Below are positions 1-64,000 of a stretch of 64,000 bases of DNA, one piece after another (the first letter of the stretch is position 1; the number at the start of each line of letters is the position of its first letter). Under the pieces are notes generated by a model. That model did no database searches. It was not told where the DNA came from and was given only the letters and a program-made list of their open reading frames with translations. The translations under genes and the position numbers were made by a program. This DNA comes from a virus (Duplodnaviria; Caudoviricetes): IMG/VR virus record IMGVR_UViG_3300046786_000293, positions 274,511 through 338,510 of that record. One strand, 5' to 3'.

Positions 1-8
1 AATGGACT

Positions 9-998
9 TCATTTTGGATAACTGGCGCTTAAAATATCACCAATCGCTGTGGCGTTCTCGCTCAACTTAGTAAGCTCGTACTTGCCGCAGAACTTAAGAA
101 ACTGAGCACCCACCATGGGTCGATTCAAACGTTTTGCACCGTTAGAAATAGTTTCTGCAATCTTAACTTTAATGTCATCAGGTTGTGCAGAAAGATCAAT
201 CAACGTTTTATTGCGATAGTAGTCATCAAGCACTTTGTGCTCGATACCATTGTGGTCGGTCCAAGTCTGCAACATCATGTTGTTCCACGAGAACCCCTTC
301 TTGTCCATGTCTGCAAACGCTTCAATCAAACCAACTTTGTTCTTAGAGCCTTTAGTGCGAACACCTGGATAGGCACTGAACACATTGTCGGTGGAATCTC
401 CACGCATACATTTTTCAAATAGAATAAACTTAGGGTCAGGGATTTTCTTAGGCTCTTTGGTCTTCTTATCAATAACAGGTTTACCTTTTTTGTCAAAGAT
501 TCCTTGCAAGGTGTGAAGTTCGTCTGCAACACCATTGTACTGATTTACATTGTCGGCTAGCAATTGATGGAAGTCGGTGTCTGAACTTACAATGGTATGG
601 TGATCCTCAGGGTGACTTTGGATCCATCCTGCCACCAAGTCATCTGCTTCCAAGTTTTCGTGCCGGAGAACAGTACAATTGGTGCGTTCGGATAGGAATG
701 TTTTAAGTTCGTCAAATGCTTCCCAGAAGAGTTTATCTTCTTCGGCTTCTGCTTCGGTGAGCGCCGCCCGGGCAACTGCTCTGTTCTTTTTGTAGGGCTC
801 ATAGTAATCCTTGCGCCATGAGCGACCTTCGAGACAGAACACAACGTGGTCGGCCTTTTGTTCGCGCCACGCTTTGTTTACGCTGGCTAGGGTGACATGA
901 ATCGCAAAACCTAGTTTATCCCACGTATCGCTTTGGCGATGGGCACTATGTCTTGCACGAAAGAAAGTATTGGCTGTATCAACGATTAAGTAACGCAT
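9..998 (-). CDS. rnh: RNase H / 5'-3' flap exonuclease (T4 rnh-like)
   Basis: N-terminal LIVDTANTFFRA, EADDLVA, IVSSDTDF and GDSTDNV acidic motifs of the FEN/5'-nuclease family. Confidence 0.9.
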   Translation of the reverse strand: MRYLIVDTANTFFRARHSAHRQSDTWDKLGFAIHVTLASVNKAWREQKADHVVFCLEGRSWRKDYYEPYKKNRAVARAALTEAEAEEDKLFWEAFDELKTFLSERTNCTVLRHENLEADDLVAGWIQSHPEDHHTIVSSDTDFHQLLADNVNQYNGVADELHTLQGIFDKKGKPVIDKKTKEPKKIPDPKFILFEKCMRGDSTDNVFSAYPGVRTKGSKNKVGLIEAFADMDKKGFSWNNMMLQTWTDHNGIEHKVLDDYYRNKTLIDLSAQPDDIKVKIAETISNGAKRLNRPMVGAQFLKFCGKYELTKLSENATAIGDILSASYPK

Positions 999-1004
999 AG
1001 AATA

Positions 1005-1033
1005 ATAATAGCATATTATCCATTAAGTGTCAA
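1005..1033 (-). promoter_or_regulatory. sigma70-type promoter upstream of rnh
   Basis: TTGACA (1033-1028), 17 nt spacer, TATTAT (1010-1005) preceded by TGn. Confidence 0.7.
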
Positions 1034-1684
1034 CACATCTTTAACTTTTGGTAAAATGAAGTTAGCCCAGCCTTTATGGGCATCTGCATCGTAGTGATGC
1101 CATTTTGGGTCTACCAAATTGTATCCATTATTTTTTAACCAAAAATAGTAAGTCATATTTTGGTTATAGGGATCGACATAGAAAGGCCCGTATTCTAGTT
1201 TTGATCCGTATTTGTTTTCATCGTAGGCAAGTCTGTACATAAACCAACTAAAACAATTAAAAAACAAATGTGGAATATTCTGACTTAGTAGCTCTATATG
1301 AAAATTCCAGATTTTGTTGTAATTTTCATTTTCTTTTTGACGCTGGTTTTCTTTATCGGCATATTTGATAACCCATTCTTTGTATCTAGTTTTTAGTTCG
1401 TTAGGTACTTCATCTGCGCCGCTAGCAGTTACATGATAACTTTCACCGTTGTAAATCCATTCTTCTCGTTCCCAAGTCGACCACCCGATGATAATAAAGT
1501 CTGGGCGTGTGTGTTGTAGATATTCTCGTGTTCGACGTATGATTCTATCATTACCTACAGCAGGTTCAGCATCGCATACAAATTCCCAACCTAACGCATT
1601 TGCTACATGTCGGCCGTAACTATATTCGGGACCACCCGCATCATGCCCACAACTGTGACTATCACCGTTAACGTAGAGTATCAT
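1016..1684 (-). CDS. SGNH/GDSL hydrolase-like protein
   Basis: NGDSHS near the N-terminus, a GN block and C-terminal HYDADAH. Confidence 0.5.
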   Translation of the reverse strand: MILYVNGDSHSCGHDAGGPEYSYGRHVANALGWEFVCDAEPAVGNDRIIRRTREYLQHTRPDFIIIGWSTWEREEWIYNGESYHVTASGADEVPNELKTRYKEWVIKYADKENQRQKENENYNKIWNFHIELLSQNIPHLFFNCFSWFMYRLAYDENKYGSKLEYGPFYVDPYNQNMTYYFWLKNNGYNLVDPKWHHYDADAHKGWANFILPKVKDVLTLNG

Positions 1685-1926
1685 TCTTTGTATGCTGGAT
1701 TAGGAACTTCTAGTTCAAATATATGATATAAATTAGTAACACCACCAGAGTTATTTGATTGATCTGACAGTATACACATGGTTCTGCCGTACTCAGCTTC
1801 TGTTTGAGTAAGATAAAATCCTAATCCCATACCAGTGGTACTACTACCAGTGGTACTAAACGCTAACCCTGCTTGTCTTAGTAGACAATAGACTTTAATT
1901 AGCTTGGGCTGTGATAAGGATTGCAT
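1681..1926 (-). CDS. hypothetical protein
   Basis: 81 aa ORF tightly packed between neighbouring genes. Confidence 0.6.
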   Translation of the reverse strand: MQSLSQPKLIKVYCLLRQAGLAFSTTGSSTTGMGLGFYLTQTEAEYGRTMCILSDQSNNSGGVTNLYHIFELEVPNPAYKE

Positions 1927-2399
1927 TAGCTTACCTCTGTGCGTCCGCCACCAATATCTCTACGTTGTACTCCAGTAGGCGGCCTAGGATTGTTTGCTTC
2001 TACTTGTTCGTAAGTTTCTAGTACAACATTACGACAAACATCTTGGAACCATTGATCCACAATTTGTTGATCATCGCGACCTTTGTAGCCAGCACGAACA
2101 AGTTTAGCAACAAAGAATTCATTCCAATCTAATTCAAATGCACCTTGCCCGATGTTTTCTGGATCTAGCTCTACGCTGATAATATTAACCCACGGCTCAC
2201 CTTTTTCCGTAGCAAGTTGCTTTGCGGTCTTTTTGGGTTTTGCTTCTTTGGGTTTCTTTACCTTAGGTACATCGGGTGTTTTCTTTGGATCTGGCAATCC
2301 ACGATCCACCGGAATAACTTCTCCTGATGCTTTAATAGCGTCAACTAATTTATCAACGTTAGATTCTTTCTTGCCAAATAGTTTATCAATTAATCCCAT
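1926..2399 (-). CDS. hypothetical phage protein
   Basis: Start moved to MGLIDKLFG (ATG at 2399) after RBS AAGGAAA; the longer ORF overlaps queE. Confidence 0.7.
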   Translation of the reverse strand: MGLIDKLFGKKESNVDKLVDAIKASGEVIPVDRGLPDPKKTPDVPKVKKPKEAKPKKTAKQLATEKGEPWVNIISVELDPENIGQGAFELDWNEFFVAKLVRAGYKGRDDQQIVDQWFQDVCRNVVLETYEQVEANNPRPPTGVQRRDIGGGRTEVS

Positions 2400-2409
2400 A
2401 TAGTTTCCT

Positions 2410-3276
2410 TTATTTGCCCCAACCATTGCCCCAAAGGTCAACGTGTAAGCGAGGACTGTAGTAGTATCCTCGACTACATGCCCAGTCTGCAACTCGCACA
2501 CGGTTTGCCGCATAAGGAGTGACAACACCACCTTGTGGCATAACGTATACAACACCAGTAAATCCGCCTGCTCTAAATTCTTTTACAGCACGCTCTACTT
2601 CTGCAAAGTGTTCTTCTGTTTCTACAACAAACTTAAGATAAACGGTGCCTAGATTTTGATAACTGGCCACAATATCAGGACAAATTGCTTCCTCCCACTT
2701 TTCGCCGCTTGCACTTAGTTTGGCACTTACACTGAATGTGACTTCTCTCTTAAAGTCTATACCAGGCAGTTGCCACAGTAATAGATATTCTGCAAATTTA
2801 TCTTGCAGACGTTGTGTGCCGTTTGTTTCAAATGTGATATTACGAAGATCCTGCATACCTTCGCGACTTAGCAATTCTTCGTAAGCACGTTGCCAACCCA
2901 GTAGCGGCTCACCGCCTGTAATAACAAGATGTACATCGTTACCGTTGTCTTGCACCCACTTGTGATTGGGTGTTAGTGCAAGCATTTTGTCTACTAGTTC
3001 TTTAGTATCATAATTTGGGCTTAGTTCTTTGAATGCGGGGTGCCAGGATGCATAGCTATCACAGCCGGTGTTGACAAGAGGCAGCTCTTCAAATGTTTTA
3101 TAAAGGTGTATGTTCTTTGCCACCTCGTCGGCTTCTTTGCTCTTACTACCAGGAGCGCAGCCAAAGCCTGCACACGTAAAGTTGCATCCAAACGTTCGAA
3201 GGAAAACGCTAGGAACACCAACAAAACGACCTTCGCCCTGTGCAGAGTAGAATAGTTCACTTACTTTAATCTTCAT
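2410..3276 (-). CDS. queE: 7-carboxy-7-deazaguanine synthase (radical SAM)
   Basis: ELFYSAQGEG, VFLRTFGCNFTC, CDS, VITGGEPLL, ETNGT, SAKL, KFVV, YVMPQ, RLHVDLWG. Confidence 0.92.
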   Translation of the reverse strand: MKIKVSELFYSAQGEGRFVGVPSVFLRTFGCNFTCAGFGCAPGSKSKEADEVAKNIHLYKTFEELPLVNTGCDSYASWHPAFKELSPNYDTKELVDKMLALTPNHKWVQDNGNDVHLVITGGEPLLGWQRAYEELLSREGMQDLRNITFETNGTQRLQDKFAEYLLLWQLPGIDFKREVTFSVSAKLSASGEKWEEAICPDIVASYQNLGTVYLKFVVETEEHFAEVERAVKEFRAGGFTGVVYVMPQGGVVTPYAANRVRVADWACSRGYYYSPRLHVDLWGNGWGK

Positions 3277-3541
3277 ATATTTTTGACCAGAGTCTTAATT
3301 TATCTTTTTTGGCTTGTTTTGCTTGTTCAAGCCTTTCCCATGATAATACATTCTGTTCTACTAGAATGTCAATCATAGCCAATACATCACCTATTTCATT
3401 TTCTAGCATCGTTGAATGAGTCAACCCTGTTTTATAGTGTTGACTATCAACACCAAACCTGCGACATTTACTAACTTCAACGATAACTTCAGCACATTCT
3501 TCTTGAAGAATGTCTAGTGTTTCTTGGATTTTTGGATTCAT
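3266..3541 (-). CDS. mazG: MazG-like NTP pyrophosphohydrolase
   Basis: LQEECAEVI...ENEIGDVL acidic helical motif. Confidence 0.75.
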   Translation of the reverse strand: MNPKIQETLDILQEECAEVIVEVSKCRRFGVDSQHYKTGLTHSTMLENEIGDVLAMIDILVEQNVLSWERLEQAKQAKKDKLRLWSKIYED

Positions 3542-3726
3542 GTAGTCTTTTCAATTCTTACCATTTTAAAGCAAACCCAACCATCGGGAGTCTTAACCAT
3601 GGTACCACCCAATACTTCGCACTGATTGACTCGATCATCAAAACGAGCAAGCGCAAAGCCTGCGGCAATAATTGTAAGGGCCAAGAGTCCAAACATAATT
3701 TTTTCAAATAAACCTAAATTAGTCAT
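3538..3726 (-). CDS. small membrane-anchored hypothetical protein
   Basis: One hydrophobic segment followed by a Cys pair; packed in the operon. Confidence 0.55.
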   Translation of the reverse strand: MTNLGLFEKIMFGLLALTIIAAGFALARFDDRVNQCEVLGGTMVKTPDGWVCFKMVRIEKTT

Positions 3727-3729
3727 AGC

Positions 3730-3921
3730 TCACCAATGTCGAATAACACCTGCAATGATAAAACAGTTTGTTATAATGTATGATAGCACAATGGCAGTAC
3801 GAATGCAAGCAATACGGTCTGCTTCCGAATCCGTACTGCCTGCTTTTTCTCCAAGGGCTTTCGCCCAAAGTCTCCAAATTTTAGTTGCTACTTTGAACAA
3901 TGTTTTCGTTCTCGTCGACAT
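3730..3921 (-). CDS. small membrane hypothetical protein
   Basis: 63 aa with a C-terminal hydrophobic helix. Confidence 0.55.
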   Translation of the reverse strand: MSTRTKTLFKVATKIWRLWAKALGEKAGSTDSEADRIACIRTAIVLSYIITNCFIIAGVIRHW

Positions 3922-4522
3922 TAACTTTCTTTTGCAAGAAATTTAGCAACACACCATATGCGGGCAGAATAACAATCAGGCTAACAATAATTTTGCTAAT
4001 GCTATTGTTGGTAGCAACAGTAAACCAATTAGCAGCCATAAATTCATTTGCACCTTTGTAGAATGCTGTGAAGAAGAAGGTGTATGTGTCGATGAACGTG
4101 CTTACGATACTACTTAGAGTAGGAGCAATCCACCAGCTATTATACTTCTCTCGAAAATATTGGAATACATAGACATCTAACAAGTTAGAAACAAAGTATG
4201 CCATACCCGATCCAAGACCAATTCGGAATGCGACGCTATCAGGTGCTCCGCCCAATTTGACTACTGCCATACTAACTAATATGGCAGGAATAAATGCTAA
4301 CGCAATAACTGCACGGCCTGTTTGTTTACCTAGCAATCGAACAGTCAGGTCTGTTAAAACAACAACTAACGGAAAGGTAAATGCCGCTACTGCTAGAGGA
4401 TTTCCAAAAACGTCAATTTTAAATTGAACAACATAGTTACTAATAGCAATAATGATGATATGAGCTAACATCAACTTATACGCTAATGCACGGTCTACGC
4501 CGGCTAAAATTTTGTCAAACAT
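3881..4522 (-). CDS. yhhQ: queuosine-precursor (preQ0/preQ1) transporter, VUT/YhhQ family
   Basis: ISNYVVQ, AAFTFP, LTDLTVR, SNLLDVYVFQ, SIVSTFIDTYTFF; multiple TM helices; located in the que cluster. Confidence 0.88.
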   Translation of the reverse strand: MFDKILAGVDRALAYKLMLAHIIIIAISNYVVQFKIDVFGNPLAVAAFTFPLVVVLTDLTVRLLGKQTGRAVIALAFIPAILVSMAVVKLGGAPDSVAFRIGLGSGMAYFVSNLLDVYVFQYFREKYNSWWIAPTLSSIVSTFIDTYTFFFTAFYKGANEFMAANWFTVATNNSISKIIVSLIVILPAYGVLLNFLQKKVNVDENENIVQSSN

Positions 4523-4533
4523 ATTTTTACTCC

Positions 4534-4866
4534 TTAGTGATTACGTTTGCCGTCAAACACACATACAAAATACAATGTATGAGAATTTGACTTATTATGA
4601 ACACGATGGAACACACCGTCTTCAATTAGGACAACGTCGCCTCCTTGAACGGCCAAACGCTTGTCATCTAATTCCATTTCGCCAACGCCAGAAATAAAAT
4701 AATATACTTCTTCTTGTCCGGCATGGCTATGTCCTCTTGTACTTTGTCCAGGTTTTAAATCTGTTGAACTTAGTACAAGATTCTTTAGTGTTTTGTTGTC
4801 TTTAAGAACATAAGTTTCATTGTCTTTAACAATGTCACCACCTATATCATATATGCTATATTTCAT
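4534..4866 (-). CDS. cupin domain protein
   Basis: GHSHAGQEEVYYFISGVG and IEDGVFHRVHN cupin motifs 1 and 2. Confidence 0.85.
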   Translation of the reverse strand: MKYSIYDIGGDIVKDNETYVLKDNKTLKNLVLSSTDLKPGQSTRGHSHAGQEEVYYFISGVGEMELDDKRLAVQGGDVVLIEDGVFHRVHNKSNSHTLYFVCVFDGKRNH

Positions 4867-4872
4867 AATAAT

Positions 4873-5526
4873 TTAAAATTCTAAAACAAAATGTGAAGTT
4901 TTTCTATAAACAGTACGTTTTGCCTTTAAACTCATGTTATCAAATAATTCGTCGTCGATTATTCTACAATGCATTTTTTCTGCGTCAGGCCATCCGCTTC
5001 CAATTGCTATAGGATGCATACCTGGATGATTCGCAATACACATTAGTCCACTAAATTGTTTACAGATATTATCCCACACAGGCTCGAATTCTTCTTCGAG
5101 TATATGTTCAATTGATTCTACCATGAGAACTGTGTCAAATTTTGAAAAATCTGCTACAAAATTTTTAACATTGGTTTCTATGACCTTTGGCGGAATAAAC
5201 TCGTCTCCAAAGAACTGTTTACCAGTTCGATCAAACCAATTCTGAATGTTGATTGCTATATCCACCGCAGTAACAGGAATACCTAATTTGGATAAAACAC
5301 ATGATATTTCTCCTCTGCCAGGCCCTATTTCCAATACATGGTTGGGAGTTCTAGTTTTATAATTATTTAAAAATTGCAACTGATCTTCAAGTGTATTACA
5401 CTCGATTAAATCATAAATGCCAAATGCATAACACAAGGCCGGAAACTGATCATTCGACCTTAACATTTTTTTATTCCAATTATCTAAATCAGAATAAAAA
5501 TACCCTTCTTGGTATGCAAAACTCAT
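4873..5526 (-). CDS. class I SAM-dependent methyltransferase
   Basis: VLEIGPGRG motif I, VTAVDIA, ESIEHI; ATGA overlap with the queD stop. Confidence 0.8.
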   Translation of the reverse strand: MSFAYQEGYFYSDLDNWNKKMLRSNDQFPALCYAFGIYDLIECNTLEDQLQFLNNYKTRTPNHVLEIGPGRGEISCVLSKLGIPVTAVDIAINIQNWFDRTGKQFFGDEFIPPKVIETNVKNFVADFSKFDTVLMVESIEHILEEEFEPVWDNICKQFSGLMCIANHPGMHPIAIGSGWPDAEKMHCRIIDDELFDNMSLKAKRTVYRKTSHFVLEF

Positions 5527-6026
5527 GCAAATAAATCCTCGTTCCATTCACGATGACCTTCACGGAATGCCATATTGCTTTGTGTTTCACGCACCTCTAC
5601 ACGATAGCACCATAGTCGTTGTGCTTCTCCTGGCCCCCACAGGTCAGGTATATAAACACCATTGACATACTTGTAAAGCATGTCGGCCAGGCCTTCGCAA
5701 CCCAGTCTCGGTAAGACTACAACCTTGGCCATTTTCTTGGCTTCTAGTAGTTTGTATGTTTCCATTTCAGGATCATCTTGTGCCACAATCAACGTGTGGT
5801 CGAACATATCCTCTAATAACTTCTTCAAGTCTTTCAATCCACCGTAGTCAGCGGCCCAGTTGCGTACATCTAGGTCATTAGTACCAAAGTAAAACTTCAT
5901 TGAAAAACTGTAGCCATGAATTAAGTTACAGTGACTATCGGCACGCCATTGACGATACGCACAGGGAAATGCGTCGTGATATTCTTTGGTGCTTGTGTAT
6001 TTGTAGGTAATTGTTTGATTTGCCAT
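5523..6026 (-). CDS. queD: 6-carboxy-tetrahydropterin synthase (QueD/PTPS), variant active site
   Basis: HCNLIHGY, DYGGLKDLK, FDHTLIV, EGLAD, VEVRET; T-fold signature. Confidence 0.85.
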   Translation of the reverse strand: MANQTITYKYTSTKEYHDAFPCAYRQWRADSHCNLIHGYSFSMKFYFGTNDLDVRNWAADYGGLKDLKKLLEDMFDHTLIVAQDDPEMETYKLLEAKKMAKVVVLPRLGCEGLADMLYKYVNGVYIPDLWGPGEAQRLWCYRVEVRETQSNMAFREGHREWNEDLFA

Positions 6027-6065
6027 CTCTAGTCTCCTTTATGTTAGGTAGCAAGTTTGATGGTA

Positions 6066-6103
6066 TGCAGAATCTTTATAGAGGGATGAATGCCAAGTCC
6101 TCT
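6066..6103 (-). ncRNA. candidate preQ1-I-like riboswitch aptamer in the queD leader
   Basis: AGAGG / 14-nt loop ending CAUC / CCUCU stem, then an AUAAA tail and possible loop-tail pairing (GCA/UGC); directly upstream of the queD RBS. Confidence 0.5.
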
Positions 6104-6111
6104 TGAGTAAG

Positions 6112-6117
6112 TATTTA
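6112..6117 (-). promoter_or_regulatory. late-promoter-like TAAATA box
   Basis: AATAAATA overlapping the PRTase stop codon, just 5' of the candidate riboswitch. Confidence 0.5.
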
Positions 6118-6624
6118 TTCCCACCAACGCTCGTAGGGAAAAACAATCCATTCTTTTTTGCTTTTAGTAATCTCTTCGCCACTAAAGTCTATGGTAACGT
6201 GGGACTTACTGCTAACGTTATCGTATACTACTGCAAATTTTACATTATGATTCCAAACATCTTTCCAACTTGGATCCTTGGGTAAACAACTAGATTGCCA
6301 ATCTTCGATAAGCCAATTAATTGTTTTACCTGTATCATTGATGTCGTCGACAATGAGAATCTTTTTGCGAGCAGTTACCTCAGGCTTGCCGTATTCGTAG
6401 CCAAATGCATCTTCAGCCATCCACAAATTACTTTCGTTAGTTTCGGGCTTGCTGGTTACATGTAGTGCATACATAGGAATATCAAAATAGTGACTAATCA
6501 TAACTGCGGGAATAAGACCACCGCGAGTTAGTCCTACAATATAATCGGGGCGCCAATTACTAATAGCAATGCTTCGACAAATTTTAGCGACCCGGCTATT
6601 ATATTCTTTATTAGTAAGATCCAT
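6115..6624 (-). CDS. type I phosphoribosyltransferase (xanthine/guanine PRT-like)
   Basis: VGLTRGGLIPA and ILIVDDINDTGKT PRPP-binding loop; WIVFPYE. Confidence 0.88.
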   Translation of the reverse strand: MDLTNKEYNSRVAKICRSIAISNWRPDYIVGLTRGGLIPAVMISHYFDIPMYALHVTSKPETNESNLWMAEDAFGYEYGKPEVTARKKILIVDDINDTGKTINWLIEDWQSSCLPKDPSWKDVWNHNVKFAVVYDNVSSKSHVTIDFSGEEITKSKKEWIVFPYERWWE

Positions 6625-6949
6625 GTTGTTCTCGTTCCATTTGTTCTTTAAGATTATGATTAGTGATTATATTACTAAACTTAAGTATAAACATACTAGC
6701 AATACTAGCATCTTCACCATTGAAATGCAATCTACTGCCGCCGAGGCCATTTTGATGATGATGACACCATTTACCTTTGCCGTATGATACGTAAGGTACA
6801 TTATTTTCTTTGCCCCGGCTATTCCAAAAGTGTTCGACTTTTTTATTGCCGCCAATTTGGTCGTACCATTCAACAACTTCGTCGTTGAGTTCTTCTATGT
6901 CTATCCAAATTGGATAAACTACTCGACACCCTGGGGGTAGTGCTATCAT
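6611..6949 (-). CDS. hypothetical protein
   Basis: 112 aa ORF packed in the operon. Confidence 0.65.
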   Translation of the reverse strand: MIALPPGCRVVYPIWIDIEELNDEVVEWYDQIGGNKKVEHFWNSRGKENNVPYVSYGKGKWCHHHQNGLGGSRLHFNGEDASIASMFILKFSNIITNHNLKEQMEREQHGSY

Positions 6950-7395
6950 TTTGCCCTTTCAGACAAATATTGTTCCCACTGTACCCATTGTCCTTTGCGT
7001 AGGAATCCCCATTCGCGTTGTTTTGCTCCGGGCATAAACAATGTCCAACAAGTTACATCAGGATCAAGTTCGATACGATGATAACTGTTTGCACTACAAA
7101 TACGAAAGTGTCCGGGGCCACGCCAATGTTGAAATTCGGCAATCTTAACTCCTTGATTGTTAAACACAGGAGTCCATTCCCAATATCCGCCTTTAAGGAT
7201 AATAGTTGCATAGGGCCAAGGATGATCGTGCAAATCGTCGGGGTCGGACTTAAGAAATTTGTGTAGAAATATGTTAAATGGAAACCGTGTTCTGTCTTTG
7301 AGAAACACATAATAGCGTTCCAAGTAAGGTTCGTTGTTGACACGGTCCATAACAATACGTTTACGACCTAACTTTTCTAGCAATTTAAGAAACAT
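6946..7395 (-). CDS. cupin-fold (DSBH) phage protein
   Basis: LHDHPW...ILKGGYWE...YHRIEL metal-binding His pattern. Confidence 0.65.
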   Translation of the reverse strand: MFLKLLEKLGRKRIVMDRVNNEPYLERYYVFLKDRTRFPFNIFLHKFLKSDPDDLHDHPWPYATIILKGGYWEWTPVFNNQGVKIAEFQHWRGPGHFRICSANSYHRIELDPDVTCWTLFMPGAKQREWGFLRKGQWVQWEQYLSERAK

Positions 7396-7422
7396 AATAG
7401 TCCTTTAAAGTTTTGCACATAG

Positions 7423-7451
7423 ATTTTAGTTGAAATAACTTTATAAGTCAA
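7423..7451 (-). promoter_or_regulatory. sigma70-type promoter
   Basis: TTGACT, 17 nt spacer, TAAAAT upstream of 6946..7395. Confidence 0.6.
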
Positions 7452-8682
7452 TGCTTAAAGTTGGTTTGGTAAAATAGACATTTGTTCTATTGCTGTCGTT
7501 TACTGTGTAAACAAAACCCCATTTATTACCAATTCGAATCGGAAGTGTGATTTGTTTATTTGGTATTTGTGTATACGCTCTACGAGTCCAGCGGCCTTGC
7601 CCGCTTATTAACATTTGCGGACTAGTCCAAATATCAGGGATACCGTCGCCATTAAAATCTTGAATCATAGGCATGTAATCAATATCTATATTTGAATTAA
7701 AATCAGTTAAGTTAGTTTGATCTACAAAGTTAAAATTACCTTGATTAATTAAAATTTGTACTCGACCTTCGGCAGTCCATTGATTGTTTCTTGCTGACGC
7801 CCACGGTCTACTAAACACAACAATATCTTGTAGTCCGTCATTGTTCATGTCTGCTACTTTACATCTTACATCGTGACTAATTTCAGTAAGACCAGAATTA
7901 CCAACTTCATAGTGGGGTGGAGTTAATAAATGTTGTGCAACAGGCTTTAAATTTGAATTTAGTTCGAATACAGCAGTATCATTAAATGGCCATTGTCCGT
8001 TGGCAATATTTAAATCGGTAATGACTATCTGTTTGCGTCCGTCGTTTGCAAAATCTCCCACGCATACTCCCATACCATGCATCCAGAACAAACTATTGGC
8101 CCAGGTGTGGTCTTTAAATGTAAAGTTGCCGGAACCGTCGTTGATCCACATTTTGCCTTCTGCATCCACAACGTCTAAATTTCCATCACTATTAATATCG
8201 GCTACAGTTGCACTATGACTCCATGTATATTCTAATAATTGATGACTATGATATGTGCCTGGACGACTTAAAAATAGATGTGTAACAGTAAGTTGGTTTG
8301 AGATATCTACAAAACCTGGCAAAAATATATCGTCTATTCCGTCATTATTAAAATCTGCCACCAACGGTGTTGCTACACTAACTCTAGGTACACTGGGCCC
8401 GAGAATATCTGCCGTTACATCAGTGCCGCCACCATTTTCATTTAATTTAAAAATATTAACGGGCACAGTCCCGCCCATTTCAATCTGACTGCCTGTAACT
8501 AATACGTAAGTATTACTGTCATTTTTAAAATGGCCTTGCACTATTGCAACACCCATAAAATAATCTGTTTGAATGCCTTTAATAAATGTGGAATCAACAG
8601 TAGCAGAACTACTAGAACCTCCACCGCCTCCGCCACAAGCAGACAACAACAGGCTAAAAAGAAAGGGTATGACTAGTTTCAT
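7441..8682 (-). CDS. lipoprotein with FG-GAP/VCBS repeats (beta-propeller)
   Basis: Lipobox LLLSAC followed by a Gly/Ser linker; repeated ADFNNDGIDD, ADINSDGNLD, GDFANDGRKQ, ADMNNDGLQD, QDFNGDGIPD. Confidence 0.85.
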   Translation of the reverse strand: MKLVIPFLFSLLLSACGGGGGGSSSSATVDSTFIKGIQTDYFMGVAIVQGHFKNDSNTYVLVTGSQIEMGGTVPVNIFKLNENGGGTDVTADILGPSVPRVSVATPLVADFNNDGIDDIFLPGFVDISNQLTVTHLFLSRPGTYHSHQLLEYTWSHSATVADINSDGNLDVVDAEGKMWINDGSGNFTFKDHTWANSLFWMHGMGVCVGDFANDGRKQIVITDLNIANGQWPFNDTAVFELNSNLKPVAQHLLTPPHYEVGNSGLTEISHDVRCKVADMNNDGLQDIVVFSRPWASARNNQWTAEGRVQILINQGNFNFVDQTNLTDFNSNIDIDYMPMIQDFNGDGIPDIWTSPQMLISGQGRWTRRAYTQIPNKQITLPIRIGNKWGFVYTVNDSNRTNVYFTKPTLSIDL

Positions 8683-8688
8683 ACCCCA

Positions 8689-8717
8689 ATTATACAGCCA
8701 AAATGAATTTTTGTCTG
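8689..8717 (-). promoter_or_regulatory. possible sigma70-type promoter for the lipoprotein gene
   Basis: CAGACA, 17 nt spacer, TATAAT. Confidence 0.4.
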
Positions 8718-8725
8718 TTGTATTT

Positions 8726-9184
8726 TTACGACGGATTTCTGAGTAATTCCATGCTCACAATTTGGGCAATTGCCGCAGATGCATCTTCGGTGTCGGGAAT
8801 TACATAATTTTGGTATTGATTTCTGTCGTTGCGGTGATCGTAACTACGCATACTCAAGATGATTCCGCCTCGAGCACTAGTTACTTGGAATCGAATTGCG
8901 TGGTCATCTTGGTAACCGAGTTCATCTTCTCTAGTAGAGATAGATACTTTAGCTTCATTTTCCGGGAACATGAATGCGTGTAGTTTGCGACGTAGCCATT
9001 CTTTCATAGTTGATTTTTCTTTGAGTTTAGTTGCTTTAGTTACAGTGGAGTTTCTGTAATTTTTTGGATAGACTTTTCCTGCAGGGATTCCCTGGCTTCC
9101 AATTGCGTTACTTCGAATCCTCGGTACAGAGTATTGCGAGTTCGCGTAGTTTGAGTTCGGCATCTTTAAGACTTTCGATTGCAT
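8726..9184 (-). CDS. hypothetical protein
   Basis: 152 aa ORF; start codon uncertain. Confidence 0.6.
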   Translation of the reverse strand: MQSKVLKMPNSNYANSQYSVPRIRSNAIGSQGIPAGKVYPKNYRNSTVTKATKLKEKSTMKEWLRRKLHAFMFPENEAKVSISTREDELGYQDDHAIRFQVTSARGGIILSMRSYDHRNDRNQYQNYVIPDTEDASAAIAQIVSMELLRNPS

Positions 9185-9473
9185 CTGCCACAGCAGGATG
9201 TTTCTTTGCTAATTCTTGATATTCAAGTTGACGAGCACGTTCTTCTTTGGCCCAGTCTATTGCTTGTTGAGCATCCGGAGTCAGCTCTACAGTTGTATAG
9301 TTTGTGGGCATAGTAATCCACGAATTGCCATCGTAGACTTCTATGTTCTGTGTGCTTGGACTATATCGCATGTTGCCTATACCGGTGGCACCACTATAAG
9401 CATTTAAATACATTGAGCTAGAGCTACCGTTAATAACATTAACGTGCTTGCCGCCCATTATACCTTTAATCAT
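9108..9473 (-). CDS. hypothetical protein
   Basis: 121 aa ORF with a C-terminal helical region. Confidence 0.65.
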   Translation of the reverse strand: MIKGIMGGKHVNVINGSSSSMYLNAYSGATGIGNMRYSPSTQNIEVYDGNSWITMPTNYTTVELTPDAQQAIDWAKEERARQLEYQELAKKHPAVADAIESLKDAELKLRELAILCTEDSK

Positions 9474-9678
9474 CTAGTTCCATCTCGCTGGCTTCGCGAA
9501 CTAGAGCAACTAGCTCGTCTATCGAGCCGACCATAATTTTAGCAGTTTTGTAGTCGCCTTTTTTGTTCCGACCACCAACTTCAAACATAAATCCATTGTC
9601 GTAACGATTGATGGTGAAAGATTCGTTAACCTTGGTCAGTTTGTCGCTGACCTTGGTTACAGGTTTAGCAGTTGCCAT
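9466..9678 (-). CDS. hypothetical protein
   Basis: MATAKPV start after a GGAAA RBS-like sequence. Confidence 0.65.
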   Translation of the reverse strand: MATAKPVTKVSDKLTKVNESFTINRYDNGFMFEVGGRNKKGDYKTAKIMVGSIDELVALVREASEMELDD

Positions 9679-9712
9679 AATTGATTTTTCCAAGTTGGTT
9701 GATTGATTTAAT

Positions 9713-9994
9713 TTACTGTGGATCGCGATCTTTGTTAGCAGCTAATTTAGCATTCACTTCATCGTGAATCTCAGACATGCGAGGTGTACCCAAAGCGTTT
9801 TGCACCCACTGTATCATAGTATCATTAGTAAATGCACTAGCAGGTTGGCCTTGTGCTTCTGCTGGTAAATCAGTAAGTTCTCCTAGCACTTCTTGCATAT
9901 AAGCGCCGTCTCTAACAAAATAACCCCAACGAATGCGGTTTAAATTGCCTTGTTCGTTGTTGAATGTTTCCATAATGTGCCAATGGTAATCCAT
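9713..9994 (-). CDS. hypothetical protein, possibly late/virion-associated
   Basis: RBS AGGAG; preceded by a TAAATA box at 10014-10019. Confidence 0.65.
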   Translation of the reverse strand: MDYHWHIMETFNNEQGNLNRIRWGYFVRDGAYMQEVLGELTDLPAEAQGQPASAFTNDTMIQWVQNALGTPRMSEIHDEVNAKLAANKDRDPQ

Positions 9995-10013
9995 AGATAT
10001 CTCCTAATATTAG

Positions 10014-10019
10014 TATTTA
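10014..10019 (-). promoter_or_regulatory. late-promoter-like TAAATA box
   Basis: GATAAATA; its TAA is the folE stop codon. Confidence 0.45.
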
Positions 10020-10745
10020 TCGTGGTGCAAATTCTTGTTGGAGCTTGATATTGTCAAAGAATTCTTTCTTTGTGCCTGCATCATCTTTAAAAGCACCTCT
10101 TAGAACAGTGGTTTGCGTGAGACTAGAGTGCGCCATAATGCCGCGATTTTCACAGCACCCGTGCGTGGCTTGGATGTAGACCGCAACATCCTTGGAACCA
10201 GTAGCAAACTCAATCTCTCTTGCAATGTCCATGCACAACTCTTCTTGTAGTGTGCCTCGACGAGCGCACCATTGAGCGATGCGACTATACTTCGATAACC
10301 CAATAAGTTTAGGTCCAGCAATAATACCAATATACGCAACACCCGAAACAGGTTGGTGATGATGGCTACACATACTCTTGAGTTCGCTACGAACAACAAG
10401 CATTCCGTCATACTTACCTTCACTATCATTAGGGAACGCAGTAGCATTGGGACTTTGTTCATATCTACCTGCCATAATCTCATTGAAATACATTTTAGCA
10501 AGTCTACGTGCTGTACCTTGACTATTAGGATCAGTCTCTCGATCAATTAGTAGTCGATCAAGCACTAATTCAAATGCTTCTGTTGCTTCGTCGATAAGTT
10601 GGTCCATATGAAACTCATCAACATAATCACTGATGTTGTCTCCAGCCCAGAAACGTTTACCTTCTCGTTTCATTTTAAAACGAAGTACATCTGCCAGGTA
10701 CGCTTCTTCGTAACCACCTGTGTCTAATTCCTTACCGATATCCAT
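10017..10745 (-). CDS. folE: GTP cyclohydrolase I
   Basis: SMCSHH, GLSKYSRIAQW, RGTLQE, ATHGCCENRG, EFF. Confidence 0.95.
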   Translation of the reverse strand: MDIGKELDTGGYEEAYLADVLRFKMKREGKRFWAGDNISDYVDEFHMDQLIDEATEAFELVLDRLLIDRETDPNSQGTARRLAKMYFNEIMAGRYEQSPNATAFPNDSEGKYDGMLVVRSELKSMCSHHHQPVSGVAYIGIIAGPKLIGLSKYSRIAQWCARRGTLQEELCMDIAREIEFATGSKDVAVYIQATHGCCENRGIMAHSSLTQTTVLRGAFKDDAGTKKEFFDNIKLQQEFAPR

Positions 10746-10748
10746 TAA

Positions 10749-11375
10749 TTATTCCTCGATTGTAAATTGCCGCAAATCTGCGTATTCAACATATTTTGGT
10801 TTAGGCTTATTTTCTTTAACGCCCTTTAACAACGCTAACCCCCATTCTGCTTCTTCGGGTCGCGGTTTGTAGTGATAACCTATCTTAAATACTTTTTGAT
10901 CAGTCCACGGTTTAATATTTAGGTCGCGACCGTCATACCGCATACGAATTAATGCTTCATATGCTTGTGCATCGTCTAATAGTATAGCACCACCTCTGCC
11001 TATATGTAAAGGTTTATCGTGTCCAAAACTCAAACATTGAATCATTCCAGGGCGATACATATTTTGTTCTAGTCGACGAGCACTATCCCAAATGCGAGTA
11101 AGTTCGAACTTATACTCGCCAACCCAGTGTTGACGATGTGACACAGTGTCGGGGTAGTACTCGTACTTGATACCTAATTTATGCATGGTCATTGGAATGC
11201 TAATATAGGTATACGGCGTAAATGTACATTGTTTAATGTTGTCGTAGCGCATACACATTTCAATGGCATGGGTACAACAATCAGTCATAATGGCATAAGG
11301 TGCGCCAGTAAACTCTGCCAGTTCTCGTTCGAACTGAAAAATTTTATCAAAACCTGTTAACGAGCTCATTTGCAC
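10749..11375 (-). CDS. short DegT/DnrJ/EryC1/StrS-family PLP-dependent aminotransferase
   Basis: FERELAEFTGAPYAI..DCCTHAI, WDSA, SFGHDKPLHIGRGG (PLP lysine motif); only 208 aa. Confidence 0.75.
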   Translation of the reverse strand: MQMSSLTGFDKIFQFERELAEFTGAPYAIMTDCCTHAIEMCMRYDNIKQCTFTPYTYISIPMTMHKLGIKYEYYPDTVSHRQHWVGEYKFELTRIWDSARRLEQNMYRPGMIQCLSFGHDKPLHIGRGGAILLDDAQAYEALIRMRYDGRDLNIKPWTDQKVFKIGYHYKPRPEEAEWGLALLKGVKENKPKPKYVEYADLRQFTIEE

Positions 11376-12414
11376 TAAAAAACTTTTCCGTTAAATCCAA
11401 TGCCTGTTGTTTAATCAACGGCAAATAACTATCATATTCTTCGATATAGGATGTAATACGATTACAAATATCTGTTTTGTTGGCTACATAACTGTCCCAA
11501 GTAATAGTCCAGTTACTGGGATATTTAAACCGGTCGGTGTACATTTCTGAATAGGACAATCGATCAGGCACCATGGGAATAGCATCTACTAATGCACCTT
11601 CGTAACATCCGATACCCAATGTTTCTTGTAGACTAGCACTGAACACAATCTTTGCTTCGCCGAGAATATTATGATATTCATTCTTTGTTAGTGCTTGATC
11701 CTGACAAACAACAAATTCATACTGGGGCAGTTGTTCTTTAAGATCTCTAAATATTTCAACTTGCTTCTCAGGCGCAATACGATGCGGGAATACAACAAGG
11801 TTGCGCTTAGTCATACCTTTGTATGGAGCAAGAGTTTGGTCCATATACTCCATGGGCCAACCAGTGCGTACAATCTTATCGTTGTCGTGATTTTCTCGCA
11901 AACCAACAATACAACCTAGTAGTTCTTCACAAAACAATTCGATGTGAAAGTCTGTAGCAAAGTAGTTATAATCAATAGCGTGGAAGAAACTCTTCTCTGC
12001 ATGACGTACCCATGGGGTGTTACCAATTAACCGACCTAGAAAGTCGTGGGGATCATAACTACCAGCATGCCACAATGCGTGAATCTTAACTGGTGTGTTA
12101 AGAAGTTCACTCATATACTTTAAGTTTATGATGCCAGGATGCCAAGCATCAGTAAACAAAAAATGATCGCCAGGCTTAACTGCTCCGGAGCAGAATAAAC
12201 GGCCCATTCCTTCAACTTGAGCAGACTTATAGATATTAGTCCCACCAAAGTTAAGAAAAGCACCAGGAGTGGTTGCACTAGGGATATCCGTAGGACCAGC
12301 AAGAATTTGAACATTGTGTCCGGCCTTTCTCAGCAAGTTAGGTACGTGATCTTTCCACTGAGCCGTGTAGCGTGTTTCTACAGGCTCAAGATCTATCAAA
12401 AAGATATTAGCCAT
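11347..12414 (-). CDS. GT-B fold glycosyltransferase (GT4-like)
   Basis: FPHRIAPEKQ and QETLGIGCYEGALVDAIPMVP (EX7E-type C-terminal motif). Confidence 0.8.
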   Translation of the reverse strand: MANIFLIDLEPVETRYTAQWKDHVPNLLRKAGHNVQILAGPTDIPSATTPGAFLNFGGTNIYKSAQVEGMGRLFCSGAVKPGDHFLFTDAWHPGIINLKYMSELLNTPVKIHALWHAGSYDPHDFLGRLIGNTPWVRHAEKSFFHAIDYNYFATDFHIELFCEELLGCIVGLRENHDNDKIVRTGWPMEYMDQTLAPYKGMTKRNLVVFPHRIAPEKQVEIFRDLKEQLPQYEFVVCQDQALTKNEYHNILGEAKIVFSASLQETLGIGCYEGALVDAIPMVPDRLSYSEMYTDRFKYPSNWTITWDSYVANKTDICNRITSYIEEYDSYLPLIKQQALDLTEKFFSANELVNRF

Positions 12415-12610
12415 TTGCTCGTTCGGCTTGTCTCATTTGCCAGTTACGAGTCTTTTCAAATTTGCGATATTGCTCGCTTTTATAAAGATCGCGCTCGTCA
12501 AACTTTAACATATTAAAACGACAGTAATCTTTATACTGCTCAAGATCATCAAAGATCCTGTTGACTTCTGGTTTAATTTTGAGATATTTCTCTACCCATT
12601 TTTCAGCCAT
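12407..12610 (-). CDS. hypothetical protein
   Basis: 67 aa ORF after RBS AAGGA. Confidence 0.65.
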   Translation of the reverse strand: MAEKWVEKYLKIKPEVNRIFDDLEQYKDYCRFNMLKFDERDLYKSEQYRKFEKTRNWQMRQAERANG

Positions 12611-12621
12611 TTTATTTTCCT

Positions 12622-13071
12622 TTAGATTTTAACACTAAGATTAGGTCGGTGAGTTTCATATTTAATAAGTGCGCCGTTTTCACCATCTTCAGCCACTTCA
12701 ATCCAAACTGCCCGATTGGGATACCGTTCAGCAATTTGTAGATATAAGTCATCTGCAATCATTTCGCAGGATTTGTAGTCGAGTTTGAGGATTCCGCCTG
12801 CGTAGAGATTTTCGAGCCAGCGTTTGAATTGGATGAACTCGATGTCTCTGTCATTGTGTACAACATCAATCCACACCCGGAAATGGAAGATATGGCGGTG
12901 AGGACTGCCAAGGAAACTAACGTCATACTCATCGCCCGTCGCAAGTTCGGGTGCTGTTGCGGCTGCTGGATAGCAGTGTATTCCTTCTTTGCGGAAGGTA
13001 ATCCAGATTTTTCGTTCTGCATGTTGCTTGATTCTTTCAACAGTTTCTCGGTCAGTTGCGTTCATTTTCAT
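12622..13071 (-). CDS. dpdL: QueD-paralogue T-fold protein, DpdL-like (putative CDG decarboxylase)
   Basis: EGIH...LGSPHRHIF matches LxxxHRHxF in place of the QueD CxxxHGH motif; DIEFI. Confidence 0.6.
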   Translation of the reverse strand: MKMNATDRETVERIKQHAERKIWITFRKEGIHCYPAAATAPELATGDEYDVSFLGSPHRHIFHFRVWIDVVHNDRDIEFIQFKRWLENLYAGGILKLDYKSCEMIADDLYLQIAERYPNRAVWIEVAEDGENGALIKYETHRPNLSVKI

Positions 13072-13597
13072 CTTCCTCTTCTACTGGAAATACAGTTGTA
13101 TCTCCTACATAATCTTTCCAATCGGTATATACACTACGAGACATTAGTTTATTAAGAGGATGACACCATACGCCAGTATTTGTATCGCCCCAAGTATTAT
13201 CATCAATCTTAACAGTGGCATGGTAGTTATATAGTCTAATATAAGGAATCTTAACACTGATCATGGGAATAAATGTTTTATATTCGCACCATGATTGCTC
13301 ATGTAGATCTCTACAATATTGTACATCAAAGTCTAGTGTAACATAATAGTCTTTAACTAGCAAGGGTTTGATCATGTCATCCCATTGTGCCCAATCGTAA
13401 GGACTGAAGGGATGAAAACTTTGGCTAGTACCAAAGTAGATATGCCGAATCTTATGTTTTTCTGCTAGTTTAACGATTTCGTCTACAGGTTTAATACCTA
13501 CAACGAATAAGGTCGACTCCCCCTTCATGATAGTGTTTTCAACTTCTGTGCCAACGAAGTAATCTACTTGTTGGCGCCCACTTGTATCAATAGCCAT
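13052..13597 (-). CDS. hypothetical protein in the deazaguanine cluster
   Basis: Start moved to MAIDTSG (13597); FVGTEVENT...HIYFGTSQSF. Confidence 0.7.
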   Translation of the reverse strand: MAIDTSGRQQVDYFVGTEVENTIMKGESTLFVVGIKPVDEIVKLAEKHKIRHIYFGTSQSFHPFSPYDWAQWDDMIKPLLVKDYYVTLDFDVQYCRDLHEQSWCEYKTFIPMISVKIPYIRLYNYHATVKIDDNTWGDTNTGVWCHPLNKLMSRSVYTDWKDYVGDTTVFPVEEEDENERN

Positions 13598-14516
13598 TAT
13601 TTTCCCAATAAATGTAGCCCCTGCTATATCCAGCGGGCCTGTTGTTACCGTCTCCGAATGCTTGTTGCCATTCGGTGTTTCTATTATAACCTTTTGTCCA
13701 GAACCTGTCAACTACTAGGTCACCATTTGTAATCCAATATTCGGCATCTTTCATACATTGATAAAATTTATCTGTTCTTGGACTTGGAAATATCATAGTA
13801 CAGGCTTTCCAAAGTAAGTTGCCCCAAGAACCTTCGATTTCTTTTTCGACACCCATAACAATCAATGATTCATTTTTGACAATGTCAAAGTCAAACACTA
13901 TGTTGGTGGGACTAAGATCAATTACAACATCAAATTGACCTGTGTATGTGGGACTCAATTTGTCGCCCCAAAGTTCTTTGTTGCTGTGTCCAAATACAGT
14001 AATTTCGAAATCTAAATGATTAAGCAGGATAGTGTTATAAGCAATCCAAGCAAGAAAGCCACTACCCAGTATTAAGAGTCTGCGGCCTGATCCGCTTCGT
14101 TCGGCAATTTCACGTAAGGGTTGGTGAACAACGTTAATGCCGCAAGCCACTGGTTCCAATATATATCTTGGATGAGCCTCGGGAACAACAACATACTCTC
14201 GATTTCTAACATTGTAAATATCGGCGTAGGCCGGTTCACCTCTTGTTGCAACATAGTCTCCGAATTTGACATCATTTATTTCTGCTCCTATACCAATTAC
14301 TCGGCCTAGTCCTTCATGTCCTTGCATATGCAAAGGTAAAGGACCAAAGTTTCCTAACATCATATCTACATCACTGCGACACACACCAGTCATTACAGCA
14401 CGTACACATATTTCGTCTGGAGCCAATGGCGGAATGTTGTATTCTGTTTCTATAAACTCGCCTTGGCCTGAGGTTGCTAGTACTCTGTTTACAGATTTAT
14501 TCTTTTGTGAATCCAT
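13587..14516 (-). CDS. Zn-dependent alcohol/sugar dehydrogenase (MDR family)
   Basis: GVCRSD, GHEGLG, LEPVAC, ILGSGFLA. Confidence 0.88.
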   Translation of the reverse strand: MDSQKNKSVNRVLATSGQGEFIETEYNIPPLAPDEICVRAVMTGVCRSDVDMMLGNFGPLPLHMQGHEGLGRVIGIGAEINDVKFGDYVATRGEPAYADIYNVRNREYVVVPEAHPRYILEPVACGINVVHQPLREIAERSGSGRRLLILGSGFLAWIAYNTILLNHLDFEITVFGHSNKELWGDKLSPTYTGQFDVVIDLSPTNIVFDFDIVKNESLIVMGVEKEIEGSWGNLLWKACTMIFPSPRTDKFYQCMKDAEYWITNGDLVVDRFWTKGYNRNTEWQQAFGDGNNRPAGYSRGYIYWENNGY

Positions 14517-15364
14517 AGATCCTGCTCAAATTGATTAAGCCAATAGTCGTTATTGGTTCGATTTTCGATGGCTTCTTGAATCATTGCTCGATAAGCATAT
14601 TCAGGACACAAGCCCAGCGGAATCTTGTAATCGTCAAAATAGATAGCAACATCGTCGTGAGTATTACTACGCCAATTTGCTTTAATTGTCCATTTCTTTC
14701 CGTTAACTATACCCTCTAATTCGACACTATCGTCAACATTATAAACACCACTGGGATCAACAGCGCCGTAGTCACTGTCTTTAAGATCATCTAAGTTCCA
14801 GCGTTGCCATACTTGTTTGAATGTCCAGTTGGTATTGTAGTACTGGGGTTCTATAGCAATCATAAGACTTAGTAAATGAGGAAGCAAATCTCTACTTACT
14901 CCGCCGAACGCCATGTCTTTATTAGTAAACCAACTTCCAGGCTTGGGCACACGGTTTTGATTAATCCAATTTAGTTTAATATTATTAGAAGTCTGGTAAT
15001 GCTCGCGCATTTCTTTAAGATTGTCACGCCATTGGTTATTTTTAACCATCATAAAGCGTGTAGTAGTCATATAATCTGTGACCATAGAGCGCCACAGTTC
15101 TGCATCTGGTACACCAGGTTTCTCTACAAATACAATACCTGCTTCGTGAATAGCCGCATGGCGTGCAATGTTTAGATGTGTATAGTTGGGCGTACAGATA
15201 TGTACAGTATCAAATCGACCATGCGCCGAAAAGGCGAACCCATAGTCATAAAAATCTGCGCCCATAGCAGGATTTTGATCCACTGTTATAACTTCGTGGC
15301 CAAGCTCAGTAAGCACGGACTTATAAAGTTGTCCAATGCCCATACCAATAATTAAACTCTTCAT
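14489..15364 (-). CDS. Gfo/Idh/MocA-family NAD-dependent oxidoreductase
   Basis: IIGMGIG, ICTPNYTH, VFVEKP, GGVSRDLLPH. Confidence 0.88.
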   Translation of the reverse strand: MKSLIIGMGIGQLYKSVLTELGHEVITVDQNPAMGADFYDYGFAFSAHGRFDTVHICTPNYTHLNIARHAAIHEAGIVFVEKPGVPDAELWRSMVTDYMTTTRFMMVKNNQWRDNLKEMREHYQTSNNIKLNWINQNRVPKPGSWFTNKDMAFGGVSRDLLPHLLSLMIAIEPQYYNTNWTFKQVWQRWNLDDLKDSDYGAVDPSGVYNVDDSVELEGIVNGKKWTIKANWRSNTHDDVAIYFDDYKIPLGLCPEYAYRAMIQEAIENRTNNDYWLNQFEQDLWIHKRINL

Positions 15365-15582
15365 TTAACTCGTTTTAGTCTAGTAGTTACTTTAGCCCGG
15401 ACTGCCGGTTTCTTTTGACTTAGTTCGTATTGCATTGTAGCATCACGCACCTCTCTTGCCAAGGCTTCATCGTCCCAAACTAATTCAGTTCGCCCATCTT
15501 CGTATGTAGTTACAGTTAAATGTGTGCCTTGTACAATTTTAGGCCAAACTGTATCGTTGCTTTTATTTTTACGTGTTGCCAT
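15361..15582 (-). CDS. hypothetical protein
   Basis: 73 aa basic protein with an RBS. Confidence 0.6.
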   Translation of the reverse strand: MATRKNKSNDTVWPKIVQGTHLTVTTYEDGRTELVWDDEALAREVRDATMQYELSQKKPAVRAKVTTRLKRVK

Positions 15583-15609
15583 TTTCTTTTCCTGAGAAAT
15601 TTTATTAAT

Positions 15610-15822
15610 TTATCGATCATCGCCATAGTCGATTGTTTCGTGATCGTGTTCCCATTGCAGTCGTTCGAGTCTACGGATCTCGTCTTTAAGTGCAAGTTTT
15701 TGTTTTTTCCATTCTTGCATCAATTGACTTTCTGTACCTGGATGTTCGCGTTCGTGTTTAATAATACGTTCATCTAAAACTCTGTGGGATTCTTTTAAAT
15801 GTTTAATTCGGCCTTCATACAT
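15610..15822 (-). CDS. DUF465/YdcH-like coiled-coil protein
   Basis: LKESHRVLDERI...WKKQKLALKDEIRRLE pattern. Confidence 0.6.
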   Translation of the reverse strand: MYEGRIKHLKESHRVLDERIIKHEREHPGTESQLMQEWKKQKLALKDEIRRLERLQWEHDHETIDYGDDR

Positions 15823-16957
15823 AAGGATTCTCCAGATTAAATGTTTGACTAAAACTTTGATTTCGAGATAGATCTAGATCTTTTGTAAATTCTGCAAATT
15901 TTTCGACAATCTTTGGTTCGTCACAGGTATTTAATACATTTAATATATTTCTTAAATCATTAATACTGTGTTCTGGGTTGTTTGTTACAGCAGCTAATAA
16001 TTGTATAGATTTTTCTAATTCTTGTCTAGCCCGATTGGATAACTCGCCAGTTAATACATACGGGTTCAAACGTTTAGGCCATTGGCATGTACCAAACCAA
16101 AGTTCTAATGGTCCTTTAGCAAGTTTTTTGGTTTCTATAAAGAACTCTACTACACGACTAATATCTAATACACTATACGCACTGAGGGTTGCATTCATTG
16201 CGACGCTATGCCCTAATTCTAAAATACTTTTTATATTTTTAATAATCACTGGCCAATTGGAGCCGTATCTGATATATTCAGCTGATTTTTCAACGCCATC
16301 TATACTTAATGTCCAATGTACTCTTTTAAAGTGTTTAATTACTTCTAGCCAATCTTGATTCATAACACTACAATTAGTTGTTATTAAAATTTCACAATTA
16401 GTGTTTCCGATCGCAATTAATTCTTCTAATATTTTTAAATTGTCTTTAATTAGTAAAGGTTCGCCGCCCGTAAACAATATTCTATTAACATTACTTAGAT
16501 TATTTTTAATATCTTCTGCAATGTTTTCATATAAGTTTTTTCTAGGTAGTATATTATTATAATATTTCTGAAGAGAAACATTCTCAGTTACTTCTCGTCC
16601 AATACTAGAACTGAAATCAGGACTACACATCCTACAACTAAAATTACATAGATTATTATATCTTAAATCGTAGTACTGTATTTTATGTTCTATATTATCT
16701 TTGTTAAGTAAAGGATAATCTCTTATAGCACTTTGCCTTACGCTGTTCAACCCTTTACTTTCCAACTCGTAGCAACCGTTACAGTGACTGTGCGGTGTGT
16801 CATTTAAAATATTATTTTTAACTTCTTGTAGTTCGGTACTATGTTCAAATTCTGAGGGACTACAAGATTCTTGATAGCCACTGTTACAACACATTTTAAC
16901 ACCAGTTGTTGTTACAAACTGGTGAATCCAAGGTAAAGGGCACCAAACTTTAGACAT
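15815..16957 (-). CDS. radical SAM protein with an N-terminal SPASM/twitch-like Cys cluster
   Basis: CNFSCRMC, FTGGEPLL, LSIDG; N-terminal CPLPW..CC..CNGC. Confidence 0.85.
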   Translation of the reverse strand: MSKVWCPLPWIHQFVTTTGVKMCCNSGYQESCSPSEFEHSTELQEVKNNILNDTPHSHCNGCYELESKGLNSVRQSAIRDYPLLNKDNIEHKIQYYDLRYNNLCNFSCRMCSPDFSSSIGREVTENVSLQKYYNNILPRKNLYENIAEDIKNNLSNVNRILFTGGEPLLIKDNLKILEELIAIGNTNCEILITTNCSVMNQDWLEVIKHFKRVHWTLSIDGVEKSAEYIRYGSNWPVIIKNIKSILELGHSVAMNATLSAYSVLDISRVVEFFIETKKLAKGPLELWFGTCQWPKRLNPYVLTGELSNRARQELEKSIQLLAAVTNNPEHSINDLRNILNVLNTCDEPKIVEKFAEFTKDLDLSRNQSFSQTFNLENPYV

Positions 16958-18506
16958 TTTGTTCTAATTCATCTAGAGCAGACTCGTCTAATCCGCTGTC
17001 GTCGATGTGATGTTCTTCGGGTTCGACTTGATCAAACAAGGAATTAAACATAGTACCAGCGTTAATAGTTTTCTTACCTACTGCTCCACGAGTACCAATG
17101 ATACTTAACCAATATCTATTGTAGTGTTCGATAAGTTTTTCTGCACGACCACGATCACTAGTAGCAAAGATATCATTAACAATATCTCGGAAGAATGTGC
17201 GATCATAGACTCTAAATCCTTTCTTATCCGATGTAGTTGCAACTAACATCTGCGGATATGAGCCGGCGTCATATTGTCTATTTGCTTCTTGCACCGCATG
17301 AATGTGCGTCCATACGTTATGTCCCATCTGTAAAGTATAACTAAAACTGTCCCAGCTGGTTCGACCTTCTTTACCAATTTTGTTTAAGTCTCCGGGTTTG
17401 TAGTGACAAACATCGTTAACAAGCAATCGTTCACTGACTGGACTTTCTAAGAAAGTATCAAATATCTTGTCTTGCAGTACTGCATCTCTAAATGTACGAG
17501 AATCTGTAGCATACTTTTTATTATCTATGCTAGGTTGCATTTGATAACTCCATTTAGCACGATCCGGAGTAACTACATCATAGTAAATTTGTCCATTAGC
17601 AGTTGCTAAAAATGGACTCGCACAGTCGAAACTAATAGTAAAGTTTTCATTGTGATACTTACGCACCGCACGTTGAACATCGGTAAGCAAAGTTGCCCAT
17701 TCGAGTTTACTTGTGCCTAAGAAATGCATCCAGTCATGTAAGCCTGGTTCTAGCAATCCATCGAATCGTAACGCCACAAGTCTACGCAATAGCAAGTGAA
17801 CATCACACATATTTTGTCCACCCATAGCCCAACCTTCGAATGGCTGTGCGTATTGCTTAGGATCGCAGTATTTTTTCATACGTTCATACCAATCGTCAGC
17901 ATCAGTGTGATTTTCACCTTGTAGAACGTTTAAGAACTTGCAACGACCAGTTCGTTTACGCATGAAGTATTCATTATTAATATATGTAGCGTCGACTGCT
18001 TCCTGATATGTGCTAATACCAGTAGCACGTTGACCTGCAGGACTACGTGCAACCCACGCAGGAATATCCAAAATCATACCTCGATCCATATAAGCATCCA
18101 TCCATGCAAGAACTTGTTCACGTTTCTTTTGTGCTTTTGGACAATTAGGATCTTTCCAGTCGCCTTCCCATACACCCTTACCAATTTGAAATCCGCCCGA
18201 GTCCCCTAGTACAAAACTATTAGGATCACGATTGCGAACCATATCTTCCTTGGCATCAAACTTGTTTACATCTAAATTGGCATGACCTGCACTATACAAT
18301 GCCCATTTATAAGGGAAATAGGCTTCTTTAGGATTAAGCCAATTAAGTCCTTCCATGCCATTTTCGAACTTAGCTGGCATACGTTGGGCATCTACGTAAT
18401 TGGGGTCGTGCCGTTGCTTGCCTACGTAGGTTGCATAGAACCCGCTTAACGCTGGCAAGAACACAGCATAGTCATTTTGTTTGCTGGTTAAATTATCAAT
18501 TCTCAT
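16950..18506 (-). CDS. dpdA: DpdA-like 7-deazaguanine DNA transglycosylase (TGT superfamily)
   Basis: GDSGGFQ, MILDIP, NVLQG, WAMGG, MHFLG, SFDCASP and HN TGT motifs; next to folE/queD/queE. Confidence 0.8.
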   Translation of the reverse strand: MRIDNLTSKQNDYAVFLPALSGFYATYVGKQRHDPNYVDAQRMPAKFENGMEGLNWLNPKEAYFPYKWALYSAGHANLDVNKFDAKEDMVRNRDPNSFVLGDSGGFQIGKGVWEGDWKDPNCPKAQKKREQVLAWMDAYMDRGMILDIPAWVARSPAGQRATGISTYQEAVDATYINNEYFMRKRTGRCKFLNVLQGENHTDADDWYERMKKYCDPKQYAQPFEGWAMGGQNMCDVHLLLRRLVALRFDGLLEPGLHDWMHFLGTSKLEWATLLTDVQRAVRKYHNENFTISFDCASPFLATANGQIYYDVVTPDRAKWSYQMQPSIDNKKYATDSRTFRDAVLQDKIFDTFLESPVSERLLVNDVCHYKPGDLNKIGKEGRTSWDSFSYTLQMGHNVWTHIHAVQEANRQYDAGSYPQMLVATTSDKKGFRVYDRTFFRDIVNDIFATSDRGRAEKLIEHYNRYWLSIIGTRGAVGKKTINAGTMFNSLFDQVEPEEHHIDDSGLDESALDELEQNV

Positions 18507-19155
18507 ATTGTATTGAATTAATTAAGTCGTAGTCTTTTTTATAGTAAGATTTTATTTTTTCTACGGCGCTGATATTATTATTTAGATTTTTTAAAAGTTC
18601 TTCTTTAAAAAACTTATGACTATAGTCCAACTGGGAATTGTTCAGTAGTCCTATATCTATAAAAGGAGTATTATTTTCGGAGAATTTTTCTATTAGAGTT
18701 TTGTTTAACCAACCTCGAATATTATCCTTGGCATTTAAAAAAACACAATCATTTGTATCTATCCCGTTTAGGTAATAAGATTGCAGTTCAGTATGGTCGT
18801 CAAATACCACTTTGTCGACTAGTAATTCGAAAATGTCTTTAGTTATACTTTTAATGGTATCGCCGTGATACATGCTCAAATATTGAACCATACCCGAGAT
18901 CCAACGTTGATAAGGATCGCGAAGTATTACTAATACTTTTTGATTTCTGTTGGGTTTGTATATTTCTTGGTAATAGGCACTGGACCACCCCATGTTCCTA
19001 AGCCCGTCAGTTACAAAAGAACTGGCGTTCTTTGGTATTACAACGTATAAAAATCTTTCAACGCCTGGGCGATGATTGGCTAAACAAAAACCAGCAGTAG
19101 GACCAAATCTGTCATCCCGCTGCCAGTATTTGTTAAAGTCAAAATCAATCAGCAT
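18496..19155 (-). CDS. sulfotransferase-family-2-like protein
   Basis: IPKNASS (5'-PSB-like) and LRDPYQRWISG (3'-PB-like). Confidence 0.6.
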   Translation of the reverse strand: MLIDFDFNKYWQRDDRFGPTAGFCLANHRPGVERFLYVVIPKNASSFVTDGLRNMGWSSAYYQEIYKPNRNQKVLVILRDPYQRWISGMVQYLSMYHGDTIKSITKDIFELLVDKVVFDDHTELQSYYLNGIDTNDCVFLNAKDNIRGWLNKTLIEKFSENNTPFIDIGLLNNSQLDYSHKFFKEELLKNLNNNISAVEKIKSYYKKDYDLINSIQYEN

Positions 19156-19886
19156 TACTTAGTTTGTGCAGGTAAGATATAGTTGTAGTCAGCAATACCG
19201 CTGTCTACAGTAATCATTGCGGCACCTTCGTCACTGATTTTAAATGTCTTGTCTCCAGGCAAACTTAAAATACTGATGACAACTCCTACAGGCCATGCCC
19301 ACGCTTTAGTAAGATTTCCACTAACACCAGTTTGAAACACAAAGTTACCAGCATGGCTACTATGATCCCCGAAGAAGAATTTCAATTCCCCGTTTTCTGT
19401 TTTAGCAATAAATGTGTTTTCTTCGCTATTGGCACTAGCTTGGAAACGTAGACGTTGAATACTAGCATTTGTTGGCACAATATCAACACTCCACTTAACG
19501 CCTTTGAACTTAACAGTCTTGAGTTTGTCGTTAACAATCTCTGCACTCATAAAACGATAGTCGTTCTTAAAATCGCCTGCTTTGTTTTCAAAGTGTACAC
19601 CGACTGGAATCTTATCTCCGTTTTTGTCTTGTTTGTTAACAGTAATGCTGGCATCTTCTTTATATTCTGGAATATTAAGAATAGTGTTTAGTTTGCTCAG
19701 GTTAGGCATGCCAAATGTGCCCACAAACTCTCCTACGACGCCTTTAAATTTGGCTTGTAAAATAACGCTACGATCTTCAGCAATTGCTTCTAGCGCAGTT
19801 TCATTTTCTGTACCTGTAATTTTAACTAGGTCGATTACGCCTAGATTATGTGTATGCTGTACAATGTCTAATAGATGGTCTTTCAT
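19155..19886 (-). CDS. probable sliding clamp / DNA polymerase processivity factor
   Basis: 243 aa with a two-domain alpha/beta pattern ending YNYILPA; near the DNA polymerase; RBS GGAG. Confidence 0.55.
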   Translation of the reverse strand: MKDHLLDIVQHTHNLGVIDLVKITGTENETALEAIAEDRSVILQAKFKGVVGEFVGTFGMPNLSKLNTILNIPEYKEDASITVNKQDKNGDKIPVGVHFENKAGDFKNDYRFMSAEIVNDKLKTVKFKGVKWSVDIVPTNASIQRLRFQASANSEENTFIAKTENGELKFFFGDHSSHAGNFVFQTGVSGNLTKAWAWPVGVVISILSLPGDKTFKISDEGAAMITVDSGIADYNYILPAQTK

Positions 19887-19906
19887 AAGTTCTCCGATTA
19901 ATAGTG

Positions 19907-19935
19907 ATTTTATATGTTTTATTTAGAAAAATCAA
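19907..19935 (-). promoter_or_regulatory. sigma70-type promoter with a nested TAAATA box
   Basis: TTGATT, 17 nt spacer, TAAAAT; TAAATA at 19925-19920 lies in the spacer. Confidence 0.55.
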
Positions 19936-20876
19936 CGGCTATAGTTTTTTATTTCACCTAATGCCTGATGAGTTTTTACCGTTTTTAGTGCCCCAGGTTT
20001 TTTAATACAAACCCAAGATTCGTTTTCTATAGTGTTTATTTCTATCTCAAATCCAAGTTCTGTACATATAGATAAAATAAGTTCGTCGGTCATCCAACTT
20101 TTATTTCCTATCTCTGCAAAATTTACACCTATCACGGTATTGCAATTATTATAAGAAAATAACATTCTGCCCCCGGGTCTTAGTATTTTAAAACAAGATT
20201 CTAAATATTGTTTAGTTTGCTGTGCAGGAAAATAATCGAATACATTCCAACTAAAAATAAATCCGAATTGATTTTGGGGAAGTTTATCTAAATTATATGG
20301 GTCGCTAAAATCTAATAGGTACTGTCTTAATCTTCTACGATACTGTTCTGGAAATTTAATAGATGTAGAATCTAAAAACTCTTGATGTATATCTACTAGA
20401 TATAACGGATCACTGGCAACTAACAGAGGAGTCCACTCTCCATCTCCGGGTCCTATTTCTAAACAAGCATAACTAGGATTGGTATATTTTTGTATAACCG
20501 ACAGAACTTTTTGTTTTGACGAATCTGATGGAATAGTAATTCTATTAGATCTTTCCAGCTCATAAGTAGTACAAGCTGAATATTGATTACCGTTATCTGT
20601 AGTATAACCTTCAGTATCCCATGTATTGATTTTTCTGTCAATGTCCTGTTTAATTTTACTGTTCAGATCATTGAGCAAGGATTTAGTATGACTTAAGACA
20701 TTTTTTAGATCATTTAAATCTTGGTTTAATTTTTCAACAAATTCAGTGTACTCGGGGTCGCAGGTTACAACTACGTTTACTAAAGAACTTATATATTTTT
20801 CGTATTCGGCAATAAGACGACTATCGTTAATAACGGATATTTGATTTTTGTTTTTAACTAAGTTAACTAATTTCAT
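19932..20876 (-). CDS. class I SAM-dependent methyltransferase with an N-terminal coiled coil
   Basis: CLEIGPGDG, LVDI, FSWNVFDY, ILRPGG. Confidence 0.8.
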   Translation of the reverse strand: MKLVNLVKNKNQISVINDSRLIAEYEKYISSLVNVVVTCDPEYTEFVEKLNQDLNDLKNVLSHTKSLLNDLNSKIKQDIDRKINTWDTEGYTTDNGNQYSACTTYELERSNRITIPSDSSKQKVLSVIQKYTNPSYACLEIGPGDGEWTPLLVASDPLYLVDIHQEFLDSTSIKFPEQYRRRLRQYLLDFSDPYNLDKLPQNQFGFIFSWNVFDYFPAQQTKQYLESCFKILRPGGRMLFSYNNCNTVIGVNFAEIGNKSWMTDELILSICTELGFEIEINTIENESWVCIKKPGALKTVKTHQALGEIKNYSR

Positions 20877-20877
20877 A

Positions 20878-23559
20878 TTATTCCCAACTAAACAAAGAAT
20901 CAAATGTTGTTTTAATATCGGTACTTTCGGCTATTTTCCACTCAAGTACCCCTAACAAGTTCTCTACCTTTTGATCTACGATGCCAGCTTCCATTAAATC
21001 TTGATCGAATGGCAAATCTTTGAACCATTGTGGTATATGTGTTTCGTCTGTAGGATAACCTACAGATGTATAACCTAATGGATTATCTCGTAGTTTACAC
21101 ACAATAGTTTTCATACCGTCAACGATCTGCATACTGTAATTGTCGCTATGCATACGGCGTAGACTGTTCCAGTTCATTGCCGCACGAACGTGTCCGGGCA
21201 TATTAGCTTTGCCTAGCCGTTGTTCGTCAGCAGTATACTTGGTCAAATTATTAACACGCTTAGGTGTGCCCTTTTCCCATGCAGGTCTCTTTTGAAACTC
21301 TAGTTTAAAGTTGCGTACCTTCTCGATAACACTTTCACGTTCTGCACCTGTTAGTACATCTAATAGAATCTCACTTAAAAAGTCCTGTACAACCTTTGGA
21401 GTATCACTGCGCTTCAAGTCCAAGCCCATAGCTTTTACTTTACCTGGTTTGCCACCGATATCTTGACGTTTTCCTTCTTTGTCAATAATAAGAACCGCAT
21501 AACGTTTCTTTTTAATAAACAATCCCTTACTGGCAACAAGCTCTCGGCCGCCTTTGATAATAGCACCATTTTGTCGGGGACAATGAAATGCCTTTTCCAT
21601 AAATCCTGGGAACGATTCATTTACTTGATCTGCAATAGTATCATAGAGTTGAATACAAGTGTCATTATTCCATTCCATGCGACCTGCTTCAATATCTGCT
21701 TTGAGTGCAGGATAAGCACTAAAATAAACAGAGTCAGTATCACCATAGATAATTGCATCGCCCACATGATCATATGTACCATGAATACATTCGTTAACAA
21801 AACTATCCATATGCTTGGCAATACTGCGGCCAGTTAGTGTAGTCGATTGACCAATTCTGTGATCAAAGAAACGACAGCCTGGATTTAGAATAGCACCATA
21901 CAAACTGTTCAAGTTAATCTTTTTAACTAACTGACGTTTATCCCAATATTCCTGATCCTCGGGAGTTGTGGACTCTTTAAGTTTGGCCTGCATCTGCTTA
22001 CGTTCAGCATACCAACGTTCCAACAAGCCTGGAACAATACCTTTACGTTCATTGGTAAAGATAGTACCGTTGGCACTCAATACCCACGATTTGTTGCTAT
22101 CGAATATAATACGCCAAACATCTGCGGCGCTGACTACATCGCTAGTACCATCTGCTTCCCAGTCGATAGTAATCTCTGTTCCTACATCTCCACGCATTAC
22201 TGCCTCATATTCTAAACTGGCAAACAAACCTTCCCACGCCGCGGCAAAACTCATACCTTGTGCCATACGGTCGGCAATGAGTTTGTCAGTCATTATAGGT
22301 CTTAGTTGTCCGACAATTGTTTCTGGTCCCATGTTAAGGGCACGAATAGCCGAGGGATAGAGTGAGTTAATGTCAATGGCTCCAATGTCTCTGTGCATTC
22401 CTTTTTTGGGATGAGCAACGTAGGCACCTGCGGCCTGCGTTTCGCTGGGCCCGTCATCGTCTGTGGGCTCGATTCTTGCTTTGCGGTTAGGTACGACCAA
22501 TCCTTGACTGTGTGCTTCATTGATAATTGCCTGTTCAGTGGTTGCTACGGCCCCCATTGTTGTCTGCAATAACACCGTGTTATCGTGAGCAATGGTATTT
22601 GCCAAATCTAAGAAACGAAGTTTCTTATCCAGTTTCGCAATCAAGCGAGTATCTTGTCTGTTGTATTCTAAGAACTTTTCGAAGTCTTTGTTATACAGTT
22701 GATCCAATGTACCTTCATAAGGAGTCTTGCGCTCGTCTAGTTCGTATTCCCCGATGGCATCCAAACTATAACTGTGACGTTCTTCATAGGTATACTTACG
22801 ATACAGTTGCATATAGTCCATATGGACACGACCAATCAAGTCGAATGTAATGTTTGTTGCACCATATCGTGCAAACTCACGCTGTTTAGGAAACTGTCCC
22901 CACAAGCACAAACGACGAGTGTCGTCTTTACTTAGTACCCGGGTAATACGTCCAATAGTATACGGAATATCGTAGCCTTCACTATTCCAGCCAGTTACAA
23001 TATCTGCATCATCAATTAAATTTAAGAATGTATCTAATAGATCTTCTTCCCGTTCAAAAATATAGCAGTCAGTATGTTTACGTGAAATTTCCTCCGCAGT
23101 TTCCCACGACATCGACTTTGGGGGGATAGCCAAGGTGACCAGTTTATCCAGCCAGTCTAAGTATACCGAAATAGCAGTAATATTATTAAATGGATCGGTG
23201 GTAGGAGCGAATCCTTTGACAGGGTCAAAGTTCGCCTCGATGTCGAAAAATGCTGTTTGTAACCGAGGCGGTTCTGCACCGAGATAGTTTTCTTCGAGAC
23301 AGCGAAATACTGGCTTAAAGTCACTTTCCCACAGTCTTTTGTTACCCTGGATACGAATCTCTTTCTGAAATTCTTTGCCGTTGCGAGTGGCAAATCTTGA
23401 AACGGGAGTTCCATAGATAGTGCGATGTTTGCCCTTGGGGTCATCGTAATAGAATATGTAATTGGCAGGATATTCCTTATATTCTCTAATGCCGTTTACA
23501 CGTTCTACAACATGAATACGATCACGTTGCTTGTCAAATAGTGCGTCTACGTAACTCAA
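20878..23559 (-). CDS. polB: family B DNA polymerase (T4 gp43-like)
   Basis: Exonuclease FFDIEA, GWNSEGYDIPY, YNRQD; polymerase DINSLYPS, KINLNSLYG, YGDTDS, KKRYA. Confidence 0.97.
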   Translation of the reverse strand: MSYVDALFDKQRDRIHVVERVNGIREYKEYPANYIFYYDDPKGKHRTIYGTPVSRFATRNGKEFQKEIRIQGNKRLWESDFKPVFRCLEENYLGAEPPRLQTAFFDIEANFDPVKGFAPTTDPFNNITAISVYLDWLDKLVTLAIPPKSMSWETAEEISRKHTDCYIFEREEDLLDTFLNLIDDADIVTGWNSEGYDIPYTIGRITRVLSKDDTRRLCLWGQFPKQREFARYGATNITFDLIGRVHMDYMQLYRKYTYEERHSYSLDAIGEYELDERKTPYEGTLDQLYNKDFEKFLEYNRQDTRLIAKLDKKLRFLDLANTIAHDNTVLLQTTMGAVATTEQAIINEAHSQGLVVPNRKARIEPTDDDGPSETQAAGAYVAHPKKGMHRDIGAIDINSLYPSAIRALNMGPETIVGQLRPIMTDKLIADRMAQGMSFAAAWEGLFASLEYEAVMRGDVGTEITIDWEADGTSDVVSAADVWRIIFDSNKSWVLSANGTIFTNERKGIVPGLLERWYAERKQMQAKLKESTTPEDQEYWDKRQLVKKINLNSLYGAILNPGCRFFDHRIGQSTTLTGRSIAKHMDSFVNECIHGTYDHVGDAIIYGDTDSVYFSAYPALKADIEAGRMEWNNDTCIQLYDTIADQVNESFPGFMEKAFHCPRQNGAIIKGGRELVASKGLFIKKKRYAVLIIDKEGKRQDIGGKPGKVKAMGLDLKRSDTPKVVQDFLSEILLDVLTGAERESVIEKVRNFKLEFQKRPAWEKGTPKRVNNLTKYTADEQRLGKANMPGHVRAAMNWNSLRRMHSDNYSMQIVDGMKTIVCKLRDNPLGYTSVGYPTDETHIPQWFKDLPFDQDLMEAGIVDQKVENLLGVLEWKIAESTDIKTTFDSLFSWE

Positions 23560-23846
23560 TTAATTAACATCCTTGCTAGTGCTACACTATCAATTGTAAC
23601 AAGTAATAGATAATTTGCAAGCATTCCGGAACTTCGACGAGTCCACGCTGCCCAACCAAATATAGCACATTGTAAAATAAAAAGGGGATAAAGAATTAAA
23701 AATGGTGGAGTGGGAACGGTAAGCATCATAGTAAAGCTACATGCAATACTCAATACCCATGCCACAATTTCTAAAAAACATCTGACGGGATTTGATTTCC
23801 AATCTTGTTTAATCCAATCTAATGTACCTATTAGGATATCGTTCAC
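23556..23846 (-). CDS. small multi-pass membrane protein
   Basis: About three hydrophobic segments in 96 aa. Confidence 0.65.
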   Translation of the reverse strand: MNDILIGTLDWIKQDWKSNPVRCFLEIVAWVLSIACSFTMMLTVPTPPFLILYPLFILQCAIFGWAAWTRRSSGMLANYLLLVTIDSVALARMLIN

Positions 23847-24109
23847 AGAGTCTTGCCAACAGTTTCTAAGATAGTGTTAAGTTCGTCGTGATCTCGATTG
23901 GTTTCGCCCAGTTTAGCTTTGTGAGCAATTTTGATTGCTTTTTTCAAGGTACCTGATTTAATTTCAAGTTCTTCTGCTACGGCTTTGATAGTATCATTGA
24001 GGCCTGCGTTTAGGTCTTCGACTTCTTGAAGAACTTGCATGCCTTCATTGATAAGTTGAGTAAGTTTAATTTTGGCGTCGCCGTTGAAACTACGATTGTA
24101 ATCTGACAT
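23843..24109 (-). CDS. small helical dsDNA-binding protein (T4 DsbA/GapR-like)
   Basis: Size and amphipathic helical pattern (LTQLINEG..LNDTIKAVAEELEIK..LKKAIKIAHK); lies upstream of the polymerase. Confidence 0.45.
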   Translation of the reverse strand: MSDYNRSFNGDAKIKLTQLINEGMQVLQEVEDLNAGLNDTIKAVAEELEIKSGTLKKAIKIAHKAKLGETNRDHDELNTILETVGKTL

Positions 24110-24120
24110 ATTTTCTCCTA

Positions 24121-25251
24121 TTAGTTGCTAGATAAACTTGTTCCATGATTATTATACACTTTTTCAACCGACAATTGCAATACTTTCATTGCTCGTTGTG
24201 GCCAGTGTTCGGGCACTTTATTTTGATCAGTCATATGAATACCAAAATGGTTCCATGGGAAATTAATTTGTGTTTTGTCCAAATAGTGCTGATCCCTTGC
24301 TATGTTCATTACGTTATGGTCTATATTGGGTGCGACAATAATTTCTTTAATGTAAGGTTTCCAAAACGCCGGCAAGTCTTCTAAAGTGAATTTATAGTCT
24401 GCACCGTTAACAGGATCTACAGAGTATAAATTGCTAGCCATAGGATTAATGTTTACACAGTCAGGATCTCTGTCGTCAAAGCCATATCGAATAGTCATTC
24501 CGTCAAAAAAATGGGGAGGTAATTCAACAGGCGGACAAACTTCCGCTCCAATTTCACAGCACCAATAGCCGTCGTAGTGTCTGAACTGTTCGTTGATTGC
24601 ACTATAAATTTTGTTGCGAGGCTGTGCTACTCTATTCCAATCTTCAAATCTAAAAAACTTATTTTCGGGACGTTGTTGTTTAATGTACCAGTATAAAAAT
24701 TGTTTTTTAATTACACGTATACTATCATTGTTTACTTGTTCGTATACTGTGAATTTTCCATCTGCTGTTAGATAACCACCGAATACATAACTTGTCCTAA
24801 CATGTTCGGGATAGTGGCTAGTCATTAATACTGCGGCTGGATTCGGATCATTTAAAATAGTTTTAAGTCCATCTTCAAATAATTCTGTATTGCTGTCCAT
24901 GAAGATATGATCTTCGTTGGCATTAAAGAAGACTAAGTCATCGGGAATAGTATCAATTAGTTGCGCTATTTCCATCCATTGGTTCATATAATCACAACGA
25001 TGCCAATAGATAATAACTTTATCTTCGGTTAACTTAGATTTTATCCATTCTTCCATTTCCTGTTCTCTACCCGTAAACTCAGCTAGGTCCAAACAAAAAA
25101 TATATTTGGATACTAAATGATCTAAAGGCGCAAGGCTTGCAAAACTGTACTTGGCGATATCGAACCGACAGTCGGTGCGTAATGTATATCTTTTATTTAA
25201 ATGGGGGTGTAGACGAACGTCTGTGATTTTACAATTAAACCAAACTATCAT
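24121..25251 (-). CDS. hypothetical protein, possibly GT-A glycosyltransferase-like
   Basis: FFNANEDHIF resembles a DxH/DxD motif after a beta strand; weak support. Confidence 0.45.
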   Translation of the reverse strand: MIVWFNCKITDVRLHPHLNKRYTLRTDCRFDIAKYSFASLAPLDHLVSKYIFCLDLAEFTGREQEMEEWIKSKLTEDKVIIYWHRCDYMNQWMEIAQLIDTIPDDLVFFNANEDHIFMDSNTELFEDGLKTILNDPNPAAVLMTSHYPEHVRTSYVFGGYLTADGKFTVYEQVNNDSIRVIKKQFLYWYIKQQRPENKFFRFEDWNRVAQPRNKIYSAINEQFRHYDGYWCCEIGAEVCPPVELPPHFFDGMTIRYGFDDRDPDCVNINPMASNLYSVDPVNGADYKFTLEDLPAFWKPYIKEIIVAPNIDHNVMNIARDQHYLDKTQINFPWNHFGIHMTDQNKVPEHWPQRAMKVLQLSVEKVYNNHGTSLSSN

Positions 25252-25265
25252 AATATTATTGAAAA

Positions 25266-25345
25266 GTGCTCACTCTAGAGTATACAGTAGCGAATTGTAT
25301 ATGTCAAGGCAGCAGCCGCCTACCCGGTCCTAAGGCACAGGTCTA
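25266..25345 (-). ncRNA. candidate structured RNA (three hairpins plus a pseudoknot)
   Basis: ACCUG/CGGGU, GGCGG/CUGCC and UAUACA/UGUAUA stems; loop UUCGCU can pair with downstream AGUGAG; starts just after TAAATA at 25357-25352. Confidence 0.35.
25279..25307 (-). promoter_or_regulatory. sigma70-type promoter
   Basis: TTGACA (25307-25302), 17 nt spacer, TATACT (25284-25279). Confidence 0.65.
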
Positions 25346-25346
25346 G

Positions 25347-26342
25347 TTAAGTATTTAGTAGATTGTAATCGGTCAATCGAGAGACCAAATTTGCTCTAAA
25401 TGAATCTGACAAAAAGTATTCTCTATTATACTCTATTTCTTTAATTTTGGCAGCGAATAAATCTGCCAGATTATTGTAAATTTTATCTAATAGCTCTAAC
25501 ATACAATCTATTCTAACCATCATATCGCTATGTGATTCGTAAGCATGATTATCTAGTATATCGTCGAAGCATTCAAACCCCAATGATCGCAATGTGTCTA
25601 GACTATTCTTGCCGTTTACTGAAAGAAACAATTGGCCTGCGGCTAATGGCTTACAAGTTTTTTCACTAAAGAACGTATATGTATATGCAGACTCTGTGAT
25701 TAAATTTAAATAGCAATCTGCAAATGCCGGGTGATAAAATGAATGATCGTTGTCCCAGTGATTATCGCCAGGCACACATTCTTTATACATTTGTGTTTTT
25801 GATATTTTATCGCATACTTCTAAAGGCAAATGATTTACACCCAATTGAAACGCAGTTAACTCTTGTCCATTGTAGGGATTTTTAAAACCATAACAACTTA
25901 CTAAGTTATTTTTGTCTAATTCTTTTTCCAATAGTCGATATACCAAATACAGTCTATGTGGTGCGGGATATCTATTTAAACTACTAAAATTATATTTTCT
26001 ATTAGACGATATAGTGTAATCATGCTTAGAATATTCTAGACTAGATGCATATAGCCATCCGGGAAAAAATATAATGCGGTCTTCTTGATAAGTTGCATCA
26101 GCAGTTAGATAATAAACATCTGCGCCTATTTGTTGATCTAATATATTTTTTACATCTATTAGATTTGGCGGTTGAACGCTACGATCATGATCTTTGGTAA
26201 AATCTAAAATGACTGGACCATTGATCTTATTAAGAATATCTTTGTGATTTAAGTTATTGGATTGATCGAAGAGTTGTTGTGTTTGAAAATCAAAAATTAC
26301 CGGTATGCATGTATACCGGTAATCGGGGCGCCTAAAAATCAT
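25347..26342 (-). CDS. glycosyltransferase-like protein (GT-B, GT10/exostosin-like)
   Basis: FSSLNRYPAPHR...LNLITES...FFSEKTCKPL pattern. Confidence 0.5.
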   Translation of the reverse strand: MIFRRPDYRYTCIPVIFDFQTQQLFDQSNNLNHKDILNKINGPVILDFTKDHDRSVQPPNLIDVKNILDQQIGADVYYLTADATYQEDRIIFFPGWLYASSLEYSKHDYTISSNRKYNFSSLNRYPAPHRLYLVYRLLEKELDKNNLVSCYGFKNPYNGQELTAFQLGVNHLPLEVCDKISKTQMYKECVPGDNHWDNDHSFYHPAFADCYLNLITESAYTYTFFSEKTCKPLAAGQLFLSVNGKNSLDTLRSLGFECFDDILDNHAYESHSDMMVRIDCMLELLDKIYNNLADLFAAKIKEIEYNREYFLSDSFRANLVSRLTDYNLLNT

Positions 26343-26777
26343 TTATTTTAAACTAGAACGTAACATCCATGCATGTTTGTCATGAGCGTCCATGCGCTCT
26401 GCCAAGAAGTTGCTTAAGCCATGCTTGCCTTCGCGTTCGGATAAGTCATAGACTAGTTTTAGTACTCTAACAATTTTTCCGCTGTCTTCTAATAGTTCCG
26501 CTACCATTGCTTCTTTTGGTGGAACTTGTGTTTCGTCGTCGATTTGACTTAGCATACTTAGACGACTAAAACTAGCAGGAGTATAACTGCCTAACTTACG
26601 AATATTCTCTCCAAATGGATCGATGCTGTCCAACACTTCTTCGTATATCTTACCAAATAAATCATGATATTCTAAAAAGTCAGATCCTTCTACGTTGAAG
26701 TGGAAGAAATGTGCTTTTAGATAAAATGCAAATTCTGTACTGTATGCAATTTTCATTGCTTTAATTAGTTCATCCAT
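26343..26777 (-). CDS. dps: Dps / mini-ferritin
   Basis: KAHFFHFNVEG..FLEYHDLFGKIYEE..DPFGENIR, HAWML. Confidence 0.9.
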   Translation of the reverse strand: MDELIKAMKIAYSTEFAFYLKAHFFHFNVEGSDFLEYHDLFGKIYEEVLDSIDPFGENIRKLGSYTPASFSRLSMLSQIDDETQVPPKEAMVAELLEDSGKIVRVLKLVYDLSEREGKHGLSNFLAERMDAHDKHAWMLRSSLK

Positions 26778-28755
26778 TTTTCTTTACCTTCTTAACTCGT
26801 TGTTGTCCACGTGGTACGCTACCTACAGGGCTAACGAAATTATCATCGCCTATTGTAGCCGCACTAACTGTATGCTTACTTAAATCATATTCAGTAAATG
26901 TGCGTGTTGCTTCTAAATATAATTTTTTAAAGTTTTGGTTGCTTTCACTTAGGAACCAACCATTATTGTCTTTTCTAAGTCCGAACTTGTTGCGTAGTTC
27001 TCCTGCGCTGGTTCCGGATATTTTAAAATAGCGACGACTTTCGCTGATACTATTGTTTGTTCTTTGTAGTCTTTCCAGTACATCTTGTACAGCCAGATCT
27101 AAGTCGCTCATGCTGCCGATTTCGCCGTATTTGTCTACAACGTCCATAATAGCGTCTCCGACTACTTCGTGTCCAAATTGACGTACAACATCCCCCTCTA
27201 TTTGATTTAGTGCCTTGAAAATAGCATCGGCTAAATCTAGTCCGCTGATTGTTTCGCTAATTGGAATGTTTTGAATATCTAATATAGCCGCTGGCTTAGG
27301 ACCACCACCGCCCGAAGTTGGTGGCTTAGGTGGAGTACGTTGTCCGCTTGGTGGTACATACACTTGTTGTGGTGGATATGTTCTGGTAGGTTGTGTGCTT
27401 AGTACAGGAGTAACAGGACCTATACGTTGTTCCGCCATGCTTTGCTTCTGACGCCACACACTGGAATTCTTTAGTCTGCTGGTTGAACCCCAAGCAATGC
27501 TACGACCGTTGAATACAAAAATCAATTTGTTCAACACCACAGCAGGGCTATGTGGATCTGAGCCAAACTCGCCAGAAACATCACCTATCTTACGAGCACC
27601 CTTGGACTCCAAGAACTTCCAAAACTTTTCAACTGCTTTGGCTTTATGCCACTTGGGTTGATCCTCTGGTTTCAAATCACGGTCAATAAAAATGTATCCT
27701 GGGTCTTTGTATCGTGAGCCATCACCACGAGTCCACATTCTCATACCGGGATTTTTATAATCCATTGGATAGTATGGGCTCCCGCTCATTTGTTTATTAA
27801 ATTCAGAGATTAGGCCTCTAATAAAATCAATGGTAGGAGATTCGGTTATAGTATCTTCCGCCACACCTGAATCAGGTCTTGCTGTCATCATGGCACCGGG
27901 ATCAATATTGCCCTTGTTGTCATAACGATGCTGAACACCCTTCTTACCTGCTTTGACTAGTCTTTCCATTGCGGCTTTGGCATCACGATAGTTATCGTGT
28001 GTGGTGGTCTTGATCCAATCACCACTTGAATTGCGATAGCCTACATGAATTTTGCCTTCCGCCACACCTTTAACATCCCAGGTTTTATGGCACTGGTGAC
28101 ATTCCTTCTCGCCATCACTGTATGTTTTTATGTCGGTGGAATGACAACGCGGGCACTGGTATTGTTTGCCCAGACGACCTTCGTTGCCATCATCGCGGAT
28201 TGGGTGTTCTTCGTCATCGTAGCCTTCCGCCACACCTTGACTTTTACTACGATTAAAATCTCTTGTTGCTTGACGACTTCTGGCGCGGGTGCTCGGTTCT
28301 TTGTATGCTCTCCAACGATCAACCTTTGTGCCACACTTGGTGCAATGTAATACACCATCCATGTCATCGTGGATGCTGGTTTCTTGATACTTGCCCTTCT
28401 TACACTTTTCGCAAGTCTGACCAGTCATATCTTTTTGTGTAGAGCCTTCCTCCACACCTTGCTTGGTTCTAATAATCTCACGGTCAAGGGCTCTGATCTC
28501 TGATTTCAAATCAACTAATCTTAACTCACCATTTTCTAATGCTCGTTTAATCCCCAATTTAGTATCAACTAAATCAGTAACTGACATATTTTGAATCTGA
28601 CTTAGTAGGTCTGCATAATACCCAGCATAATAATCATTGGTATCGTCATCGTCTAAACCTTCAGACACACCTTCATTTAAATGTGTGCAATTGCAAGGCG
28701 TTTGCCCGCACACATTACACATATCTCTACTTTCAAAAAAATCAAATAATTTCAT
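26770..28755 (-). CDS. modular putative internal head (cargo) polyprotein with Zn-ribbon cassettes
   Basis: Leader MKLFDFFE; modules separated by GVSE/GVEE/GVAE linkers; several CxxC pairs. Confidence 0.7.
   Translation of the reverse strand: MKLFDFFESRDMCNVCGQTPCNCTHLNEGVSEGLDDDDTNDYYAGYYADLLSQIQNMSVTDLVDTKLGIKRALENGELRLVDLKSEIRALDREIIRTKQGVEEGSTQKDMTGQTCEKCKKGKYQETSIHDDMDGVLHCTKCGTKVDRWRAYKEPSTRARSRQATRDFNRSKSQGVAEGYDDEEHPIRDDGNEGRLGKQYQCPRCHSTDIKTYSDGEKECHQCHKTWDVKGVAEGKIHVGYRNSSGDWIKTTTHDNYRDAKAAMERLVKAGKKGVQHRYDNKGNIDPGAMMTARPDSGVAEDTITESPTIDFIRGLISEFNKQMSGSPYYPMDYKNPGMRMWTRGDGSRYKDPGYIFIDRDLKPEDQPKWHKAKAVEKFWKFLESKGARKIGDVSGEFGSDPHSPAVVLNKLIFVFNGRSIAWGSTSRLKNSSVWRQKQSMAEQRIGPVTPVLSTQPTRTYPPQQVYVPPSGQRTPPKPPTSGGGGPKPAAILDIQNIPISETISGLDLADAIFKALNQIEGDVVRQFGHEVVGDAIMDVVDKYGEIGSMSDLDLAVQDVLERLQRTNNSISESRRYFKISGTSAGELRNKFGLRKDNNGWFLSESNQNFKKLYLEATRTFTEYDLSKHTVSAATIGDDNFVSPVGSVPRGQQRVKKVKKNG
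27855..28674 (-). repeat. five in-frame copies of AGGTGTGGCGGAAG (G-V-A-E linker)
   Basis: Cores at 27855, 28056 and 28224 (exact), 28446 (1 mismatch) and 28659 (degenerate); spacings 201, 168, 222 and 213 nt. Confidence 0.9.
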
Positions 28756-28756
28756 A

Positions 28757-31048
28757 TTACTTTCCTTGCCTTGCCAACATTGCTGCATTACTTAGTGCTG
28801 TTTTTAGAGCAGGTGCAGATTGCGGACTTTCTGCAGCCTTGGCAATTAACGGTGTTAGTGCGCTCATAGACATAGATTCAGGCGAAGTTAATGGTTTATT
28901 ATCGCTTATTTTTGTAACTGCACTGCTTAATGTATTTGTATCTACTTTTGGACCTAGTACACTAGATAAACCGCTCATCGTGCTTTTGGCAGTAGATACA
29001 TCTTGCATTTGGTCTAATTGTTGTTGTTTTACAGCAGCAGGATCTTGTTGTACGCTTGTTTGGCTTGTGATTTGTATATCTGGATCCTGTTTATTAACTG
29101 CGGGATCTTCTACTTCATTTGTCTTTTTGCGATCTAACGCACGTAATTTTTGTGCAAGTTTGGCTATATCTACTGGACCATGTTCACGTTCTTGTTTTTG
29201 TACAAGTTTTTTAACACGAGCAATCATGTTATCAAAATCATCTGGATCATAGCGGCTTGCTATTAAATTGTCATCTTTGTTTTCTTTCATTCCTGAACGA
29301 TACCCTGTGTGTTGTACGTGTACTGGATCATTGGGGAGAAATCCTAAATTATACTTATCACCCTTTGGATCATTTTTTGCCAACCAATTGCGTAATGCCG
29401 CAATTTGGTCTGCTCTTGCGTCAATTGCATGGGCTTTGTGGCTTTCGGGATCTTTAGGAGGAGCCCCGTAAACACCAGGTCTTCCTGCTTTATAATCTCG
29501 ATGAAGTTTTTCCTGTTCTGCGGCTGTTCTTGCTGAGCTAGTAACGGTTATTGGTATACCCGAATCTTTGCTGGCACGTTCTAAATTAGATCTGAATGTT
29601 GAATCTAATTTTGTATAACGATCAGCTTGTTTAGCATCGGCGAATCCGAAGTGACTAGGAGAAGTATCTAATGCTTCGATGTTTTTTGGATTTTTTACGT
29701 GCCAACGACCGTCGTCTGACTTGTAAGTACCGTCAGATTGTTTAGTGAAACTTACGTTAATATTTTTTGTTGGATCTGAAGGATCCTTTACATCTCTGAA
29801 TAACTTGGTTCCTGGAAGATGTCCAGTAATCTTAGTAGGAGTTTGTTGATCTGCAGGAGTAGATGCAGCAGCCGAGGCCTGGCTTGGGACTGTTTGAGTA
29901 GAAGCGGGTGCAGGTGCGGCTGTTTTAGTTGCCGGTTGAGTAGCAGTAGGCGTAGGTGCAGAACTTGCGGCGGTTTTGTTAACAACTCGTTCACCGGGTG
30001 ACAAAGAATCTGCCGTGCTCACCGAAGGAGTTGGTGTTGTACTTCTTGTAGTCGGTGCCGCCGAAGTGTTTGTTCGTGTAGATGTTGCAGGAGTTTGAGC
30101 ATTGGGGTCAACGCTACTACCACCAATTTCACCTCTTCGTACTTTTGCAGCAATTTTTTCTAATGTGTCCCCGGGACTAACTATATGCTTTTCGGTGCTT
30201 CCAGGTAATTTAATTTCTTGCCCGGGATAAATTTTATTAGGATTCTTGATAGCTGGATTACTCTTCCAAACTTCTTGCCAACTTCCTGGAGCAGGATTTT
30301 TTGGCATTTGTGGAATAACTGGAGCAGCAGGTTTGGTTGGTGCTGGCGCGGTTGCAGTTGTGGCTGGGGGCAAAGGTTGTGAAGTAATTTTAACGGGCTC
30401 TGCGACAGGTTTAACTTCTGGACCAGGTACAACGGTGCTAGGTGCAGGTTGTGCTACAGGTTGTTGTGCTACGGTAGTTCCTGGTTCGCGTGCTATACTT
30501 TGATCTCTGTCCGGACTTACTAGATCTGCTGCCTTTGCTACATTAATTTGACCACCAGAGCCAACTGGTGCGCCTGAGCCACTTCTAACTGGCTCACCGG
30601 TACTTGTTTGTACTACAGGGGGATTTTTATCTAAGTATGTTCTTATTTCATCTTGTGTAGCAGGTTGCATACCCATACGTTGACGAACGATAGGATCTAT
30701 TCCTGTATATGTAGGAGTCTTACTGGCATTCCATTGTTTATCTAATTCTGCTTTAGGTAAATCAGGACCACTGGAGGCTCTTAACGCTGCCCAATCATTT
30801 GCTGTATTATTGGTTTCTTCTTTAAACTTATTAAATTTTTCTAATAAGGACCACTCGGTGACTTTTTCTTTAGCAGTATTGTGTAGATCTTTTATTATAC
30901 TTTCTTCGCAGCCACCGACCATTTTAGATTTGGCTTTGCTAGCAGGATCAGTACCTTTCCAGTAGCCGGGAAATTTAGGACCTGTAGATTTTTTAGCAGC
31001 CTTTTCCATGCTATCTACTGCTTCTAAAAGTTTACGCATATTGGTCAT
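28757..31048 (-). CDS. putative virion/ejected protein with permuted LysM and M15 (D-Ala-D-Ala/L-Ala-D-Glu) peptidase domains
   Basis: Leader MTNMRKLLE; NPNKIYPGQEIKLP/VSPGDTLEKIA; VTSSARTAAEQ..SHKAHAID..PVH; long Pro/Thr/Ala linkers. Confidence 0.75.
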   Translation of the reverse strand: MTNMRKLLEAVDSMEKAAKKSTGPKFPGYWKGTDPASKAKSKMVGGCEESIIKDLHNTAKEKVTEWSLLEKFNKFKEETNNTANDWAALRASSGPDLPKAELDKQWNASKTPTYTGIDPIVRQRMGMQPATQDEIRTYLDKNPPVVQTSTGEPVRSGSGAPVGSGGQINVAKAADLVSPDRDQSIAREPGTTVAQQPVAQPAPSTVVPGPEVKPVAEPVKITSQPLPPATTATAPAPTKPAAPVIPQMPKNPAPGSWQEVWKSNPAIKNPNKIYPGQEIKLPGSTEKHIVSPGDTLEKIAAKVRRGEIGGSSVDPNAQTPATSTRTNTSAAPTTRSTTPTPSVSTADSLSPGERVVNKTAASSAPTPTATQPATKTAAPAPASTQTVPSQASAAASTPADQQTPTKITGHLPGTKLFRDVKDPSDPTKNINVSFTKQSDGTYKSDDGRWHVKNPKNIEALDTSPSHFGFADAKQADRYTKLDSTFRSNLERASKDSGIPITVTSSARTAAEQEKLHRDYKAGRPGVYGAPPKDPESHKAHAIDARADQIAALRNWLAKNDPKGDKYNLGFLPNDPVHVQHTGYRSGMKENKDDNLIASRYDPDDFDNMIARVKKLVQKQEREHGPVDIAKLAQKLRALDRKKTNEVEDPAVNKQDPDIQITSQTSVQQDPAAVKQQQLDQMQDVSTAKSTMSGLSSVLGPKVDTNTLSSAVTKISDNKPLTSPESMSMSALTPLIAKAAESPQSAPALKTALSNAAMLARQGK

Positions 31049-33015
31049 TTTATTTTTCTTTTATCGTACGGTACTTTAAAGTCATTGATAAATTCTTTAA
31101 ATTCTTTAACAGCTCCAGGTATACCTCCAGGAGTTATTCTATGTAAACGTTCAATCCAGTCGTCATTTTTTGAACTACCAGATCCTACTCCTGGCCCAGT
31201 ACCTGTTCCTACACCGCCACCGGTACCTCCGCCGGACCCACTGCTTTGTTGTGAATCTTTTTCTTTATCTTTACCAGACGCTGCGGGCGCAAAGGTAGGC
31301 TCGCTTGCTGGTTTTTGCTGTGGTGTTGCTTGTGGCTTAACAGGCTCAGGTTGCGGCTTTACTTGAGGTTTAGTAGGCTCAGGTTGCGGTTTTACTGGTT
31401 CAGGCTCAACGGCAATGTCTGCGGGTTTTGTAACTGGAGGCAAATCTTCTGGTCTCCATATTTCGACAGGCATCGGTACAGTTTGTGATGTTGGTTCTGC
31501 GGCAGGTTCTTGATCTACTTTGCCTTGCCCTTGTCCTTCTTTACCGCCGCCGCCTGTAGTCATTGAAGCACCCACAGGCACAGCCGCTGGGCTCCACATT
31601 TTTTTATCGCCTTGCATTTTGGGCGGTAAAGGTTCGTCAGCTCTTGACGTCGATGTTGGAGGTTTAATTGGCTGGTCATCCCCTGGTCTTGTTTGCATTA
31701 ATTCTTGATCTCGGCGACGGGCCTGTGCTTGTGTGCGTGCGGGATTAATTCGAATTGGATTGGCTATAATAGGAGCATTGGCTGAGGTTGTTGCTCCCGG
31801 TGCAACTTGAGAAGGCTCATTAACAACTTTTAATCTAGGTTTTGGCCCTGCAGGAACTTCTGCACCTTGTGGCATAGCTGAAGGTTGTCCCGCTCTTTGA
31901 TAAGCAGGAACTTCAACATTTGCTGGTGTGCGAGGCACAGGTCCCGGAGTAACTCTTGGTCCACTTACTACAGCCCCGCCAGCTCCGCCTGGCGGAAACT
32001 CTAAAGGTATTGTAGTTGGTTTAAAAGGACCTTTGGTTTGTTCTTTTAACTTTCGGCTGCTAATAGGAAAGTTTGTACTTAAAAATTCTTCAAATTCTTC
32101 AGCAACCTTTTTAGTTGCTTGCTCTTTGATCGCTCCAGGTATACCACCCGGTGTTATTCTATGTAAACGTTCAATCCAATCCCCGTCGGGAGTTTTATAA
32201 TATGTTGGTTCTTGTTGTGCAACTGCTACCGGCGCCGCAGCTAATTGCCCAGGTCTACCCGGACCTGATGGTTCGTTAGGTCTTGTTGCTAGTTGTGTCT
32301 GCGGGGCAAGTTCGGGCTCGGTGTCGGGCTGCGATGATGTTGCTATACCACGCTGTTGTAATAAATTTAATTCTGCTTTTAAATTGGGATCATCGGGAGT
32401 CTTTTCGAGTTCACGTCGGACGTCCTTGGCATACTGTTGATCAGCAAATGATGGTTTGTTCCCACCGCCTGCGGCAGTAGAATACACGTTTGAGTATTCA
32501 CTTCCTGCGCCAACTTTTACACGAGGTTGTGGCTTTGTTAAAGTAGATACTGTGGCAGATTGTTTTGGTATGCTAGGTTCATTTGCTGCAACCGGTGCAG
32601 CCTTTGCAAATTTAGTGTCCGGTCCAGTACCGCCAATTACACCCAACGGTTGCGGCGGAGTTGTACCAGCAGCCTTTCGCATATAGGCCGGTTCTTTAGC
32701 ACCTTTTGGATCTAACCATGGTTGCTTAGGTGTATATGCTGGAGTTTCTGGATCTATAGAGGGCGGTAATGTAAGTGGTAATGATTTTTGCCCAGGTGCA
32801 GGTGTTGTTGCCCCGGTAGCAGGCTTCTGTGTTGGCTCGACAGGTTTTGTTAATTGCTGACCCATCATATTGAATGCTTTATTACCGGCTGGTATGTTAG
32901 TTAATGTACCTATGGGTAACTTTTGTTGAGAGGGAAAATCATAGACTTTTTTCGCCGCCTGTCCTTGTTCGGCAAGTTTATCTAATGACTCTAACAAACG
33001 ACGGATGTCTGACAT
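31045..33015 (-). CDS. Pro/Gly-rich putative internal head protein
   Basis: Leader MSDIRRLLE; low complexity; duplicated DWIERLHRITPGGIPGA(I/V)KE. Confidence 0.7.
   Translation of the reverse strand: MSDIRRLLESLDKLAEQGQAAKKVYDFPSQQKLPIGTLTNIPAGNKAFNMMGQQLTKPVEPTQKPATGATTPAPGQKSLPLTLPPSIDPETPAYTPKQPWLDPKGAKEPAYMRKAAGTTPPQPLGVIGGTGPDTKFAKAAPVAANEPSIPKQSATVSTLTKPQPRVKVGAGSEYSNVYSTAAGGGNKPSFADQQYAKDVRRELEKTPDDPNLKAELNLLQQRGIATSSQPDTEPELAPQTQLATRPNEPSGPGRPGQLAAAPVAVAQQEPTYYKTPDGDWIERLHRITPGGIPGAIKEQATKKVAEEFEEFLSTNFPISSRKLKEQTKGPFKPTTIPLEFPPGGAGGAVVSGPRVTPGPVPRTPANVEVPAYQRAGQPSAMPQGAEVPAGPKPRLKVVNEPSQVAPGATTSANAPIIANPIRINPARTQAQARRRDQELMQTRPGDDQPIKPPTSTSRADEPLPPKMQGDKKMWSPAAVPVGASMTTGGGGKEGQGQGKVDQEPAAEPTSQTVPMPVEIWRPEDLPPVTKPADIAVEPEPVKPQPEPTKPQVKPQPEPVKPQATPQQKPASEPTFAPAASGKDKEKDSQQSSGSGGGTGGGVGTGTGPGVGSGSSKNDDWIERLHRITPGGIPGAVKEFKEFINDFKVPYDKRKIK
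31103..32181 (-). repeat. ~59 nt direct repeat (31103-31161 and 32123-32181), 1020 nt apart
   Basis: Both copies encode DWIERLHRITPGGIPGA(V/I)KE; differences are mostly synonymous. Confidence 0.9.
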
Positions 33016-33785
33016 TACTTTGCCTTTGTTTGCTTTTGCTTGTATGTACCGCCAAACAACGAACCTACTTTGGCTTTGTTCTTTGCTGGGGGATTCACTA
33101 CAGTGGCCACGCTGCCTGCTGACATTTCATTCACTGTTGCTTCCGCCACACCTTTCCAGTCAGTTTCGCCGCCCAAATCATCAATATACATTGCTTGTTT
33201 GATAATGTTCAGTAGATACTTCTTTGCTTCTGGTGTAGGTGCCATCTTAGCATATTGCTTTGCTGTGTAGTCGTCACCATTCTCTAACGCATCTCTAACA
33301 TCTTGCTCAAGGCGTGTTGTGTCAGGATCCCATCCTTCTGCCACACCTTGTTCACGCTCTGCCTGACGCTTTGCCCAACGCTCTTTGTTGCGCTGAACTT
33401 GTTGAGGACTTGCTTTCTTTTCTTTGCTTAGGTCACGATGCAGTGCTTTACCTAGTGCGCTAGTATGCGGATTCTTTTCAGACTCCGCCACAGGCATAGC
33501 ATCGCCAACTACGGCAACTACTTCTTCAGCAGGACCACCGCTCATTAATTGATATTCTAAGTGTTCACGGACGGTGTTTAGATAGTCTGCAGCCAGGGTA
33601 ATTTTACTGCTTACCCAACCTTCTAAGCCTTGTTGTTCACTAACATGGCGTAGTAGTTTGTGTAATGCAATTGCGTCTTCTGCAGCATGATACAGTTCTT
33701 TTCGAGCCATTTGCACTTCATGATCTAAGTGCATTTCGTGTGCATCTTCGGCAATGCCTTCATTTAAAAAATCTAAACTTTTCAT
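33015..33785 (-). CDS. modular putative internal head protein
   Basis: Leader MKSLDFLNEGIAE; PVAE, QGVAEG and KGVAEA linkers. Confidence 0.72.
   Translation of the reverse strand: MKSLDFLNEGIAEDAHEMHLDHEVQMARKELYHAAEDAIALHKLLRHVSEQQGLEGWVSSKITLAADYLNTVREHLEYQLMSGGPAEEVVAVVGDAMPVAESEKNPHTSALGKALHRDLSKEKKASPQQVQRNKERWAKRQAEREQGVAEGWDPDTTRLEQDVRDALENGDDYTAKQYAKMAPTPEAKKYLLNIIKQAMYIDDLGGETDWKGVAEATVNEMSAGSVATVVNPPAKNKAKVGSLFGGTYKQKQTKAK
33140..33348 (-). repeat. two further copies of the AGGTGTGGC(G/A)GAAG linker repeat
   Basis: 33140-33153 exact, 33335-33348 one mismatch; 195 nt apart. Confidence 0.9.
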
Positions 33786-33808
33786 AGTATGTTTCCGTGA
33801 TTATAGTA

Positions 33809-33814
33809 TATTTA
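33809..33814 (-). promoter_or_regulatory. late-promoter-like TAAATA box
   Basis: AATAAATA overlapping the stop of 33812..34123, upstream of the internal-protein genes. Confidence 0.55.
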
Positions 33815-34123
33815 TTCGCTGATAACGAATCGACCTTTTGATGGGGATTCCACAATAATATCGTCTACCATTAAGTTGGTGAAGTAAAACCCTCTAAAAC
33901 TTGGATCTAGTGATTCTAATTTGACTTCATGATTCCCTGCAGTTAAATTAACCCATATGTTTTCTTTTACAAATTGTCCATTAGTTGTAGTAGGAGGTTT
34001 TGCATTAGACCAAATATATGTACGTTCAGTAATTAAATCACCGTCTAAATAAATTCTATAAACTGGATTTTCGTTGCCGTGTTTATGACAAAAAACATCT
34101 ATATTGATTTTATATTCTTTCAT
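33812..34123 (-). CDS. hypothetical beta-rich protein
   Basis: MKEYKINID start with an ATGA overlap to the upstream stop. Confidence 0.65.
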   Translation of the reverse strand: MKEYKINIDVFCHKHGNENPVYRIYLDGDLITERTYIWSNAKPPTTTNGQFVKENIWVNLTAGNHEVKLESLDPSFRGFYFTNLMVDDIIVESPSKGRFVISE

Positions 34124-36726
34124 TTTTCTCTGCCTCGACGCATATTTGCTTGCCAATGTGCTAATTGTTTTTTACGGGGACTAGCAGTTTTTGAACGTGT
34201 AATTTTATCTAGAGTAGACAAACTTGCTTTTTTGGGAATACCATGTCTTGCTGAATCGCCTTTGTCTTGGGGATTACGACCGTCAGCAAAGTTTTCTGCC
34301 ACGTTGAATGTTGGATCTACTTTTTGACGCGGCATATTTTTAGGCTGATTAGGATCAACGGGATCTATATCTGTAGTAGTTAGTCCAGTTTTTTCTAAAT
34401 CTTTAATATACTTGTGTTCTTCTTCTTCGCTACCAAAAGAAAACATGGTGCTAGGAGGTCCCTTTCCAAAGTCATGTTTGCCTAACCCTTTTAAGTTACT
34501 AATATGCTGTCCTAGCTTATACCAATCATAAACGTCCGATACATCTACTCTGACAGATCCTTGAGGCATAGTGGGTTTAAATTCTGGGCCGTAGGGAGTG
34601 TCGTTTGGGTGTCTATCTTCGTTCTTCTTTCTGCCAGCACAGTGAGCTTTTTGACTAAAGCCTTTGGGATCGGAGCAATTAATAGAACTCTTATATTCTT
34701 TGCTCCACGATTCGTCTAACTCTAACGGCTTAGATTTAATAGCGTTGGGATACTTCTTGTTGAAGTGCCGCATAATAATACCAGCGACCCAATGTGCTTC
34801 GTTTTCAATTGGACTTCCAGTATCACCTGCACCGTCATACATTTTACCTTGTTCGTATTGTTTGAAGTGTACCATTTCATGTGCTAGTGTTCTTAGAATA
34901 TCTACAGGGTGCCTATCGGCAATGCCAAGATATATTTTTTCTTCTTCATTAACAAAACGACCGAATGTTGCTTGCCCGTCGTTGGATTTGATGTGCGGTT
35001 GTAAAACAATATGTGGGATTTCTTTAAGTTTAAGTTCTTTCATTGCCAAGGGCATAAACTCTTTAATCATCGCCATCATATCTTCTTCAGTAACACTACG
35101 ATTATTTTTTGCTTCTTCTTTAACAACATTGCCTAAAAATGTACGGGCAAATGTTTTACACATTTTTACAATAGCAGGATTACGTGTTTGCATAACATGA
35201 AATGTTTTATTCATGTCTTCTTCTTGTGTAGGGTCTTTATATCCGCAATATACTTTGTGGCAGTCTGTATCGTTAATGATCTCTGTGCAACTGTCTCCGT
35301 AACGATCGTCCATCGGGTGACAGCATGGACTTAGAGTTGTAAGAATAATACTGCCTGCAGGTACACGACCGTGCTCTGCTTCGTAGTTCATTATTGCGGC
35401 ACGTTCGGCATGTATACGTTTGTCCTTACCGTCGTCGAAGTAGTTAATACCAAAGGCGAAATTATTATCAGGATCAAGTACACAGGCTGCAACCATGCCA
35501 AATGCATCGGCGTTTAGTTTTTGTCCCTCTACTACCATTTCGCATAAGTTAACTAGGATATGATCCAATTTGTCAAAGTTTTTAATTTCAAAATCTTCGG
35601 GGTTTATTCGCGCTGAGAAATCTTCTGCCAGTCTAAAATCACGTAGCATATTTTTTGGTGTGCGAGGCTTAACATCTTTAGTAATGCTCATCGAATATCT
35701 TGGGTCTTTGGCCATCTTCTTATTCTTAGCCACAACACCGACTCCGGCAGCATCCTCTGACATTTCTTGCTTTAATGCACGAATAACATCTCCTGCGAGC
35801 TGAGTTAAACTACGTTGGGGTCCTGCTTGAAAAACTTTTTGGGCTAAGTTTTCAACATACTCGTTGCCAAATTTTTCAAATATACCAGGTTGCATTTCAC
35901 GCAAAAATTCTAATATCTGTGCAGTTCTATCTTGGTCGAATTCTTTCCAATCGTGATAATGTTTTTCGTCTGTTTCTTCTATGTCAGCAATTTCATGAAA
36001 TACCCTTGCACCGCTAATAGGACTAGAACTATAGTTACTGTCAACTTGTCCTATGTCTTCACTGACTGCGGCAGGAATCTTATTAAAAATATGTACTAGT
36101 TCAGACGTAGCACGGCCATATAATCCTGCCAAAAATTCTTTTGAGGATTCCGGATCATTCCGTACCATATTCCACAAATTACGACATTCTGTGCCGTGAC
36201 TCACATCATATGTTTTGCCTTTGATGTTTACCGCTTTTTTAATTTCGGGGATAACAATCACATAACCGTGTTGGTCGGCAGTCATCGGGGCGTGACTTTC
36301 ATCCCATGTTTTGTAATAGCTTGCGCTGCCTGCAGGCTTGATTACGTTTCCGTCTTTGTCTTTTTGATCACGCTTTGTAAATGTATCGGGATTTAAGCGA
36401 TCTTTATCGGGGGCACCTACAGCAGTAACAAATATAGTACTGGAAGGATCAAATCCTGCAGGTAGCTTGTACATTTGATTTGTTTCAATGATGCGATCAC
36501 CGGGCACGCCGGCTGCTGTCATTAATTGGTATTTGTCGGAAAAGTTAAATGGACTTTTAGCGCTAGACTGGTCATTACTAGTTAAAATGTAGACGCTGTC
36601 GCGACCAAATTGCTTTTGTAATTTTGCAAAAACTCCGGCGTGCCCTTGGTGAAAAGGCTGAAAACGTCCAGGATAAGTTACAACAACTTGTGGCTTACCA
36701 GCCTCATATAATTCGTGTGCGTACAT
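34120..36726 (-). CDS. multidomain putative cargo polyprotein: HIGH nucleotidyltransferase, Zn-deaminase and HExxH metallopeptidase
   Basis: YPGRFQPFHQGH; HAE...SPC(x11)C; LAHEMVH; domains delimited by VSE, MSE, LAE, VTEE, LDE and VAE. Confidence 0.75.
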   Translation of the reverse strand: MYAHELYEAGKPQVVVTYPGRFQPFHQGHAGVFAKLQKQFGRDSVYILTSNDQSSAKSPFNFSDKYQLMTAAGVPGDRIIETNQMYKLPAGFDPSSTIFVTAVGAPDKDRLNPDTFTKRDQKDKDGNVIKPAGSASYYKTWDESHAPMTADQHGYVIVIPEIKKAVNIKGKTYDVSHGTECRNLWNMVRNDPESSKEFLAGLYGRATSELVHIFNKIPAAVSEDIGQVDSNYSSSPISGARVFHEIADIEETDEKHYHDWKEFDQDRTAQILEFLREMQPGIFEKFGNEYVENLAQKVFQAGPQRSLTQLAGDVIRALKQEMSEDAAGVGVVAKNKKMAKDPRYSMSITKDVKPRTPKNMLRDFRLAEDFSARINPEDFEIKNFDKLDHILVNLCEMVVEGQKLNADAFGMVAACVLDPDNNFAFGINYFDDGKDKRIHAERAAIMNYEAEHGRVPAGSIILTTLSPCCHPMDDRYGDSCTEIINDTDCHKVYCGYKDPTQEEDMNKTFHVMQTRNPAIVKMCKTFARTFLGNVVKEEAKNNRSVTEEDMMAMIKEFMPLAMKELKLKEIPHIVLQPHIKSNDGQATFGRFVNEEEKIYLGIADRHPVDILRTLAHEMVHFKQYEQGKMYDGAGDTGSPIENEAHWVAGIIMRHFNKKYPNAIKSKPLELDESWSKEYKSSINCSDPKGFSQKAHCAGRKKNEDRHPNDTPYGPEFKPTMPQGSVRVDVSDVYDWYKLGQHISNLKGLGKHDFGKGPPSTMFSFGSEEEEHKYIKDLEKTGLTTTDIDPVDPNQPKNMPRQKVDPTFNVAENFADGRNPQDKGDSARHGIPKKASLSTLDKITRSKTASPRKKQLAHWQANMRRGREK

Positions 36727-36749
36727 ACTACAATTTTAGGTTATTGTAG

Positions 36750-36755
36750 TATTTA
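36750..36755 (-). promoter_or_regulatory. late-promoter-like TAAATA box
   Basis: GCTAAATA about 24 nt upstream of the 868 aa gene. Confidence 0.5.
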
Positions 36756-36759
36756 GCGA

Positions 36760-37242
36760 TTAAATATTTTCCAACAACCACAAATAAAATGGACTTGTAA
36801 ATTCGAGAATGTAAGTGCCGTTCCACCCCAAATTTACACACTGTTTTAACACAGGACGAGCGGGATCGTCGGCGACAAATTCACTAGAGTCCCACATTAG
36901 TTGTTCTAAAGAAATATCGTCTATTTCTATACTATTGATATTAAGCAACAAGTCCTTAATGATGGCTGTTTTGTCATCATTTTCAATAGTATCATTATCT
37001 TCCTTATTCTCTAGTCTTATTTGTAGTCTATTCTTAGAATCTTCTTCTAACTCGGCTGCAAATTCTATATATTTTATAGGACTTACTTTTTGTTCGCCGC
37101 CCGGATCTATGTCAAATTTTATAAAATTTCTTTCTATTAGAACATCATTTAATAAAATAGAGTATTCTGGGAACTTGTCCCAGAATACTGCACTTAATCC
37201 GATTTTAAAAGTTAGTTTTTCTTTAGGCTGACTGTTCGGCAT
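36760..37242 (-). CDS. hypothetical protein
   Basis: 160 aa; C-terminal NLGWNGTYILEFTSPFYLWLLE. Confidence 0.7.
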   Translation of the reverse strand: MPNSQPKEKLTFKIGLSAVFWDKFPEYSILLNDVLIERNFIKFDIDPGGEQKVSPIKYIEFAAELEEDSKNRLQIRLENKEDNDTIENDDKTAIIKDLLLNINSIEIDDISLEQLMWDSSEFVADDPARPVLKQCVNLGWNGTYILEFTSPFYLWLLENI

Positions 37243-38146
37243 TTTCTTTTGCGGCGGTCAATGCTTCTTCTGCTGCCTTCTTTTGTGCCTCTAATGCAGC
37301 CTTACCTTCGGCACTATTGGCATCTACACGCTTTAGACCTTTACGCTCTAATGCAGCCAAGTCGCCTTTGAATTCATAGTGTCCAATGTGATTCAATAGT
37401 ACACGACTGTCGGCCCAAATATCCCCGCCCATTGCTTGCCAACGACGGCAGAATGTCCAGTCTTCGCTCAAGTAGTGACCACGTTCGTCAATGATAGTAT
37501 CAAAAATACTATACATAAATGGTTCAAACTGCTTACCAAGACCAATATCATCAACATACTTGCACTCGGGGTGTGCGGCGATTAGTTTTTCATAAACGTG
37601 TTTCTTGAACAACAAGAATCCTGTACCTTGTGTGTCGACTTGAAAAATAGGACCTTCGATTCGTCCGCCATTCTTCAAATTAATAACATAGTCAATAGGT
37701 AGGCTCTTCTTAGGATATAGTCCACCAATCACATCTTTATCTGCGGCAATCATACCAAAGATTGCTTCAGGTTCAAAACGAATGTCTGCATCAATAAACA
37801 TAAAATGTGTAGCTTGTGCATTAGTCATCATCTTGGCACATAGGTTGTTACGTGCTCTAGTCACCAATGATTCGTTAACCATGGTGTCTAAACTCCAATT
37901 AAGACCAACTTTTCCAGCTAACAAAGTAAAACGCAAGAAACTAGTCATTGTTGGTTCACTAACCATACCACCGTAGCAAGGTACTGCAAAGTGGACATGA
38001 ACTTTACTAAAGTCAAATTGTCCTTGTTGTACTTGCGCCTGTGTTTTAGCCAATTGTGGTACTGGCATAATAGGTTTAGTTAGTTTTGGTGCAGGTTTAT
38101 TTCCGCTAGATTGGGGCGTAACTTGTTTTGGAGTATTATTGCTCAT
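37223..38146 (-). CDS. GT-A fold glycosyltransferase (GT2-like)
   Basis: FAVPCYGG, SLVTRARN, FMFIDADI (DxD), TGFLL, SEDWTFC, HIG. Confidence 0.8.
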   Translation of the reverse strand: MSNNTPKQVTPQSSGNKPAPKLTKPIMPVPQLAKTQAQVQQGQFDFSKVHVHFAVPCYGGMVSEPTMTSFLRFTLLAGKVGLNWSLDTMVNESLVTRARNNLCAKMMTNAQATHFMFIDADIRFEPEAIFGMIAADKDVIGGLYPKKSLPIDYVINLKNGGRIEGPIFQVDTQGTGFLLFKKHVYEKLIAAHPECKYVDDIGLGKQFEPFMYSIFDTIIDERGHYLSEDWTFCRRWQAMGGDIWADSRVLLNHIGHYEFKGDLAALERKGLKRVDANSAEGKAALEAQKKAAEEALTAAKENAEQSA

Positions 38147-38166
38147 TGATTTCTTTCTTAAAATGA

Positions 38167-38334
38167 TTAGGCTGGTTGAATTTCTACAATAATGCCTGAG
38201 CCTGCCAGTTCTTCGGCTACAGCATTAAGACTTTCTAGCATTTCTGCTGTAATGATACCTTCATCGGATGAAGATTGATCTTTAACTAGTTTACTAAAAG
38301 TAATTACTAATGATTCTGATTGAATTTTAGCCAT
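38167..38334 (-). CDS. 55 aa hypothetical protein (not in the ORF track)
   Basis: MAKIQSESLVITFSKLVK...IVEIQPA; fills the gap between genes and has an AAGGA RBS. Confidence 0.6.
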   Translation of the reverse strand: MAKIQSESLVITFSKLVKDQSSSDEGIITAEMLESLNAVAEELAGSGIIVEIQPA

Positions 38335-38356
38335 ATAGGATCCTTGAATATGCTAT

Positions 38357-38364
38357 TATTTATA
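38357..38364 (-). promoter_or_regulatory. T4-type late promoter TATAAATA
   Basis: Exact T4 late consensus overlapping the stop of 38360..39118. Confidence 0.6.
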
Positions 38365-39118
38365 GATCGGGATTACTTAGTTTATAAATTCCGGCAATGC
38401 ATTCGGGTGCTATTAGATTAATAAAAGTTACAATTTTTTCATCTTTGGCATAAAAATATCCGCCGGGGAACCACATATGATTGCTACCTAAATGTTTTAC
38501 CAAACTTTTAGTAAGGCATACTTCGTCGTCGCCAAGATTGTACAAATAGTCTAATAGAGTCCGTTTAGTTTCGACGTCTTTAATTTTATTTTCCCTAAGC
38601 ATAATTTTATATTGAAATTCGGGATAACTCTTAAAGATAATCTCTCCTCGATTTAATATTTCTATACTTTTTTCATTTGCAGGAGAATGTATTTCTTCAA
38701 CTCTTTCGGGATAGTTTTTCACTAATAAACAGTACAATAGTTCTTGATCATTGCAATAAACTGATAAATTAGGTTCCTCTAATCTAAGTTTAATTGAACC
38801 TTTTAGTGCATTTCTAATAGATATCCAATATTCAAGTTGATCTATTCTTGCATGAACTTTCAAATATTCTACACGTCTTTGAGTATAACTACTAGACCAA
38901 GATCCAATTCTATAATTAGCAGTTGACTCCAATAAGTTTATTCGTTGATTGAGTAGATGTTCTACTCCTTTATACAGAATTTTATTGTCGTTTATAATTC
39001 TACACCCAGGTGTATGAACTACTGCTTTGTATAGATATTGATTAAAAAATTTCTTTTTTGTCTCTATACATTTAACAGTTGGATTTAATTGCGTCCAGAA
39101 CGATGTATCCATTTTCAT
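38360..39118 (-). CDS. hypothetical protein
   Basis: 252 aa ORF downstream of clpA. Confidence 0.7.
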   Translation of the reverse strand: MKMDTSFWTQLNPTVKCIETKKKFFNQYLYKAVVHTPGCRIINDNKILYKGVEHLLNQRINLLESTANYRIGSWSSSYTQRRVEYLKVHARIDQLEYWISIRNALKGSIKLRLEEPNLSVYCNDQELLYCLLVKNYPERVEEIHSPANEKSIEILNRGEIIFKSYPEFQYKIMLRENKIKDVETKRTLLDYLYNLGDDEVCLTKSLVKHLGSNHMWFPGGYFYAKDEKIVTFINLIAPECIAGIYKLSNPDL

Positions 39119-41366
39119 CCGTTAACGATTGTGTAGGGAAAACTATGTATTCGTTTTCTTTAATTTCAAATTCTAATTTATCTTTATAGTCAACATTAAC
39201 TAAACAGTTAGCAACATTTTCAAATAGAATCTTTTTACTCAAAGGCACTTTAATTAGTTCGTTAATCTTTCGACCCAACGGACGAGCACCCATTTTACTA
39301 TCATACCCTTGACTAATGATATAATCTGTAGCTGCTTCTGACAAAGTAACACGTATACGTTTATCGCTAAGTAGTTCATTCATTTCACTAACAAACTTAT
39401 AAACAATCTTACGAACATTAACAGAATCTAGTTTGTTAAACTTGATAATACCATCTAATCGATTACGAAACTCTGGCTTAAAGAAATCTTTAACAGCCTT
39501 GTCATCTTCACCTGTCTTCTCTAGACTACGACCAAAACCGATACTGTTGCGTTCGTTGTCAGCGGCTCCTAAGTTACTTGTTAGAATAACTACAGCATTA
39601 CGGCAATCTGCCTTCTTGCCGTTGCTACTAGTAATCATGCCCTCATCCATTAAACTAAGAAGCAAATTGCTAACATCCGGGTGGGCTTTTTCAATCTCGT
39701 CGAAAAGAATAATACAATTAGGATTCTTTTCAACATCACTAATAAGCAATCCGCCGCCTAAATTACCATCATCATAGCCGATATACCCGGGGGGAGCGCC
39801 AATCAGTTTTGCAACCGAGTGGCGTTCTTGGTACTCACTCATGTCATATCTTAATAGTTTCATCCCGAGATTCTCTGCCAGCAACTTTGCTAGTTCAGTT
39901 TTACCTGTGCCAGTTGGACCTAAGAATAGGAATGATCCAACCGGTTTATTCAGTGCTTTAAGGCCAGCACGTGACACATAAATTTTATCCAGCACATCTA
40001 TTACAGCCTGATCTTGTCCGTAAAGTTTACCTTTAATATTACCTTCAAGGTCTCCTAGATTTTTAACTGCATCAGTGTCTAATTGTTCTACTGGAATTTT
40101 AGTAAACTTACTTAACGAATCGATAATATGACTCTTACGAACCACAAACCCTGTAGTGGAAATTTTTAGTTTAGCAGCCGCAGTATCAATTAAATCAATG
40201 GCTTTGTCGGGTAATCTCTTATCTGTTTGATAACGAACACTAAGATCCACTGAGGCATCGATTGCTTCGTCGCTGATATCGCCGCCATGAAATTCTTCAA
40301 AATACTCTTTAAGTCCTTTAAGAATCTGTTTTGCAACTTCTGGTGTCGGTTCCTCTACAGTCATACGATAGAAGCGACGCATCAATGCACGGTCCTTTTC
40401 GAAGCTTTGACTGTATTCTTCCCAAGTGGTGCTAGCAATAACTTTAACGCGGCCCTTAGTTAATGCAGGCTTAATAATATTAGCAAAGTCTGGCCCGCTT
40501 TGGCTACCACTACCAGCGCCTCGCATAGTATGTGCTTCGTCGATAAACAAAATGGCTTTACCTTTGGCATTTAAAGCCTTGATAATTTCTTTAATTTTTT
40601 CTTCAAAGTCTCCGCGATATTTACTACCTGCAAGAATACTGCTAATATCTAAATTATATACTGTGTGATCTTTAAGATATTCAGGTACTTCACCTTTAGT
40701 AATATTAAGGGCAAGTCCTTCTGCAATTGCAGTCTTACCTACACCAGGATCGCCGACCATTAGAACGTTACTCTTATTGCGCTTGGCTAGTACCTGTGTA
40801 ATTTCGTCGATTTCGTTATTACGACCAATGATGGGATCAATACGACCTTGTTCTGCTGCATCGTTCAGGTTATCGCAGTATTCTTCTAAAATAGTATCTG
40901 CTGTGCTTCTGGTTTTCTTTTTAGTTTTGTTTTCTGCAAAATTCTTATTCCAAAAGTTAACAACTTTGGCTCGTTCTAGTCCAAATCTAACTAACAGATA
41001 TCGAGCATAACTCTTATCTTCTGCCATAATACTAAGGAATAAGTCAATAGTTTGCAAGTTTTGTCGTCCACTAAACAGGACTTGTGTAAATGCTCTATTA
41101 AACACACGTTCTAAACTGTGCGTTTTTTTCGGAACAATGTCGTATCCTTTACTAATTAGAAATGTTTGAGTAGTTAAATAATCATCTATTTCTTTTATAA
41201 GTAGATCTACATCACAACCAAAGTTGACTAGTATTTCTTTAAAGGACTCATTAGTAACCATTGCATGAAGCAAATGTTCTAACGTCACATATTCGTGGTT
41301 TTTATTGGCTGCATATTGTGTAGCCGATTCGATCATTAGATCAATCTCTGGACTTGTTTGTAGCAT
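39072..41366 (-). CDS. clpA: ATP-dependent Clp protease ATPase subunit
   Basis: Clp N-domain (HEYVTLEHLL), AAA1 GDPGVGKT, AAA2 GPTGTGKT, IGF loop, GARPL. Confidence 0.95.
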   Translation of the reverse strand: MLQTSPEIDLMIESATQYAANKNHEYVTLEHLLHAMVTNESFKEILVNFGCDVDLLIKEIDDYLTTQTFLISKGYDIVPKKTHSLERVFNRAFTQVLFSGRQNLQTIDLFLSIMAEDKSYARYLLVRFGLERAKVVNFWNKNFAENKTKKKTRSTADTILEEYCDNLNDAAEQGRIDPIIGRNNEIDEITQVLAKRNKSNVLMVGDPGVGKTAIAEGLALNITKGEVPEYLKDHTVYNLDISSILAGSKYRGDFEEKIKEIIKALNAKGKAILFIDEAHTMRGAGSGSQSGPDFANIIKPALTKGRVKVIASTTWEEYSQSFEKDRALMRRFYRMTVEEPTPEVAKQILKGLKEYFEEFHGGDISDEAIDASVDLSVRYQTDKRLPDKAIDLIDTAAAKLKISTTGFVVRKSHIIDSLSKFTKIPVEQLDTDAVKNLGDLEGNIKGKLYGQDQAVIDVLDKIYVSRAGLKALNKPVGSFLFLGPTGTGKTELAKLLAENLGMKLLRYDMSEYQERHSVAKLIGAPPGYIGYDDGNLGGGLLISDVEKNPNCIILFDEIEKAHPDVSNLLLSLMDEGMITSSNGKKADCRNAVVILTSNLGAADNERNSIGFGRSLEKTGEDDKAVKDFFKPEFRNRLDGIIKFNKLDSVNVRKIVYKFVSEMNELLSDKRIRVTLSEAATDYIISQGYDSKMGARPLGRKINELIKVPLSKKILFENVANCLVNVDYKDKLEFEIKENEYIVFPTQSLTDENGYIVLDAIKSNC

Positions 41367-41371
41367 AAAAA

Positions 41372-41377
41372 TATTTA
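41372..41377 (-). promoter_or_regulatory. late-promoter-like TAAATA box before clpA
   Basis: GGTAAATA; its TAA is the dnaJ stop codon. Confidence 0.45.
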
Positions 41378-42199
41378 CCGCTGAGTTGTTATTGTATAAA
41401 TTAACTGTTTTTGATCTTCTGTCAGGTTAGTGGGAATTTTTATATTCACAGAAATGTATAAACTACCTTTAATATCATTCTGGAATCCGTTTAATCCTTC
41501 TCCAGAAATCTTTAATTTTGTTCCATGTTGGCAACCTTGCGGAGTTTGAATTATAAATTCTTTACCATCGAGACCTACAACAGTTTGTTCACTACCTAGT
41601 ATAGCCTGAAAACAATCTATTGTCAAGCTAGTAATTAAATCCAATCCGCTTACTTGAAAAGCAGGATCTGCCATAACTTGAATTATAATATATAAGTCGC
41701 CCCTGGGCAAGTTATCAAACATGTTGTCTCCCATTCCGGGATACTTCATAGTTGTGCCACTGGTAATACCTTTAGGGACAACAATATCTACGTTTTGTCT
41801 AGTGCCGTTTGCTGTTTTAATACTTAGAGTTTTATTTTGATCTGTTAATGTATCTCTAAGAGTAATAACTAATTCGGACTTAATATCTTTGTTTCTGCGC
41901 GGTGCAGGCGGTTGCCTACGACCAAACATATCAAATCCAAACTGAGCGAAAATGTCTTCCATATTTCCATTATTAAAATTAAAATGGAAATGATTTGGCC
42001 CCATTTGTTGAACAGGATTATCGTATTCTGCTCGTTTTTGCGAATCACTTAATACACGATATGCTTCTTCTACTTGTTGGAATTTGGCCGTATCGCCACC
42101 CTTGTCAGGATGATGCTGACTAGCTAACTTTCGATAAGCACGTTTAATTTCGTCGGGTGTTGCAGTTTTGGATATGCCCAAAACTTCATAATAATTCAT
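41375..42199 (-). CDS. dnaJ: DnaJ/CbpA-type co-chaperone (class II, no Zn finger)
   Basis: [19 protein letters not shown]-domain, G/F-rich region, C-terminal DnaJ_C. Confidence 0.93.
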
Positions 42200-42205
42200 A
42201 TGTAT

Positions 42206-42234
42206 ATTATATAGCGAAAAAAGGCAGTGGTCAA
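42206..42234 (-). promoter_or_regulatory. sigma70-type promoter for dnaJ-clpA
   Basis: TTGACC, 17 nt spacer, TATAAT. Confidence 0.7.
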
Positions 42235-42243
42235 CTGCCTTTT
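42217..42243 (-). terminator. intrinsic terminator (possibly bidirectional)
   Basis: AAAAGGCAG-TTGACCA-CTGCCTTTTTT hairpin with a U-tract; the loop contains the dnaJ -35 box. Confidence 0.75.
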
Positions 42244-42264
42244 AAACCTAAGTACAAGAAAGAA

Positions 42265-42468
42265 TTATTTCTTGCCGTCAGGTACTTTTTCGCCTTCTAC
42301 CTTTTTGTGAACTTTGATAGTCTTGCAAACTTGCTCGGGCTTGCCGTCTTTGCCGTTTACAACTTTACCGGCTTTGTCTTTTTTGTCTTCGCAGACTTTC
42401 TTTTCTTCACCTCCGGCAAAGGCTGTTGATGCAAGTGCTAATGTTAATAGTGCGATTAAATGTTTCAT
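42265..42468 (-). CDS. small secreted protein
   Basis: Signal peptide MKHLIALLTLALASTAFA, a Cys pair, Lys-rich. Confidence 0.7.
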   Translation of the reverse strand: MKHLIALLTLALASTAFAGGEEKKVCEDKKDKAGKVVNGKDGKPEQVCKTIKVHKKVEGEKVPDGKK

Positions 42469-42481
42469 TTTATTTTCCTTA

Positions 42482-43036
42482 TTAAATTAATGGTTGTTGT
42501 TCTTCTGGAACAATTTTCTTACCGCTGGCTGTAAATGCCGGTTGTTGTGCCGGGAAATTATTTCCAAACCCACTTCCGTTTCCCAAAGGTTGTGAGCCAA
42601 AGGAATTAGTGACTGGTGCTGGAGAACCGAATCCTCCTGCTGCCGTAGAGCCAAATGCTGAAGCCCCGCCTGATGAAAAGGATGTTGCTGAACCATTTCC
42701 AAATCCTCCACTGGTTGGTGTAGTAGGTGCAGGAGGTTTATCCCACCCTTTGTTTGCTGCTGCTAAGGCCTGCTTTTGAGCATCTTTATCGCCGCCCGCT
42801 AGCATAATACCAGATAGTGTACCTGTCAAGAATGTAGCAATAGGAACAATTAATTCAAAGAATTTTTGGTCTATTGGACTTATGGCATTAAGTGGCTGTG
42901 TTACAAATATTAATGAATATAACACGACAAAAACAATACCAGTTAATGTCATTGCAAGACAAACTCCGATAAAGAATTTTAGACGAGCCATTAACTGCTC
43001 TTCTGTATAGATAAATGGTGTTGTATTATTTTCCAC
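42482..43036 (-). CDS. membrane protein with a Gly/Ser/Phe-rich tail (lysis-region accessory)
   Basis: GTG start after AAGGAG; two TM segments; FG-rich C-terminus. Confidence 0.65.
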   Translation of the reverse strand: MENNTTPFIYTEEQLMARLKFFIGVCLAMTLTGIVFVVLYSLIFVTQPLNAISPIDQKFFELIVPIATFLTGTLSGIMLAGGDKDAQKQALAAANKGWDKPPAPTTPTSGGFGNGSATSFSSGGASAFGSTAAGGFGSPAPVTNSFGSQPLGNGSGFGNNFPAQQPAFTASGKKIVPEEQQPLI

Positions 43037-43325
43037 AATTTGCTCCTTGGATTGTTGCGGGGGCACATGCCGGCGCAGTCGAAATATTAGTTGTTTGAGT
43101 CGGTTCATCTTTTGGTAATCCTAATCTTGGGTCCCTTTGACCTTTAAAAATATGCTCAGGACAAGTTCTTGTCACATCGCATTTTGGTTTTTGACAAAAT
43201 TCTTTATCCCAGTTTTCAGGGTCCTGACAAGGATATCGAAATCTGTCGCCGCTGCACATAGCCATGCCAATTGGTAATGCCAGTAATACTAAAAGGTACT
43301 TAACTAGCTTATGGTCATCGTTCAT
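43026..43325 (-). CDS. Cys-rich membrane-anchored or lipoprotein-like protein
   Basis: N-terminal TM followed by CQDP..CQKPKCDVTRTC. Confidence 0.65.
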   Translation of the reverse strand: MNDDHKLVKYLLVLLALPIGMAMCSGDRFRYPCQDPENWDKEFCQKPKCDVTRTCPEHIFKGQRDPRLGLPKDEPTQTTNISTAPACAPATIQGANCGK

Positions 43326-43348
43326 AGTTAACTCCCTGCCCTTTTTTA

Positions 43349-43687
43349 TTATACATCTTTAGATCCTATTTTATTATTTAAATATTTGTCCATGATTGCG
43401 TTACCTACCCATATGGCCATATATCCTGTAAAATACCATTCTGTAAATTTATCATCTAATATTAAATAGACAAATCCCCAAGTACTAACAATCCATGCTC
43501 CTAAACGTGTAAATTTCTTTTCGTCCAAATGGCCGTCTTTACAAATAAGGTCTTTAAGATCTACCCTACTTTGACTGTCTTTGTGCCATAGGTATAATAG
43601 TGCTAGTAAAAAAAATACAACAATAGCAAGCACAGCGCTCATACTAAGATGCATTTTAGATATTGAAGCCCAATCTATGTTAAACAT
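43349..43687 (-). CDS. putative holin-like membrane protein
   Basis: Three TM segments in 112 aa within the lysis cassette. Confidence 0.45.
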   Translation of the reverse strand: MFNIDWASISKMHLSMSAVLAIVVFFLLALLYLWHKDSQSRVDLKDLICKDGHLDEKKFTRLGAWIVSTWGFVYLILDDKFTEWYFTGYMAIWVGNAIMDKYLNNKIGSKDV

Positions 43688-43695
43688 TTGTATTA

Positions 43696-43959
43696 TCAGT
43701 TTTTATTAAATATTTTTTTTTGTTCAGCATACCAGTCTTGCCAGCCGTGTGTTTTTTCAGCACACTGATAATATGTGGCGTAATTTTGTATTACTACTTT
43801 TAACATTTCTCTCAGTGAATTTTTTCCGTCATCTACGGTTAGCAGATCTGGGCAACGTTCTAATAGAATTTGCGGAGCAACAGGAAAGTCTTGCTTAACA
43901 GGGACCACTGTAGAACAAGCACTGAAAAATAACACACAAACTAGAACCAAGTATTTCAT
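43696..43959 (-). CDS. o-spanin (Rz1-like lipoprotein)
   Basis: Lipobox FFSAC, Pro-rich segment, directly after the i-spanin. Confidence 0.7.
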   Translation of the reverse strand: MKYLVLVCVLFFSACSTVVPVKQDFPVAPQILLERCPDLLTVDDGKNSLREMLKVVIQNYATYYQCAEKTHGWQDWYAEQKKIFNKN

Positions 43960-44450
43960 TTGCTTGCCCCTTTGCGTTGTTCTTCTATAATTTTATTCAT
44001 GCGGGCTGCTTCATTGTGAACATCGATTGCTTCTTTGGGAATAGGACAAGTCTCTTCGAATTTCACTATCTCTTTAACCCTGTCAACATATTGAACAATG
44101 GTATCCGCTTTTTCTTTAATTACTTTTGTCTTTGTAACAACTTTAGTTTCTACTACCGTATTGACTTTAGCAGATTCTTTTTTTGCTTCCTCTAATTGTG
44201 CTTCTACTTCTTTGACACGTTCGCGCCATTCCATTTCGGTACTATAACCACCTTTAAGATATAGTCCAGTGGCTAAAATTATTACACTAACGACTTGTAA
44301 AAGTAAATGATAATTTGCCAGTACTGGAAATAATCTTAGTAATCTATTAAGTACAAAAAATGTTAAAATGGTACTTATAATACCGATAATCAATATAGTG
44401 TTAACTATAAAGAGCAAAAAGCTGTCAGGCAAAAAGTGCAGGATCCACAT
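43956..44450 (-). CDS. i-spanin (Rz-like)
   Basis: N-terminal TM segments, a coiled coil, C-terminal CPIP; follows the endolysin. Confidence 0.65.
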   Translation of the reverse strand: MWILHFLPDSFLLFIVNTILIIGIISTILTFFVLNRLLRLFPVLANYHLLLQVVSVIILATGLYLKGGYSTEMEWRERVKEVEAQLEEAKKESAKVNTVVETKVVTKTKVIKEKADTIVQYVDRVKEIVKFEETCPIPKEAIDVHNEAARMNKIIEEQRKGASK

Positions 44451-45089
44451 TTAATGTGCTCCGAGAACGTGTAAAGCGTGATTGTAATGTTTTATGCGAT
44501 CTTCTAATCCGATAGTTCCGCCATTGATACGCTTAGTTAATGTTAAGATGTCGCCTTTGTCAGCCCACTGATTTAAGTTATTAGCTTCCCAAAACCAAGC
44601 TGCACTTTGCACACAGCCTTCGAATGTTGTTAAATGCTCTGAAGCTTCTTCAACAGTTTGCTCTGTAGATTGGGCATAACGTGTATAGTTATCTTTGCCT
44701 GTTAATTGAATCAGTCCTCGACCACAATAACGATATCCGTCACCGCTTTCTTCGGGCCCATTGCCCATACGATTGGCGTATATACGATTGGCAATAGCTT
44801 CTTGTTTGTTAGGCTTGGCACAATATTCTTCTGCTAGTGCGTCAGTGGGAAAGTATTTTGCAAATAGTTTGCGTAATGTCGGTGGGCGATAGTTTAAGTT
44901 TTCTTTAATAGCTCTAAAGCTGCCCGACTCATGGGCACATTGCGCTAAAAATGCTGCAACACGCTCTTTAGTATCAATATCGTAGTCTGGCAAAATTATG
45001 CATAATGCTTCGTACCAGTGATCTATATAAGGGTTGTTTGGAACAATTTGTTTTAATTGGGCTAAGGTAAATTCAAATTTGAAGCTCAT
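44451..45089 (-). CDS. glycoside hydrolase family 19 endolysin
   Basis: AAFLAQCAHES, ENLNY, YCGRGLIQLTGKDNY, INGGTIGLEDR. Confidence 0.92.
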   Translation of the reverse strand: MSFKFEFTLAQLKQIVPNNPYIDHWYEALCIILPDYDIDTKERVAAFLAQCAHESGSFRAIKENLNYRPPTLRKLFAKYFPTDALAEEYCAKPNKQEAIANRIYANRMGNGPEESGDGYRYCGRGLIQLTGKDNYTRYAQSTEQTVEEASEHLTTFEGCVQSAAWFWEANNLNQWADKGDILTLTKRINGGTIGLEDRIKHYNHALHVLGAH

Positions 45090-45110
45090 TCATATCTCCG
45101 TTGACATGAA

Positions 45111-45116
45111 TATTTA
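45111..45116 (-). promoter_or_regulatory. late-promoter-like TAAATA box before the lysis cassette
   Basis: GATAAATA about 22 nt upstream of the endolysin ATG. Confidence 0.55.
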
Positions 45117-45134
45117 TCGAATTTTTGGTAAAAT

Positions 45135-45713
45135 TTACTTCAACCCAGCAGCCACTCTTAGACTTTCAGTAAAATCATTAACTGGGGCTTTTTTGTTCAT
45201 TGGAACTCTTGCGGTTTCTTTCATTGCGTCAATTTCGTCAGATTCTACTTCATCTGTTTCACCAAATTTAGCAACATATGCTTCGGGGCTAGTTGGAACT
45301 ATACGATTTATGTTCTCGACGGTGAGGTCATATTCTGAACTATCTTTACGATATTGGAACTTCCACTCGGATATTTTTTGATCTGTTAAGTTCAAAATGT
45401 CTTTTATTAAAGTTTGAATGTTTTTTGCAGATTTCATATCTCTTGCTAGTTCTGCAAAAACTAGATATTCGCCGTCTTCTAATTCACCTGCACTGATATC
45501 TGCATCTAAAATCCATTCGTAGCCTCGCTCAATGAAATTCATTAAATCTTTTGCAGGTTCTTTATTATCGGTTTTAAAACTTAAAACAATAATATCGGCA
45601 TCATCGCCCATTTTGCTTTTAAATTCATCTATATGCAACTTAGGATGTATTAGGCGTTTGAGATCGCCGTGCTCCAGTCCCTCAAACAACTGGCTGTTCT
45701 GGTGCTTGTGCAT
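45135..45713 (-). CDS. hypothetical protein
   Basis: Start MHKHQNSQLFE; IDEFKSKMG motif. Confidence 0.7.
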   Translation of the reverse strand: MHKHQNSQLFEGLEHGDLKRLIHPKLHIDEFKSKMGDDADIIVLSFKTDNKEPAKDLMNFIERGYEWILDADISAGELEDGEYLVFAELARDMKSAKNIQTLIKDILNLTDQKISEWKFQYRKDSSEYDLTVENINRIVPTSPEAYVAKFGETDEVESDEIDAMKETARVPMNKKAPVNDFTESLRVAAGLK

Positions 45714-46227
45714 TTTGCTGTTCCTGATCCTGTTGTACAACATCGTCGTCTAATCCTTGTTCATAGGCTGTCTCGATGTCTTCTGTATCCAATGTTTCGT
45801 TTTCTAATTCGATACTGCCTTGTTGAATGTCACTCATTAACTTCTTAGGCATTGTAATGGTAACGATCCAAATTGGAGTGCTTACTAGTTTAGGCACTTT
45901 TGTTCCAGGTTTAAAATCGTCGGGAGTTTTAACTTTAACTGGATACTCTAAATGGTCACGTTTGAAAGTAATTTCGCAACCGTAGTTTAATAAACGCTCA
46001 CCACCAGCTGGGTCGGGCATTTTTCTAAATGGATACATCCAACTACATGTAACGAAATATTTTTCGTAGATTGGACCTTCAATTAGTTCGCCTAATTTCC
46101 AATTCTTAAACGTATAAACGTCAAGATTATCTAGTACACGTTCGTAGTCTAGTAAAGATTCTAGACTACTATCAGTCATATAGATATCTTTAACGTTTTC
46201 AATAATATCTTTAATATTTGCCGGCAT
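45682..46227 (-). CDS. hypothetical protein
   Basis: 181 aa; preceded by TAAATA at 46238-46233. Confidence 0.7.
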   Translation of the reverse strand: MPANIKDIIENVKDIYMTDSSLESLLDYERVLDNLDVYTFKNWKLGELIEGPIYEKYFVTCSWMYPFRKMPDPAGGERLLNYGCEITFKRDHLEYPVKVKTPDDFKPGTKVPKLVSTPIWIVTITMPKKLMSDIQQGSIELENETLDTEDIETAYEQGLDDDVVQQDQEQQNAQAPEQPVV

Positions 46228-46238
46228 ATAGTTATTTA

Positions 46239-46856
46239 TTATTTTATACCACTTACATGTCTTACAAAGTGGTCCAAATCCTGTGTTTCCGACTGCTGAA
46301 AGTACTTGGCATTGGGATCTTTGATAAGAATTTCGTCTAATACTGCGTCTTCTATATGTATAGGAAATTCTAACTGTCTTGATATACTACGAACATAATC
46401 CCTGCGGTACAGATATAGTAACTCTGTACTTAGGTACACAGGATGTAGAGACTGCAAATAAGGCAAATGCTGCTCAAAACGGTTATAACTAACTGCTCCA
46501 CGCACTCTCGTTTGTTGATACTGTAAGACGTTTTTATCTCTTCCAATAATTGCGATTTTAACGCAATAACCCAATTGACGAGCTTCATTAATAAATTCAA
46601 CATATTTCGGTTCTATTGCTTGACCATCTCTTGCATAAGGACAACTAATGCTAGTCACAGCATAGTTGCCAAAATCAATGTCTTTAAGTAGTTGTGGATT
46701 ATCCCACGCCGCGGCGAACGGTTCTGCACTATGTGGAATCCAATAGGATGTTAACAACTGTTTCCATCCCCACACGCTGTTGTCGGCACTAAACACTTTG
46801 CTCCACAGGTGGTTTCCTGAACCTTGTGGGCCTGTTAGTATTAATAATGTTTTCAT
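46239..46856 (-). CDS. P-loop/sulfotransferase-like protein
   Basis: LILTGPQGSGNHLW N-terminal P-loop-like strand and loop; IIGRD. Confidence 0.45.
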   Translation of the reverse strand: MKTLLILTGPQGSGNHLWSKVFSADNSVWGWKQLLTSYWIPHSAEPFAAAWDNPQLLKDIDFGNYAVTSISCPYARDGQAIEPKYVEFINEARQLGYCVKIAIIGRDKNVLQYQQTRVRGAVSYNRFEQHLPYLQSLHPVYLSTELLYLYRRDYVRSISRQLEFPIHIEDAVLDEILIKDPNAKYFQQSETQDLDHFVRHVSGIK

Positions 46857-47512
46857 CTAGTAGATTTTAGTTCTTGTAAAAACTGTTCAGTTTTTTCGGT
46901 CTTTACCCCAGTCAACTGAAATGTAACTCTAGGATAATGACCGGCATTTGCTGTGCTGTGCGGCATATTAGCCCAGTCAAAAGTTGATACATCCCCGGCA
47001 CGCCATTGGTTCCAGTGATAGTTGCCGTACTCCCAAAACTGTCCAGGTTGCCAGTCTGTTAATTGAATAAAATATCTAGCAACTTTACTTGGATCATCGG
47101 GGCTCCACTTCTGTAGTTTATCGATATGTAAATTCCATACTTGTCCAGGTAACTGTACATGAATACGAGTCATACAATCATCTAGTCCAAATCGATCTAC
47201 GATTTGTTGTAAACTAGCGGGTAATTGCCAGTTTAGATTTGTAATGACCATTTTAGGATCTGCACCTACACGCTCGATGTCATACTCTTCGGCAATCAAG
47301 TCTTCACGAGGAGGTGGAACGCCTTCACCCTTATAACCACGTGTTTCCCATGTTGCAGGTTTACTAGAGTTAACAATTTCTGCAACATCACTGGACCAAG
47401 ATACTCCCGTAATTCGACCAAGATGAGTTAATACATCTTCGGGGTTATCTTTTCTAGTAGAGTCAAAGTGATATGTGCTACGTTCTTTAGTATAATCCCA
47501 ACTTGATTTCAT
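46853..47512 (-). CDS. 2OG-Fe(II) oxygenase (Asp/Asn beta-hydroxylase-like)
   Basis: LHID (HxD) ... HSTAN ... RVTFQLTG facial triad and 2OG-binding Arg. Confidence 0.7.
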   Translation of the reverse strand: MKSSWDYTKERSTYHFDSTRKDNPEDVLTHLGRITGVSWSSDVAEIVNSSKPATWETRGYKGEGVPPPREDLIAEEYDIERVGADPKMVITNLNWQLPASLQQIVDRFGLDDCMTRIHVQLPGQVWNLHIDKLQKWSPDDPSKVARYFIQLTDWQPGQFWEYGNYHWNQWRAGDVSTFDWANMPHSTANAGHYPRVTFQLTGVKTEKTEQFLQELKSTR

Positions 47513-48132
47513 ATTACTACTACCTTTACATCCGCCAATTCGTATACTTGACTGTATTCTTTTGGAGGAGGTTCTAAGCCTAACAACTTACATAACTCAA
47601 GATTATCGTACGGAGCATTAGTTGAATTCATCCCGGCATTGACAATGGCAAGATTTTGACGTTTGATTAATTTCGCCATATGTTTAAGATCTTTAAAGTA
47701 CTCGTGATAATCGGGATAGGTAATATCAAAGTGTCCGCATTTAACCCACCAACCTAAACAAGCATCGTCCCCTCTGTACACTAACACAATGGGAACGTCA
47801 GGGAACAGTTTACGAAGATGTGGTATATGTTCGCTGAAGCAATGACTTTTAATAATACGTATTCCTTGAGGCTCTTTGCTTTGAAAAGGATCTGCAAATA
47901 TTTCTTCAAGTTGCTCGCGATTGAGTGCAGTTAGGTCTTCAGGTAAAGAACTAGCCATGCCTGGATCAAAGTATGCACCTAGATGCATTAGTTCCATTTT
48001 ACCACTAGCATCGTGGTAGTAAGTCCATTCGTCTCGATAATCACTACGGTCGATGCTAGGGCTATAATAGATATTTTTAACCACACTGCTCCATTTACTG
48101 CCCGGGGCTCCAGCAACAAAAATATACTTCAT
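47509..48132 (-). CDS. sulfotransferase/P-loop-like protein
   Basis: IFVAGAPGSKWSSV, IIKSH, LVYR. Confidence 0.45.
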   Translation of the reverse strand: MKYIFVAGAPGSKWSSVVKNIYYSPSIDRSDYRDEWTYYHDASGKMELMHLGAYFDPGMASSLPEDLTALNREQLEEIFADPFQSKEPQGIRIIKSHCFSEHIPHLRKLFPDVPIVLVYRGDDACLGWWVKCGHFDITYPDYHEYFKDLKHMAKLIKRQNLAIVNAGMNSTNAPYDNLELCKLLGLEPPPKEYSQVYELADVKVVVI

Positions 48133-49100
48133 TCTTTACTTAAGTCTATTTTGCTTAGTACTGGGATAAATGTGGTTCTTAGATCATCCATATGCTTTCT
48201 AAGACCTGTAGGAGTAAGTTCGTCTTCTTCAAAGAATACTACTTGTTGTTGACGCCAATCTCTATATTCTTGACTACGAACAGCCGTGCTAAATGTTTTT
48301 TGATACCAATCAACAATATTTTTATCAGTACCAGGGGGAAGTTGTATACTCCATGCAGCATATACATTTATGCCTGGAGCAACATCACGCAACAACGGTA
48401 CATTGGGAAATTGGCTCATTTTACGTGTACCCGTGAAACCTACTGCTTTTACCTTGCCGGCATCCACTAGACCCTTGGCAACAGCAATAGGCATAATACC
48501 AAATTCTGTTCCAGTCTTGCCGTCCCACTGGGCTACACTTTGTACTGCCGGCACAGGCCCATTAAATTTAATTGGCTTTACTTGATTTCTGTTACCGTTT
48601 CCCTTTTCCATGAGATATTCAAAAGCAGTTCTATGTGCACCACCGCCTACAGCAATATTAATAGGTTTACCTGATCCAATATATTTTACAAATTCTTGCG
48701 GCGTATTAATATCGCTTTTGGGATTAGCTACAAGAACTAAAGGACTTTTGCCCATGGTTAATACATCAATAAATGAATCATAGTTGTATTTTTTAATATT
48801 CTTCTCCCAAATATCATTGGTAACATAACTGCTCATATGACTTGGTAAGTTTATTGTATACCCATTTGGGTCTGATTCTAAAAATTTGTTATTAGCAATA
48901 GTACTATCGGCGCCTGGTATATTTTGTACAACATAGACAAATTTAGGATTGTCTTTTTGTACAATTTCTGCTAGTTTACGAAATGCCATTTCGTTGCCAG
49001 CGCCTGGGGTATTGCCCACAATGACTGTTACTGGTTTTGTTGGTTCCCATGCAAATGCAAGGGCAGGTAGTAGTGCTAAAATTGTTAGTATTTTTTTCAT
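48129..49100 (-). CDS. tctC: Bug/TctC tripartite tricarboxylate transporter substrate-binding protein
   Basis: Signal peptide, KPVTVIVGNTPGAG, VQNIPGADS, PLVLVANP, FPNVPLL, PPGT. Confidence 0.85.
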   Translation of the reverse strand: MKKILTILALLPALAFAWEPTKPVTVIVGNTPGAGNEMAFRKLAEIVQKDNPKFVYVVQNIPGADSTIANNKFLESDPNGYTINLPSHMSSYVTNDIWEKNIKKYNYDSFIDVLTMGKSPLVLVANPKSDINTPQEFVKYIGSGKPINIAVGGGAHRTAFEYLMEKGNGNRNQVKPIKFNGPVPAVQSVAQWDGKTGTEFGIMPIAVAKGLVDAGKVKAVGFTGTRKMSQFPNVPLLRDVAPGINVYAAWSIQLPPGTDKNIVDWYQKTFSTAVRSQEYRDWRQQQVVFFEEDELTPTGLRKHMDDLRTTFIPVLSKIDLSKE

Positions 49101-49115
49101 GTTGGTCCTTTGATG

Positions 49116-49175
49116 TAAATACATGTAGAATTTGTAATATCCAAAAAATTTTTTGATAATCTACAAAATTATTTA
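49116..49175. promoter_or_regulatory. divergent pair of TAAATA boxes
   Basis: Plus-strand TAAATA at 49116-49121 (for the 49197 gene); minus-strand TAAATA at 49175-49170 (for tctC). Confidence 0.45.
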
Positions 49176-49196
49176 TCAATTACGGAAAAAAACTCA

Positions 49197-49919
49197 ATGA
49201 ATATGAAAATTTTTAATCTTTTAGTAAAAAATTTAAAAGAGTCATTTAATTTACCAAAGTATCAAGATATAACTATAGACGAAAATACTGTAGTGGACAA
49301 ACTACCTTGGACGCCTGCTCGTTACCGCAAGTTTAAAGATGCGGTAGAAGAAGAACTTAGTTTACCTTGTGACTACGTTGGCACATTAAAAGAAATTACC
49401 CATGATTTAAGCGAGCGATATATACATCGTTTTTTTGCTGAAATTTGGAAACCAAGGACAAATGACTATGATTACACAGGGTGGGGACTTGCAGAAGAAA
49501 TTAACAAACTTAATCCGCGAAGCGTTCTCGATGTTGGCTGCGGCTATCATCCTTTTAAAGGACGCATTAATAACATCGTTGGTATTGATCCTTATAATAA
49601 CTGCGCTGATTACATGGTGGATATTTTGGATTATGTTGGGTCCCACGATGTTATTGTTGCTTTAGGATCTATTAACTTTAACAGCCAAGACGAAATAGAA
49701 TCACGTTTTAAGAAATGTGTTGACTTATTAGATGTTGGGGGTAAATTCTATCTTAGAGCTAACCCTGGCATTACACATAAAACTGGGCCTTATGTGGAGA
49801 TTTTTCCATGGAGTTTTGCTGTAGTTAAAGAATTTGCAGACAAATATAATTTAAAGTTAGAAACTTTTAAACAAGACGCTAACGATAGATTATATTTTGT
49901 TTATACCAAGTTAGCCTAA
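49197..49919 (+). CDS. acyl-carrier-like N-terminal segment fused to a class I methyltransferase
   Basis: VLDVGCG, GIDP, ALGSI; one of two plus-strand genes in the window. Confidence 0.7.
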   Translation: MNMKIFNLLVKNLKESFNLPKYQDITIDENTVVDKLPWTPARYRKFKDAVEEELSLPCDYVGTLKEITHDLSERYIHRFFAEIWKPRTNDYDYTGWGLAEEINKLNPRSVLDVGCGYHPFKGRINNIVGIDPYNNCADYMVDILDYVGSHDVIVALGSINFNSQDEIESRFKKCVDLLDVGGKFYLRANPGITHKTGPYVEIFPWSFAVVKEFADKYNLKLETFKQDANDRLYFVYTKLA

Positions 49920-50046
49920 TACTTATGTCTATGATTCTAAAATTATAGTATCTGATTGCTTTAGTTCTTTGTTTGTAAATACTTCGTGGATTGCATTGTT
50001 GGCAAGTCCGCTAATAATGAAATAACAGTCCGCATAGGAGGACACA

Positions 50047-50781
50047 TTGTCAAAGAGAAGAAGTAGAGATTTTCAGGCACAAGCCATAGAAAATAATGTA
50101 ATAAGTCTAAACACTTATTACAACAACAAAAAGCGTCAAGTTCATCTTTTACCTAAAACCCTAAACCAAGAAGCATATATTAATCTTCTGACAGATCCGT
50201 CAAAGATTATTATTTTTGCCACGGGTCCAGCGGGCACAGGAAAAACGATGCTTGCCATGCTAGCCGGAATCAAAGCGTTAAAAGAGGGGGTGATTACTAA
50301 ACTGGTGCTAACCAGACCGGCAGTTGGTGTAGATGATGAAAAACACGGTTTCCTACCTGGAGATTTAAATCAAAAGATGGAACCATGGACCAGGCCTTTA
50401 TTTGATGTACTTGCTGAGTATTACGACCGTAAGGACATAGCCAGAATGCTAGATGAACAAATCATAGAGATATCTCCCCTAGCATTCATGCGTGGACGGA
50501 CATTTAAAAACTCGTGGATTATTGCAGACGAAATGCAAAACGCGACACCAAATCAGATGAAAATGCTGCTCACACGTTTAGGCGAAAATAGCAAGATGAT
50601 TGTCACAGGTGACACACGTCAAGCAGATAGAAAGGATCCTGACAATGGTCTACTAGACTTTAAAGCCTTAGTAGAAGGCTACAAGCATTGCCAATACGTG
50701 GCAGGCGTCGAATTAACTGGAAAGGATATTCAACGCCACCCCGCGGTAATCGAAGTCTTAAAAATTTATCGGGAGATATAA
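50047..50781 (+). CDS. phoH: PhoH-family ATPase
   Basis: GPAGTGKT, LTRPAV, GFLPGD, LAFMRGRTF, DEMQN, GDTRQAD; TTG start after AGGAG. Confidence 0.95.
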   Translation: MSKRRSRDFQAQAIENNVISLNTYYNNKKRQVHLLPKTLNQEAYINLLTDPSKIIIFATGPAGTGKTMLAMLAGIKALKEGVITKLVLTRPAVGVDDEKHGFLPGDLNQKMEPWTRPLFDVLAEYYDRKDIARMLDEQIIEISPLAFMRGRTFKNSWIIADEMQNATPNQMKMLLTRLGENSKMIVTGDTRQADRKDPDNGLLDFKALVEGYKHCQYVAGVELTGKDIQRHPAVIEVLKIYREI

Positions 50782-50782
50782 T

Positions 50783-51382
50783 TTATTGGTGGGGAGGAAG
50801 ACTCCCCACCACAATCATATTGTAAATATCACGCCAATTTTTAACACGGGGAATATCTGGATGCTCAAATTCCATGTTATGTCCGTGTTCAACTAGTAAA
50901 CTTTTTAGTCCTAGATTATTACCAACTTGGCAGTTTACAATTTTATCCTCTATCCACCAATATCCAGTATTTCGATATTGTTCCAAAACTTCATCTTTAT
51001 CTGCACCAGTATCTAGAAAAATAAACTTTTCAAATGCTGTATTACCGAATAATTTACGCAAATTCATTTTACGTAATTCACATGCATTTTCGTCTCGAGT
51101 GAGACTAGTGATGCAGTGGAACACATATCCATGTTCTTCGTGCAATCGCTTGACATAATACATCGCATCACGTAAGGGAGGTAAGAATCCCATGTGTGCC
51201 GATTCGTTGAAAATTTTGATTAGTTTACGACCTTGGGCTTCGTCGATATCATATCGTTTGCCTATGTTGTATTTAAGTGCATCAACTTTGGTGAAACCAT
51301 GTTGACTCATCCAAACATCAAAAGCATATTCCCAATCTAAAAGTACACCGTCTGCGTCAGTAAGAATAATTTTATTTTTCAT
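50783..51382 (-). CDS. HAD-family 5'-nucleotidase-like phosphatase
   Basis: LTDADGVLLDW (DxDGV), ITS, WIEDK. Confidence 0.8.
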   Translation of the reverse strand: MKNKIILTDADGVLLDWEYAFDVWMSQHGFTKVDALKYNIGKRYDIDEAQGRKLIKIFNESAHMGFLPPLRDAMYYVKRLHEEHGYVFHCITSLTRDENACELRKMNLRKLFGNTAFEKFIFLDTGADKDEVLEQYRNTGYWWIEDKIVNCQVGNNLGLKSLLVEHGHNMEFEHPDIPRVKNWRDIYNMIVVGSLPPHQ

Positions 51383-51388
51383 GTGCTA

Positions 51389-51417
51389 ATTATAGCACAA
51401 TATTAATTCACTGTCAA
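51389..51417 (-). promoter_or_regulatory. consensus sigma70 promoter
   Basis: TTGACA, 17 nt spacer, TGn-TATAAT; the -10 sits inside the inverted repeat TGTGCT/AGCACA. Confidence 0.8.
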
Positions 51418-51653
51418 CGCATACTGCGTTTAACAATGCCAGTAACTGCATCGATTTGACTTTCTAGTCTATTGATTTTTCGTTTTAATTGTGCTATTTC
51501 GATTGCTTGTTGGGTGTTTGTTTGGGCAAGTTGCCCGAACTGCTCACGCCAAGTTTTCATTTCTTTTTCGTGCCCTAGCAATGTGGGACGAGGGGGAGCA
51601 TTAGGATCTACTTCCCGTTTCTTCTTCTTTGCTTGGTACATCGATGGATTCAT
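51414..51653 (-). CDS. hypothetical coiled-coil protein
   Basis: 79 aa ORF. Confidence 0.6.
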   Translation of the reverse strand: MNPSMYQAKKKKREVDPNAPPRPTLLGHEKEMKTWREQFGQLAQTNTQQAIEIAQLKRKINRLESQIDAVTGIVKRSMR

Positions 51654-51963
51654 CTAACTCGTCCTTGTATAATTGTGCTATCAACGGGTTAATATATTTT
51701 GGATAACCTTCTTGATAGTGGGCCAGTAAAGTTACAAAATCTTTATTTTCATTAAAAGTATTCTTAGTAACAATTTGTTCGGTTAAATTAAGAATAACTC
51801 TAGCTAGATTTTGGTCCCTTGTTTTAAGACCTCTAGTAATATTTATAGATTCGTCGTAGTCAAAGTTGGCAGGATCTCGCATATATCCTGCCTCTTTAGT
51901 ACGATTAGGATCTTTAGGTTTGGCACTATAGTAGGCTACTAGATATATATGTTTAGGCTTCAA
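51601..51963 (-). CDS. hypothetical protein
   Basis: 120 aa ORF downstream of the clamp loader. Confidence 0.65.
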   Translation of the reverse strand: MKPKHIYLVAYYSAKPKDPNRTKEAGYMRDPANFDYDESINITRGLKTRDQNLARVILNLTEQIVTKNTFNENKDFVTLLAHYQEGYPKYINPLIAQLYKDELDESIDVPSKEEETGSRS

Positions 51964-52876
51964 TTTGTGCTAACTCCGTAATCGTGGCACTTAGATTAAT
52001 CTCTGGGTCGCCGCACAGGCTATGATTTACATATCCTTTACGGATGATTATTAGCGCTTCGTCCTGTCCTTGATCAGTAGAACTCCAAAGATCCAAGTTA
52101 TCGTACATCCAACGGAATACATCTTCCATTTCTTCTGGACGAGCCTGTTCGCACAAAACTTTTCTAGCCTGTTTAATTTTGCGCTGTTTGAACAAATCAA
52201 CCATTACTAATTTCCAGTCTTGAGTGCCGGCATCTTCTTCTTTAGGATCTAACAACTTGCCGTCTTTACAGTTTGGCTGTAACAGATTCAAACATTTACG
52301 CAAATCCGGATATGTGGCTTTTACATACTTGTCTAGGGTATCTAAGTCAAATTCCATGCCTTCAGTGACTAATACTGTTGCGGCTCGTGCAGTAAATTCA
52401 ACAGGATCGGTTTTATGGATCAACAATTCTGTGCATCGAGATTTCAACGGAGCAATAATCCTATGTGCCAAATTGCAAGTAAGAATAAAACGTGCTTGTG
52501 CTTGGTAAGTTTCCATCAATCCACGCAACAAACCTTGTGCGTTTGGACTTAGATAATCTGCTTCATCTAACAATACAATTTTAAGATGTCCGAAAGGCAA
52601 TGTACTTACAAAGCCTTCGATTTTTGTTTTAAGAAATTCTACTCCGTTATCGCGACTTGCGTTAACTTGTAAAAAGTCATAGTCGTCAATACCAAGTTGG
52701 TTTACTAAGATTTTAGCCAAGGTAGTTTTGCCAGTGCCTGCAGGTCCATGGAGCAATAAGTGCGGGATTGCACCTTCTTTAATCCAGTCTTCTACCTGTT
52801 CTTTTACAGCTATGTCAGTAAACACATATCCGCTGACCTCTTTAGGTCTATATTTTTCAGTCCACAATTCTTTCAT
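51953..52876 (-). CDS. gp44: clamp loader AAA+ subunit (RFC small / T4 gp44-like)
   Basis: WTEKYRP, GPAGTGKT, NASRD, LDEADYL, SRC motif. Confidence 0.93.
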   Translation of the reverse strand: MKELWTEKYRPKEVSGYVFTDIAVKEQVEDWIKEGAIPHLLLHGPAGTGKTTLAKILVNQLGIDDYDFLQVNASRDNGVEFLKTKIEGFVSTLPFGHLKIVLLDEADYLSPNAQGLLRGLMETYQAQARFILTCNLAHRIIAPLKSRCTELLIHKTDPVEFTARAATVLVTEGMEFDLDTLDKYVKATYPDLRKCLNLLQPNCKDGKLLDPKEEDAGTQDWKLVMVDLFKQRKIKQARKVLCEQARPEEMEDVFRWMYDNLDLWSSTDQGQDEALIIIRKGYVNHSLCGDPEINLSATITELAQIEA

Positions 52877-53166
52877 ACGTATACGTCCAAGTTTGTTCCT
52901 AAGCTAGTATTATATCGATACATGTAATAAAATAGATTCTTTTTGAGATTTTCGTAGTTTTTAATAGTTTCAATATCTTTAACTAAGTTATAATGTTTTA
53001 GTTTTTGTTTAGATTGTACAAGATCTTGCTGTTTAATGCCATAGTAATCTGCCCAATCGTCTTGCCATTTCTTCTGCATTTCTGCTCGTTTTTCATTTTT
53101 ACGTGCAGCCATTTCTACAGTGTCAAATTTGAAATGAGGATATGCAATTAAAGGAACAGTCATCAT
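52873..53166 (-). CDS. hypothetical protein
   Basis: 97 aa AT-rich ORF. Confidence 0.55.
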   Translation of the reverse strand: MMTVPLIAYPHFKFDTVEMAARKNEKRAEMQKKWQDDWADYYGIKQQDLVQSKQKLKHYNLVKDIETIKNYENLKKNLFYYMYRYNTSLGTNLDVYV

Positions 53167-53351
53167 ACATTGTTTCTTCCGATTCTACTATAGCCAAGTT
53201 CGCTTTTAATTTCTCGTCGAGATTCTTTAAGTTCCTTATTATATGCTTCTATGACTAACATAGCAAACTTTTCGGCGTTATCTACACTCATCCATTTGCC
53301 GCTAATATCGGTGCCGGCTTTTTGCATAAGGTCTTTAATTGTTTGATTCAT
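53163..53351 (-). CDS. hypothetical protein
   Basis: 62 aa ORF with overlapping start and stop. Confidence 0.6.
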   Translation of the reverse strand: MNQTIKDLMQKAGTDISGKWMSVDNAEKFAMLVIEAYNKELKESRREIKSELGYSRIGRNNV

Positions 53352-53638
53352 TAGTATCTACTTCCTGGTTGTCCGGGATCATTACTGCCAGTACACGCTA
53401 GATTATGATCTGTGCTATGCGGACAACGTTTGTTGCCACACTCAGGGCATAAAATCATACGTGTCATTACATAAGGAAAATTGGTTCCTTCGGCTGTCTT
53501 ATCCTTGTTGCAATTGTAGCAATAACATTGATAAGTGTCTTGCTTCTTTTTACCAAAAATACGATCAAAGTTATTGGCAAAGTCGTCGTATTTTACTGCC
53601 ATAGGTCTTGGTGTAGACCCTTTTCCGCCATCACTCAT
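53351..53638 (-). CDS. Cys-rich (Zn-binding) hypothetical protein
   Basis: CYCYNC...CPECGNKRCPH..H..C. Confidence 0.7.
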   Translation of the reverse strand: MSDGGKGSTPRPMAVKYDDFANNFDRIFGKKKQDTYQCYCYNCNKDKTAEGTNFPYVMTRMILCPECGNKRCPHSTDHNLACTGSNDPGQPGSRY

Positions 53639-54290
53639 TGTTTGTCCTTAACCATGAAATATTATCCCAAAGTATTCCATTGGGATTTATTTTTGTTTTT
53701 ACTCTTTCGAACAATTCTATATCTTCACTTAACAATAGTTGATATGATATATGTTTAACTTTAGAATTTAAAATATTAAACATGCGTTGTTCTAATTCTT
53801 TTTTATAGCTAGTGCCAATATGTGGATCGACCATATCTCCATAATGACTTAACACTACTCGATGATGATCTAATAAAGTTAGCAATATACTATGATGATT
53901 AAATCCCGTATCTATAGGAATCCAATCAATTTTGTTTACATATTGTTTTAGACTAGTACAAATTGGTATACTATGATATGTAAGTAATGTAGAACGAGTT
54001 AATGCTTTTTCTAAATATGTGAACAGTATCTGTTCGAAGTCTGTGTTTTCTTCGTTAATATAATCTTCTGCCAATGCTTTTACGTATCGAGTAACTGGAT
54101 CTATTAAAAATCCAAATGTATGATCTCTATTCCAATCTATATCATCCCACTGTATTCTACTCCAGCCGTTACTTTGTAGTAATGTTGTATAATAGGTAGA
54201 AGCGCACTTAAATGTTGCTATATAAACTAGATTTTGATATCTGTATACGTGAACGTTATACTCTTTAAGTGCTTGTTCGATTTGATTCAT
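53631..54290 (-). CDS. sulfotransferase-family-2-like protein
   Basis: TFKCAST and IDPVTRYVKA resemble the PAPS-binding motifs; similar to 18496..19155. Confidence 0.5.
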   Translation of the reverse strand: MNQIEQALKEYNVHVYRYQNLVYIATFKCASTYYTTLLQSNGWSRIQWDDIDWNRDHTFGFLIDPVTRYVKALAEDYINEENTDFEQILFTYLEKALTRSTLLTYHSIPICTSLKQYVNKIDWIPIDTGFNHHSILLTLLDHHRVVLSHYGDMVDPHIGTSYKKELEQRMFNILNSKVKHISYQLLLSEDIELFERVKTKINPNGILWDNISWLRTNNE

Positions 54291-54742
54291 TTTTGTGCTT
54301 CTGCTACCCGTTTACGCAGACTGCTAGAACTAAAACTGTGATCTCTACCATTGTAGACAATCTCGATGTTTCTATGAACACATTCTGATTTACCAGTAAA
54401 GTTTTTGTCTTGGTACTCAACACCTAGAATGCGAACGTCGACGGGGAGGATGAGTAAAAGGTCAATAAGATCCTGTTCGGTTTGATACACAACAACCTCA
54501 TCCACGTAACGGCACGCCGCCAATTGTATTTGTCGCTCCACCACGGATTGAATTGGTTTATTCTTCGTATCAGGGCGATCGATGGTGGGGTCAGTTTGGA
54601 GCCCCGCAATAAGATAATCACAATGATTTTTAGCCTCAGATAGCATAGCAATGTGCCCTGCGTGAAGTAAGTCGAAAGTGCTGAAAGTAATCCCAACTCG
54701 CTTTCCTTCCTTTTTTAGTTCTTTAATTTTATTGAATATCAT
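54287..54742 (-). CDS. cytidylyltransferase (TagD/RfaE-like)
   Basis: FDLLHAGH (HxGH), LIAGLQTD, ER, YVDEV, SSSSLR. Confidence 0.9.
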   Translation of the reverse strand: MIFNKIKELKKEGKRVGITFSTFDLLHAGHIAMLSEAKNHCDYLIAGLQTDPTIDRPDTKNKPIQSVVERQIQLAACRYVDEVVVYQTEQDLIDLLLILPVDVRILGVEYQDKNFTGKSECVHRNIEIVYNGRDHSFSSSSLRKRVAEAQK

Positions 54743-55320
54743 TCTCTTTCCCAAACGCCCATCCAGATATTGTCCTTCCAAAAATCCGGTACTGACATTG
54801 TTTCATGCTTTAGCAATTTATAACCTAGTAGAGACATAATTTTTTTAATTTCTCCGAACGGTAAGAGCAAACTTAAATTAGTTTTTCTTTCTAATTGATT
54901 AAAGTTAGTGTACTTGTAGCCTAACGGATCTTCGTAATACATATATTGATCACTGACTGCACCGTCCAAAATAATTATTTTTGCCCTGGTAGCATTAACA
55001 ATAAGTTCCAATAATTTAATAGGACTGTGCAAGTGATATATTAGTCCCAAGCATACAACCACATCTACAAAATGCTCTCGTTCTAAAAATTGCATGATAT
55101 CGGCATTTATAATATTTCTTAAATTTTTATACTTACCGAGGTGCATTAAATCCTTACAAACATCGGGATCTATGTCTAATAGATCTAAGCTAGTGCATTC
55201 TTTTTTTAAAATAAGTTCACTATGTTCGCCATGCAACGGACCTATTTCTAATACGTGCTTATCCGTGCAATGGAAAAAATATTCCCATGTCAGTAAATGG
55301 AAATATTCATTCTTTGTCAT
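54739..55320 (-). CDS. class I SAM-dependent methyltransferase
   Basis: VLEIGPLHG, LLDID, LGLIYHL. Confidence 0.8.
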   Translation of the reverse strand: MTKNEYFHLLTWEYFFHCTDKHVLEIGPLHGEHSELILKKECTSLDLLDIDPDVCKDLMHLGKYKNLRNIINADIMQFLEREHFVDVVVCLGLIYHLHSPIKLLELIVNATRAKIIILDGAVSDQYMYYEDPLGYKYTNFNQLERKTNLSLLLPFGEIKKIMSLLGYKLLKHETMSVPDFWKDNIWMGVWERE

Positions 55321-55538
55321 AGTACTCGACCTGTAACTACGTAGATAAGTTCGTCCAATTCATAATTAAAATCTTTTCCTAGTCTACGTTTTTGAAAAAT
55401 CTTTTCAACTAGTTCTGTACCCAATGTATCGCTAACTTCTAAGGTTCGGCCTCTACGTTCAAGTTCATCGATTAAATCGTCGGTGTCGAAATCTTCTAAA
55501 TCAACATCAACTTCTACTTCCGTATATACTGTTGGCAT
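55317..55538 (-). CDS. hypothetical acidic protein
   Basis: EVEVDVDLEDFDTDDLIDELERRG. Confidence 0.7.
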   Translation of the reverse strand: MPTVYTEVEVDVDLEDFDTDDLIDELERRGRTLEVSDTLGTELVEKIFQKRRLGKDFNYELDELIYVVTGRVL

Positions 55539-55705
55539 TATACAATCTCCTCAACGATGCCTAGCACTTCTGCTAGGATAAGCAATGCACCTGCGGTGAC
55601 TAACTCTCCGCGAACCAACGCAATGCCTGCGCCAATTCTGAAACCACTTTTTACAAGGCTCACATAAAAATGGCCTTTACTTGTATCTTTAGGTTGAATT
55701 TCCAC
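55538..55705 (-). CDS. 55 aa membrane protein (not in the ORF track)
   Basis: GTG start after AAAGGA; MEIQPKDTSKGHFYVSLVKSGFRIGAG...LGIVEEIV. Confidence 0.6.
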   Translation of the reverse strand: MEIQPKDTSKGHFYVSLVKSGFRIGAGIALVRGELVTAGALLILAEVLGIVEEIV

Positions 55706-55850
55706 GTTTAAATAGTCCTTTAATAAAATTAAATAGATTCAAATATCTAAAATGATAATCAGTTAGCATAGGCTGATGCATAGGACAGCGTCCTTGATTA
55801 TAGTCACAATCTGGGGTGTAATCTTTGTTACAGGTATTACATTTTGTCAT
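55689..55850 (-). CDS. 53 aa Cys-rich protein (not in the ORF track)
   Basis: MTKCNTC..DCDYNQGRCPMH; exactly fills the gap between genes. Confidence 0.55.
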   Translation of the reverse strand: MTKCNTCNKDYTPDCDYNQGRCPMHQPMLTDYHFRYLNLFNFIKGLFKRGNST

Positions 55851-56082
55851 TAAGAGTTTTCCAAGTTTTTTGTTTGGCTATTTCTTCGTGAAACTTTTCT
55901 TCTTCGTGAGAAAAGTCAGGGCACATTTCAAGCATTTCATCTAATGCATATTTTACAAGAAGTAAATCTCTTTTGCAACCCCATGCACTAAAGCCATCGT
56001 TGTATGCACTAGATGCTTGTGCAGTACAGGCGTGAAGTTCGCTAATTATTTTAGCAGTGTCCCATGTTATTCTGAAACTCAT
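55837..56082 (-). CDS. hypothetical protein
   Basis: 81 aa ORF. Confidence 0.6.
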   Translation of the reverse strand: MSFRITWDTAKIISELHACTAQASSAYNDGFSAWGCKRDLLLVKYALDEMLEMCPDFSHEEEKFHEEIAKQKTWKTLNDKM

Positions 56083-56246
56083 TTTTTACGAATAATAATA
56101 GAATCGTCTTCTTGAACTTCCCAAATCAGAGTATCTCCAGTTTTCCAACCTACCTTTTCCAAAAGTTCATCTGGAAACTGTAAAATTAGAGATTCGGGAT
56201 CTTCTGGATCATCTAAGATTTCTGCTATCCAAGAATTAGTCATCAT
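56079..56246 (-). CDS. AbrB/MazE-like (swapped-hairpin) small protein
   Basis: LILQFPDELLEKVGWKTGDTLIWEV..SIIIRK. Confidence 0.65.
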   Translation of the reverse strand: MMTNSWIAEILDDPEDPESLILQFPDELLEKVGWKTGDTLIWEVQEDDSIIIRKK

Positions 56247-56652
56247 ACCCTCTTGATTTACGTTCTGCATGTACTGATGTACTAATTACATCGTCTGCAG
56301 GTTCTTCGTCGGATACCATCATGATAGCATCGGGGTCAACTCGACGCACAGTCATACGTTCGCCGTCGATATCAACTTCAATGCCACGAGTCCATCGACC
56401 GTGTTCTACCATGACCCATTGGCCCGGGACAACATCTGTTTGCTCGGGACCAATAGCATATACTTTACTCCAACGTGGTCGAATTCCATCAGTCTTTCCG
56501 TCGTCTCCTAATAGCAATACTCCGCTAGTTAATTGACGTTGTCCAAAATTCATGTCTTTCACAATGACATGATTCTTAAGAGGAATCAATCGTTTAAAGT
56601 AATTGACCATCCTAAGTTTGTTTGATTCCGCAAAGGGATTTTCCATTGCCAT
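56236..56652 (-). CDS. groES: co-chaperonin GroES (cpn10-like)
   Basis: LIPLKNHVIV, SGVLL, VYAIGP, VVPGQWV. Confidence 0.85.
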   Translation of the reverse strand: MAMENPFAESNKLRMVNYFKRLIPLKNHVIVKDMNFGQRQLTSGVLLLGDDGKTDGIRPRWSKVYAIGPEQTDVVPGQWVMVEHGRWTRGIEVDIDGERMTVRRVDPDAIMMVSDEEPADDVISTSVHAERKSRGYDD

Positions 56653-56658
56653 AAGTTA

Positions 56659-56877
56659 TTACCTCTTTTTGTTTGGATTATATTTTACAACTGGTTCAGT
56701 ATAATGCTCTCGCATTTTTTGATTACGTGGTGTAACAATACTGCCATCGGGTGCAATCTCATCACCGCGAGCATTTACACTCATGTTACCAACAGCCGGC
56801 TGACGTTCATTTATTAATCGTAGTTTATCCATATCGATTAATTGACCCATTGCTGTTTTATATACATTCTTAGACAT
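56659..56877 (-). CDS. hypothetical protein
   Basis: RBS AAGGAG; preceded by TAAATA at 56901-56896. Confidence 0.7.
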   Translation of the reverse strand: MSKNVYKTAMGQLIDMDKLRLINERQPAVGNMSVNARGDEIAPDGSIVTPRNQKMREHYTEPVVKYNPNKKR

Positions 56878-56894
56878 TTGTATTCTCCTTTAAG

Positions 56895-57410
56895 TTATTT
56901 AAGAAACTCAGTGATGTCTAAATCATAATATAGGCTATTAATTTTGTGTACACCTATCAAATAAAGAACATAACTAGCCACACTACTTCCGCGCCCCACA
57001 CCCCATACAATATTATGCTTTCTAAGTGTATCAACTAGATATTTCATAAATTGTAATAATTTAAATAAGTCTCGTTCTTGATATAGAAGTAACTCTTGCC
57101 CTACACGTTGCAGTTCTTCTTCGGTTTTACATTGATTTAAAATCCATTGAGCAATATCTAGTTCATTGTATTCTTTAGGTATGTGCCAATGTTGTTGTTG
57201 ATGCTTATCGAAATCTTCAGTGCCTGCATAGTCTATAGACACATAACGTTCTAGTTTGGTCCACTCTAAATATAAATTGCGAACAGCTTTGTTGTAAGAA
57301 TCTGGGTCCTCTAGTTTAAATTTAGTCAAATCTAAATCAGGATTCACATAGAGTAAATCACATAATTCTTGCTCGTCAGTGTAGGCTTGCCCGTAGGCAT
57401 CGTACTTCAT
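56895..57410 (-). CDS. stand-alone fragment of DNA polymerase III alpha (DnaE palm N-part)
   Basis: GVGRGSSVASYVLYLIGVHKINSLYYDLDITEFL matches the DnaE GRGS block; the ORF stops before the PDxD motif. Confidence 0.7.
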   Translation of the reverse strand: MKYDAYGQAYTDEQELCDLLYVNPDLDLTKFKLEDPDSYNKAVRNLYLEWTKLERYVSIDYAGTEDFDKHQQQHWHIPKEYNELDIAQWILNQCKTEEELQRVGQELLLYQERDLFKLLQFMKYLVDTLRKHNIVWGVGRGSSVASYVLYLIGVHKINSLYYDLDITEFLK

Positions 57411-57643
57411 TTAATTTCGATAATATCTTTAAACTTGTCGTCTTTCTTTAACAAGTCGTCCATTAGTTTTTGTTGACGTCGTTGCAGTTCCCATCCGTAA
57501 TCTTCTGCAATCATTTGTATCTGACTAACTAATGCATAATTACCCATTTTATATGCTGAACTTAACTTTGTGGTAATTTCATTATGTTTTTTTTGTAATT
57601 CCGAATCAGATAAACCGGACAAGTCTGGAGTAAGTGGGTGCAT
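57407..57643 (-). CDS. hypothetical helical protein
   Basis: 78 aa ORF. Confidence 0.65.
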   Translation of the reverse strand: MHPLTPDLSGLSDSELQKKHNEITTKLSSAYKMGNYALVSQIQMIAEDYGWELQRRQQKLMDDLLKKDDKFKDIIEIK

Positions 57644-57795
57644 TATGCTTTTTCCTTTTGAGGATCTACACCTAGGATAAATTCTAGTTTTTCCCTTGCA
57701 AGAAAAACTCTCCCATCATTCAAGTAACTTAAAATTTCTTCAAGAGTCATAAAAGTTACTTCATTCATTTTAAATAATGGGTTTTCGTTATCCAT
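57643..57795 (-). CDS. 50 aa hypothetical protein (not in the ORF track)
   Basis: MDNENPLFK...PQKEKA; overlaps both neighbours by 1 nt. Confidence 0.5.
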   Translation of the reverse strand: MDNENPLFKMNEVTFMTLEEILSYLNDGRVFLAREKLEFILGVDPQKEKA

Positions 57796-58208
57796 TATAG
57801 ATCCCCGTCTTTGCGATTCTCTGAGTAGTGAGCATCAAACTTACCACCAGGATATCGACTTTCTAATTTATTTACATTTTCTGCAATAACATCGTTTGGA
57901 TCTAAGTCCAACGCTCTACATGCATTTACCCAGTACCACATAATGTCGCCTAGTTCTCGTTTCATATGGAATCTGGCTTCCTCATTGAATGGTTTACCTT
58001 GGAAGAAAATCTTCTTGGGAATTTCAGCGAATTCGCCACCCTCTGCGGCCAAACCAATGGCAGCAGTTAGTAGCAAACTTGTATTAAAACTAGGGTCACT
58101 GTTTCTCAATTCTGCAATGCGACGCTGTAGATAATCGAAGTTGTTTGATTCGTTGCTAGTTACAGCATCTACGAATTTGGTATATTTGTTAAGGTCAATC
58201 TGTTTCAT
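57795..58208 (-). CDS. mazG: MazG-like NTP pyrophosphohydrolase
   Basis: GLAAEGGEFAEIPKK...KRELGDIMWY...NVNKLESRYP. Confidence 0.9.
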   Translation of the reverse strand: MKQIDLNKYTKFVDAVTSNESNNFDYLQRRIAELRNSDPSFNTSLLLTAAIGLAAEGGEFAEIPKKIFFQGKPFNEEARFHMKRELGDIMWYWVNACRALDLDPNDVIAENVNKLESRYPGGKFDAHYSENRKDGDL

Positions 58209-58225
58209 AGTATCTCCTGGATACT

Positions 58226-58254
58226 ATTTTATAAGATATTTGTTTTAAAATCAA
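58226..58254 (-). promoter_or_regulatory. sigma70-type promoter upstream of mazG
   Basis: TTGATT, 17 nt spacer, TAAAAT. Confidence 0.55.
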
Positions 58255-59477
58255 CCTATCTTATACCAAACGTTTGAGTAGAATGCCCAAGTTCCGCCTG
58301 CAGATGTGTTTGCAGTTGATAAACCTGCCAATAAGGTTTGACCGCCGGTAACTGTATGAGTTAAGGTGGTAATAGTATTACTGAATCCGATGCGTATTAC
58401 TTGCCCTGTGTAAGGAGTTTGCGGCATAGTTATAGTATAAGACGAAATGACTGCATTGGGATCAATGATACACAAACCGACATTACTCAAAATTTGTGTA
58501 CTGCTACCATTTGCCGCATTGCCTACGTACTGTACACCAACAGCATCTCCGCCGCAGAAGTCTGACAAACCACTAACCGTTAAGTTTCCAACGTTAGCAT
58601 TACCGCTTACGCTCAAGCTAGATAGTGTTCCTACTAGGGTAATGTTGCTTTGAATGGGAGTTAAAATATTGCCATAGATTGCACTATTGGCTGTGACGAT
58701 ATTAGCAGTAACATTTCCGGTATAAGTAGCATTGTTACTACCAGTAGTGATAATGTTACCAATAAAGTTTGTTGCAGTAATATTGCCAACTGTAACTCCG
58801 CCTACATTGTTGACCGTCATTGAAATACCGGTGGTAGTTACATTACTATTACTAGTTCTTAGATATAAATTACCCTGTACAACTTCTCGGTTTCTATACA
58901 AGTCTTGAATATAGATATTAGTTGCACCGTCGCTACTACTAATTTCGAATATATAAGTACCGGGCTGTGCAAATTGAATTATCCCGCCGCCTTTGTACCC
59001 TGCAATAGTAACAATATTTTGATAAGTTGCAGTGCCCGAGAATCCTAATGTATAATTGGTATCGGTAACAGTTATTGCTAATGTTAACGAAGCAAAACCT
59101 GTAGCAGGCCAATTACTAGATGCAGTATTGATGTTTAAAACAGACGATCCAGTTAGTGTTCCTGTTTGAAAACTACCTAAACTAAAGTCTAATACATAAG
59201 AGTTTGAATTTAAATTACCAAGATCATAAGTTAATAATCTAAATCCACTTACACTTGCATTATATATAGATGTGCCTTGCATATCATTAACTGACGATAC
59301 GCCAGTTAACGCACTTTTTAGTAGTGCTTTGTTTTGAAGATCTGTAATTTCTACACTAGCATAGGAAAAATTAGTTGCGATATTGCTGAAGTTATTTCTG
59401 AAACCGGCTGAACTATTGTCCTTACCTGCAACTGGAAAACTGCCATTGATGGTACTTGAATTTATCTGACTTGTCAT
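58251..59477 (-). CDS. tail/baseplate-associated structural protein
   Basis: Asn/Thr/Gly/Ser-rich beta-structure; N-terminal FPVAGKDNSSAGFRNNF; follows the baseplate gene. Confidence 0.6.
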   Translation of the reverse strand: MTSQINSSTINGSFPVAGKDNSSAGFRNNFSNIATNFSYASVEITDLQNKALLKSALTGVSSVNDMQGTSIYNASVSGFRLLTYDLGNLNSNSYVLDFSLGSFQTGTLTGSSVLNINTASSNWPATGFASLTLAITVTDTNYTLGFSGTATYQNIVTIAGYKGGGIIQFAQPGTYIFEISSSDGATNIYIQDLYRNREVVQGNLYLRTSNSNVTTTGISMTVNNVGGVTVGNITATNFIGNIITTGSNNATYTGNVTANIVTANSAIYGNILTPIQSNITLVGTLSSLSVSGNANVGNLTVSGLSDFCGGDAVGVQYVGNAANGSSTQILSNVGLCIIDPNAVISSYTITMPQTPYTGQVIRIGFSNTITTLTHTVTGGQTLLAGLSTANTSAGGTWAFYSNVWYKIG

Positions 59478-62354
59478 TTAGGGTAATACTCCGACTTGGG
59501 GGAACTTAAGATATTTATCCCCCTGTCCAGGTACGGTATAAGGATCTCTATAGGTATGAGTATACGTCGCCGCAGTAACGTTAGCAGTAGATATAGCACT
59601 TAAACTTAACTGGGTATTGCTAGTTATCGAACTTACAGTACCAATGCTATTCCCGGCTACATAAATTACATCACCTACATGTAGTTCATTGATAAACACA
59701 GTGCTAACACCATTAACAATAAGGCTTCCAGTGTTGGCAGTTATAGTTCCAGTGCCTGCTTGGGTAGCTATATTAAATTGGTTACTATAACTAAACCCTT
59801 CATTAAAGATTGCAGCAGAACCGTTTGCAGTAAGGGTCAATTGATTATTTGAATCCACTGTGTCAACTGCACCTATAAATGTATTTCCTACATATATGTG
59901 AGCATTGGGACTTACCTCTGATGTAAAAGAAGAATTAGATCCAAAATAAAATTCGGTAAGATCTATGGTGGCCCCAGTTGAATCTACTGGTAATACTATT
60001 AAGTCTGCATCTATAGCAACATTTGAGCCAGTACCTAGTACTGTTGTTGTATAACCCGATGAGGCAATATTTCCAGTACCTGCCACAGGTGTAGTGATCC
60101 AGTTATCACTCAATACTCCGTCTAATTCGTATCTATCTACAGTAAAATCTATTAGATTAAAATCGGTATTAAGTTGATTTAATCTATATACACATTCTTT
60201 ACCACGACCTGGTTTAACGTAAGCTAATATTAGTGCTCTGGTAAAACCTAATACAGTACCGTTTTCTTGTCTACTAGTCATCCAACCTGGAAGAATGCTT
60301 CGGTTTTCATAACCAATACCGTCGCCCACACGTTGAATCATATTTGGGAAACTATTAGGGTAAATGGTTATTCCTTCAACTGCTGCATCGGCTGTTATAA
60401 TAGTAGAATCGTCAATGATATCAGTACTATCTGAAGTTCTCCACGGCCCGGTGGTCCAGGCGCTATCTTCAAGATACACACTTAATGGAGGGCCGTCGCC
60501 GTCACTGTTTACTTGGCGATCGATTAGTTCTATGTAAACGACATCGTAAATAGAGTTAAAATTGCTATCGACTGCTCGTGCTGTTTTAAAACTACCAAAA
60601 TTTAAAGTTTTCCAATAATGGTTAAATGTCATGGCATCGATGTAGTTTGCCATTTCATCGGTATTCAATCCAGTCATAAACAATACACGTCGTAAAATAT
60701 TTTTTCCGAACCAGGGATCATTCATTCTATAAATGTAGTTGTCTGGAAATATATCTGTGTTATTAATTACAGCATCGTAAATATCTCGTTGTGTTCGGTC
60801 AGGTAATATTTGTAGATAAAGGTTTTCGTAGGGTGCATTATCACGTTTGATTACAGTAACTGTAAATGTTTTTTCGCCATAAGCAAATAAGTTTTCGTCG
60901 TAGGCTGCTATAGTAAAGGTATAAGTCTGTTGGGTTGATGCTAATTCAAAACTTACACGACCAGATATAGTTCCGTCGGACAATAATTCCAATCCTATAG
61001 GTAATGCTCCATAACTACCCGATACTAAATGATATGTCAATGACAAGCCGCTAGGAGTAGTTGCTTCTACCGCCAGAGTACTTATGTCTCCGTTATAAAT
61101 GTTGCCAAGATCGGCACTAGTGGTCCAATTTACAGTGTCGGATATATCGCCTTTAACTGTAACACTAAAATATTTTGGCCCGGTAGTAAATCCCGGGTCT
61201 GCTGTTTCATATACCTCAATAGCAAAATCGTATGTAATAGTTTTTAGTCCTACTGTATATGAATATGTTGAACTAGAGAGATTTGCTGTAGAAACATTAC
61301 TTAAAATTAACTGTGTATTACTAACAATGTTACTCACTGTGCCTACAGCAGAATTAGAAACAAATAATACATCATTTTCCTGCAACTCGCTGACAAATAA
61401 CGTACTAGATCCTGTAACTATATTACTTAATATATTCGCCGTAATAGTTCCTGTACCCACAGCAGTATTTGAAATATAACCAGTTAACCACCCTGTGTTA
61501 GCATTCAATGTCAATCCATCAGGTATACCATCACCATAAGGATAAACACTATATGTTAAGTCCGCACCGTTATAATCTACAGCAACAAATTCATATGCAA
61601 AGTTTGTATTTTGCCTAATACTCCCGATACTGCCTTCTGTGTTGAATAGCACAGGATTGTAACCTGCAGGGTTAACTTGCACTAACAAAGTGTAGGTGTT
61701 TACATCAATGCTTGTTCCATCGGTTACTTGAATACTAAATTGATAGTTTACATCACTGTAAGAACCTGTATAGTCAAACCCTATAATGTCAAACGGTGTA
61801 GCAAATAAATTTAAACTAGGATTTGCCGCGGCATCAAAACCTGGTGCATAAGGACTAGAAAATACATTTGGTGCTTCTAGATACCCATATAATCTTCCAT
61901 CTGGACTTAGAGTGAGACCTACTGGCAGTGTACCGTTTTGCAAAGTATAAACCATGGGGAGACTATTTTCAGGGTCGGGCTCAGCTGGTACTGTATAAAA
62001 TTGTATATCTATATAATCTGTAATATAATAGCTACCTAATGTTCCTGGATCTGGTTTTAATTCAGGTAGTATACTATTAGTTACTGTAAGGCTAAATGTT
62101 CTATCAGTAACAACAATTCCGTTAGTCGCTCGGATAGCAAATGTAAATTCTTCTCCTACTCTAATTGAACTAGGAATTCCGCTCAATAACCCAGATGTTG
62201 ATAGTGTTAATCCCGAAGGTAATGATCCTGCTGTTACTTTATAGGTAACTACTCCACCTTCAGAGTTATACGCATCGAACTGCTTTTCGTAGTATGCTAG
62301 TTCGGGTATAACTCCCAAATCACCTGCAGGGGTTAACCATATAATTTTCGCCAT
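59478..62354 (-). CDS. baseplate wedge-like structural protein with putative Ig (He_PIG) repeats
   Basis: Repeated GSLPSGLTLSTSGLLSG / GTLPVGLTLSPDGRLYG / LPIGLELLSDGTISG Ig-like units. Confidence 0.7.
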   Translation of the reverse strand: MAKIIWLTPAGDLGVIPELAYYEKQFDAYNSEGGVVTYKVTAGSLPSGLTLSTSGLLSGIPSSIRVGEEFTFAIRATNGIVVTDRTFSLTVTNSILPELKPDPGTLGSYYITDYIDIQFYTVPAEPDPENSLPMVYTLQNGTLPVGLTLSPDGRLYGYLEAPNVFSSPYAPGFDAAANPSLNLFATPFDIIGFDYTGSYSDVNYQFSIQVTDGTSIDVNTYTLLVQVNPAGYNPVLFNTEGSIGSIRQNTNFAYEFVAVDYNGADLTYSVYPYGDGIPDGLTLNANTGWLTGYISNTAVGTGTITANILSNIVTGSSTLFVSELQENDVLFVSNSAVGTVSNIVSNTQLILSNVSTANLSSSTYSYTVGLKTITYDFAIEVYETADPGFTTGPKYFSVTVKGDISDTVNWTTSADLGNIYNGDISTLAVEATTPSGLSLTYHLVSGSYGALPIGLELLSDGTISGRVSFELASTQQTYTFTIAAYDENLFAYGEKTFTVTVIKRDNAPYENLYLQILPDRTQRDIYDAVINNTDIFPDNYIYRMNDPWFGKNILRRVLFMTGLNTDEMANYIDAMTFNHYWKTLNFGSFKTARAVDSNFNSIYDVVYIELIDRQVNSDGDGPPLSVYLEDSAWTTGPWRTSDSTDIIDDSTIITADAAVEGITIYPNSFPNMIQRVGDGIGYENRSILPGWMTSRQENGTVLGFTRALILAYVKPGRGKECVYRLNQLNTDFNLIDFTVDRYELDGVLSDNWITTPVAGTGNIASSGYTTTVLGTGSNVAIDADLIVLPVDSTGATIDLTEFYFGSNSSFTSEVSPNAHIYVGNTFIGAVDTVDSNNQLTLTANGSAAIFNEGFSYSNQFNIATQAGTGTITANTGSLIVNGVSTVFINELHVGDVIYVAGNSIGTVSSITSNTQLSLSAISTANVTAATYTHTYRDPYTVPGQGDKYLKFPQVGVLP

Positions 62355-62355
62355 A

Positions 62356-64000
62356 TTATAATATCACTGCTTCAATCATTTTTTCACCGATATCGTCGCT
62401 CGATTCTAATGCTATACCAAATACATCATTAGAGTGAGGTACACCTGCAACTGCACATCCGTTATTGTGAGCAATAAGTCGTTGACCTTTTCTAACTATG
62501 CCAACCACTCTTACTGGTACACGACCCTTTAGTGCAACTGCTTGACCATTTGCTTCGTTATTCATTAAGTAAGCAGGTTTTTCGCTGATTACACCAATTG
62601 CTCGGTCCCCGTAATTACTAGAAGTTACTTCGGCATCGCCACCCACAACTATTACAGTGCCCACTGGATATTCTTTATCTGTAACATATTTTTCTGCCAA
62701 GTCGGCATAGTTTGCTTGATTACTAACTGTAGTTAATATACCAGAACTAGGATTAAAACTTAATTTGGTAGTCGATGCTGTAGCAGTCTGGTTACTGCCT
62801 GTTGATCCCACAAATACTGGATAGAAAGCTGCATTAGTTGTTATGTCGTTAGTAGCATTAATTGTTGTACTTGGCCCAGTGGGTCCTTGTGGTCCAGTAT
62901 TTCCGATTGGTCCAATTGGGCCCTGTGGTCCTTGCGGCCCTGTATTACCGATTGGTCCAATAGGTCCTTGTGGCCCTTGTGGCCCTGTATTACCGATTGG
63001 TCCAATTGGGCCCTGTGGTCCTTGCGGCCCTGTATTACCGATTGGTCCAATAGGTCCTTGTGGCCCTTGTGGACCTGTATTACCGATAGGTCCAATTGGT
63101 CCTTGTGGCCCTTGTGGCCCTGTATTACCGATTGGTCCAATTGGGCCCTGTGGACCTTGTGGTCCGCGTGGCCCTTGTGGTCCTGTATTACCGATAGGTC
63201 CAATTGGTCCTTGTGGTCCTGTGTTACCGATAGGCCCAATTGGTCCTTGTGGTCCTTGTGGCCCTGTATTACCGATAGGCCCAATTGGTCCTTGCGGTCC
63301 TATAGGTCCTTGTGGTCCTTGTGGTCCTTGCGGCCCTGTGTTACCGATAGGACCAATTGGTCCTTGCGGTCCAGTTGGTCCTTGTGGTCCTTGTGGCCCT
63401 GTGTTACCAATAGGCCCAGTTGGCCCTTGCGGCCCGGTTGGTCCTTGCGGCCCGGTGCTTCCTATTGGTCCTTGTGGTCCTTGTGGTCCTTGCGGCCCGG
63501 TGCTTCCTATTGGTCCTTGTGGCCCTTGTGGTCCCTGAGGTCCTGTATTGCCGATAGGTCCGATAGGACCTTGTGGACCTTGTGGTCCAGTTGGCCCTTG
63601 TACACCCTGATTACCTTGCGGACCTTGTGGGCCAGTGGGTCCCTGTGGTCCTAAATCACCTTGTGGTCCTTGCGGACCTGTGCTACCTTGTGGGCCAGTA
63701 GGTCCTTGTGGGCCGGGAACGTTACTTACACCGCTAGGTCCTTGTGGTCCTTGCGGGCCCTGTGGCCCTTGAGGTCCTCCTGCAGGACCAATTGGTCCCT
63801 GTGGCCCTTGCGGGCCCTGTGGACCAGAACCAGATCCTTCGGGACCTTGTGGCCCTTGTACACCCTGTGGTCCGTGCGGCCCAGTTTCGCCCTGTGGGCC
63901 TTGTGGACCGGTATTACCAATCGGTCCTTGAGGTCCTTGGACACCTTGATTTCCTTGTGGTCCTTGCGGGCCAACTGTTCCTTGTGGTCCTTGCACACCT
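62356..64000 (-). CDS. collagen-like tail fibre with a C-terminal chaperone/peptidase-like domain (5' end outside the window)
   Basis: Uninterrupted G-X-Y run; C-terminal [34 protein letters not shown]; frame open to the window edge. Confidence 0.85.
62878..64000 (-). repeat. collagen triplet repeat ([12 protein letters not shown])
   Basis: Tandem 9-nt codon units; higher-order unit [15 protein letters not shown]. Confidence 0.95.

What the first reader, a model, noticed from the sequence alone, without database searches (positions are those of the whole stretch)
27855..33348. Linker repeat conserved at the DNA level (AGGTGTGGCGGAAG): a possible cassette-shuffling site
Seen: seven in-frame copies in two genes (four exact 14-mers, two with one mismatch, one degenerate), bounding unrelated modules of 56-74 codons. 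The wobble bases are fixed: Val is GTG in all seven copies and in two related junctions (33483, 34296), and Ala is mostly GCG. Unrelated VAE tripeptides in this AT-rich genome use GTT or GTA (e.g. near 32100, 23980, 38215). Selection on the peptide alone would not keep GC-ending synonymous codons. Inference: the repeat is both a protease site and a recombination crossover point that lets cargo cassettes be added, lost or swapped in frame, like an integron for virion effectors.
Basis: partly seen in the sequence, partly recalled or inferred. Interest (0 to 1): 0.88.

Follow-up and report, generated by a model that had tools for sequence, protein, structure and literature searches.

The report
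Frozen linker between swappable phage modules
A giant freshwater phage and its relatives string small, unrelated cargo proteins together with a short cutting site that is spelled with the same 18 DNA letters everywhere, and modules are exchanged between phages at these sites, so the linker probably also serves as a recombination handle.

Summary
The window is the end of a 338-kb T4-related jumbo phage from freshwater metagenomes. It encodes a gp23-type capsid protein and a gp21-type head protease.

Two genes on the minus strand (26770-28788 and 33015-33785) are strings of unrelated 49-142-residue modules. The modules are joined by x-G-V-A-E|G, encoded as CAA GGT GTG GCG GAA GGC. GTG makes up 12% of Val codons and GCG 7.7% of Ala codons in this genome.

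- **Spread:** the same 18-mer occurs in at least 119 IMG/VR stretches.
- **Deep conservation:** it also occurs in a relative whose synonymous sites are saturated against this genome. There, only 41% of codons are identical at identical residues.
- **Module exchange:** module order and content differ between relatives at a syntenic locus. Homology breakpoints pile up at linkers (40% against 5.6% expected). In other samples, contigs carrying the same module diverge at the linker edge.
- **Not an integron:** no tyrosine or serine recombinase was found, and no circles were seen.

My reading: these are capsid-cargo polyproteins cut by the head protease, with linker DNA kept uniform by homology-dependent module exchange. 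Cleavage and crossover within the linker are inferred, not shown. I found no published description. First-stage readers of this scan noted the same QGVAEG linker in two other genomes.

The parts
26770..28788 (-). Polyprotein gene 1 (ORF of 672 aa). The likely true start is the ATG at 28755 (MKLFDFF...), just after the stop codon of the upstream gene. Layout: a 32-aa leader ending G-V-S-E, then modules of 71, 74 (Zn ribbon), 56 (Zn ribbon), 67 and 142 aa, then a 219-aa Pro-rich C-terminal part.
   Evidence: start site is inference
33015..33785 (-). Polyprotein gene 2 (256 aa). Layout: a 13-aa T4-CTS-like leader MKSLDFLNEGIAE|D, an 88-aa conserved N-terminal module, a 49-aa basic module, a 65-aa module and a 41-aa tail.
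28657..28674 (-). Linker E-G-V-S-E|G (GAA GGT GTG TCT GAA GGT), at the end of the gene 1 leader
28444..28461 (-). Linker Q-G-V-E-E|G (CAA GGT GTG GAG GAA GGC)
   Evidence: contig loose end at 28463 in run X4
28222..28239 (-). Consensus linker Q-G-V-A-E|G (CAA GGT GTG GCG GAA GGC)
   Evidence: loose ends at 28239 in runs X4 and X5; boundary between a 90.1% and a 97.9% identity block against L012
28054..28071 (-). Linker K-G-V-A-E|G (AAA GGT GTG GCG GAA GGC)
27853..27870 (-). Linker S-G-V-A-E|D (TCA GGT GTG GCG GAA GAT)
   Evidence: loose end at 27868 in run X4
27427..27444 (-). Decayed linker Q-S-M-A-E|Q (CAA AGC ATG GCG GAA CAA). DNA homology to relatives stops here, at about 27442.
33333..33350 (-). 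Linker Q-G-V-A-E|G (CAA GGT GTG GCA GAA GGA)
   Evidence: a 155-nt X4 contig spans exactly 33340-33494
33138..33155 (-). Linker K-G-V-A-E|A (AAA GGT GTG GCG GAA GCA)
   Evidence: loose ends at 33140 (X3) and 33136 (X5)
33480..33497 (-). Decayed linker M-P-V-A-E|S (ATG CCT GTG GCG GAG TCT). It is the upstream boundary of the widely shared 49-aa basic module.
33744..33761 (-). Leader cleavage-type site E-G-I-A-E|D (GAA GGC ATT GCC GAA GAT). Same peptide type, but not the frozen DNA.
26343..26777 (-). Dps/ferritin-like gene. It is the conserved downstream anchor of the variable polyprotein locus in relatives (40-71% aa identity, 66-76% DNA identity).
28757..33015 (-). Two large genes between the polyproteins: 763 aa with LysM, and 656 aa Pro-rich. 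Their start and stop codons overlap those of their neighbours, and both have N-terminal L-x-E sites. Probable co-packaged proteins.
   Evidence: packaging is inference
34120..36726 (-). Polyvalent protein (nucleotidyltransferase + deaminase + HExxH region). Its pieces occur separately and in other orders in relatives, some inside frozen-linker polyproteins. It carries the N-V-A-E|N junction near 34296.

Best explanation
The two genes, plus a third at genome 139301-140686, encode beads-on-a-string cargo polyproteins of a T4-related jumbo phage. A short N-terminal leader resembles the T4 capsid-targeting sequence and probably takes the chain into the prohead core. There the gp21-type head protease would cut after the Glu of each x-G-V-A-E|G linker. 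That would release many small, unrelated proteins (Zn ribbons, basic peptides and, in relatives, a deaminase, a ParB-like and a sulfotransferase domain). These would be packed with the DNA and probably injected.

The linker is also the place where modules are gained, lost and exchanged between co-infecting relatives. Its 18 nt of near-perfect identity give in-frame microhomology to the phage's general, T4-type recombination and replication machinery. Any junction made there yields a cleavable, functional product.

Frequent exchange would keep all linkers recent copies of one another (concerted evolution). This is why GTG and GCG, which are rare in this genome, persist while synonymous sites elsewhere are saturated. 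Linkers that stop taking part would decay by point mutation, mostly G to A.

**Shown:** the DNA-level conservation, the common descent of the linkers, module mosaicism, and breakpoints at linkers.
**Inferred:** cleavage, packaging and injection, crossover inside the linker, and exchange as the cause of the codon conservation.
For: **1. Frozen DNA.**
- In the window, 7/7 linkers use GTG and 4/5 use GCG, against 12% and 7.7% genome-wide.
- In relatives found by protein similarity of module interiors (L008-L039), 64 GVAE linkers use GGT 60, GTG 57, GCG 55 and GAA 59. Elsewhere in the same ORFs the figures are 50%, 16%, 8.9% and 75%.
- Information content falls to about 0 outside positions -3 to +14.

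**2. Common descent of the linkers.** Variant linkers are single steps from the consensus: TCG, ACG, GAG, GTA, GCA.

**3. Conservation across saturated divergence.**
- G002 (343 kb, GC 47%) shares 167/301 ORFs with this genome at a median 47% aa identity.
- Only 40.8% of 19,850 identical residues use the same codon.
- GTG/GTG occurs at 8.7% of conserved Val and GCG/GCG at 0.9% of conserved Ala.
- G002 nevertheless has four copies of the linker core GGT GTG GCG GAA (two in the full 18-mer, two preceded by GAA).

**4. Module shuffling at a syntenic locus.**
- The Dps-like anchor is conserved downstream, but module content and order differ. Modules of gene 2 are fused to modules of gene 1, or appear in reversed order.
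- In the closest complete relative, G003 (MCP 90%), none of this phage's modules are present between the same two flanking genes.

**5. Breakpoints at linkers.**
- Window blastn HSPs start and stop at linkers.
- Over 91 polyprotein ORFs, 40% of 431 informative homology ends lie within 12 nt of a linker centre, against 5.6% for random placement (largest 9%).
- Adjacent modules differ in identity to one relative: 97.9% against 90.1%.

**6. Horizontal movement.** Modules are 78-98% DNA-identical to contigs whose anchor gene is only 66-68% identical.

**7. Natural populations.**
- In freshwater and estuary runs, contigs carrying the same module diverge at linker edges: 27868, 28239 (twice), 28463, 33136, 33140.
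- Short contigs span exactly one module.

**8. Protease context.**
- A gp21-family protease, a scaffold protein and a gp23 MCP are present.
- T4 gp21 cuts after L/I-x-E, and T4 internal proteins share only a cleaved targeting leader (PMC9026906, PMC3012670).
- A RecA/UvsX-like gene is present.
- T4-type recombination needs only small patches of homology, and PeSL repeats mediate shuffling in T4-type phages (PMC2839356).
Against: - No proteomic or biochemical evidence shows that the linkers are cut or that the products are in virions.
- Val at P3 is not the canonical L/I of T4 gp21.
- Eighteen nt is shorter than the homology that classical recombination uses efficiently.
- Breakpoints at linkers could partly reflect selection of viable junctions after random recombination, rather than crossover within the linker.
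- No joints or circles were seen, though only assembled contigs were available.
- Metagenome contigs can be chimeric across shared modules, so individual module orders may be unreliable. The branching itself is real.
- Two relatives that carry the linker (G002, G004) gave no gp23 or gp21 hit in the quick search.
- Second-order selection for 'evolvability' is weak. The argument needs frequent exchange or selfish spread of modules.
Confidence: 0.6

Rival explanations
1. Passive hitch-hiking plus a viability filter. Recombination between co-infecting phages is random or illegitimate, and only junctions at module boundaries survive. On this reading the linker DNA looks frozen only because linker-flanked modules have spread recently through the clade. 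The 18-mer has no role in the crossover.
For: - Modules are far more similar between genomes than the anchor gene is, so recent spread is real.
- Linker variants look like neutral decay, mostly G to A transitions.
- About half of the homology ends are not at recognised linkers.
Against: - The same 18-mer flanks dozens of unrelated module families.
- It occurs in genomes whose synonymous sites are saturated against each other.
- For unrelated modules to acquire identical flanking DNA, joining must have taken place within or at the linker.
- Contig divergence points fall within a few nt of the linker edges.
Confidence: 0.15
2. The synonymous sites are held by an RNA or translation function. An example would be a pause at each module boundary to help co-translational folding or core binding, caused by the rare GTG and GCG codons and the Shine-Dalgarno-like AGGTG. 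Another would be a site bound by an RNA-binding factor. On this reading, module exchange is incidental.
For: - GTG and GCG are among the rarest Val and Ala codons in this genome.
- AGGTG is complementary to the anti-SD sequence (own knowledge).
- Conservation holds in a relative of different GC content, 47%.
Against: - GGT, GAA and CAA are the commonest codons, not rare ones.
- The equally rare GTC is almost never used, and the alternatives are one-step transitions.
- AGGTG would not explain the third bases of GTG and GCG.
- Other [VIL]-A-E sites in the same proteins use ordinary codons.
- No conserved flanking sequence exists that could form a structure.
Confidence: 0.1
3. A dedicated site-specific system. 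An unrecognised nuclease or recombinase, encoded by the phage or by a module, recognises the 18-nt site and cuts or exchanges cassettes there. This would be a true integron-like or homing-like in-frame cassette system.
For: - The block of strongly conserved DNA has sharp edges, like a protein recognition site.
- Divergence points lie at the linker edges.
- Most modules (84 of 90) have no known family, so an unknown enzyme cannot be excluded.
Against: - The genome has no tyrosine or serine recombinase.
- No nuclease family was found among the 90 modules scanned.
- The site is not palindromic and all copies are direct.
- No joints or circles were seen (weak evidence).
- Such a nuclease would also cut the phage's own genes.
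Confidence: 0.1

Closest known systems
T4 internal proteins IPI-III/Alt, with the capsid targeting sequence, processed by gp21 (PMC3012670, PMC9026906, PMC12373910)
   Same: - The phage is T4-related and has a gp21-family protease.
- The cargo is small, diverse and non-structural.
- A short N-terminal leader ends in a hydrophobic-x-Glu cleavage site (MKSLDFLNEGIAE|D here, I-A-E in T4).
- In T4, the only element shared between otherwise unrelated cargo proteins is the leader.
   Different: - T4 IPs are separate genes, each with its own leader. Here many cargo units are translated as one chain and separated by internal cleavage sites.
- Here the conserved element is an internal linker frozen at the DNA level.
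- Neither cleavage nor packaging has been shown here.
PeSL promoter/stem-loop cassettes mediating modular shuffling in T4-type phages (PMC2839356, PMC4122927)
   Same: Short conserved DNA repeats flank variable, non-essential units in hyperplastic regions of T4-type genomes. Insertions, deletions and replacements have their ends in the repeats. General phage recombination acting on short homology is the proposed mechanism.
   Different: - PeSLs are intergenic regulatory elements that move whole genes. Here the repeat is an in-frame 18-nt coding linker that moves protein modules within genes.
- Mini-circles were demonstrated for PeSLs but not here.
Glycine-rich motifs (GRMs) separating hypervariable segments in gp38 adhesins of T-even phages (PMC3157838)
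   Same: Conserved in-frame motifs alternate with exchangeable variable segments, and recombinants with crossovers between the segments have been obtained.
   Different: GRMs form the structural core of a single domain and keep a fixed order. Here the linkers join independent modules whose order and number vary, and the linkers look like protease sites.
Polyvalent proteins of phages and conjugative elements (PMC5512222)
   Same: These are multi-module proteins delivered with the DNA and thought to be processed into separate effectors. The neighbouring 868-aa protein (nucleotidyltransferase, deaminase, zincin-like region) fits this class. Deaminase and ParB_N modules occur in relatives' linker polyproteins.
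   Different: - That work proposes processing by an in-chain metallopeptidase and does not mention linkers: the word occurs 0 times in its text.
- Most modules here are tiny and lack any known family.
- The DNA-level conservation of the junction is the new element.
Integrons (IntI plus attI/attC cassettes) and shufflons (Rci plus sfx repeats)
   Same: As a functional analogy, an array of exchangeable cassettes is bounded by a repeated site.
   Different: - No tyrosine recombinase is present.
- The site is not an imperfect palindrome.
- The cassettes are in-frame protein modules, not promoterless genes.
- All repeats are direct, so inversion as in shufflons is not possible.
Polymorphic toxin loci (CdiA VENN, Rhs DPxGL) with orphan cassettes (own knowledge; mentioned as an analogy in PMC5512222)
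   Same: A conserved peptide-coding motif marks the border where variable modules are swapped by homologous recombination.
   Different: Those loci have a single border with one variable C-terminal toxin plus immunity gene. Here many serial borders occur in one chain, with no immunity genes.

Membership tests
Substrates of a T4-type (gp21, Peptidase_S77) prohead protease / capsid-targeted internal proteins | The phage encodes a gp21-family prohead protease with a T4-type head module | tested here: met
   PF03420 hit at genome 192411-192863 (E = 4e-27). A coiled-coil scaffold and a gp23 MCP (PF07068, E = 6e-99) lie next to it.
Substrates of a T4-type (gp21, Peptidase_S77) prohead protease / capsid-targeted internal proteins | Cleavage motif L/I-x-E, cut after Glu | tested here: inconclusive
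   The linkers are V-A-E (or V-S-E, V-E-E), and the leaders end in I-A-E or V-S-E. Val is not the canonical P3 residue (PMC9026906). No cleavage data exist.
Substrates of a T4-type (gp21, Peptidase_S77) prohead protease / capsid-targeted internal proteins | Short N-terminal targeting leader removed by the protease | tested here: inconclusive
   MKSLDFLNEGIAE|D and MKLFDFF...LNEGVSE|G resemble the 10-residue T4 CTS in form only. The N-terminal part of gene 2 is conserved in relatives at 35-64%.
Substrates of a T4-type (gp21, Peptidase_S77) prohead protease / capsid-targeted internal proteins | Processed products present in the virion and injected | not testable with these tools
   The phage is uncultured, so no proteome exists.
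Polyvalent proteins (Iyer et al. 2017) | One polypeptide carrying 2-15 effector domains typical of the class (e.g. deaminase, ParB-like, MPTase) | tested here: inconclusive
   The criterion is met by the neighbouring 868-aa protein and by some relatives' modules (deaminase, ParB_N). The two genes in question carry no recognised domain apart from weak Zn-ribbon hits.
PeSL-type recombination cassettes | Repeated conserved DNA motif flanking variable units, with indel and replacement end points in the motif | tested here: met
PeSL-type recombination cassettes | The motif is an intergenic promoter plus terminator stem-loop | tested here: not met
   The motif is in frame inside coding sequence, and no conserved flanks or hairpin are present.
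PeSL-type recombination cassettes | Excised mini-circles formed between neighbouring repeats | tested here: inconclusive
   No joints were seen in four runs, but these are assembled contigs, which drop rare forms.
Integron | IntI tyrosine recombinase next to the array | tested here: not met
   PF00589 has no hit in the 97%-complete genome. Resolvase PF00239 also has none.
Integron | attC-type imperfect inverted repeats at cassette ends | tested here: not met
   The 18-mer is not palindromic, and nothing is conserved outside it.

The most novel reading that the evidence does not exclude
The 18-nt linker is a dedicated exchange site. On this reading, a clade of giant phages runs a true in-frame cassette system for injected proteins. 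A still unrecognised sequence-specific nuclease or recombinase, or selfish modules that home into empty linkers, would move protein-coding modules between polyproteins and between phages. One sequence would serve as both the protease site and the DNA recognition site.
Probability: 0.12. Interest if true: 0.92.

Novelty: new variant of a known kind. Interest (0 to 1): 0.76.

Why it matters
- **How anti-host arsenals diversify.** This would show how giant phages vary their injected proteins. Instead of swapping genes, they swap protein modules inside polyproteins. The standard junction guarantees reading frame, cleavage and delivery.
- **Synonymous-site conservation.** It is a clear natural case in which synonymous sites stay fixed across genomes that are otherwise saturated. 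The most likely cause is recombination rather than translation.
- **A search handle.** The 18-mer retrieves hundreds of unknown small proteins that are probably delivered into host cells. These are candidates for defence inhibitors.
- **An engineering idea.** It suggests a design rule for loading foreign proteins into T4-like capsids as cleavable strings.

Tried and rejected
- **Cultured relatives.** megablast of the locus and tblastn of gene 2 against 50,697 phage records found nothing useful. The nearest cultured phages by MCP are Vibrio phage 2.275.O, PA5oct, GAP32 and Phosso. They carry the 12-mer only at control level, so no proteome can be borrowed.
- **Tandem-duplicate origin of the modules.** Rejected. 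There is no similarity between window modules beyond the linker residues.
- **Chi-like or genome-wide DNA signal.** Rejected. Elsewhere in the genome, GTGGCGG is mostly in the Gly-Gly reading frame (GT GGC GG), and the longer words occur only in linkers.
- **Integron or shufflon.** Rejected for lack of a recombinase and of palindromic or inverted sites.
- **Internal translation starts or ribosome hopping between identical linkers.** Considered and set aside. No start codon follows the SD-like AGGTG at a usable distance, and no stop codon or hairpin follows the linkers (sequence).
- **AlphaFold.** A single-sequence model of gene 1 residues 12-460 gave mean pLDDT 43. It was useless for domain borders, so I did no fold searches.
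- **Ascertainment bias.** Loci L040 onward were found through the DNA motif itself, so I took codon statistics only from L008-L039, which were found by protein similarity.
- **Non-independence.** The binomial p-values ignore relatedness of contigs and are only indicative.
- **False members.** Some ORFs in my 91-ORF 'polyprotein' set are not polyproteins. For example, two portal proteins carry two chance G-[VIL]-x-E motifs.
Full report
**What is in the window**

The 14-mer AGGTGTGGCGGAAG occurs seven times at two mismatches or fewer, always on the minus strand. Shuffles expect 0.20. All copies lie in one reading frame of two ORFs, 26770-28788 (672 aa) and 33015-33785 (256 aa). There they read x-GGT-GTG-xxx-GAA-x, giving x-G-V-[A/E/S]-E-x. 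The copies cut the proteins into modules of 71, 74, 56, 67 and 65 residues.

Two decayed copies (Q-S-M-A-E|Q at 27427-27444 and M-P-V-A-E|S at 33480-33497) add further borders. The flanks share no DNA similarity beyond about 18 nt. The modules show no detectable similarity to one another.

**Genome context**

The window is the last 64 kb of a 338,510-bp IMG/VR virus record with 39% GC. The genome encodes three T4-type head genes side by side:
- a gp21-family prohead protease (PF03420);
- a coiled-coil scaffold protein;
- a gp23-family major capsid protein.

The capsid protein is 65-70% identical to those of Vibrio phage 2.275.O, PA5oct, GAP32 and Phosso. The phage is therefore a T4-related jumbo phage. 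Runs that hold the locus are freshwater, estuary and aquatic metagenomes.

**Is the codon bias real?**

Genome-wide, GTG is 12.0% of Val codons and GCG is 7.7% of Ala codons.
- The linkers use GTG 7/7 times and GCG 4/5 times (p = 3.6e-7 and 1.6e-4).
- The 32 other V-A-E tripeptides in the genome mostly use GTT/GTA and GCA/GCT.
- The only further near-copy of the 14-mer in the genome lies in a third linker-bearing protein (139301-140686). That protein has Q-S-V-A-E|G and Q-G-L-A-E|G in the same DNA dress. Its other [IL]-A-E sites use ordinary codons.

**Relatives**

I found relatives through peptide patterns taken from module interiors, so the search was blind to linker codons. They carry 64 G-V-A-E linkers:

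| Codon | In linkers | Elsewhere in the same ORFs |
|---|---|---|
| GGT | 60/64 | 50% |
| GTG | 57/64 | 16% |
| GCG | 55/64 | 8.9% |
| GAA | 59/64 | 75% |

The indicative p-values are 8e-38 and 2e-48, but the contigs are not independent.

Conservation covers CAA GGT GTG GCG GAA GGC and stops sharply on both sides. Variant linkers are single steps from this consensus (TCG, ACG, GAG, GTA, GCA). The linkers therefore share descent as DNA rather than converging as peptides. The four nearest cultured phages lack it.

**Depth of the conservation**

G002 is a 343-kb relative with 47% GC. It shares 167 of 301 ORFs with this genome at a median 47% amino-acid identity.
- At 19,850 identical residues, only 40.8% of codons are identical. 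This fraction barely changes with protein identity, so synonymous sites are saturated.
- Conserved Val is GTG in both genomes in 8.7% of cases.
- Conserved Ala is GCG in both in 0.9% of cases.
- G002 nevertheless has four copies of the linker core GGT GTG GCG GAA, two of them in the full 18-mer and two preceded by GAA.

The linker's synonymous sites are therefore either under direct constraint or are continually renewed.

**Shuffling**

The gene downstream of polyprotein 1 is a Dps/ferritin-like gene. It is a conserved anchor in many relatives, at 40-71% amino-acid identity, while the polyprotein in front of it differs in content and order.
- Modules of gene 2 are fused to modules of gene 1 in L008, L011, L012 and L021.
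- The two gene 2 modules occur in reversed order in L008 and L021.
- The 65-aa module has a different upstream neighbour in each of four genomes.
- In G003, the closest complete relative (capsid protein 90% identical), the flanking genes on both sides are conserved. None of this phage's modules is present between them, and a different 810-aa linker polyprotein sits there.

**Breakpoints**

Window-versus-relative blastn blocks begin and end at linkers:

| Window block | Identity to relatives |
|---|---|
| 33492-33334 | 81-93% in about 28 loci (roughly 20 different contigs) |
| 33353-33128 | 88-92% |
| 28463-28221 | 90.1% (L012) |
| 28246-28057 | 97.9% (L012) |
| 28070-27854 | 80% |
| 27865-27430 | 84-88% |

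The anchor gene is only 66-68% identical in the same contigs. Over 91 non-redundant ORFs, 40% of 431 informative homology ends lie within 12 nt of a linker centre. Random placement gives 5.6% (largest 9%).

Contigs from four independent runs that carry the same modules diverge at 27868, 28239 (two runs), 28463, 33136 and 33140. All of these are linker edges. Short contigs span exactly one module, at 33340-33494 and 27442-27868. Assembly chimeras at an 18-nt repeat are unlikely, but chimeras across shared modules are possible, so single module orders deserve caution.

**Mechanism**

Protease cleavage is inferred from three things:
- the gp21 homologue;
- the known L/I-x-E|specificity of T4 gp21 (PMC9026906);
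- the leaders resembling the T4 capsid-targeting sequence.

The nature of the cargo is inferred from T4 internal proteins. These share only their leader and inhibit host restriction systems (PMC3012670, PMC12373910). It is also inferred from polyvalent-protein domains (deaminase, ParB_N, sulfotransferase) found among relatives' modules, although 84 of 90 modules have no Pfam family.

I infer recombination at the linker from the breakpoint data. I also infer it from the logic that identical DNA flanking dozens of unrelated modules must have been joined there. The genome has a RecA/UvsX-like gene but no tyrosine or serine recombinase. The integron analogy is therefore functional only. The best precedent is PeSL-mediated shuffling in T4-type phages, attributed to a recombination system that needs only small patches of homology (PMC2839356).

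**Rivals**

I cannot exclude three alternatives, but each fits the data less well:
- passive hitch-hiking plus a viability filter;
- an RNA or translation role (rare codons, SD-like AGGTG);
- a dedicated site-specific enzyme.

A Chi-like signal is rejected.

**Prior knowledge**

Six full-text literature searches returned results. They found the T4 CTS, PeSL, gp38 GRM and polyvalent-protein literature, but no description of a protease-site linker frozen at the DNA level. First readers of this scan noted the same QGVAEG linker in two other genomes. A follow-up described an analogous frozen linker with a different sequence in another virus. I treat these as leads only.

Noticed in passing
window 26343-26777 (-): A Dps/ferritin-like gene (PF00210, E = 2e-17; phrog_3636 'DNA binding protein') sits directly downstream of the polyprotein. 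It is the most conserved neighbour of these loci in relatives. A Dps next to presumed head-internal proteins is unexplained.
   Followed up: partly
window 31103-31161 and 32123-32181 (gene 31045-33015, -): The 656-aa Pro-rich protein contains a 59-nt direct repeat (88% identical, 1020 nt apart). It encodes DWIERLHRITPGGIPGA[IV]KE twice. Its function is unknown.
   Followed up: partly
genome 139301-140686 (-), outside the window: A third linker-bearing protein (462 aa) has Q-S-V-A-E|G and Q-G-L-A-E|G in the frozen DNA form, plus three ordinary [IL]-A-E sites.
   Followed up: partly
window 34120-36726 (-) and loci L075, L088, L111, L265: Pieces of the 868-aa nucleotidyltransferase/deaminase/HExxH protein occur separately, in other orders and on either side of the Dps gene in relatives. 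A 35-residue piece (about 668-704) recurs at 63-79% identity in many loci.
   Followed up: partly
G002 (343 kb, CheckV 99%) and G004 (262 kb): These relatives carry the frozen linker, but the quick genome search gave no hit to gp23 (PF07068) or gp21 (PF03420), or to this phage's capsid protein. G002 otherwise shares 167 ORFs with this genome. Either the head genes are too diverged for the first-look filter or they are missing from the records.
   Followed up: partly
window 28757-31048 (-): The 763-aa protein has a LysM domain (PF01476) and long Pro/Thr/Ala-rich spacers. Its C-terminal third is 54-71% identical to ORFs next to polyproteins in L116 and L136.
   Followed up: no
loci L052, L078, L109, L116: Some relatives' polyproteins contain internal duplicates of a module or module piece (31-89% identity). 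This fits unequal exchange between linkers within one gene.
   Followed up: no

Follow-up and report, generated by a model that had tools for sequence, protein, structure and literature searches.

What does a phage do with a single protein that strings a nucleotidyltransferase, a zinc deaminase and a metalloprotease along one chain? The question is raised by an ORF at positions 34120-36726 (minus strand) of the window, the 64,000-nucleotide stretch of DNA analyzed here, which comes from the 338.5-kb genome of a freshwater jumbo phage; the ORF forms a single frame of 868 residues, open throughout. A preliminary description of this DNA had read the product as a cargo protein of injected enzymes separated by x-x-E junctions, and the motifs it named lie exactly where it placed them: HQGH at residues 26-29 (nucleotides 36640-36651), HAE at 439-441 (35404-35412), PCC-x10-C at 467-480 (Cys468 at 35323-35325) and HEMVH at 616-620 (34867-34881). 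Its view of the architecture, a chain of separate enzyme modules with Glu-ending linkers and no cellular counterpart, is likewise borne out. As argued below, we think it probable, with considerable room for doubt, that the gene specifies a late, capsid-targeted polyprotein which, by analogy with phage T4, the prohead protease would divide into individual enzymes that are ejected along with the DNA.

The chain comprises three enzyme modules with smaller modules between and after them (Table 1). Modules 2, 3, 6, 7 and 8, as well as the HExxH module, received no name from Pfam, PHROGs or NCBIfam. Megablast against 50,697 phage records gave no match to the gene, and tblastn of phage records retrieved single modules only, in cyanophages and one uncultured phage, with no close homologue in any cultured phage. 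The short ORF downstream is probably translationally coupled to the polyprotein gene, and a 93-residue gene comes after the orthologue in two other jumbo-phage contigs.

Table 1. Features of the polyprotein gene and its surroundings, in window coordinates
Feature	Residues	Position	Strand	Remark
Leader MYAHELYE	1-8	36703..36726	-	Candidate capsid targeting sequence; ends in candidate Leu-x-Glu cleavage site
Module 1, HxGH (HIGH-superfamily) nucleotidyltransferase, NMNAT/PPAT-like fold	9-223	36058..36702	-	
Module 2, acidic, mainly helical, no family match	224-324	35755..36057	-	Ends M-S-E
Module 3, 44-residue basic peptide, pI 10.2	325-368	35623..35754	-	Ends L-[AS]-E
Module 4, CDA-fold zinc deaminase, RibD-like (HAE ... 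PCC-x10-C ... KDPTQ)	369-537	35116..35622	-	
Spacer between candidate sites V-K-E(537) and V-T-E(547)	538-547	35086..35115	-	
Module 5, minimal gluzincin, IrrE/SprT/Wss1-like fold	548-672	34711..35085	-	Ends L-D-E
Module 6, 31-residue basic Cys-x11-C peptide (SWSKEYKSSINCSDPKGFSQKAHCAGRKKNE)	673-703	34618..34710	-	
Module 7, phage-only, without family or fold lead	704-811	34294..34617	-	Ends V-A-E
Module 8, C-terminal tail, very basic, pI 11.4	812-868	34123..34293	-	
103-residue ORF downstream of polyprotein gene		33812..34123	-	ATG overlaps polyprotein stop (ATGA)
TAAATA box, candidate T4-type late promoter element		36750..36755	-	24-29 nt upstream of ATG

A comparison of domain content, which the preliminary description had proposed, was run on 120 homologues and revealed a mosaic in which modules are present, absent or reordered independently of one another. 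The HSP ends cluster at residues 223, 324, 368/369, ~535-550, 670-673, 703/704 and 805-811, which identifies the x-x-E junctions as real module boundaries. The polyprotein contains four [VMLI][SA]E motifs (VSE221, MSE322, LAE366 and VAE809, numbered by first residue), each of which sits on such a boundary, and 42% of homologue breakpoints fall 0-3 residues past the Glu of an [LIVMFA]-x-E, as opposed to 9.5% expected (n=1840; given the relatedness of the homologues, these counts are not independent). In divergent family members, for which motif densities were used (the projection of the module 3 end is too imprecise for counts of P1/P3 residues), [VMLI][SA]E motifs are about twice as frequent as the Asp control. 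The site rule is nevertheless a loose one, since P3 is non-hydrophobic at some junctions (K-N-E703, and T or A at junction 223 in some homologues). Neighboring genes share junctions of the same type at the protein level, spelled differently in DNA: their DNA-level 'frozen linker' AGGTGTGGCGGAAG is absent from the polyprotein gene with up to two mismatches allowed. Such Glu-ending linkers could also reflect recombination or a linker habit without cleavage.

The features that point to the phage head are found at the start of the chain and elsewhere in the genome. Close homologues retain the leader pattern M-[YF]-x-x-[ED]-L-[FY]-E, and among 63 divergent representatives (at most 50% identity) the conservation of M1, F7 and E8 reaches 90% or more, on par with the HxGH motif. 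MYAHELYE resembles the T4 IPII/IPIII leader MKTYQEFIAE (read from NC_000866), and such leaders open 12 of the 313 ORFs of the genome, an 11-fold enrichment over their occurrence at internal Met (0.35%). A gp21-family protease (Peptidase_S77, PF03420; 92.5 bits, cut-off 27) is encoded at genome coordinates C1:192411-192863, next to genes for scaffold-like and Gp23-type capsid proteins. The TAAATA hexamer upstream of the polyprotein gene recurs before the next leader-bearing gene (256 residues; at -29), the gene for the major capsid protein (-31), a portal-like gene (-24) and two further head-region genes (-50/-51), with a genome frequency of 0.38 per kb per strand; the hexamer alone is weak evidence that the polyprotein gene would be transcribed late. 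The gene itself is separated from the head genes by ~116 kb and belongs to a conserved block, beside DnaJ/ClpB, that encodes large proteins with leaders; neighboring genes there have similar leaders and G-V-A-E-G linkers, and the gene order around it is kept in 264-kb and 360-kb relatives.

These observations bear on an unlikely alternative, namely that the protein is an ordinary cytoplasmic multi-domain enzyme that functions as one piece during infection (in nucleotide or cofactor metabolism, for instance), with the Glu stretches as flexible recombination linkers. It would fit the origin of all three enzymes in small-molecule or housekeeping superfamilies, as well as the stand-alone versions of the deaminase and the zincin found among the replication genes of other phages. 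However, such an enzyme needs no eight-residue, T4-like N-terminus conserved like an active site, nor would it be expected in a block of leader-bearing, linker-rich proteins behind a promoter box like that of head genes. The free change in module order and content is also hard to square with a coupled pathway, and the cargo of relatives, which includes methyltransferase, HD, HAD and amidoligase domains, extends to GNAT, pentapeptide, sigma-70 region 4, LysM+GH19 and pol-beta NTase modules that look effector-like and do not form a pathway.

Module 1 is, by the alignments, the constant N-terminal 'chassis' of the family: among 176 strong representatives the transferase domain almost always occupies residues 1-220; it is carried by ~2000 representative proteins and is 61-78% identical across 40 aligned homologues, among which G20-R-F-Q-P24, H26, G28, H29, S176, H177, G178 and R182 are invariant. 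Pfam assigns residues 18-82 to CTP_transf_like (PF01467, E 6.8e-8, above cut-off), and a PDB profile search matched NadM 2qjt (E 1.3e-4), with the GRFQPFHxGH motif aligned to both 2qjt and MJ0541. Similarly, the predicted model of the module (pLDDT 78) matched the M. jannaschii NMNAT 1f9a in VIA with Z 8.6 over 147 of 164 residues, followed by PPAT (Z 8.5) and NadM 2qjt (Z 8.1). Although motif and whole-domain fold resemble NadM and archaeal NMN adenylyltransferases, the module is not a bona fide NMNAT: it scores 26.8 bits against a cut-off of 181.2 with the NMNAT equivalog TIGR01527, only the first ~70 residues aligning, and it has no Nudix domain. Moreover, a NadV partner for NadM in the same phage is a stated rule (PMC9503650), yet a search of the 97%-complete genome for NAPRTase/NadV (PF04095), positive in eight control genomes, found none. 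The simple reading of NadV+NadM-type NAD salvage was rejected on these grounds, which weakens the NAD-metabolism version of the preliminary description and likewise counts against a cytoplasmic NMNAT.

A second candidate theme was considered because the first Foldseek match of the module was PDB 3op1, which we take to be a RibF-like FAD synthetase, the entry itself being titled 'macrolide-efflux protein'. A flavin pathway, pairing a RibD-like deaminase with a RibF-like adenylyltransferase, was rejected, the match having a TM of 0.22, an rmsd of 17.5 and a VIA Z of 4.8. Our best guess is that the transferase couples AMP (or a different NMP) to a small, phosphorylated molecule resembling NMN, NaMN or phosphopantetheine.

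The deaminase presents a comparable picture. Residues 406-495 match dCMP_cyt_deam_1 (PF00383, E 1.7e-10, 41.2 bits, cut-off 25), and a profile match to T. maritima RibD 2hxv (E 1.5e-4) aligns the HAE, the PC...C with its long spacer and the V-x-G-x-x-DP segment; the nearest Atlas clusters are stand-alone viral proteins of the 'RibD pyrimidine deaminase family' (150-211 residues). Despite these likenesses, module 4 is not a bona fide RibD: it reaches 14.7 bits against a cut-off of 156 with the RibD equivalog TIGR00326, and Pfam finds no fused RibD_C reductase domain in the polyprotein. The module occurs in only 27 of the 120 homologues, inserted between module 3 and the zincin, and its H, E and Cys residues are at least 90% conserved in these 27. 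Since both this module and module 1 fall far under the equivalog cut-offs and lack the usual partners, their substrates probably differ from those of RibD and NadM. For the deaminase, our best guess is a free nucleotide-like pyrimidine or aminopyrimidine, not DNA.

Module 5 is a zincin by its HExxH, downstream Glu and modeled fold. In the HEMVH segment and beyond it, H616, E617, H620, E641 and N642 are invariant (H78, E79, H82, E103 and N104 of the module alignment). With E values up to 1 allowed, neither Pfam nor NCBIfam assigned a peptidase family, and a PDB profile search gave only chance matches. The AlphaFold model (pLDDT 88, with low confidence at the first residues) matched abylysin, Wss1, PprI/IrrE and selecase among PDB entries in Foldseek, and the best 50 VIA matches were all zincins (Z up to 8.9), IrrE, Wss1, selecase and YbeY-like entries being tied at Z 7-9. 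In BFVD, the module resembles SprT-like phage proteins and, with E 3.7e-13 and TM 0.83-0.91, a phage protein labeled 'IrrE N-terminal-like'. A best guess, drawn by analogy with IrrE and ImmA, is that it would cleave a host protein, possibly a regulator.

A peptidase within the chain raises the prospect that the protein is packaged and injected but that its own zincin cuts the junctions, in the head or after ejection. The module is nearly ubiquitous among the closest homologues (~116 of 120), where it usually follows module 3 directly, and autoproteolysis by MPTase domains has been proposed for polyvalent proteins (Iyer et al. 2017, PMC5512222). Nonetheless, we regard self-processing as decidedly unlikely: any HExxH is found in only 6 of 85 divergent members, which still keep the leader and the excess of [VMLI][SA]E motifs, and the neighboring cargo genes with G-V-A-E-G linkers encode no peptidase. 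A cut after hydrophobic-x-E is, in addition, the known specificity of gp21 (PMC9026906), a homologue of which is present in the genome.

The smaller modules are more variable still. Module 2 (pI 4.6) is present in only ~40 of the 120 homologues, module 7 in ~50 and module 8 in ~64, the last also occurring as stand-alone viral proteins of ~65 residues. Module 3 is shared by 86 of the 120 close homologues and, among 110 divergent representatives, by 62; the L-[AS]-E368 at its end is invariant, and the sequences past that point are unrelated between homologues. Module 6, whose position varies among homologues, shares 79% identity with the C-terminal end of SSM2_108 from cyanophage S-SM2; the SSM2_108 gene sits between gp16 and gp17, and its product begins MKTLKQFLKE. 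That module 7 is an insertion follows from two homologues in which 'DVAE|NFADG' comes directly after module 6. An Atlas search with residues 704-868 returned only unnamed phage clusters and TM matches <0.5.

Three of the modules are basic (pI 9.4-11.4) and could bind packaged DNA like T4 internal proteins (PMC3012670), a property that, together with the high identity of the N-terminal domain, would suit a protein that builds structure or condenses DNA inside the head (a scaffold or 'inner body' component) and acts whole, its enzyme-like domains being relics. We consider this very improbable. The preliminary description had held that unconserved catalytic residues would count against its reading; these residues are in fact conserved in 27-112 homologues per module, and across the three enzyme modules the catalytic and zinc-binding residues are invariant or nearly so, which indicates that catalysis is under selection. 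Relatives can also do without most of the modules, contrary to what a structural role would suggest.

The capsid-targeted polyprotein remains the reading that we favor, and T4 suggests how it might operate. The leader MYAHELYE would dock the whole chain to the prohead scaffolding core, as the T4 capsid targeting sequence (CTS) does for IPI-III and foreign fusions. During head maturation, the T4 gp21-type serine protease would cut after Glu at the end of the leader (L-Y-E8) and at the junctions V-S-E223, M-S-E324, L-A-E368, V-K-E537/V-T-E547, L-D-E672 and V-A-E811. About seven pieces would be released: the HxGH adenylyl/nucleotidyl-transferase (24 kDa), the acidic helical module, the basic peptide (5 kDa), the RibD-like deaminase (19 kDa), the minimal zinc peptidase (15 kDa), a Cys-pair module (16 kDa) and the basic tail (6 kDa). 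They would remain in the head with the DNA, enter the cell by ejection and act ahead of any phage gene expression. In T4, gp21 cuts after L/I-x-E, anything fused behind the CTS is packaged, and CTS fusions are delivered (PMC9026906). Because only the first module carries the address, a module recombined behind a Glu-ending linker would be packaged for free, which would account for the ease with which relatives exchange cargo. The injected-cargo part of the preliminary description gains indirect support from a T4-CTS-like leader, a gp21-type protease gene, a TAAATA box and leader-bearing neighbors with Glu-ending linkers, while packaging and ejection stay predictions from these genes and the targets it suggested (nucleotide signals, NAD, defense proteins) stay guesses; by analogy, it also gains from a cytidylyltransferase in a cyanophage virion.

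That enzyme, the HxGH protein ORF154 of S-CREM2, was identified in the proteome of purified virions, where it is discussed as an NMNAT-like enzyme that is injected (PMC10665884). The S-SRM01 cytidyltransferase (of the 'cytitidyltransferase' gene family) begins MKNFHQFITE and adjoins a stand-alone, 132-residue homologue of the zincin module. Unlike the polyprotein, the cyanophage proteins are not multi-enzyme chains, and the catalytic domain of the S-SRM01 member is not N-terminal. Membership of module 1 in the same family is not supported (BLAST E ~1, hhalign probability 3.8%), the kinship being at superfamily level only.

Most likely, the polyprotein combines the logic of T4 internal proteins with the idea of 'polyvalent proteins'. 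With T4 IPI-III and Alt, the latter an enzyme cargo acting on arrival, it shares a short N-terminal leader ending in hydrophobic-x-Glu, a gp21-family protease encoded in the genome and a variable, non-essential-looking cargo. In T4, however, the cargo consists of single proteins, each with its own leader, whereas here one leader serves up to eight modules, the first a conserved HxGH transferase, and cleavage and packaging are predicted from genes. The polyvalent proteins of phages and conjugative elements (Iyer, Burroughs, Anand, de Souza and Aravind 2017, PMC5512222), as described in the available sections of that survey, similarly unite unrelated effector-type domains in one phage polypeptide, are highly mosaic, frequently include a zincin peptidase and are predicted to be delivered with DNA. 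In contrast, the 868-residue protein has no MuF, portal, ART or MPTase-PolyVal Pfam match, and it seemingly uses a T4-type leader for targeting and prohead-protease sites, not autoproteolysis, for separation; the pairing of an HxGH transferase with a RibD-like deaminase does not appear in those sections of the survey. Another comparison is with the giant phages phiKZ, 201phi2-1 and SPN3US, jumbo phages which, in the excerpts available of PMC10052503 and PMC9026906, have many head-internal proteins and diverged gp21 homologues that cut ejection ('E') or inner-body proteins at (S/A/G)-x-E, some propeptides at several sites. There, cleavage mostly strips N-terminal propeptides off single proteins, and the same excerpts describe neither several folded enzymes from one chain nor shuffling at the sites.

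A bolder proposal, which we advance tentatively and think rather unlikely as a whole, is that in the first minute the constant transferase and the RibD-like deaminase perform a so far undescribed chemistry on nucleotide cofactors of the host or on immune signaling nucleotides, within a natural 'package-and-cut' delivery platform (an eight-residue address, an exchangeable enzyme train and prohead-protease sites) whose variable modules, in their thousands, would be new pre-made counter-defense enzymes. If the capsid-targeted polyprotein is real, the T4 capsid-targeting trick, which in T4 serves single proteins, has been extended to enzyme trains by uncultured jumbo phages, and a leader plus Glu-ending linkers would be a simple sequence rule to find head-packaged, injected proteins in metagenomes. 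It would also offer a natural design for protein delivery via phage heads, and the mostly unannotated cargo of the ~2000 transferase-bearing representatives would become a candidate list of pre-transcription enzymes, for example against nucleotide- or NAD-based defenses.

The window, the final 64 kb of a 97%-complete virus record of 338,510 bp, comes from a genome that, judged by its head genes, is that of a T4-like jumbo myovirus: genes for a Gp23-type capsid protein and a Peptidase_S77 (T4 gp21) prohead protease are adjacent, with a scaffold-like gene beside them. The gene for this gp21 homologue occupies genome positions 192276-192869. The cargo protein is encoded by a single open reading frame of 868 residues (the polyprotein). 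The preliminary description had read it as a nucleotidyltransferase, a deaminase and a metalloprotease strung together, and inspection of the translated frame places every motif that it named where it had put it. In all three enzyme modules the metal-binding and active-site residues are invariant or at least 90% conserved among homologues, so the enzymatic reading is not undermined by a loss of catalytic residues; a purely structural role, which leaves this conservation unexplained, is very improbable.

The proposal that x-x-E junctions separate the modules held up well. More than 1190 proteins match the 868-aa query and, among the best 120 of them, coverage of the query is step-like, while the starts and ends of the aligned segments cluster at residues 223, 324, 368/369, 535-550, 670-673, 703/704 and 805-811. 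When the proteins were compared all against all, 42% of 1840 breakpoints (which are not independent events) fell 0-3 residues past the Glu of [LIVMFA]-x-E, against 9.5% of random positions, and all four [VMLI][SA]E motifs of the polyprotein lie on boundaries. At residue 368 the L-[AS]-E is invariant and the downstream sequence is unrelated from homologue to homologue, and homologues in which the zincin comes last terminate at about residue 670.

Features of the polyprotein and associated genes (coverage: number of the best 120 homologues that cover the query stretch given in that row, which need not coincide with the limits of the module; residues in polyprotein numbering)
Feature	Location	Strand	Remark
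Polyprotein gene	window 34120-36726	-	868 aa
HQGH	aa 26-29
HAE	aa 439-441
PCC-x10-C	aa 467-480
HEMVH	aa 616-620
Leader and transferase	aa 1-223		coverage ~106
Acidic module 2	aa 241-320		coverage ~42
Basic module 3	aa 321-365		coverage ~95
Deaminase	aa 381-520		coverage ~27
Zincin	aa 561-660		coverage ~116
Cys-pair module 6	aa 681-700		coverage ~76
Module 7	aa 701-800		coverage ~51
Basic tail	aa 821-868		coverage ~64
Leader-bearing ORF	G000:C1 (this genome) 11192-13039		outside window
Leader-bearing ORF	G000:C1 13048-13596		outside window
Leader-bearing ORF	G000:C1 66433-66807		outside window
Leader-bearing ORF	G000:C1 69452-70762		outside window
Leader-bearing ORF	G000:C1 70759-71736		outside window
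Leader-bearing ORF	G000:C1 126599-128026		outside window
Leader-bearing ORF	G000:C1 138928-139311		outside window
Leader-bearing ORF	G000:C1 139301-140686		outside window
Leader-bearing ORF	G000:C1 254375-254896		outside window
Leader-bearing ORF	G000:C1 254910-256229		outside window
Leader-bearing ORF	window 33015-33785		eleventh besides polyprotein
ClpB/ClpA-type double AAA+ (764 aa) and DnaJ homologue (274 aa)	window 39072-42199	-	just upstream of cargo block
Downstream ORF	window 33812-34123	-	103 aa from ATG (MKEYKINIDVF...)

The order of the modules also varies, and several homologues place module 6 before the block formed by module 3, the deaminase and the zincin. Behind the same N-terminal transferase, other family members carry GNAT, methyltransferase, HD, pentapeptide-repeat, sigma-70 region 4, pol-beta NTase or amidoligase cargo, the majority of the cargo being without annotation; a homologue that lacks the transferase has a HAD phosphatase and LysM+GH19 next to zincin and deaminase modules. 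Module 3, a basic peptide of 44 residues (aa 325-368, window 35623-35754, minus strand; pattern AGVGV..K....DPRY....T.DV.P.T...L..F.L.E), ranks second in conservation among the elements of the family, being present in 86 of 120 close homologues and in 62 of 110 divergent ones. It usually sits immediately ahead of the zincin and may either bind DNA or keep the peptidase latent. In Synechococcus phage S-SM2, the 142-aa SSM2_108 (L003:3683-4111, between gp16 and gp17) has a capsid-targeting-like start, MKTLKQFLKE, and ends, after F-R-E, in a near copy of the 31-aa module 6 (79% identity), which indicates that this module moves between cyanophages of the sea and jumbo phages of fresh water.

The leader, MYAHELYE (residues 1-8), is kept in close homologues and resembles the capsid targeting sequence (CTS) of T4 IPII/IPIII, MKTYQEFIAE (taken from the T4 record). 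When 1.84 billion representatives were searched with a profile, 1976 proteins with the transferase domain were returned (176 at E <=1e-30); their lengths run from 250 to 1800 aa, and the domain nearly always occupies residues 1-220. In 63 divergent ones M1, F7 and E8 reach at least 90% conservation, the level of H26, G28 and H29. The pattern M-x3-[DENQ]-hydrophobic-hydrophobic-(x)-E opens 12 of the 313 ORFs of the genome, the polyprotein included (3.8% against 0.35% at internal Met, an 11-fold enrichment), and the 11 further ORFs (starting, for example, MKINEVITE, MRASDIIQE, MRFTEIITE or MFINEVITE) look, from these starts, like candidates for head targeting spread over the genome. It is established for T4 (PMC9026906) that CTS propeptides of 10-19 residues direct internal proteins to the core, that gp21 cleaves after L/I-x-E, and that a foreign protein joined to a CTS is packaged and reaches the host cell. 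Asp in place of Glu at the end of the T4 CTS prevents cleavage (PMC9026906). The simplest model, which we consider fairly probable, is that the polyprotein would be targeted to the capsid, cut by the gp21-type protease and ejected with the DNA. The predicted cuts would leave pieces that begin at A9, D224, D325, D369, E538/E548, S673 and N812. A purely cytoplasmic fusion enzyme would leave both the conservation of the leader and the free reordering of modules unexplained, and is unlikely.

Profile libraries (Pfam, PHROGs, NCBIfam) gave no name for the zincin module (aa 548-672). Its AlphaFold model (pLDDT 88) matches only zincins (abylysin, selecase, Wss1, SPRTN, IrrE/PprI, ArdC and YbeY-like; Z <=8.9) and, in BFVD, phage 'IrrE N-terminal-like' and SprT-like proteins (E 3.7e-13, TM 0.83-0.91). 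Since HExxH and E641/N642 are invariant in the homologue alignment, the module is classed, on alignment and model, as a minimal gluzincin. Such a peptidase might process its own chain; this is less likely, with only a slim chance, because any HExxH occurs in just 6 of 85 divergent family members, yet the leader is kept regardless and junction-type motifs stand at about twice the Asp control.

The transferase (aa 9-223) matches CTP_transf_like (Pfam, aa 18-82), and a 40-homologue profile picks up, by way of the GRFQPFHxGH motif, NadM and archaeal NMN adenylyltransferases. Its AlphaFold model (pLDDT 78) can be aligned across the full domain with the NMNAT of M. jannaschii (Z 8.6, 147 residues), with PPAT (Z 8.5) and with NadM (Z 8.1). 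The domain is therefore best described, from profiles and model, as a small-molecule HIGH-superfamily nucleotidyltransferase of the NMNAT/PPAT type; it is not a demonstrable NMNAT, because NCBIfam NMNAT models score far short of the cut-off (26.8 bits against 181) and a profile search found no NadV/NAPRTase, the NAD-salvage phosphoribosyltransferase, in the 97%-complete genome. In one survey NadV was present in every NadM phage (PMC9503650). A distant relative of the domain in Microcystis phage Mel-JY01 (L006:2932-4851, 'cytidylyltransferase like protein') has GRFQPMGIHH in place of HxGH and is fused to a K-x-D-G-motif region that looks like a nucleotidyl-transferring ligase, a hint that some family members may belong to RNA/DNA end repair. 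The deaminase (aa 369-537) matches dCMP_cyt_deam_1 (Pfam, aa 406-495) and the RibD deaminase domain 2hxv (E 1.5e-4), with the HAE, PC...C and V-x-G-x-x-DP segments aligned; the Atlas clusters closest to it consist of viral proteins that stand alone and are named 'RibD pyrimidine deaminase family', and it does not qualify as a RibD equivalog on NCBIfam scores.

The polyprotein start is preceded, at 29 nt, by a TAAATA box, which also occurs at similar distances before capsid, portal-like and other head-region genes and the next leader-bearing gene. The order DnaJ, ClpB, four small genes, polyprotein gene, large proteins is conserved in contigs of 264 kb and 360 kb, and the ClpB/ClpA-type and DnaJ genes keep their relative position in two related jumbo-phage contigs. 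Because the ATG of the 103-aa ORF overlaps the polyprotein TGA (ATGA) behind a purine-rich stretch, translational coupling of the two is probable; in two other jumbo-phage contigs (L007, L008) the orthologue is followed by a gene of ~93 aa. Similar leaders and recurrent G-V-A-E-G linkers occur in the downstream genes (256, 656, 763 and 672 aa); the polyprotein gene contains no copy of this linker at the DNA level. The 763-aa neighbour (window 28757-31048, minus strand) starts MTNMRKLLEA, CTS-like, and has long Pro/Thr/Ala-rich stretches, a LysM domain (Pfam E 7.9e-7) and, by eye, a C-terminal S-H-x-x-H-A-I-D ... H-V-Q-H, which we take to resemble the pattern of VanY/M15 cell-wall peptidases; the protein may be a cell-wall hydrolase that is ejected.

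In cyanophage S-CREM2, proteomics of purified virions identified a cytidylyltransferase, and such enzymes are, per the authors, often detected in cyanophage virions (PMC10665884). The S-SRM01 cytidyltransferase starts MKNFHQFITE and adjoins a stand-alone homologue of the zincin module. This family is related to the transferase module at the superfamily level only, so its support is by analogy and not by homology. T4 internal proteins and Alt with a CTS are already known, as are gp21-like processing in phiKZ and SPN3US (PMC10052503) and polyvalent proteins (PMC5512222). The literature searched describes no case in which a single leader precedes a string of folded enzymes with prohead-protease-type sites between them, no conserved HxGH transferase that forms the constant first unit of such a chain, and no instance of the transferase-deaminase-zincin combination. 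In the model that we favour, a single leader would carry the entire chain into the prohead core, where the gp21-type protease would cleave it into about seven pieces, and these would leave the head together with the DNA at ejection.
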